Shown here: positions 1-33,919 of the stretch, piece after piece
How positions within the stretch are numbered: position 1 is the first letter of the stretch
Layout: every line of letters begins with the position of its first letter
Source: Naegleria gruberi
Taxonomy: Eukaryota
DNA: 33,919 bases
NCBI GenBank assembly: GCA_000004985.1
Contig: GG738948.1
Strand: one strand, 5' to 3'
Notes under the pieces: model-generated
Database searches by the model: none
What the model was told of the DNA's origin: nothing
What the model saw: only the letters and a program-made list of their open reading frames with translations
Translations under genes and position numbers: made by a program

Positions 1-1236
1 TTTTGCAATATTTGATTTCATAATAAGTGGTAAGAGTTGTGGAATATTATAAGTATTTCTCAGACCAAAATATTCTAATGTTGGATACTNTCCATTATCT
101 GATTCTGAAAGCAGTTCTGTTAAATTTTTTTCTGTAATATCATTATTGTAATGTGACAGGTCGATCATTTTACTTCTTATTTGACAGGGTGACCCTAACC
201 ATAATTCTAAATGTTTCAATTGTGGGAATGAGCAGTTAAGAATTGATTGTAACATGGAATTTTCCATTACTCCTGTTCTTATAATTAATACTTTCAAGTT
301 GTTCAATTTAACTGGCTCTTGAAAATCACAATATCCAGCTAGATAGAGAAATTTAAGATTTTTGAAATATTTTAGTATTGAAATAGAAGTATAACAGGAA
401 TTTCGTACATAATCATTGGTTGACTTGGTATTTTCTACATAAAATTTTTTCAAACTTGAAAGAAGAAGAAGAAACTAACCTCGTATGGAAATAATATTAT
501 TCAACTCAATTGGTTCGTAAGCTTCCTGTTGTTCTATTATATAATTATTAAACGATTCATGAAAGTAATTAGAACTTGGATAGCTCAACGATAATTCTTC
601 AAAAGTTTTCAATTTTTCAATAATGTCCTGTGTTTCCTTGACCAGTTCAACTGCTGGTCTCATTTTTCCATCTCCTATTTGTGCACTTTTCAATTCATTT
701 TTAAAGAATTTTAAAATATCCAATCTGTCTTTGATAATCTTTTTGATAATATTCAACAGTAGTTGTTTTTCATTCTTAATACTAGTGCTGCGTTGAGTCA
801 TTTTCTAAATTGATTCTTGCCACTTTTTTCTAATACATTCCAATTTTTCATCTGTCATTCTCCCAGATTGCAAAAGCATTCTCTCACAATTACTGGATAA
901 CTCATTATTTGCTGAACTGAAAGATACACAATTAAATAGTACTGGTAGTTGCACTGATGATAATGCAATTCTCTTATTAATAAATAACTCGTTATACATA
1001 TTAATAAAAAGAAATCTATTATTTGCAATCTTTCCATAATATTCCTTATTCAATAATAAACAACTTGTAATTGTTTTGTAATCCAAATATTGAAAAACAA
1101 TATAACAAATAATATCGGAGGAGAGATTTTTGAATGAACTGTTTGTTGGAGAGAGGAGAGCAAAATCGGGACAATTCTCGCTCCAATCATCACCACGATC
1201 AAACGTATCATTGTGCTGATGACAGTGATTATACAT
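1..1236 (-). pseudogene. F-box-like/LRR-like protein gene (N-terminus at 1236, continues past window start), read as three co-linear same-frame segments (1236-808, 801-478, 471-1) separated by two in-frame TAG codons at 805-807 and 475-477
   Basis: The minus-strand ORF 805..1236 contains an F-box-like motif (LSSDIICYIVFQYLDYKTITSCLLLNKEYY). The same frame continues after TAG into ORF 475..801, and again after a second TAG into an LRR-like stretch (…LKVLIIRTGVMENSMLQSILNCSFPQLKHLELWLGS…LEYFGLRNT…) that runs off the window start. There is no frameshift; only the two amber codons break the frame. Confidence 0.4.
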
Positions 1237-1380
1237 TTTTTTTTGATTTTTGTAAATTAATAATTTGCTGAATTGGATTTCATAGCCTTAGAAACTCAAG
1301 TGTTGGTCATGTGAGCATCTAAGGTTTCCCTTGTTAGAACTTGGAATTGGGCTGATATTTCACATTTTGAGGTAATGAAT

Positions 1381-1499
1381 GGCTACGGCCATATCACGAT
1401 GAATGCACCTCATCCCGTCCGATTTGAGAAGTTAAGCATCGTCGAGCCACATCAGTACTGAGGTTGGAGACAACTTGGGAACCTGTGGTGCTGTAGTCT
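1381..1499 (+). rRNA. 5S ribosomal RNA gene (dispersed, single copy in window)
   Basis: The sequence ggctacggccatatc…tcccgtccgat…gttaagc…agtactgagg…tgggaa…ggtgctgtagtc matches conserved 5S blocks (GGCCATA, CCCGTCCGAT, GTTAAGC, AGTAC, GGTGCTG). The 5' GGCTACGGC pairs with the 3' GCTGTAGTC to form helix I. Length is about 118 nt and it is followed directly by a T7 run. Confidence 0.85.
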
Positions 1500-1505
1500 T
1501 TTTTT
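1499..1505 (+). terminator. RNA polymerase III oligo(T) terminator of the 5S gene
   Basis: A run of 7 T immediately after the 5S 3' end. Confidence 0.6.
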
Positions 1506-1521
1506 CATTTCAAAATTTGTT

Positions 1522-1564
1522 GCAGATTAACAGTCTGACGCTCTACCGACTGAGCTAGACGGGC
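1522..1564 (-). pseudogene. tRNA 5' half fragment: acceptor stem, D-arm, anticodon stem-loop with anticodon GTT and a Lys-tRNA-like body; 3' half absent
   Basis: The reverse complement reads GCCCGTC-TA-GCTC-AGTCGGTA-GAGC-G-TCAGA-CTGTTAA-TCTG, a canonical tRNA from position 1 to about 42, with a D-arm identical to eukaryotic tRNA-Lys. No T-arm (GGTTCGA..CC) and no 3' acceptor strand follow. The sequence instead runs into the antisense of the 5S gene 17 nt later. Confidence 0.45.
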
Positions 1565-1578
1565 TACATTTGATGACC

Positions 1579-2001
1579 TTAATTGTCCCTAATAATAGCT
1601 TGTTGGAAGAGTTTTTCTCTATCATAGTGAACTGAGGAAACATCCATAATTTCCTTGCTCTTTTCCAAAAGGGAAGAAGCTGTTGTAGTACGGCAAATGT
1701 AAAGAAGTTTTTTACAAAGGTCCAAATCATAGATAATACATCTTTCTGGATACATCAATTTCACACATTGGACAACCATATTTTCATAAGCATCCAAATC
1801 AGAGTCTAATTTAGAAATAGATTGAATGGTGTATGAGGAGAGTCTGAGCATTAAAAGTTTGTCTTGATTACTTTGAGTTGATTCATATTCCTTCAATTTA
1901 GATTCAATTGCCGATTCAATTGATGAAATATCCTTCTTGTATTTCTTTGTTGATTCATTGAGAACTTGTTTGGCAACCTTGCAATATTCTCTGTTTACCA
2001 A
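1579..2001 (-). CDS. hypothetical protein, C-terminal fragment (TAA stop at 1579-1581; 5' part lies in N-gap)
   Basis: A 141-codon open frame on the minus strand (…LLEKSKEIMDVSSVHYDREKLFQQAIIRDN*), entered from the gap. Codon usage matches neighbouring genes. I recognise no domain. Confidence 0.4.
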   Translation of the reverse strand: MVNREYCKVAKQVLNESTKKYKKDISSIESAIESKLKEYESTQSNQDKLLMLRLSSYTIQSISKLDSDLDAYENMVVQCVKLMYPERCIIYDLDLCKKLLYICRTTTASSLLEKSKEIMDVSSVHYDREKLFQQAIIRDN

Positions 2002-5000
2002 NNNNNNNNNNNNNNNNNNNNNNNNNNNNNNNNNNNNNNNNNNNNNNNNNNNNNNNNNNNNNNNNNNNNNNNNNNNNNNNNNNNNNNNNNNNNNNNNNNN
2101 NNNNNNNNNNNNNNNNNNNNNNNNNNNNNNNNNNNNNNNNNNNNNNNNNNNNNNNNNNNNNNNNNNNNNNNNNNNNNNNNNNNNNNNNNNNNNNNNNNNN
2201 NNNNNNNNNNNNNNNNNNNNNNNNNNNNNNNNNNNNNNNNNNNNNNNNNNNNNNNNNNNNNNNNNNNNNNNNNNNNNNNNNNNNNNNNNNNNNNNNNNNN
2301 NNNNNNNNNNNNNNNNNNNNNNNNNNNNNNNNNNNNNNNNNNNNNNNNNNNNNNNNNNNNNNNNNNNNNNNNNNNNNNNNNNNNNNNNNNNNNNNNNNNN
2401 NNNNNNNNNNNNNNNNNNNNNNNNNNNNNNNNNNNNNNNNNNNNNNNNNNNNNNNNNNNNNNNNNNNNNNNNNNNNNNNNNNNNNNNNNNNNNNNNNNNN
2501 NNNNNNNNNNNNNNNNNNNNNNNNNNNNNNNNNNNNNNNNNNNNNNNNNNNNNNNNNNNNNNNNNNNNNNNNNNNNNNNNNNNNNNNNNNNNNNNNNNNN
2601 NNNNNNNNNNNNNNNNNNNNNNNNNNNNNNNNNNNNNNNNNNNNNNNNNNNNNNNNNNNNNNNNNNNNNNNNNNNNNNNNNNNNNNNNNNNNNNNNNNNN
2701 NNNNNNNNNNNNNNNNNNNNNNNNNNNNNNNNNNNNNNNNNNNNNNNNNNNNNNNNNNNNNNNNNNNNNNNNNNNNNNNNNNNNNNNNNNNNNNNNNNNN
2801 NNNNNNNNNNNNNNNNNNNNNNNNNNNNNNNNNNNNNNNNNNNNNNNNNNNNNNNNNNNNNNNNNNNNNNNNNNNNNNNNNNNNNNNNNNNNNNNNNNNN
2901 NNNNNNNNNNNNNNNNNNNNNNNNNNNNNNNNNNNNNNNNNNNNNNNNNNNNNNNNNNNNNNNNNNNNNNNNNNNNNNNNNNNNNNNNNNNNNNNNNNNN
3001 NNNNNNNNNNNNNNNNNNNNNNNNNNNNNNNNNNNNNNNNNNNNNNNNNNNNNNNNNNNNNNNNNNNNNNNNNNNNNNNNNNNNNNNNNNNNNNNNNNNN
3101 NNNNNNNNNNNNNNNNNNNNNNNNNNNNNNNNNNNNNNNNNNNNNNNNNNNNNNNNNNNNNNNNNNNNNNNNNNNNNNNNNNNNNNNNNNNNNNNNNNNN
3201 NNNNNNNNNNNNNNNNNNNNNNNNNNNNNNNNNNNNNNNNNNNNNNNNNNNNNNNNNNNNNNNNNNNNNNNNNNNNNNNNNNNNNNNNNNNNNNNNNNNN
3301 NNNNNNNNNNNNNNNNNNNNNNNNNNNNNNNNNNNNNNNNNNNNNNNNNNNNNNNNNNNNNNNNNNNNNNNNNNNNNNNNNNNNNNNNNNNNNNNNNNNN
3401 NNNNNNNNNNNNNNNNNNNNNNNNNNNNNNNNNNNNNNNNNNNNNNNNNNNNNNNNNNNNNNNNNNNNNNNNNNNNNNNNNNNNNNNNNNNNNNNNNNNN
3501 NNNNNNNNNNNNNNNNNNNNNNNNNNNNNNNNNNNNNNNNNNNNNNNNNNNNNNNNNNNNNNNNNNNNNNNNNNNNNNNNNNNNNNNNNNNNNNNNNNNN
3601 NNNNNNNNNNNNNNNNNNNNNNNNNNNNNNNNNNNNNNNNNNNNNNNNNNNNNNNNNNNNNNNNNNNNNNNNNNNNNNNNNNNNNNNNNNNNNNNNNNNN
3701 NNNNNNNNNNNNNNNNNNNNNNNNNNNNNNNNNNNNNNNNNNNNNNNNNNNNNNNNNNNNNNNNNNNNNNNNNNNNNNNNNNNNNNNNNNNNNNNNNNNN
3801 NNNNNNNNNNNNNNNNNNNNNNNNNNNNNNNNNNNNNNNNNNNNNNNNNNNNNNNNNNNNNNNNNNNNNNNNNNNNNNNNNNNNNNNNNNNNNNNNNNNN
3901 NNNNNNNNNNNNNNNNNNNNNNNNNNNNNNNNNNNNNNNNNNNNNNNNNNNNNNNNNNNNNNNNNNNNNNNNNNNNNNNNNNNNNNNNNNNNNNNNNNNN
4001 NNNNNNNNNNNNNNNNNNNNNNNNNNNNNNNNNNNNNNNNNNNNNNNNNNNNNNNNNNNNNNNNNNNNNNNNNNNNNNNNNNNNNNNNNNNNNNNNNNNN
4101 NNNNNNNNNNNNNNNNNNNNNNNNNNNNNNNNNNNNNNNNNNNNNNNNNNNNNNNNNNNNNNNNNNNNNNNNNNNNNNNNNNNNNNNNNNNNNNNNNNNN
4201 NNNNNNNNNNNNNNNNNNNNNNNNNNNNNNNNNNNNNNNNNNNNNNNNNNNNNNNNNNNNNNNNNNNNNNNNNNNNNNNNNNNNNNNNNNNNNNNNNNNN
4301 NNNNNNNNNNNNNNNNNNNNNNNNNNNNNNNNNNNNNNNNNNNNNNNNNNNNNNNNNNNNNNNNNNNNNNNNNNNNNNNNNNNNNNNNNNNNNNNNNNNN
4401 NNNNNNNNNNNNNNNNNNNNNNNNNNNNNNNNNNNNNNNNNNNNNNNNNNNNNNNNNNNNNNNNNNNNNNNNNNNNNNNNNNNNNNNNNNNNNNNNNNNN
4501 NNNNNNNNNNNNNNNNNNNNNNNNNNNNNNNNNNNNNNNNNNNNNNNNNNNNNNNNNNNNNNNNNNNNNNNNNNNNNNNNNNNNNNNNNNNNNNNNNNNN
4601 NNNNNNNNNNNNNNNNNNNNNNNNNNNNNNNNNNNNNNNNNNNNNNNNNNNNNNNNNNNNNNNNNNNNNNNNNNNNNNNNNNNNNNNNNNNNNNNNNNNN
4701 NNNNNNNNNNNNNNNNNNNNNNNNNNNNNNNNNNNNNNNNNNNNNNNNNNNNNNNNNNNNNNNNNNNNNNNNNNNNNNNNNNNNNNNNNNNNNNNNNNNN
4801 NNNNNNNNNNNNNNNNNNNNNNNNNNNNNNNNNNNNNNNNNNNNNNNNNNNNNNNNNNNNNNNNNNNNNNNNNNNNNNNNNNNNNNNNNNNNNNNNNNNN
4901 NNNNNNNNNNNNNNNNNNNNNNNNNNNNNNNNNNNNNNNNNNNNNNNNNNNNNNNNNNNNNNNNNNNNNNNNNNNNNNNNNNNNNNNNNNNNNNNNNNNN

Positions 5001-6998
5001 NNNNNNNNNNNNNNNNNNNNNNNNNNNNNNNNNNNNNNNNNNNNNNNNNNNNNNNNNNNNNNNNNNNNNNNNNNNNNNNNNNNNNNNNNNNNNNNNNNNN
5101 NNNNNNNNNNNNNNNNNNNNNNNNNNNNNNNNNNNNNNNNNNNNNNNNNNNNNNNNNNNNNNNNNNNNNNNNNNNNNNNNNNNNNNNNNNNNNNNNNNNN
5201 NNNNNNNNNNNNNNNNNNNNNNNNNNNNNNNNNNNNNNNNNNNNNNNNNNNNNNNNNNNNNNNNNNNNNNNNNNNNNNNNNNNNNNNNNNNNNNNNNNNN
5301 NNNNNNNNNNNNNNNNNNNNNNNNNNNNNNNNNNNNNNNNNNNNNNNNNNNNNNNNNNNNNNNNNNNNNNNNNNNNNNNNNNNNNNNNNNNNNNNNNNNN
5401 NNNNNNNNNNNNNNNNNNNNNNNNNNNNNNNNNNNNNNNNNNNNNNNNNNNNNNNNNNNNNNNNNNNNNNNNNNNNNNNNNNNNNNNNNNNNNNNNNNNN
5501 NNNNNNNNNNNNNNNNNNNNNNNNNNNNNNNNNNNNNNNNNNNNNNNNNNNNNNNNNNNNNNNNNNNNNNNNNNNNNNNNNNNNNNNNNNNNNNNNNNNN
5601 NNNNNNNNNNNNNNNNNNNNNNNNNNNNNNNNNNNNNNNNNNNNNNNNNNNNNNNNNNNNNNNNNNNNNNNNNNNNNNNNNNNNNNNNNNNNNNNNNNNN
5701 NNNNNNNNNNNNNNNNNNNNNNNNNNNNNNNNNNNNNNNNNNNNNNNNNNNNNNNNNNNNNNNNNNNNNNNNNNNNNNNNNNNNNNNNNNNNNNNNNNNN
5801 NNNNNNNNNNNNNNNNNNNNNNNNNNNNNNNNNNNNNNNNNNNNNNNNNNNNNNNNNNNNNNNNNNNNNNNNNNNNNNNNNNNNNNNNNNNNNNNNNNNN
5901 NNNNNNNNNNNNNNNNNNNNNNNNNNNNNNNNNNNNNNNNNNNNNNNNNNNNNNNNNNNNNNNNNNNNNNNNNNNNNNNNNNNNNNNNNNNNNNNNNNNN
6001 NNNNNNNNNNNNNNNNNNNNNNNNNNNNNNNNNNNNNNNNNNNNNNNNNNNNNNNNNNNNNNNNNNNNNNNNNNNNNNNNNNNNNNNNNNNNNNNNNNNN
6101 NNNNNNNNNNNNNNNNNNNNNNNNNNNNNNNNNNNNNNNNNNNNNNNNNNNNNNNNNNNNNNNNNNNNNNNNNNNNNNNNNNNNNNNNNNNNNNNNNNNN
6201 NNNNNNNNNNNNNNNNNNNNNNNNNNNNNNNNNNNNNNNNNNNNNNNNNNNNNNNNNNNNNNNNNNNNNNNNNNNNNNNNNNNNNNNNNNNNNNNNNNNN
6301 NNNNNNNNNNNNNNNNNNNNNNNNNNNNNNNNNNNNNNNNNNNNNNNNNNNNNNNNNNNNNNNNNNNNNNNNNNNNNNNNNNNNNNNNNNNNNNNNNNNN
6401 NNNNNNNNNNNNNNNNNNNNNNNNNNNNNNNNNNNNNNNNNNNNNNNNNNNNNNNNNNNNNNNNNNNNNNNNNNNNNNNNNNNNNNNNNNNNNNNNNNNN
6501 NNNNNNNNNNNNNNNNNNNNNNNNNNNNNNNNNNNNNNNNNNNNNNNNNNNNNNNNNNNNNNNNNNNNNNNNNNNNNNNNNNNNNNNNNNNNNNNNNNNN
6601 NNNNNNNNNNNNNNNNNNNNNNNNNNNNNNNNNNNNNNNNNNNNNNNNNNNNNNNNNNNNNNNNNNNNNNNNNNNNNNNNNNNNNNNNNNNNNNNNNNNN
6701 NNNNNNNNNNNNNNNNNNNNNNNNNNNNNNNNNNNNNNNNNNNNNNNNNNNNNNNNNNNNNNNNNNNNNNNNNNNNNNNNNNNNNNNNNNNNNNNNNNNN
6801 NNNNNNNNNNNNNNNNNNNNNNNNNNNNNNNNNNNNNNNNNNNNNNNNNNNNNNNNNNNNNNNNNNNNNNNNNNNNNNNNNNNNNNNNNNNNNNNNNNNN
6901 NNNNNNNNNNNNNNNNNNNNNNNNNNNNNNNNNNNNNNNNNNNNNNNNNNNNNNNNNNNNNNNNNNNNNNNNNNNNNNNNNNNNNNNNNNNNNNNNNN
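2002..6998. other. N-run (assembly gap or masked sequence), 4,997 nt
   Basis: Uninterrupted N. Confidence 0.95.
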
Positions 6999-8356
6999 GT
7001 ATCATCCTCTGATTGAGAGGGCTAAACTTGTACATTTTGTGAATAATTACTTGCATTGTTTTGAGAGAGGGGAAGATGTTGAATTGCTTCATAATGATGG
7101 ATGGATAAAATCAAAGGGGGAATTGAGATGTATTTATGCTTTCTATTTGGGTATTTTGACATTGAGTTCACAACTGTTGGGTGAATTGGACTATGTGGAT
7201 TATATTTTGAGAAGGGCAGAATGTGAAATTGCAGCACTTTCTGTGGATCATATCACACAGTTTTATTGGGGTGCCTCTTGTCACTTGATGTTTATGACTT
7301 GTGTCGCAGAAGGAAATCAAATCAAAGCAAGCTATTATCATACCCTTATTAATTTTTATTTGGATAACGAAAAAACCTTGAGAAATAGATTTTATGCTAG
7401 TTTAGTCCATCACAAGACTCTAGTTTCGGCCAGATTTATGAAAGAATTGAATAATATGGAAAATCTGTTGGATAACATGTACCAACTGTTTTTCTACTCT
7501 GTAAATAGAAAACTCGATGAATTCTTACTGCCAGGTACTTGGGACTACATGAGAAATACCAAAATTACTCCTCAAAACTATGTACTCTTCAAACAAGTTT
7601 CTCACTTTATATTCAAGGCCCTCATGAAACACAAATCAGAAGCTATGAAAGCTCTAACTGACTGCCACAGCGATGGATACTTTAAACATCAGAGATTGTT
7701 TACAACAATTTTATCAGAAGGGTATGCATTTTTATTCTTGAAACAGATTCAAGAAGTGAGCTATTCAATGATGGAAGAAAGTGCACTCAGAATAACCTTA
7801 TTGACTGAAAATGAATTGTTTCCGTAAGTATCCAAAATCATCATATTTATAACCATTTTGAAAATTAATTAGATATTGCTTATTTGCAGTTCTTTCACCT
7901 GTTGTGGAAGCTTGTGCATTTCACTTGAATGTTTGTAAAATGGTGGAAAAAGGATTGAAACCTAGAAAAGCCAGCATTCTTACTTCCTCAGGACAAACCA
8001 TCACATTTGACAGTTTCTCAATTCTGGAGAAGGACTTTAGAGCAATCAGCTTGATGAGTAAACGATATAGACGAGTTCAAAATATGCACAAGGATCTCAT
8101 TGATGAAATGACACAAGTTCTCAATAGAAATATTTCTCCACTCAGTTTACTGAAAGATAATTTATCAATCATCAGTTCCTCTGGTACACCAAACGATGAC
8201 ATTCCATTGCAAAATGATGAAGTACTAATGAGTATTCTGAAACAACTCACCCAAGAGGAAGAAATGACTCCTAGCTCCTCACTAAATGAAGTAACTGAAG
8301 AGGCACTAACTCCTTGGGATGAAATCTTTGCAGAGGTAATTTCAGATGTAAGATAG
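6999..8356 (+). CDS. hypothetical protein, 3' portion (possible fungal-type transcription-factor middle-homology region plus acidic C-terminus); join(6999..7823,7873..8356), 5' end in N-gap
   Basis: An open frame enters from the gap (YHPLIERAKLVHFVNNYLHCF…LTENELFP). A GTAAGT donor sits at 7824 and a TTAG acceptor ends at 7872 (49-nt intron). The frame continues as …VEACAFHLNVCKMVEKGLKPRK…EEALTPWDEIFAEVISDVR and ends at TAG 8354-8356. That TAG may instead lie in another intron (a GTAATT donor at 8337) because every other gene here ends on TAA. The domain call is weak. Confidence 0.5.
7010..8314 (+). repeat. Copy A of a 1,305-bp identical duplicated segment (partner 11337..12641)
   Basis: Direct comparison of the two stretches shows no differences over the full length, including intron and coding sequence. 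The offset is 4,327 bp. Confidence 0.9.
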
Positions 8357-8553
8357 AGAGAGTTCATTGTAATTATTGAACCAGCTTATTGTTGAAAATT
8401 TCATATTTGCAAGTTCAAAAAAGTTGAAGCTAATGGAGAATTTTTGAAACTCCAAATTCATAAATTTCTTGAACTTTTTGAAATACTTTAAAATTGTTGA
8501 TTACAAATTCCAAGTTTAGATGACACAAATTTGAATAAAACAAATTGAAAAAA

Positions 8554-9495
8554 ATGAATGAAAACGAAAGCAGCTTTTACTATCAAAAGAATCATCACAC
8601 ATCATCAGTGGAAGTAGTAGTAGGAGGAGAATCAACATCTCCAATCGAAGAGGAAATTACAACACTGCAAGTTCCACAACGATCCATAAAACATCATTCA
8701 AATCTTCCAATTCAACCCATGAAGTTTGTACTCATTTCCGATACACATTGTATGCATGAAATGGTTGATCTGCCTGCAGGTGATGTTCTATTGCATTGTG
8801 GTGACTTTACCAATACTGGATTATTCACAGAAGTTGACACGTTTTTTGAATATTTAATTAAACAATGTGATGGAGTATTTAAATATATTATCATGATTGT
8901 GGGTAGGTTATGAACATGACAAATATCATCATCATCAATATATTATTACATATATTATTGATTTAATAATTAATTATTCATTAAATATATAGGAAATCAT
9001 GAATGGTCACCTGATATTATTGTCTATCCACGATTTCAAAAGTATTTCCGAGAGGAAAAATCTAAATCCACTCTCAAATCACAATATTATTTACTGTTGG
9101 ATGAAAGTGTGACGATTGTGGACGATAATAATCATTCTATCAAGATTCATGGAGTGAGATATAGAGGAAATTGGGCACCACCTTTGTTTTGTAAAAAGAC
9201 ATCGTTCAATATTCCGAATGATATTGACATTCTAATGACACACTTTCCATGTTGTAAATTCAATATGGATAGAACATCAAATGGATCATCGAGAGGATCT
9301 GAAGAGTTGACCACATTGTTGGACTCGAATCATTTCACAAATTTAAAGGTACACTGTTTTGGTCATAATCACTGTCCAAAAGCAAGAGGATTTGCCTATG
9401 AGAAGGAGAGTGACAGAATGTATATTAATGCAATTTCTGTTATTGGCAATAAGGAAGACAAACTAATTGGAAAACCTTTTGTTTTTGAATTTTAA
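8554..9495 (+). CDS. calcineurin-like metallophosphoesterase (MPP superfamily); join(8554..8902,8993..9495)
   Basis: Exon 1 carries FVLISDTHCMH and LLHCGDFTNTG (the DxH and GDxxD metal-binding motifs). A GTAGGT donor at 8903 and a TATATAG acceptor ending 8992 define a 90-nt phase-1 intron. Splicing restores the GNHE motif (G|GA AAT CAT GAA → GNHEW). Exon 2 contains HGVRY…HFP…GHNH, and the stop is TAA at 9493-9495. Confidence 0.7.
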
Positions 9496-9501
9496 AAAAA
9501 A

Positions 9502-10587
9502 ATGAAAAGAGAATCAGCTGTGACCTTTGTGTTGATTCTACACGATTTTAATCATGTGCAGACTGATCAAGAGGAAGAGGAATTTAGTCATTTAGATTGG
9601 CTCTTGAGAAAATTAACGGAAAATATGAGGAAAGGGATGAGAAAATCAAAAGATTTTTTGGAATGTGGATTGAGTGATTCTCTAAAGATTGTTGGTTGCA
9701 TTCCGAAATTATTGGTAATGCCATCCTATGATGAAGATAGTTTGGGTATTATTGCTTCTTCTTGGGAGGATTCGGAATGTGGCAAATTTTCACTTCCATA
9801 CGATGTAAAAATATCACATGAAAATCACATATTGCTAGTTGCTGATCATGGCAATAGGAGGATTCAAGCCTTTGATTTAACAACACGAGAATTTCAATAT
9901 AAAATTGATTTGGTTTTCAAACCACTTTTTATGGAAATAGATATTTATGGGAATTTATTAGTTGCAGGTGATGATGAATGTATTTATTGTTACGATTTGA
10001 TAAAGCATGAACAACTTTGGAGGAGAGGTCTAAGATTGAAACCTGGCAATGGACCCTATCAATTCAATGGAATTTGTGGAATACATGTGAATACTTTTGA
10101 AAATGGTGGAAATTATGGTGATATATTCATATCAGATTCGTCCAATCATAGAATTAAAGTGCTTTCAAAGGATGGTGACTTTTTATATGCTTTTGGAAAG
10201 AGATGTGAAAGAAAGCTCAAAATGGAGTCACCTTTTGGTATTACAGTCAATCATGAAAATCAATGTATCATATCTGATAGACATAATAATAGAGTGTATG
10301 TTACAGATACAAGAGGCAAGGTATTATTTTTCAAATTTGGTAGCAGAGGTAATGGAGTGGGTGAGTTTGAATTTCCAACATCTGTAACAGTAGACAAGAT
10401 CACAAAACAAATTCTTGTTTGTGATGGAATCACTAATAGAAGAGTTTTAATATTTTCACCAGAGGGAAATTACCTAAAATCAATCCAGTTCAGTGAGGGA
10501 AATCCAAATGGATTGTGTATCAATCATATCACTGGCGAGCTCTATATAGCAGACAAGGAAAATCATCGAATAATAATATTGAAGTAA
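9502..10587 (+). CDS. NHL-repeat (six-bladed beta-propeller) protein, 361 aa, single exon
   Basis: NHL signatures recur in the translation: NRRIQAFDL, NHRIKVLSKDGDF, NNRVYVTDTRGK, NRRVLIFSPEGN and NHRIIIL. The ATG is at 9502 and the stop is TAA. Confidence 0.75.
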   Translation: MKRESAVTFVLILHDFNHVQTDQEEEEFSHLDWLLRKLTENMRKGMRKSKDFLECGLSDSLKIVGCIPKLLVMPSYDEDSLGIIASSWEDSECGKFSLPYDVKISHENHILLVADHGNRRIQAFDLTTREFQYKIDLVFKPLFMEIDIYGNLLVAGDDECIYCYDLIKHEQLWRRGLRLKPGNGPYQFNGICGIHVNTFENGGNYGDIFISDSSNHRIKVLSKDGDFLYAFGKRCERKLKMESPFGITVNHENQCIISDRHNNRVYVTDTRGKVLFFKFGSRGNGVGEFEFPTSVTVDKITKQILVCDGITNRRVLIFSPEGNYLKSIQFSEGNPNGLCINHITGELYIADKENHRIIILK

Positions 10588-10735
10588 TAAACTTCCAACT
10601 TAATCCGTCTTCAACAATTAGTATCCTTATTGTTGTTATTCTTTCCGCCCTTTGATGACTTTTTTTTGTTCTTGTTAGATCCAGATCCTTTCTTGTCATT
10701 TTTGATGGATTCTCTATGTTTCGTCAGACATTCTT

Positions 10736-11269
10736 TTAAGGCTCCACCTTTTCACAATTAACACAATACTCATCCCAATATAAAAACTTACAATAATTTT
10801 CAAAACCAAGTTTTTCCAAGGCATTCAAAACATCTTCTCCTGCCACAGTTTTTCTCTTTTCTTCTACACAAAGATCGGATGCTTCACCTGTCACAAAACA
10901 AATAAATTCTGTGACACATTCTTGCATACACTCCTTTGCTTCCTTTGAAATTTTAGCACTCTTATTAAACATTTCCACAGTTTTTTTCATAATTCTCTCA
11001 ATGTTTGCATATGGCAACAATCTGTCTTGTTCCTTGAATTCAAAGAGAGGGTCAAAGAAACGTCCTCCATTTTCATCATCATCAACTTCCTCAGTCTCGT
11101 CCTCATCAGAATCCCTCTCAACTGGATGATTTGTCGTATAACTTGGAAAGTATGCATTTGCTTCTCCTGGTTTGGCCATAATCGGAACCTCATTATGTTC
11201 CACCATTCTTTGATCACTATCCTCCACCACCGACAGGTGTTGTTGTTGTTGTTCAGCCGAACTCATCAT
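10736..11269 (-). CDS. NFYB: CCAAT-binding factor subunit B (NF-YB/HAP3) histone-fold protein, 177 aa, single exon
   Basis: The histone-fold core [18 protein letters not shown]…[55 protein letters not shown] closely matches the NF-YB consensus (REQDRFLPIANV…[33 protein letters not shown]…LGFEDY). The first ATG is at 11269 ([10 protein letters not shown]…) and the stop is TAA at 10736-10738. Further upstream in the track ORF is gap and repeat read-through. Confidence 0.75.
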
Positions 11270-11286
11270 GATGATTGTTGTTATCG

Positions 11287-11336
11287 NNNNNNNNNNNNNN
11301 NNNNNNNNNNNNNNNNNNNNNNNNNNNNNNNNNNNN
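11287..11336. other. 50-N scaffold gap
   Basis: Uninterrupted N. Confidence 0.95.
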
Positions 11337-12641
11337 TGATTGAGAGGGCTAAACTTGTACATTTTGTGAATAATTACTTGCATTGTTTTGAGAGAGGGGA
11401 AGATGTTGAATTGCTTCATAATGATGGATGGATAAAATCAAAGGGGGAATTGAGATGTATTTATGCTTTCTATTTGGGTATTTTGACATTGAGTTCACAA
11501 CTGTTGGGTGAATTGGACTATGTGGATTATATTTTGAGAAGGGCAGAATGTGAAATTGCAGCACTTTCTGTGGATCATATCACACAGTTTTATTGGGGTG
11601 CCTCTTGTCACTTGATGTTTATGACTTGTGTCGCAGAAGGAAATCAAATCAAAGCAAGCTATTATCATACCCTTATTAATTTTTATTTGGATAACGAAAA
11701 AACCTTGAGAAATAGATTTTATGCTAGTTTAGTCCATCACAAGACTCTAGTTTCGGCCAGATTTATGAAAGAATTGAATAATATGGAAAATCTGTTGGAT
11801 AACATGTACCAACTGTTTTTCTACTCTGTAAATAGAAAACTCGATGAATTCTTACTGCCAGGTACTTGGGACTACATGAGAAATACCAAAATTACTCCTC
11901 AAAACTATGTACTCTTCAAACAAGTTTCTCACTTTATATTCAAGGCCCTCATGAAACACAAATCAGAAGCTATGAAAGCTCTAACTGACTGCCACAGCGA
12001 TGGATACTTTAAACATCAGAGATTGTTTACAACAATTTTATCAGAAGGGTATGCATTTTTATTCTTGAAACAGATTCAAGAAGTGAGCTATTCAATGATG
12101 GAAGAAAGTGCACTCAGAATAACCTTATTGACTGAAAATGAATTGTTTCCGTAAGTATCCAAAATCATCATATTTATAACCATTTTGAAAATTAATTAGA
12201 TATTGCTTATTTGCAGTTCTTTCACCTGTTGTGGAAGCTTGTGCATTTCACTTGAATGTTTGTAAAATGGTGGAAAAAGGATTGAAACCTAGAAAAGCCA
12301 GCATTCTTACTTCCTCAGGACAAACCATCACATTTGACAGTTTCTCAATTCTGGAGAAGGACTTTAGAGCAATCAGCTTGATGAGTAAACGATATAGACG
12401 AGTTCAAAATATGCACAAGGATCTCATTGATGAAATGACACAAGTTCTCAATAGAAATATTTCTCCACTCAGTTTACTGAAAGATAATTTATCAATCATC
12501 AGTTCCTCTGGTACACCAAACGATGACATTCCATTGCAAAATGATGAAGTACTAATGAGTATTCTGAAACAACTCACCCAAGAGGAAGAAATGACTCCTA
12601 GCTCCTCACTAAATGAAGTAACTGAAGAGGCACTAACTCCT
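11337..12641 (+). CDS. Copy B of the 6999..8356 gene (identical sequence; exon 11337..12150, intron 12151..12199, exon 12200..>12641), truncated at both ends by gaps
   Basis: Identical to 7010..8314 by direct comparison, with the same GTAAGT…TTAG intron. Confidence 0.45.
11337..12641 (+). repeat. Copy B of the 1,305-bp identical duplicated segment
   Basis: See copy A. It starts at the first base after the 50-N gap and ends at the first base of the next N-run. Confidence 0.9.
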
Positions 12642-15600
12642 NNNNNNNNNNNNNNNNNNNNNNNNNNNNNNNNNNNNNNNNNNNNNNNNNNNNNNNNNNN
12701 NNNNNNNNNNNNNNNNNNNNNNNNNNNNNNNNNNNNNNNNNNNNNNNNNNNNNNNNNNNNNNNNNNNNNNNNNNNNNNNNNNNNNNNNNNNNNNNNNNNN
12801 NNNNNNNNNNNNNNNNNNNNNNNNNNNNNNNNNNNNNNNNNNNNNNNNNNNNNNNNNNNNNNNNNNNNNNNNNNNNNNNNNNNNNNNNNNNNNNNNNNNN
12901 NNNNNNNNNNNNNNNNNNNNNNNNNNNNNNNNNNNNNNNNNNNNNNNNNNNNNNNNNNNNNNNNNNNNNNNNNNNNNNNNNNNNNNNNNNNNNNNNNNNN
13001 NNNNNNNNNNNNNNNNNNNNNNNNNNNNNNNNNNNNNNNNNNNNNNNNNNNNNNNNNNNNNNNNNNNNNNNNNNNNNNNNNNNNNNNNNNNNNNNNNNNN
13101 NNNNNNNNNNNNNNNNNNNNNNNNNNNNNNNNNNNNNNNNNNNNNNNNNNNNNNNNNNNNNNNNNNNNNNNNNNNNNNNNNNNNNNNNNNNNNNNNNNNN
13201 NNNNNNNNNNNNNNNNNNNNNNNNNNNNNNNNNNNNNNNNNNNNNNNNNNNNNNNNNNNNNNNNNNNNNNNNNNNNNNNNNNNNNNNNNNNNNNNNNNNN
13301 NNNNNNNNNNNNNNNNNNNNNNNNNNNNNNNNNNNNNNNNNNNNNNNNNNNNNNNNNNNNNNNNNNNNNNNNNNNNNNNNNNNNNNNNNNNNNNNNNNNN
13401 NNNNNNNNNNNNNNNNNNNNNNNNNNNNNNNNNNNNNNNNNNNNNNNNNNNNNNNNNNNNNNNNNNNNNNNNNNNNNNNNNNNNNNNNNNNNNNNNNNNN
13501 NNNNNNNNNNNNNNNNNNNNNNNNNNNNNNNNNNNNNNNNNNNNNNNNNNNNNNNNNNNNNNNNNNNNNNNNNNNNNNNNNNNNNNNNNNNNNNNNNNNN
13601 NNNNNNNNNNNNNNNNNNNNNNNNNNNNNNNNNNNNNNNNNNNNNNNNNNNNNNNNNNNNNNNNNNNNNNNNNNNNNNNNNNNNNNNNNNNNNNNNNNNN
13701 NNNNNNNNNNNNNNNNNNNNNNNNNNNNNNNNNNNNNNNNNNNNNNNNNNNNNNNNNNNNNNNNNNNNNNNNNNNNNNNNNNNNNNNNNNNNNNNNNNNN
13801 NNNNNNNNNNNNNNNNNNNNNNNNNNNNNNNNNNNNNNNNNNNNNNNNNNNNNNNNNNNNNNNNNNNNNNNNNNNNNNNNNNNNNNNNNNNNNNNNNNNN
13901 NNNNNNNNNNNNNNNNNNNNNNNNNNNNNNNNNNNNNNNNNNNNNNNNNNNNNNNNNNNNNNNNNNNNNNNNNNNNNNNNNNNNNNNNNNNNNNNNNNNN
14001 NNNNNNNNNNNNNNNNNNNNNNNNNNNNNNNNNNNNNNNNNNNNNNNNNNNNNNNNNNNNNNNNNNNNNNNNNNNNNNNNNNNNNNNNNNNNNNNNNNNN
14101 NNNNNNNNNNNNNNNNNNNNNNNNNNNNNNNNNNNNNNNNNNNNNNNNNNNNNNNNNNNNNNNNNNNNNNNNNNNNNNNNNNNNNNNNNNNNNNNNNNNN
14201 NNNNNNNNNNNNNNNNNNNNNNNNNNNNNNNNNNNNNNNNNNNNNNNNNNNNNNNNNNNNNNNNNNNNNNNNNNNNNNNNNNNNNNNNNNNNNNNNNNNN
14301 NNNNNNNNNNNNNNNNNNNNNNNNNNNNNNNNNNNNNNNNNNNNNNNNNNNNNNNNNNNNNNNNNNNNNNNNNNNNNNNNNNNNNNNNNNNNNNNNNNNN
14401 NNNNNNNNNNNNNNNNNNNNNNNNNNNNNNNNNNNNNNNNNNNNNNNNNNNNNNNNNNNNNNNNNNNNNNNNNNNNNNNNNNNNNNNNNNNNNNNNNNNN
14501 NNNNNNNNNNNNNNNNNNNNNNNNNNNNNNNNNNNNNNNNNNNNNNNNNNNNNNNNNNNNNNNNNNNNNNNNNNNNNNNNNNNNNNNNNNNNNNNNNNNN
14601 NNNNNNNNNNNNNNNNNNNNNNNNNNNNNNNNNNNNNNNNNNNNNNNNNNNNNNNNNNNNNNNNNNNNNNNNNNNNNNNNNNNNNNNNNNNNNNNNNNNN
14701 NNNNNNNNNNNNNNNNNNNNNNNNNNNNNNNNNNNNNNNNNNNNNNNNNNNNNNNNNNNNNNNNNNNNNNNNNNNNNNNNNNNNNNNNNNNNNNNNNNNN
14801 NNNNNNNNNNNNNNNNNNNNNNNNNNNNNNNNNNNNNNNNNNNNNNNNNNNNNNNNNNNNNNNNNNNNNNNNNNNNNNNNNNNNNNNNNNNNNNNNNNNN
14901 NNNNNNNNNNNNNNNNNNNNNNNNNNNNNNNNNNNNNNNNNNNNNNNNNNNNNNNNNNNNNNNNNNNNNNNNNNNNNNNNNNNNNNNNNNNNNNNNNNNN
15001 NNNNNNNNNNNNNNNNNNNNNNNNNNNNNNNNNNNNNNNNNNNNNNNNNNNNNNNNNNNNNNNNNNNNNNNNNNNNNNNNNNNNNNNNNNNNNNNNNNNN
15101 NNNNNNNNNNNNNNNNNNNNNNNNNNNNNNNNNNNNNNNNNNNNNNNNNNNNNNNNNNNNNNNNNNNNNNNNNNNNNNNNNNNNNNNNNNNNNNNNNNNN
15201 NNNNNNNNNNNNNNNNNNNNNNNNNNNNNNNNNNNNNNNNNNNNNNNNNNNNNNNNNNNNNNNNNNNNNNNNNNNNNNNNNNNNNNNNNNNNNNNNNNNN
15301 NNNNNNNNNNNNNNNNNNNNNNNNNNNNNNNNNNNNNNNNNNNNNNNNNNNNNNNNNNNNNNNNNNNNNNNNNNNNNNNNNNNNNNNNNNNNNNNNNNNN
15401 NNNNNNNNNNNNNNNNNNNNNNNNNNNNNNNNNNNNNNNNNNNNNNNNNNNNNNNNNNNNNNNNNNNNNNNNNNNNNNNNNNNNNNNNNNNNNNNNNNNN
15501 NNNNNNNNNNNNNNNNNNNNNNNNNNNNNNNNNNNNNNNNNNNNNNNNNNNNNNNNNNNNNNNNNNNNNNNNNNNNNNNNNNNNNNNNNNNNNNNNNNNN

Positions 15601-16914
15601 NNNNNNNNNNNNNNNNNNNNNNNNNNNNNNNNNNNNNNNNNNNNNNNNNNNNNNNNNNNNNNNNNNNNNNNNNNNNNNNNNNNNNNNNNNNNNNNNNNNN
15701 NNNNNNNNNNNNNNNNNNNNNNNNNNNNNNNNNNNNNNNNNNNNNNNNNNNNNNNNNNNNNNNNNNNNNNNNNNNNNNNNNNNNNNNNNNNNNNNNNNNN
15801 NNNNNNNNNNNNNNNNNNNNNNNNNNNNNNNNNNNNNNNNNNNNNNNNNNNNNNNNNNNNNNNNNNNNNNNNNNNNNNNNNNNNNNNNNNNNNNNNNNNN
15901 NNNNNNNNNNNNNNNNNNNNNNNNNNNNNNNNNNNNNNNNNNNNNNNNNNNNNNNNNNNNNNNNNNNNNNNNNNNNNNNNNNNNNNNNNNNNNNNNNNNN
16001 NNNNNNNNNNNNNNNNNNNNNNNNNNNNNNNNNNNNNNNNNNNNNNNNNNNNNNNNNNNNNNNNNNNNNNNNNNNNNNNNNNNNNNNNNNNNNNNNNNNN
16101 NNNNNNNNNNNNNNNNNNNNNNNNNNNNNNNNNNNNNNNNNNNNNNNNNNNNNNNNNNNNNNNNNNNNNNNNNNNNNNNNNNNNNNNNNNNNNNNNNNNN
16201 NNNNNNNNNNNNNNNNNNNNNNNNNNNNNNNNNNNNNNNNNNNNNNNNNNNNNNNNNNNNNNNNNNNNNNNNNNNNNNNNNNNNNNNNNNNNNNNNNNNN
16301 NNNNNNNNNNNNNNNNNNNNNNNNNNNNNNNNNNNNNNNNNNNNNNNNNNNNNNNNNNNNNNNNNNNNNNNNNNNNNNNNNNNNNNNNNNNNNNNNNNNN
16401 NNNNNNNNNNNNNNNNNNNNNNNNNNNNNNNNNNNNNNNNNNNNNNNNNNNNNNNNNNNNNNNNNNNNNNNNNNNNNNNNNNNNNNNNNNNNNNNNNNNN
16501 NNNNNNNNNNNNNNNNNNNNNNNNNNNNNNNNNNNNNNNNNNNNNNNNNNNNNNNNNNNNNNNNNNNNNNNNNNNNNNNNNNNNNNNNNNNNNNNNNNNN
16601 NNNNNNNNNNNNNNNNNNNNNNNNNNNNNNNNNNNNNNNNNNNNNNNNNNNNNNNNNNNNNNNNNNNNNNNNNNNNNNNNNNNNNNNNNNNNNNNNNNNN
16701 NNNNNNNNNNNNNNNNNNNNNNNNNNNNNNNNNNNNNNNNNNNNNNNNNNNNNNNNNNNNNNNNNNNNNNNNNNNNNNNNNNNNNNNNNNNNNNNNNNNN
16801 NNNNNNNNNNNNNNNNNNNNNNNNNNNNNNNNNNNNNNNNNNNNNNNNNNNNNNNNNNNNNNNNNNNNNNNNNNNNNNNNNNNNNNNNNNNNNNNNNNNN
16901 NNNNNNNNNNNNNN
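12642..16914. other. N-run, 4,273 nt
   Basis: Uninterrupted N. Confidence 0.95.
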
Positions 16915-16916
16915 TC

Positions 16917-17423
16917 AACGATTCTATGGTCATTTATGCTGGTGAGCTGAACATTGATGTACCTGTTTTAACATGTGATTTGGTCATCTTCCATTTCAAA
17001 ACAAATTCTTGGACCGTTGTGAAATTTGAGGAAACAAAGATATGCCCAGTACCTCAGCCAATTTATGGCAATACTATTTGTTTGATAGATCAACGTTTTT
17101 TATTAAGCTTGGGAGGTTGTGAACAGAGCAATAGAATACCTAAAAATGATTGCTATGTTTTCGATTTGAAAAGGAATGAGTGGAGTGTTTGCATTCAATT
17201 AGGAGTTGCTGCAGGAAGGTTATTGTGCTCCTCACTGGTGCATGATGCAACTGGAAGTGGCTTGTATTTTTATGGAGGAAAAACTGAGGAGGATGTTTCA
17301 GCTGATTCCATCATTCATGTGAGGTATCGATTTGCTGGAGAATTCTTCTTTGTAGAGAAGATTTTCCAAAAACTCAAGAATAATCAATTATGTGACATTG
17401 GGATACTGATATCAGATGAATAA
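16917..17423 (+). CDS. Kelch-repeat protein, C-terminal fragment (5' part in N-gap)
   Basis: Kelch-like blades appear in the translation: SMVIYAGE…, NTICLIDQRFLLSLGG…, NDCYVFDLKRNEWSV and SGLYFYGGKTEED. The stop is TAA at 17421-17423. Confidence 0.5.
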   Translation, partial: NDSMVIYAGELNIDVPVLTCDLVIFHFKTNSWTVVKFEETKICPVPQPIYGNTICLIDQRFLLSLGGCEQSNRIPKNDCYVFDLKRNEWSVCIQLGVAAGRLLCSSLVHDATGSGLYFYGGKTEEDVSADSIIHVRYRFAGEFFFVEKIFQKLKNNQLCDIGILISDE

Positions 17424-17739
17424 ATTAATGGTTGAAAAGACTTAGAATTTTGTACAAAAGCTAATGAACTAATGGAAGAAATGAACTTGTGTAATGGATG
17501 AAAAGATTACAATTTTTTACAATTTTCTTTATTGATGAAATTATGGAAGTTATGAACCTTATTGAATGGTGAACTAACATTATTCGAATCTTGAAGAAAA
17601 TAGAAGAGAGATAGTTTGGAACATCTTGAACAATTTAATGAACTACAATATCTCAAAGAAAACTATCTCTCTTTTCATGAATCAAACATACAAACGAAAC
17701 TAACCATAAAGTTTCATTTCCAATTTGAAACAGAAATCA

Positions 17740-17769
17740 ATAAATGAACTTGTGAAATAGTTCATTTAT
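17740..17769. repeat. 10-bp/10-bp perfect inverted repeat (ataaatgaac … gttcatttat) with a 10-nt spacer, lying about 320 nt downstream of the Kelch gene stop (potential hairpin)
   Basis: The arms are exact reverse complements. One arm overlaps a 13-mer (aaatgaacttgtg) that also occurs at 17478-17490. Confidence 0.4.
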
Positions 17770-18592
17770 CTCACAAACCCCTTTCGTTTACAACACATCT
17801 CTATTTGAAATTGTTTACAATGAAACATGAAAAATCAAAATGAGAATCAATATCTCTGTCACATTGTAATTGAATCAAAAATCTTCTATACAATCAACAA
17901 CTGCTGACTCATCACTGAACGTCCAATTATTCGATCGAACGAACGGACTATTAATTTTGTAAAAAATTTCAAAACAAAATTAGAAAAATGAAATCTCGTC
18001 AATTTCGTCAACAAATTTGCAACCTTAAGGTTCTTGATGGAAAGACACGAGCGAAAGCGTCAAGTCATATTATTTGGGAAGTGAACAGAACTGTGCTTAT
18101 CTCTTCTCTTATTCGAAACTTGAACATTGGGTTCATTTGGTTGAACATTTAATGAAGTATATCTATTCGATACAACCACACTAATGGAAACAATGAAGAA
18201 TTAAACTGTTCCCACCATTATTTTAGAACGGACACGGTTTGGAATTTGTAAAACCACTAACTGCAATGATTTCTTTAACGAACAATGACATATTCGAAAG
18301 ATTCTCAAAAATACAATGAACAGTAGTGTGAAATATTTGTAGTGAGAGTCGACTGTAGTAAAAGATTCCAAAAGATTCCTCAAATTTGTTATTACAATGA
18401 TTACTAACCCGCACAACTGCAAGAATCAATACAACGACACTGGTAAAAATTCTTGAGAAAACGTCTCCGGCCAGCGTCCGTGATTCAACAATTAAAAAAA
18501 AATGATCAAACAACAACATGATACTATCTCATCCTTTGATCACTCTATAGAGATCCAACAACAAAAAAACAACACAACTTTTACTTTTAAAT

Positions 18593-19366
18593 ATGACTAA
18601 ATCAGCAAATAAATTAATAGATTTCGTTACTTATACCAATGATTGCTTTACGTCAAAAAGCAAGCCAAAGGTAGAGAAGATCTTTGACTCAATCGAGAAG
18701 AAGGTTGCCAAGAAAAGAAAGGTAAGTTTTTTATTTATTATTATTATATATGTATTATAATTGAATTGAATTAAATAATACAATTAGAGCACTACCACCA
18801 AGAAAACAAGCAAGAACACACTCATCAACATTCCAAAGAAAGCAACCAAGCCTACACCTTGTCAATTTGGTGGTGTTGATTGGAGATCTGTTATTGCCAC
18901 TTATGATCAAGATATATTGGAACTCTACTATCAAAACAGAAGACTAAAAGAATTTACAATGGAGGCTGCAAACATTTTGCACACAAGATTGCAACCAAAT
19001 TTCAGCAAGTTCGGAACGTGGAATTTTCTAGGATCTTGTACAAAGGAATTATTGAACAAACTGTTCTCTCATCAAGATTGTTTGACTTGGGACGCTCCTT
19101 TTACATCAAAAGAAAACGGACAAGTTATCAAGAAGACTCAAACCTTCTTCTATTTTTGTGGATCTATGCCAGATTTATTAACAGGAGAGTTTGAATGGGA
19201 ATTTAAGCAACATCCAATTACGGAAGATTTCAATTTTAAACAGATCGAATCTTTTTATAATGAGCTAGTAATTATCATCAAACCAGATAATCGAGTCTTC
19301 TGTCATTACTCTCAAGTAACACAAAGCTTTTGTCCAATTCTCAAGAAATATCTTCGTGTTTGTTAA
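18593..19366 (+). CDS. hypothetical Lys-rich protein, 235 aa; join(18593..18721,18788..19366)
   Basis: The ATG is at 18593 (MTKSANKLIDF…KKVAKKRK). A GTAAGT donor at 18722 and a CAATTAG acceptor ending 18787 define a 66-nt phase-0 intron. Exon 2 (STTTKKTSKN…FGGVDWRSV…YLRVC*) keeps the frame and ends on TAA. I recognise no domain. Confidence 0.5.
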
Positions 19367-19410
19367 GTTTCAATAAATATGCCAATTTCAAAAATTACGT
19401 CAAGTTCAAT

Positions 19411-19460
19411 NNNNNNNNNNNNNNNNNNNNNNNNNNNNNNNNNNNNNNNNNNNNNNNNNN
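19411..19460. other. 50-N scaffold gap
   Basis: Uninterrupted N. Confidence 0.95.
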
Positions 19461-21584
19461 CACCAATTTTCATCATTCATTTCACCAAGTTCCATAATTA
19501 GTAATTTGGAGTGAAGGAATGAGTGATCACTTTGTTCAACTTCTTTCAGTTCAGTGTGTTTTCCTAGCCATGGGAAACCATTTACACTTGCTAAATAAAT
19601 ACGTCTGTGCTCTTGTTGTAACAGTTGGAGAGTTTCTAACTTATTTGCTTTTCCACCTGAAGCTGTGCTTCTTTCTAGAGCTAACCGATGGCCAGCATGG
19701 ATGTTTTCACTTCCTTCATTAGCAAATTTCACTAATGGACCATAAATGAAAATCAAATCTGGAACATGCTTAATCAAAATGTGGAAGTAATATGCAAATT
19801 TTGATGTTGGATAAATCTCTCTCAATAAACGGCCAACGTACTTGCACATTAATTGTAAAGTGTCCTTCTTGTCCACATCACCAATTAGCGAATCAGGACC
19901 TTCAATAAAATCAAAAAAAATAACTCGAACCAACTCCCACAACATCACTCCTTTGTAATCCAAATAGCCATCAAATATTTTCTCAAAGTTGCGGAGGATT
20001 TCATCAACTTGATCACCATTTAAATATGGAATTTTTGGATAATGTTGATCACTCACACCTTCATCTTCATCCTCTTGTCTCTCGTTTCTGTATTTGAATT
20101 GAGATAGATGTGGTAATCTTTTCATTCTTGATTCAATTACATCCCATACATCTTTTCCGTGTTGGAGTAAAATCTGTACCACCAAACAAGAAACAATTCT
20201 CATCTTCATATGCAAGGAACAAATAATATTATGGACTAGGACATTAGGCATCATTCTGAAAAATAATGTTCTTGGATCATTATCATGTTCATAAAGATGA
20301 CGTTGTGATTTCTTACATTTACAATAAGGACAAAAACATTCTTCATCATTCAAGTCAGATATTAATCCAAACATCTTCAAATCATGTACCATGAATATTT
20401 TGATTGGAATGGAAGTATCATTATACATTATTTCAAAGAAACCAGTTAAAGAATTGTAACTTTCCTCTAATATTGAAGTAATGAACCTTAAAATGGCATT
20501 AGATGCTTCCATATTTTCATCATAATCTAGAATGGCACAAATAATTTGAGAGAATCTGGATTGTGCTGCCACTTGTAAATTTAAAGGAGCAACAGATCCC
20601 ACCAAATAAGTCTCAGTTCCCTTATCTAATGAAAGTTTCAAGTCTACACTAGAAAGGCTATTGCTAATATTATTCTTGCTACAAATTGATTTGTGAATAT
20701 TTAACATGTCACCCAATACTTTCACAAAATTACAACAAACGGCTACACCATTAACAAACACGTTATATCTAGCTTGGGTGCATTCATGAATGGCACTTCT
20801 CAATCTACACAATGTTCTAGAACAAGGAAGAATACATTTCAAACCTGTATATTCAATGAATGTTTGATATTTCTCATCACTTAGTAGAATGAAATCTTTC
20901 ACATATTGAATTAGTTTCTTGCTTATATCTAATTTACTTTTGACTGTAGAAACAGCATTCTTGATTTGTAACCATAATGATTCGTTTTCTTTACCTGTGG
21001 ATGGATTAATTCTCATACACCTTAACATCTTCACAAATTCTGGGATATTTCTTTGAAAGTAGAGAGCTAACATTAACAGTAAGTTTAATCCACAAGCTGT
21101 ACAAATACCATACAAAATATTCATAACATTATTTACAATTTTGTTTCTATAGGTAGCATCTGTCATTTCTGTAATTTTCTTTCTATACTTTGTGGAACAT
21201 GTGATACTTTCATTACCACAAGCAGAACAGCAACCTCCTACGAATTTCAAATTAATTCCTGACTGCTCAACATTATTTCTTATTACAATGGGTGTTAAAT
21301 CTTGGACTAAATATTTGGAAATTAATTCCAAAACAGATTCTTTACATTTACAGGATGGACTCAATAGAAATGATAAGGCCCAAACCGGTTCAACAAATTT
21401 ATTTTTTTCAATCATCATTCCTTTCCAATTGGATTTATTAGGTTTAAAATATTTTGGCTTTCTTGGAGTTGTACTATATTTCTTTAATAATTTTGTAATA
21501 TTAATGTATTTTTCTTCATTTTGGGTTGTTATTTCAATATCAGTGCGATCAAAAATAGTATGGATATTTGGAATTACCTCACTT
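19461..21584 (-). CDS. large hypothetical protein with Cys clusters (at least 708 aa resolved), open at both ends into N-runs; possibly a transposase (KDZ/Plavaka/CACTA-like or other) — family not confirmed
   Basis: A continuous 2,124-nt minus-strand frame has no stop up to the 21585 gap; I translated 21418-21584 by hand (SEVIPNIHTIFDRTDIEITTQNEEKYINITKLLKKYSTTPRKPKYFKPNKSNWKGMMIEKNKF…) to check this. Cys clusters include GGCCSACGNESITC, GICTACG and ECFCPYCKCKKSQRHLYEHD, and there is an acidic stretch (RNERQEDEDEGVSD). It has no kinase or other common catalytic motif I recognise. Confidence 0.45.
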
Positions 21585-24500
21585 NNNNNNNNNNNNNNNN
21601 NNNNNNNNNNNNNNNNNNNNNNNNNNNNNNNNNNNNNNNNNNNNNNNNNNNNNNNNNNNNNNNNNNNNNNNNNNNNNNNNNNNNNNNNNNNNNNNNNNNN
21701 NNNNNNNNNNNNNNNNNNNNNNNNNNNNNNNNNNNNNNNNNNNNNNNNNNNNNNNNNNNNNNNNNNNNNNNNNNNNNNNNNNNNNNNNNNNNNNNNNNNN
21801 NNNNNNNNNNNNNNNNNNNNNNNNNNNNNNNNNNNNNNNNNNNNNNNNNNNNNNNNNNNNNNNNNNNNNNNNNNNNNNNNNNNNNNNNNNNNNNNNNNNN
21901 NNNNNNNNNNNNNNNNNNNNNNNNNNNNNNNNNNNNNNNNNNNNNNNNNNNNNNNNNNNNNNNNNNNNNNNNNNNNNNNNNNNNNNNNNNNNNNNNNNNN
22001 NNNNNNNNNNNNNNNNNNNNNNNNNNNNNNNNNNNNNNNNNNNNNNNNNNNNNNNNNNNNNNNNNNNNNNNNNNNNNNNNNNNNNNNNNNNNNNNNNNNN
22101 NNNNNNNNNNNNNNNNNNNNNNNNNNNNNNNNNNNNNNNNNNNNNNNNNNNNNNNNNNNNNNNNNNNNNNNNNNNNNNNNNNNNNNNNNNNNNNNNNNNN
22201 NNNNNNNNNNNNNNNNNNNNNNNNNNNNNNNNNNNNNNNNNNNNNNNNNNNNNNNNNNNNNNNNNNNNNNNNNNNNNNNNNNNNNNNNNNNNNNNNNNNN
22301 NNNNNNNNNNNNNNNNNNNNNNNNNNNNNNNNNNNNNNNNNNNNNNNNNNNNNNNNNNNNNNNNNNNNNNNNNNNNNNNNNNNNNNNNNNNNNNNNNNNN
22401 NNNNNNNNNNNNNNNNNNNNNNNNNNNNNNNNNNNNNNNNNNNNNNNNNNNNNNNNNNNNNNNNNNNNNNNNNNNNNNNNNNNNNNNNNNNNNNNNNNNN
22501 NNNNNNNNNNNNNNNNNNNNNNNNNNNNNNNNNNNNNNNNNNNNNNNNNNNNNNNNNNNNNNNNNNNNNNNNNNNNNNNNNNNNNNNNNNNNNNNNNNNN
22601 NNNNNNNNNNNNNNNNNNNNNNNNNNNNNNNNNNNNNNNNNNNNNNNNNNNNNNNNNNNNNNNNNNNNNNNNNNNNNNNNNNNNNNNNNNNNNNNNNNNN
22701 NNNNNNNNNNNNNNNNNNNNNNNNNNNNNNNNNNNNNNNNNNNNNNNNNNNNNNNNNNNNNNNNNNNNNNNNNNNNNNNNNNNNNNNNNNNNNNNNNNNN
22801 NNNNNNNNNNNNNNNNNNNNNNNNNNNNNNNNNNNNNNNNNNNNNNNNNNNNNNNNNNNNNNNNNNNNNNNNNNNNNNNNNNNNNNNNNNNNNNNNNNNN
22901 NNNNNNNNNNNNNNNNNNNNNNNNNNNNNNNNNNNNNNNNNNNNNNNNNNNNNNNNNNNNNNNNNNNNNNNNNNNNNNNNNNNNNNNNNNNNNNNNNNNN
23001 NNNNNNNNNNNNNNNNNNNNNNNNNNNNNNNNNNNNNNNNNNNNNNNNNNNNNNNNNNNNNNNNNNNNNNNNNNNNNNNNNNNNNNNNNNNNNNNNNNNN
23101 NNNNNNNNNNNNNNNNNNNNNNNNNNNNNNNNNNNNNNNNNNNNNNNNNNNNNNNNNNNNNNNNNNNNNNNNNNNNNNNNNNNNNNNNNNNNNNNNNNNN
23201 NNNNNNNNNNNNNNNNNNNNNNNNNNNNNNNNNNNNNNNNNNNNNNNNNNNNNNNNNNNNNNNNNNNNNNNNNNNNNNNNNNNNNNNNNNNNNNNNNNNN
23301 NNNNNNNNNNNNNNNNNNNNNNNNNNNNNNNNNNNNNNNNNNNNNNNNNNNNNNNNNNNNNNNNNNNNNNNNNNNNNNNNNNNNNNNNNNNNNNNNNNNN
23401 NNNNNNNNNNNNNNNNNNNNNNNNNNNNNNNNNNNNNNNNNNNNNNNNNNNNNNNNNNNNNNNNNNNNNNNNNNNNNNNNNNNNNNNNNNNNNNNNNNNN
23501 NNNNNNNNNNNNNNNNNNNNNNNNNNNNNNNNNNNNNNNNNNNNNNNNNNNNNNNNNNNNNNNNNNNNNNNNNNNNNNNNNNNNNNNNNNNNNNNNNNNN
23601 NNNNNNNNNNNNNNNNNNNNNNNNNNNNNNNNNNNNNNNNNNNNNNNNNNNNNNNNNNNNNNNNNNNNNNNNNNNNNNNNNNNNNNNNNNNNNNNNNNNN
23701 NNNNNNNNNNNNNNNNNNNNNNNNNNNNNNNNNNNNNNNNNNNNNNNNNNNNNNNNNNNNNNNNNNNNNNNNNNNNNNNNNNNNNNNNNNNNNNNNNNNN
23801 NNNNNNNNNNNNNNNNNNNNNNNNNNNNNNNNNNNNNNNNNNNNNNNNNNNNNNNNNNNNNNNNNNNNNNNNNNNNNNNNNNNNNNNNNNNNNNNNNNNN
23901 NNNNNNNNNNNNNNNNNNNNNNNNNNNNNNNNNNNNNNNNNNNNNNNNNNNNNNNNNNNNNNNNNNNNNNNNNNNNNNNNNNNNNNNNNNNNNNNNNNNN
24001 NNNNNNNNNNNNNNNNNNNNNNNNNNNNNNNNNNNNNNNNNNNNNNNNNNNNNNNNNNNNNNNNNNNNNNNNNNNNNNNNNNNNNNNNNNNNNNNNNNNN
24101 NNNNNNNNNNNNNNNNNNNNNNNNNNNNNNNNNNNNNNNNNNNNNNNNNNNNNNNNNNNNNNNNNNNNNNNNNNNNNNNNNNNNNNNNNNNNNNNNNNNN
24201 NNNNNNNNNNNNNNNNNNNNNNNNNNNNNNNNNNNNNNNNNNNNNNNNNNNNNNNNNNNNNNNNNNNNNNNNNNNNNNNNNNNNNNNNNNNNNNNNNNNN
24301 NNNNNNNNNNNNNNNNNNNNNNNNNNNNNNNNNNNNNNNNNNNNNNNNNNNNNNNNNNNNNNNNNNNNNNNNNNNNNNNNNNNNNNNNNNNNNNNNNNNN
24401 NNNNNNNNNNNNNNNNNNNNNNNNNNNNNNNNNNNNNNNNNNNNNNNNNNNNNNNNNNNNNNNNNNNNNNNNNNNNNNNNNNNNNNNNNNNNNNNNNNNN

Positions 24501-26234
24501 NNNNNNNNNNNNNNNNNNNNNNNNNNNNNNNNNNNNNNNNNNNNNNNNNNNNNNNNNNNNNNNNNNNNNNNNNNNNNNNNNNNNNNNNNNNNNNNNNNNN
24601 NNNNNNNNNNNNNNNNNNNNNNNNNNNNNNNNNNNNNNNNNNNNNNNNNNNNNNNNNNNNNNNNNNNNNNNNNNNNNNNNNNNNNNNNNNNNNNNNNNNN
24701 NNNNNNNNNNNNNNNNNNNNNNNNNNNNNNNNNNNNNNNNNNNNNNNNNNNNNNNNNNNNNNNNNNNNNNNNNNNNNNNNNNNNNNNNNNNNNNNNNNNN
24801 NNNNNNNNNNNNNNNNNNNNNNNNNNNNNNNNNNNNNNNNNNNNNNNNNNNNNNNNNNNNNNNNNNNNNNNNNNNNNNNNNNNNNNNNNNNNNNNNNNNN
24901 NNNNNNNNNNNNNNNNNNNNNNNNNNNNNNNNNNNNNNNNNNNNNNNNNNNNNNNNNNNNNNNNNNNNNNNNNNNNNNNNNNNNNNNNNNNNNNNNNNNN
25001 NNNNNNNNNNNNNNNNNNNNNNNNNNNNNNNNNNNNNNNNNNNNNNNNNNNNNNNNNNNNNNNNNNNNNNNNNNNNNNNNNNNNNNNNNNNNNNNNNNNN
25101 NNNNNNNNNNNNNNNNNNNNNNNNNNNNNNNNNNNNNNNNNNNNNNNNNNNNNNNNNNNNNNNNNNNNNNNNNNNNNNNNNNNNNNNNNNNNNNNNNNNN
25201 NNNNNNNNNNNNNNNNNNNNNNNNNNNNNNNNNNNNNNNNNNNNNNNNNNNNNNNNNNNNNNNNNNNNNNNNNNNNNNNNNNNNNNNNNNNNNNNNNNNN
25301 NNNNNNNNNNNNNNNNNNNNNNNNNNNNNNNNNNNNNNNNNNNNNNNNNNNNNNNNNNNNNNNNNNNNNNNNNNNNNNNNNNNNNNNNNNNNNNNNNNNN
25401 NNNNNNNNNNNNNNNNNNNNNNNNNNNNNNNNNNNNNNNNNNNNNNNNNNNNNNNNNNNNNNNNNNNNNNNNNNNNNNNNNNNNNNNNNNNNNNNNNNNN
25501 NNNNNNNNNNNNNNNNNNNNNNNNNNNNNNNNNNNNNNNNNNNNNNNNNNNNNNNNNNNNNNNNNNNNNNNNNNNNNNNNNNNNNNNNNNNNNNNNNNNN
25601 NNNNNNNNNNNNNNNNNNNNNNNNNNNNNNNNNNNNNNNNNNNNNNNNNNNNNNNNNNNNNNNNNNNNNNNNNNNNNNNNNNNNNNNNNNNNNNNNNNNN
25701 NNNNNNNNNNNNNNNNNNNNNNNNNNNNNNNNNNNNNNNNNNNNNNNNNNNNNNNNNNNNNNNNNNNNNNNNNNNNNNNNNNNNNNNNNNNNNNNNNNNN
25801 NNNNNNNNNNNNNNNNNNNNNNNNNNNNNNNNNNNNNNNNNNNNNNNNNNNNNNNNNNNNNNNNNNNNNNNNNNNNNNNNNNNNNNNNNNNNNNNNNNNN
25901 NNNNNNNNNNNNNNNNNNNNNNNNNNNNNNNNNNNNNNNNNNNNNNNNNNNNNNNNNNNNNNNNNNNNNNNNNNNNNNNNNNNNNNNNNNNNNNNNNNNN
26001 NNNNNNNNNNNNNNNNNNNNNNNNNNNNNNNNNNNNNNNNNNNNNNNNNNNNNNNNNNNNNNNNNNNNNNNNNNNNNNNNNNNNNNNNNNNNNNNNNNNN
26101 NNNNNNNNNNNNNNNNNNNNNNNNNNNNNNNNNNNNNNNNNNNNNNNNNNNNNNNNNNNNNNNNNNNNNNNNNNNNNNNNNNNNNNNNNNNNNNNNNNNN
26201 NNNNNNNNNNNNNNNNNNNNNNNNNNNNNNNNNN
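21585..26234. other. N-run, 4,650 nt
   Basis: Uninterrupted N. Confidence 0.95.
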
Positions 26235-26304
26235 TTTAAATTATTTTAAACTAGTGGAATAAATTCTAAACTTTTCTTCAACCGCTAGTTTAAAATAATT
26301 TAAA
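26235..26304. repeat. 23-bp inverted repeat (22/23 match) with a 24-nt spacer, starting at the first base after the N-run and ending 19 nt upstream of the esterase ATG
   Basis: Arm 1 is 26235-26257 (tttaaattattttaaactagtgg). Arm 2 is 26282-26304 (ccgctagtttaaaataatttaaa), which is the reverse complement of arm 1 apart from one A/G mismatch. Arm 1 may extend into the gap. Confidence 0.6.
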
Positions 26305-26323
26305 TAAATTAATTTAAAAAAAA

Positions 26324-27391
26324 ATGGTTTATCACTTTATTGTTCTCTCGCATGGAAATAACGGCCAGCACGAGGATATGGAATATTTACAACATGACAT
26401 CCAGTTAGAATTTCATAAGAAATATCCAATTTTGGATTCAATTCTTCCCGATGATCAATTATTTGCTCTGCGTCCATCATCAAACTCCAAGGACACACAT
26501 CATGGAGTGGCAGTTGGTGGTAAGAGAATGGCCCAAGAAATTATTGAATATTTCAGGAAGGAAATTTTACCCAAATTTACTGAAAGAAACAAGAAGGTTA
26601 AATTTTCCCTAATTGGTCATTCGTTAGGAGGTCTCTATTGTAGATATGCTGCCTATGTGTTGATGAATGAATATGAGGATGAATTCTCTAAATATTTTGA
26701 GCCAATTGGGTTGACAACTATTTGTTCTCCTCATTTGGGATCGAAGAGAACTAGCAGTGGAGGATGGACTGATTTATATGGAAATGTTGTGAGTACAATT
26801 GCAAATACATATGTGGGACACTTTCTTGGTGATACTGGTAAGCAATTGGCTTTGAGTGATCCATTGCTGATGGAGATGTCAGAACCAGAATCGAAATTTA
26901 TATCTGCATGGAATAGTTTCAAATTCAAGACACTGATTGGAAGTACTCATTACGACATTTCAGTTCCTCATTCAGGGGCTTGCATCTGTGCAAAATCTAC
27001 ATTCCAACCTCCACAGAAAGGTCCTATTGAGTTTTCAATTGTTGGACACAGTGGATTTGATTCAGATAATTATTCAGATATTTTCACACAAGATAAGGAG
27101 TTAGATTTTCAAGTTGAGGACTTTGATGAATCAATTGAATTCATTCCAGATTCCAGTAATGAAAATTTAATAAGCACCAAAATGCTCAATAATTTACAAA
27201 AGCATGTAAATTGTAGAAGAATTCACATTCAATTTTCCTATCCATCATTCTATCATTGCATGAATGGTTTTGTCCATGACGTGGTCATTAACAAGGTAAA
27301 GATGCATTATTGGATAAACAAGAATGAGAATGCTGCCATTGATTGTGTTAATACCATTGCTAGAATGGTCATTACTGATCATTCCCAATAA
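26324..27391 (+). CDS. DUF676-family putative serine esterase/lipase (alpha/beta hydrolase), 355 aa, single exon
   Basis: The N-terminus HFIVLSHGNNGQHEDM and the nucleophile elbow LIGHSLGGLYCRYAAY are characteristic of DUF676 (PF05057) lipase-like proteins. The ATG is at 26324 and the stop is TAA at 27389-27391. Confidence 0.75.
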   Translation: MVYHFIVLSHGNNGQHEDMEYLQHDIQLEFHKKYPILDSILPDDQLFALRPSSNSKDTHHGVAVGGKRMAQEIIEYFRKEILPKFTERNKKVKFSLIGHSLGGLYCRYAAYVLMNEYEDEFSKYFEPIGLTTICSPHLGSKRTSSGGWTDLYGNVVSTIANTYVGHFLGDTGKQLALSDPLLMEMSEPESKFISAWNSFKFKTLIGSTHYDISVPHSGACICAKSTFQPPQKGPIEFSIVGHSGFDSDNYSDIFTQDKELDFQVEDFDESIEFIPDSSNENLISTKMLNNLQKHVNCRRIHIQFSYPSFYHCMNGFVHDVVINKVKMHYWINKNENAAIDCVNTIARMVITDHSQ

Positions 27392-27440
27392 GTTCAAAAG
27401 AAATTGTTTCAGGAAACGAAATTATTGTAAATATTAATTA

Positions 27441-30400
27441 NNNNNNNNNNNNNNNNNNNNNNNNNNNNNNNNNNNNNNNNNNNNNNNNNNNNNNNNNNNN
27501 NNNNNNNNNNNNNNNNNNNNNNNNNNNNNNNNNNNNNNNNNNNNNNNNNNNNNNNNNNNNNNNNNNNNNNNNNNNNNNNNNNNNNNNNNNNNNNNNNNNN
27601 NNNNNNNNNNNNNNNNNNNNNNNNNNNNNNNNNNNNNNNNNNNNNNNNNNNNNNNNNNNNNNNNNNNNNNNNNNNNNNNNNNNNNNNNNNNNNNNNNNNN
27701 NNNNNNNNNNNNNNNNNNNNNNNNNNNNNNNNNNNNNNNNNNNNNNNNNNNNNNNNNNNNNNNNNNNNNNNNNNNNNNNNNNNNNNNNNNNNNNNNNNNN
27801 NNNNNNNNNNNNNNNNNNNNNNNNNNNNNNNNNNNNNNNNNNNNNNNNNNNNNNNNNNNNNNNNNNNNNNNNNNNNNNNNNNNNNNNNNNNNNNNNNNNN
27901 NNNNNNNNNNNNNNNNNNNNNNNNNNNNNNNNNNNNNNNNNNNNNNNNNNNNNNNNNNNNNNNNNNNNNNNNNNNNNNNNNNNNNNNNNNNNNNNNNNNN
28001 NNNNNNNNNNNNNNNNNNNNNNNNNNNNNNNNNNNNNNNNNNNNNNNNNNNNNNNNNNNNNNNNNNNNNNNNNNNNNNNNNNNNNNNNNNNNNNNNNNNN
28101 NNNNNNNNNNNNNNNNNNNNNNNNNNNNNNNNNNNNNNNNNNNNNNNNNNNNNNNNNNNNNNNNNNNNNNNNNNNNNNNNNNNNNNNNNNNNNNNNNNNN
28201 NNNNNNNNNNNNNNNNNNNNNNNNNNNNNNNNNNNNNNNNNNNNNNNNNNNNNNNNNNNNNNNNNNNNNNNNNNNNNNNNNNNNNNNNNNNNNNNNNNNN
28301 NNNNNNNNNNNNNNNNNNNNNNNNNNNNNNNNNNNNNNNNNNNNNNNNNNNNNNNNNNNNNNNNNNNNNNNNNNNNNNNNNNNNNNNNNNNNNNNNNNNN
28401 NNNNNNNNNNNNNNNNNNNNNNNNNNNNNNNNNNNNNNNNNNNNNNNNNNNNNNNNNNNNNNNNNNNNNNNNNNNNNNNNNNNNNNNNNNNNNNNNNNNN
28501 NNNNNNNNNNNNNNNNNNNNNNNNNNNNNNNNNNNNNNNNNNNNNNNNNNNNNNNNNNNNNNNNNNNNNNNNNNNNNNNNNNNNNNNNNNNNNNNNNNNN
28601 NNNNNNNNNNNNNNNNNNNNNNNNNNNNNNNNNNNNNNNNNNNNNNNNNNNNNNNNNNNNNNNNNNNNNNNNNNNNNNNNNNNNNNNNNNNNNNNNNNNN
28701 NNNNNNNNNNNNNNNNNNNNNNNNNNNNNNNNNNNNNNNNNNNNNNNNNNNNNNNNNNNNNNNNNNNNNNNNNNNNNNNNNNNNNNNNNNNNNNNNNNNN
28801 NNNNNNNNNNNNNNNNNNNNNNNNNNNNNNNNNNNNNNNNNNNNNNNNNNNNNNNNNNNNNNNNNNNNNNNNNNNNNNNNNNNNNNNNNNNNNNNNNNNN
28901 NNNNNNNNNNNNNNNNNNNNNNNNNNNNNNNNNNNNNNNNNNNNNNNNNNNNNNNNNNNNNNNNNNNNNNNNNNNNNNNNNNNNNNNNNNNNNNNNNNNN
29001 NNNNNNNNNNNNNNNNNNNNNNNNNNNNNNNNNNNNNNNNNNNNNNNNNNNNNNNNNNNNNNNNNNNNNNNNNNNNNNNNNNNNNNNNNNNNNNNNNNNN
29101 NNNNNNNNNNNNNNNNNNNNNNNNNNNNNNNNNNNNNNNNNNNNNNNNNNNNNNNNNNNNNNNNNNNNNNNNNNNNNNNNNNNNNNNNNNNNNNNNNNNN
29201 NNNNNNNNNNNNNNNNNNNNNNNNNNNNNNNNNNNNNNNNNNNNNNNNNNNNNNNNNNNNNNNNNNNNNNNNNNNNNNNNNNNNNNNNNNNNNNNNNNNN
29301 NNNNNNNNNNNNNNNNNNNNNNNNNNNNNNNNNNNNNNNNNNNNNNNNNNNNNNNNNNNNNNNNNNNNNNNNNNNNNNNNNNNNNNNNNNNNNNNNNNNN
29401 NNNNNNNNNNNNNNNNNNNNNNNNNNNNNNNNNNNNNNNNNNNNNNNNNNNNNNNNNNNNNNNNNNNNNNNNNNNNNNNNNNNNNNNNNNNNNNNNNNNN
29501 NNNNNNNNNNNNNNNNNNNNNNNNNNNNNNNNNNNNNNNNNNNNNNNNNNNNNNNNNNNNNNNNNNNNNNNNNNNNNNNNNNNNNNNNNNNNNNNNNNNN
29601 NNNNNNNNNNNNNNNNNNNNNNNNNNNNNNNNNNNNNNNNNNNNNNNNNNNNNNNNNNNNNNNNNNNNNNNNNNNNNNNNNNNNNNNNNNNNNNNNNNNN
29701 NNNNNNNNNNNNNNNNNNNNNNNNNNNNNNNNNNNNNNNNNNNNNNNNNNNNNNNNNNNNNNNNNNNNNNNNNNNNNNNNNNNNNNNNNNNNNNNNNNNN
29801 NNNNNNNNNNNNNNNNNNNNNNNNNNNNNNNNNNNNNNNNNNNNNNNNNNNNNNNNNNNNNNNNNNNNNNNNNNNNNNNNNNNNNNNNNNNNNNNNNNNN
29901 NNNNNNNNNNNNNNNNNNNNNNNNNNNNNNNNNNNNNNNNNNNNNNNNNNNNNNNNNNNNNNNNNNNNNNNNNNNNNNNNNNNNNNNNNNNNNNNNNNNN
30001 NNNNNNNNNNNNNNNNNNNNNNNNNNNNNNNNNNNNNNNNNNNNNNNNNNNNNNNNNNNNNNNNNNNNNNNNNNNNNNNNNNNNNNNNNNNNNNNNNNNN
30101 NNNNNNNNNNNNNNNNNNNNNNNNNNNNNNNNNNNNNNNNNNNNNNNNNNNNNNNNNNNNNNNNNNNNNNNNNNNNNNNNNNNNNNNNNNNNNNNNNNNN
30201 NNNNNNNNNNNNNNNNNNNNNNNNNNNNNNNNNNNNNNNNNNNNNNNNNNNNNNNNNNNNNNNNNNNNNNNNNNNNNNNNNNNNNNNNNNNNNNNNNNNN
30301 NNNNNNNNNNNNNNNNNNNNNNNNNNNNNNNNNNNNNNNNNNNNNNNNNNNNNNNNNNNNNNNNNNNNNNNNNNNNNNNNNNNNNNNNNNNNNNNNNNNN

Positions 30401-32780
30401 NNNNNNNNNNNNNNNNNNNNNNNNNNNNNNNNNNNNNNNNNNNNNNNNNNNNNNNNNNNNNNNNNNNNNNNNNNNNNNNNNNNNNNNNNNNNNNNNNNNN
30501 NNNNNNNNNNNNNNNNNNNNNNNNNNNNNNNNNNNNNNNNNNNNNNNNNNNNNNNNNNNNNNNNNNNNNNNNNNNNNNNNNNNNNNNNNNNNNNNNNNNN
30601 NNNNNNNNNNNNNNNNNNNNNNNNNNNNNNNNNNNNNNNNNNNNNNNNNNNNNNNNNNNNNNNNNNNNNNNNNNNNNNNNNNNNNNNNNNNNNNNNNNNN
30701 NNNNNNNNNNNNNNNNNNNNNNNNNNNNNNNNNNNNNNNNNNNNNNNNNNNNNNNNNNNNNNNNNNNNNNNNNNNNNNNNNNNNNNNNNNNNNNNNNNNN
30801 NNNNNNNNNNNNNNNNNNNNNNNNNNNNNNNNNNNNNNNNNNNNNNNNNNNNNNNNNNNNNNNNNNNNNNNNNNNNNNNNNNNNNNNNNNNNNNNNNNNN
30901 NNNNNNNNNNNNNNNNNNNNNNNNNNNNNNNNNNNNNNNNNNNNNNNNNNNNNNNNNNNNNNNNNNNNNNNNNNNNNNNNNNNNNNNNNNNNNNNNNNNN
31001 NNNNNNNNNNNNNNNNNNNNNNNNNNNNNNNNNNNNNNNNNNNNNNNNNNNNNNNNNNNNNNNNNNNNNNNNNNNNNNNNNNNNNNNNNNNNNNNNNNNN
31101 NNNNNNNNNNNNNNNNNNNNNNNNNNNNNNNNNNNNNNNNNNNNNNNNNNNNNNNNNNNNNNNNNNNNNNNNNNNNNNNNNNNNNNNNNNNNNNNNNNNN
31201 NNNNNNNNNNNNNNNNNNNNNNNNNNNNNNNNNNNNNNNNNNNNNNNNNNNNNNNNNNNNNNNNNNNNNNNNNNNNNNNNNNNNNNNNNNNNNNNNNNNN
31301 NNNNNNNNNNNNNNNNNNNNNNNNNNNNNNNNNNNNNNNNNNNNNNNNNNNNNNNNNNNNNNNNNNNNNNNNNNNNNNNNNNNNNNNNNNNNNNNNNNNN
31401 NNNNNNNNNNNNNNNNNNNNNNNNNNNNNNNNNNNNNNNNNNNNNNNNNNNNNNNNNNNNNNNNNNNNNNNNNNNNNNNNNNNNNNNNNNNNNNNNNNNN
31501 NNNNNNNNNNNNNNNNNNNNNNNNNNNNNNNNNNNNNNNNNNNNNNNNNNNNNNNNNNNNNNNNNNNNNNNNNNNNNNNNNNNNNNNNNNNNNNNNNNNN
31601 NNNNNNNNNNNNNNNNNNNNNNNNNNNNNNNNNNNNNNNNNNNNNNNNNNNNNNNNNNNNNNNNNNNNNNNNNNNNNNNNNNNNNNNNNNNNNNNNNNNN
31701 NNNNNNNNNNNNNNNNNNNNNNNNNNNNNNNNNNNNNNNNNNNNNNNNNNNNNNNNNNNNNNNNNNNNNNNNNNNNNNNNNNNNNNNNNNNNNNNNNNNN
31801 NNNNNNNNNNNNNNNNNNNNNNNNNNNNNNNNNNNNNNNNNNNNNNNNNNNNNNNNNNNNNNNNNNNNNNNNNNNNNNNNNNNNNNNNNNNNNNNNNNNN
31901 NNNNNNNNNNNNNNNNNNNNNNNNNNNNNNNNNNNNNNNNNNNNNNNNNNNNNNNNNNNNNNNNNNNNNNNNNNNNNNNNNNNNNNNNNNNNNNNNNNNN
32001 NNNNNNNNNNNNNNNNNNNNNNNNNNNNNNNNNNNNNNNNNNNNNNNNNNNNNNNNNNNNNNNNNNNNNNNNNNNNNNNNNNNNNNNNNNNNNNNNNNNN
32101 NNNNNNNNNNNNNNNNNNNNNNNNNNNNNNNNNNNNNNNNNNNNNNNNNNNNNNNNNNNNNNNNNNNNNNNNNNNNNNNNNNNNNNNNNNNNNNNNNNNN
32201 NNNNNNNNNNNNNNNNNNNNNNNNNNNNNNNNNNNNNNNNNNNNNNNNNNNNNNNNNNNNNNNNNNNNNNNNNNNNNNNNNNNNNNNNNNNNNNNNNNNN
32301 NNNNNNNNNNNNNNNNNNNNNNNNNNNNNNNNNNNNNNNNNNNNNNNNNNNNNNNNNNNNNNNNNNNNNNNNNNNNNNNNNNNNNNNNNNNNNNNNNNNN
32401 NNNNNNNNNNNNNNNNNNNNNNNNNNNNNNNNNNNNNNNNNNNNNNNNNNNNNNNNNNNNNNNNNNNNNNNNNNNNNNNNNNNNNNNNNNNNNNNNNNNN
32501 NNNNNNNNNNNNNNNNNNNNNNNNNNNNNNNNNNNNNNNNNNNNNNNNNNNNNNNNNNNNNNNNNNNNNNNNNNNNNNNNNNNNNNNNNNNNNNNNNNNN
32601 NNNNNNNNNNNNNNNNNNNNNNNNNNNNNNNNNNNNNNNNNNNNNNNNNNNNNNNNNNNNNNNNNNNNNNNNNNNNNNNNNNNNNNNNNNNNNNNNNNNN
32701 NNNNNNNNNNNNNNNNNNNNNNNNNNNNNNNNNNNNNNNNNNNNNNNNNNNNNNNNNNNNNNNNNNNNNNNNNNNNNNNN
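27441..32780. other. N-run, 5,340 nt
   Basis: Uninterrupted N. Confidence 0.95.
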
Positions 32781-33270
32781 ATTCTTCAACTGATTTCTTA
32801 TTGGCACGATACGAAATGAATGGTTCACTCCATTGTAATTTGCATCTGTGAGCGAGAGCTTTCAATGGATTCAACAAGTCATCGAGTGGAATCAAATTCT
32901 GACCTTGTGGAGTGTATGCCTCCTCAAAATTACCAGCAGTAACAGAAATCATAAATTGCTTTCCCTCCATTTTCAATCCTTCCTCTCCATATCGAATATA
33001 GTACATTCTAGTAAAGGTTTCATCAATCCATTGTTTCATAAAAGCTGGCATTGAGTACCATTGGATTGGAAATTGAAAGATAATTCTGTCTGCATTCAAA
33101 AGTCTTTGAATATCTGAATTGGAATCAAACTTGTTACCATTTTCAGTAAATATTTGATGCATGTTTACAATTTCAATATTGTCAAGAGTTGACAAGGCCT
33201 TTATCATGGAACGATTGGCTTGAGAGCTTTCAAATCTTTCGTGGAAGAAGAATACAAGAGTTTTAGACAT
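32781..33270 (-). CDS. flavodoxin-like-fold NAD(P)H-dependent oxidoreductase (KefG/MdaB/Flavodoxin_2 family), 3' end in N-gap
   Basis: MSKTLVFFFHERFESSQANRSMIKA…ADRIIFQFPIQWYSMPAFMKQWIDETF aligns well with E. coli KefG (…[20 protein letters not shown]…[27 protein letters not shown]). I prefer the ATG at 33270; an upstream ATG at 33345 would add a 25-aa extension unsupported by the family. About 163 aa are resolved. Confidence 0.65.
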
Positions 33271-33583
33271 TTTGTTTTGATTGTTGTTTGTTTCGAATAG
33301 TTGTGAAACATTAGAAATTAAATAGTATTTCTGAAATGTCTCCATTTGGATTTGTGCTTGCGCTTGGCGGATTATTTAATAGCTCAAATAAATCGAACAT
33401 TAAATTTTCTATGCGATTGGGACGTAACAATTCATTCTATTTACCATCTATTTGGGACTAATTATTTTGTTACTTTACAACTATTATTCCTCATTCCATA
33501 CTGAATTAATTGCCAACAGCACAACATTTTTGTAAACTTCATTCTAAAATTACAACAACAAAAAAAATAGATAGACAACCGAG

Positions 33584-33919
33584 ATGAACTTTATCACCTC
33601 ATTGTTTACGCCTCCAACAACAAAAAAACTAAAAGCCAACAAGAAGAAACCAATGAAAAAGCAAAATATTGTTCATGCTAATCATCATCATCATCTGGAT
33701 CAACGATCTCCCATTCAACGATCACAATTAGATTTTAATAATTATTTGATGAGAGATGATACTAAACCAACACAAGTCTTCTTATCAAAATCGGAATATT
33801 ATGAGGAGGGAATAACTGATGATATTTACATGATGGGGAAAATGACTTCCGATTCAATGATTGTTTTAACGAGGAAGGGAAGGATTTATGTGCATGTTGA
33901 GCAAAAGNTGGAAACCTGA
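33584..33919 (+). CDS. hypothetical protein, N-terminal fragment (runs off window end); basic N-terminus and His-run
   Basis: The ATG at 33584 opens a 111-codon frame to the window end (MNFITSLFTPPTTKKLKANKKKPMKKQ…HANHHHHLDQ…) containing one N. I recognise no domain. Confidence 0.3.
   Translation: MNFITSLFTPPTTKKLKANKKKPMKKQNIVHANHHHHLDQRSPIQRSQLDFNNYLMRDDTKPTQVFLSKSEYYEEGITDDIYMMGKMTSDSMIVLTRKGRIYVHVEQKXET

Follow-up and report, generated by a model that had tools for sequence, protein, structure and literature searches.

A perfect 1.3-kb duplicate in a Naegleria gruberi NEG-M scaffold is very probably a redundant contained contig

Contained contigs, or false gap-flanking duplications, are recognized in assemblies as gap-bounded contigs whose whole sequence recurs with 100% identity in a neighbouring contig and that have no unique flank; a placeholder gap, absence of the duplicate from a better allele and gap sizes that agree with an overlay of the two contigs complete the pattern. 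Haplotig scaffolds of heterozygous diploids run collinear with a second scaffold that covers the same region, whereas a recent tandem segmental duplication gives two direct perfect copies with genes between them. The genome of Naegleria gruberi is a Sanger draft of 1,977 scaffolds from a heterozygous diploid source (PMC9928731). Literature searches for statements on redundant N. gruberi scaffolds, and for the project behind run ERR1078381, which is used below, found nothing useful.

In this study, a stretch of 33,919 nt (hereafter the window) was analyzed, which is an entire NEG-M scaffold of this draft and consists of 57% N. It contains two copies, A and B, of one 1305-nt segment. The locus has all of the above features of contained contigs and differs from them only in the fourfold representation of part of the region. 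The window is collinear with a 304-kb scaffold at 0–2 amino-acid differences per gene, as haplotig scaffolds are; splitting of haplotypes explains a duplicate between scaffolds, whereas one within a scaffold needs an extra unmerged contig. With recent tandem duplications the locus shares two direct perfect copies, 4.3 kb apart, that enclose genes. However, it has no junction, the sequenced pieces show no second set of the intervening genes, the ends of copy B are contig ends, and neither the allele nor a 99%-identical strain has the duplicate. Copy B is very probably an artefact of assembly and scaffolding.

The identical segment and the genes around it

The features of the window that are used below are as follows.

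2002–6998: N run of 4997 N that precedes contig A and conceals the 5' third of the Zn2Cys6 gene
6999–11286: contig A, 4288 nt, with the 3' part of the Zn2Cys6 gene and the phosphoesterase, NHL and NF-YB genes
7000–8356, + strand: 3' part of the Zn2Cys6 gene, about codons 152–585 of the 585-aa allele P0007 (NAEGRDRAFT_73231)
7010–8314, + strand: copy A, in its natural context, an unbroken run into 8315 onwards
7825–7873, + strand: intron of 49 nt, GTAAGT...TTAG, within the repeat; its excision restores the frame and gives P0007 exactly
8545–9495, + strand: metallophosphoesterase-like gene, split into two ORF pieces by an intron around 8914–8973
9502–10587, + strand: NHL-repeat beta-propeller gene (NHL, E = 1.4e-15)
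10611–11269, − strand: NF-YB histone-fold gene (CBFD_NFYB_HMF, E = 3.8e-22)
11287–11336: N run of 50 N, a placeholder and not a measured distance of 50 nt
11337–12641, + strand: copy B, a whole contig of 1305 nt, 100% contained in contig A
12642–16914: N run of 4273 N between copy B and piece C (16915 onwards)
16917–17423, + strand: 3' end of a Kelch-repeat gene, residues 306–473; its main-scaffold allele is P0135 (NAEGRDRAFT_52713)

The initial annotation had described 7010–8314 and 11337–12641 as a perfect duplicate that includes the 49-nt intron, and the two segments do agree at 1305 of 1305 bases with an offset of 4327. Identity over this length is impossible by chance, and the argument made there against an old paralogue was correct, such an origin being ruled out by full identity over both the intron and the coding sequence. 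The positions of the N runs also agree with the earlier description of copy A as beginning 11 nt after an N run and of copy B as flush against gaps at both ends. Copy B corresponds to positions 12–1316 of the piece 6999–11286; with N on both sides and identity from its first base to its last, it has no unique base, and since copy B itself stops at both ends, the match goes no further. No terminal, inverted or other repeats are present at the ends of the segment. The seven contig pieces that make up the window contain no other repeat of this kind, and short unmerged terminal overlaps between neighbouring pieces were looked for and not found. The scaffold also carries a large unannotated Cys-rich ORF at 19463–21583. 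Continuation of a 707-aa ORF past the second 50-N gap was checked and not found.

The duplicated gene is annotated locally by two truncated models, NAEGRDRAFT_76254 (P0001) for copy A and NAEGRDRAFT_76257 (P0006) for copy B. The spliced translation of the window is identical to P0007 at all 434 of its 434 residues, and P0007 and P0005 place about 150 further codons upstream of position 7000. A Zn_clus domain (PF00172) with six cysteines occupies residues 41–77 of P0007 (E = 1.1e-8; score 35.4 bits, cut-off 21); it lies in the part concealed by the 4997-N gap, outside the duplicated segment, in which there is no Pfam match. Four protein clusters among 5.8 billion proteins match the Zn2Cys6 protein. 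Its paralogues number three, at 45–47% identity, and all sequences of at least 90% identity trace to one locus, as allelic or redundant versions or as the gene of a related strain.

The phosphoesterase, NHL and NF-YB genes lie between the copies as the initial annotation had claimed, the phosphoesterase with weak, sub-threshold Metallophos matches only; its two exons correspond to profile positions 1–61 and 68–191. Exon 1 of the NF-YB gene (local model NAEGRDRAFT_54587, P0010) extends from 11269/11266 to 10790 and is followed by a short intron and by exon 2 at 10745–10611. Homologues of NF-YB were also examined for shared gene order, in a JGI metagenome contig (L004) and Willaertia magna (L005); their neighbours differ and are uninformative.

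The allele, the related strain and the gap sizes

A scaffold of 304,373 nt carries the Zn2Cys6 gene (P0007, D2VW32, tag 73231), the NF-YB gene (P0130, D2VW30, 73229), the Kelch gene (P0135, D2VW29) and a DUF676 hydrolase gene (P0134, D2VW26, 73225). Compared with the window, these proteins differ at 0 of 434, 0, 1 of 168 and 2 of 337 residues, respectively. With 0–2 differences per gene, the window is an allelic or redundant copy of this region, and the protein comparison suggests that it most likely represents the second haplotype, the properly assembled version of the region being that on the 304-kb scaffold. The 90%-identity cluster of the Zn2Cys6 protein has just one member on that scaffold, where the Kelch and NF-YB proteins have the consecutive accessions D2VW29 and D2VW30 with no Zn2Cys6 fragment between them. 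The single-copy state was read from the annotated proteins and from the order of accessions and locus tags; proteins and the related strain, rather than NEG-M DNA, thus indicate indirectly that the duplicate is absent from the better-assembled allele. An 8.4-kb scaffold carries the 5' part of the Zn2Cys6 gene and differs by small indels. Positions 7000–7475 are present four times, on the 304-kb scaffold, on the 8.4-kb scaffold, in copy A and in copy B; two haplotypes would call for fewer, and the excess is only partly explained.

Independent contigs were available from the ERR1078381 assemblies, which represent a Naegleria 99% identical to the window, that is, a related strain and not NEG-M. 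Two of them run past window position 11286, L002 by 300 nt and L003 by 274 nt, and enter AT-rich intergenic DNA followed by the start of a divergently oriented Kelch gene, MDNLSTDSQSKTEEIIAIPDDD; the extensions beyond 11286 contain no match to copy B. Two others, L001 (7332–8947) and L006 (7386–8468), look like two alleles of the related strain. Both pass 8314 unbroken into the flank of the phosphoesterase gene, so that copy B has nothing more than a contig end on its right.

The Kelch gene connects the pieces on either side of copy B. Its main-scaffold allele, P0135, was found by an exhaustive phmmer search, after a word-index search that used the Kelch fragment as query (E ≤ 1e-20) had given none. 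P0135 starts MDNLSTDSQSKTSSEEIIAIPDDD, and its residues 306–473 are the ORF at window positions 16917–17420; the 5' end of the gene lies 215 nt past 11286 in the independent contigs. With its 5' end beyond contig A and its 3' end in piece C, one gene bridges both. The DNA missing between contig A and piece C therefore amounts to 215 + 915 − 2 = 1128 nt plus introns. If copy B is overlaid on copy A, the 4273-N gap must also accommodate the 2972 nt of contig A from 8315 to 11286 (11286 − 8314), so that a distance of 4273 − (11286 − 8314) = 1301 nt is predicted between contig A and piece C. The gap sizes are thus consistent with copy B overlying copy A (1301 nt versus 1128 nt plus introns). In the deposited scaffold the same interval measures 5628 nt.

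Origin of the second copy

The initial annotation had offered an assembly artefact as one of three explanations without committing itself, and it is this explanation that the evidence favours. Copy B is contained in contig A, an allele with the same gene order has a single copy, the independent contigs continue past NF-YB in sequence unrelated to copy B, the Kelch gene bridges contig A and piece C, and the gap sizes fit numerically. Furthermore, at 8x Sanger coverage a genuine second copy would be expected to leave reads across its junctions, and copy B has no junction. We infer the exact behaviour of the assembler as follows. A few reads over 7010–8314 would not have been merged with contig A and would have formed a separate contig of 1305 nt, which clone-mate links to the piece from 16915 onwards would then have pulled into the scaffold. 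Its estimated start, 11 nt after that of contig A, would have placed it after contig A; a distance from A to B that came out negative would have been entered as 50 placeholder N, and 4273 N would stand for the stretch separating B from the following contig. In the true order, the Zn2Cys6, phosphoesterase, NHL and NF-YB genes would be followed by about 1.1–1.3 kb that holds the 5' two thirds of the Kelch gene, and then by the piece from 16915 onwards.

Within this explanation, copy B may be a fragment of the other haplotype, that of the 304-kb scaffold, a variant that differs only in the origin of the reads and that we regard as possible but rather doubtful. The 304-kb allele is identical in protein across the segment, so reads from either haplotype would give the same contig, and the assembly demonstrably splits haplotypes into extra scaffolds. 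However, in a comparison with the 304-kb scaffold at the protein level a fragment of the other haplotype looks the same as redundancy within one haplotype, and if the haplotypes do not differ here, it is hard to see why the reads should have failed to merge. The haplotype of the copy B reads, same or other, is likewise something that we infer.

A real and very recent duplication, specific to the haplotype of the window, is very unlikely. Under this reading, either 1.3 kb or more of the Zn2Cys6 gene or a tandem unit of some 4.3 kb would have been copied into the NF-YB–Kelch intergenic region, and the assembler would have split the contigs where the repeat begins and ends. Perfect identity suits a very recent event, assemblers do break at the boundaries of perfect repeats and so leave copies that begin at contig edges, the 4273-N gap is roomy enough for 1.1 kb of Kelch 5' sequence after copy B, and the region is over-represented in the assembly. 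However, there is no junction sequence, and neither end of copy B has a unique base. The 304-kb allele is single-copy, with NF-YB and Kelch consecutive; the 99%-identical strain continues in unrelated sequence for at least 300 nt, although copy B should start there only 51 nt away, and has no fork at 8314. About 3 kb of the gap would also be left unaccounted for, whereas the overlay fits. The tandem unit of 4.3 kb with three genes, which had been proposed from the sequence of the window, is left unsupported: its expected junction falls in the 50-N gap, where the related contigs run for 300 nt or more through ordinary intergenic DNA and Kelch sequence, and copy B is followed by the 4273-N gap and then by the 3' end of the Kelch gene rather than by the phosphoesterase gene. 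It is very unlikely, in particular, that one NEG-M haplotype carries a new insertion of at least 1.3 kb of Zn2Cys6 3' sequence in the shared promoter region of NF-YB and Kelch; such an insertion, if true, would amount to a heterozygous structural variant seen before it had diverged at all.

That the segment is part of a high-copy gene family or of a mobile element whose copies the assembler mixed up is extremely improbable: the gene does have N. gruberi paralogues, and the Cys-rich ORF at 19463–21583 could derive from an element, but only four clusters among 5.8 billion proteins match, the three paralogues at 45–47% identity contradict the high-copy family suggested earlier, the sequences of at least 90% identity all trace to a single locus (versions of it or the related strain), the segment ends have no terminal or other repeats, and the segment is internal to an ordinary two-exon gene, with ends that are contig ends and not biological boundaries.

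As an artefact, which is the reading that we prefer, the duplicate is a matter of quality control only and brings no new biology. The deposited scaffold would then be too long by about 4.3 kb in the interval between contig A and piece C, and it gives rise to NAEGRDRAFT_76254 and NAEGRDRAFT_76257, two truncated models of the gene whose complete form is NAEGRDRAFT_73231. Counts of family size, recent duplicates and copy number in N. gruberi that include small scaffolds would be inflated by such cases.

The duplicate and the gene it carries

The perfect 1.3-kb duplicate described in the initial annotation was borne out as stated: segments 7010-8314 (copy A) and 11337-12641 (copy B), at an offset of 4327 nt, are identical at 1305 of 1305 positions, and a self-BLAST of the seven pieces of the window recovered this pair and no other repeat. 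Between the seven sequence stretches lie N runs of 4997, 50, 4273, 50, 4650 and 5340 bases (57% N in total). Copy A begins 11 nt into contig A (6999-11286), which continues unbroken beyond it; copy B makes up the entire contig 11337-12641 (contig B), which is contained in its neighbour without a base of its own. Ahead of the repeat, contig A has 11 bases (6999-7009, G TAT CAT CCT C) that read ..YHPL, where the P0007 and P0005 alleles have ..GIHPL; the difference points to a one-base loss at the extreme contig end, typical of a low-quality read tail. Close to both scaffold ends, at 90 and 33908, a lone ambiguous N lies inside continuous sequence, consistent with a low-coverage Sanger consensus.

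The repeat codes for the C-terminal portion of a protein and is split by a 49-nt intron (7825-7873), excision of which restores the frame. The cluster of this protein at 90% identity has six members.

Members of the 90%-identity cluster
P0001 (NAEGRDRAFT_76254): truncated model, copy A, window scaffold
P0006 (76257): truncated model, copy B, 179 aa, window scaffold
P0007 (NAEGRDRAFT_73231, UniProt D2VW32): full-length, 585 aa, 304,373-nt scaffold
P0005: N-terminal fragment, 8,453-nt scaffold
Two ORF calls: assemblies of sequencing run ERR1078381

All 434 residues encoded in the window are identical to P0007, the N-terminus of which carries a Zn(2)-Cys(6) cluster domain (PF00172, E=1.1e-8), a 'fungal' binuclear cluster domain here encoded by a heterolobosean amoeba; the C-terminal 435 aa matched no Pfam family. 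Because gaps truncate the gene, there are two artefactual gene models, at 11337-12154 and 7286-8356, both starting at an internal Met (MFMTCVAEG...), and the copy-B model reads through to a stop within the unspliced intron.

The three genes that had been placed between the copies were also recovered.

Genes between the copies
Metallophosphoesterase-like gene (weak matches)
NHL-repeat gene
NF-YB gene, minus strand

The phosphoesterase-like ORF ends at 9495, and just 6 nt separate its stop codon from the ATG of the NHL ORF (9502; interval 9493-9504); the two ORFs may be annotated, or function, as a single gene. Elsewhere, a Cys-rich open frame of 707 codons (19463-21583, minus strand) spans a whole contig piece with both ends open; it gave no Pfam match beyond a faint KilA-N hint (E=0.036) and no continuation in the adjacent piece past the second 50-N gap, and its origin could lie in a mobile element or a virus.

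Collinearity with the 304-kb scaffold

The whole window (1-33919) is a complete small scaffold of the N. gruberi NEG-M assembly, which is Sanger-based and comprises 40.9 Mb in 1,977 scaffolds, the organism being diploid with recorded heterozygosity (PMC9928731). It matches a region of the 304-kb scaffold (tags 73225-73231) gene for gene, with 0-2 amino-acid differences each, and its gene order is that of the locus tags and UniProt accessions.

Window genes and their 304-kb counterparts
NF-YB: P0130, tag 73229, D2VW30; identical when spliced alike
26324-27391, DUF676 hydrolase: P0134, tag 73225, D2VW26; 2/337 residues differ
16917-17420, Kelch ORF: P0135, D2VW29; 1/168 residues differ

This near-identity is the pattern that haplotype splitting would leave in a heterozygous diploid draft. 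Among its annotated proteins, the 304-kb scaffold has just one representative of the 90% cluster; Kelch (D2VW29) and NF-YB (D2VW30) have consecutive accessions there, and a single accession, D2VW31, stands between NF-YB and the Zn2Cys6 gene (D2VW32). Copy B is therefore the only element of the window off collinearity with that scaffold, on the basis of annotation rather than DNA. The 5' part of the Zn2Cys6 gene occurs in a further version on the 8.4-kb scaffold, its product P0005 showing two substitutions and two one-residue indels relative to P0007. Since the window, 304-kb and 8.4-kb scaffolds all carry versions, 7000-7475 is represented four times in the assembly, which exceeds the need of two haplotypes.

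Sequence beyond the contig ends

Two independent assemblies of run ERR1078381 (project PRJEB11402), labelled a metagenome and containing a Naegleria about 99% identical to NEG-M, provided contigs that cross 8314 or run past the right end of contig A. The hydrolase of this Naegleria has the residues of the 304-kb allele at both variable sites, not those of the window.

External contigs past the end of contig A
L002: matches 11286 down to 9556, extends 300 nt past 11286
L003: matches 11286 down to 9913, extends 274 nt past 11286

Both extensions consist of AT-rich intergenic DNA followed, at 215 nt, by a plus-strand gene start, MDNLSTDSQSKTEEIIAIPDDD; they have no similarity to copy B or elsewhere in the window, which makes the 50-N gap a placeholder that measures no distance. 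Contigs L001 and L006, which differ by one residue (V versus A) in the Zn2Cys6 gene and look like two alleles, both pass 8314 into the phosphoesterase flank, so that the right-hand limit of copy B is nothing more than a contig end.

When the Kelch ORF at the start of piece 16915-19410 was used as the query of an exhaustive phmmer search, it matched P0135, a 473-aa protein encoded on the 304-kb scaffold. Its N-terminus, MDNLSTDSQSKTSSEEIIAIPDDD, is the gene start found past contig A in L002, and its residues 306-473 correspond to the window ORF 16917-17420; one gene therefore starts just past the edge of contig A and ends in the piece next after copy B. Between 11286 and 16915 the absent DNA thus amounts to 215 + 305 x 3 - 2 = 1128 nt, plus any introns, versus 5628 nt (50 + 1305 + 4273) in the scaffold as deposited.

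Origin of copy B

Of the three options listed in the initial annotation, an assembly artefact is favoured by the overlay geometry and by the bridging Kelch gene. If contig B were truly placed on 7010-8314, the scaffolder's estimate of 4273 nt from B to the next piece would include the 2972 nt by which contig A extends past 8314, and 1301 nt would be left between contig A and that piece, in agreement with 1128 nt plus introns. Contig A would then start 11 nt before contig B, sorting on estimated starts would give the order A, B and the piece from 16915, and the negative A-to-B gap would be written as the minimum of 50 N. Overlay and start-sorting would reproduce the deposited scaffold, the numbers coming from the sequence and the assembler behaviour being our inference. 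The reads of contig B could come from this haplotype or from the other.

A real, haplotype-specific duplication is improbable. Contigs are expected to break where a perfect repeat begins and ends, and the 4273-N gap has room for the 5' part of the Kelch gene; however, the duplication requires an insertion into a 215-nt promoter region, and neither the allele nor the related strain has that insertion. There is also no junction read for it, and some 3 kb of the gap would go unexplained. The data contradict a high-copy family or a mobile element, as the Zn2Cys6 protein has only three paralogues (P0002, P0003 and P0004), which show 45-47% identity and of which two are likewise encoded on the 304-kb scaffold, and terminal repeats were looked for at the repeat and none were found.

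The duplicate is thus real in the file and very probably not real in the genome. Copy B belongs to a familiar class of draft-assembly artefacts and, as such, the duplicate would matter for curation only.
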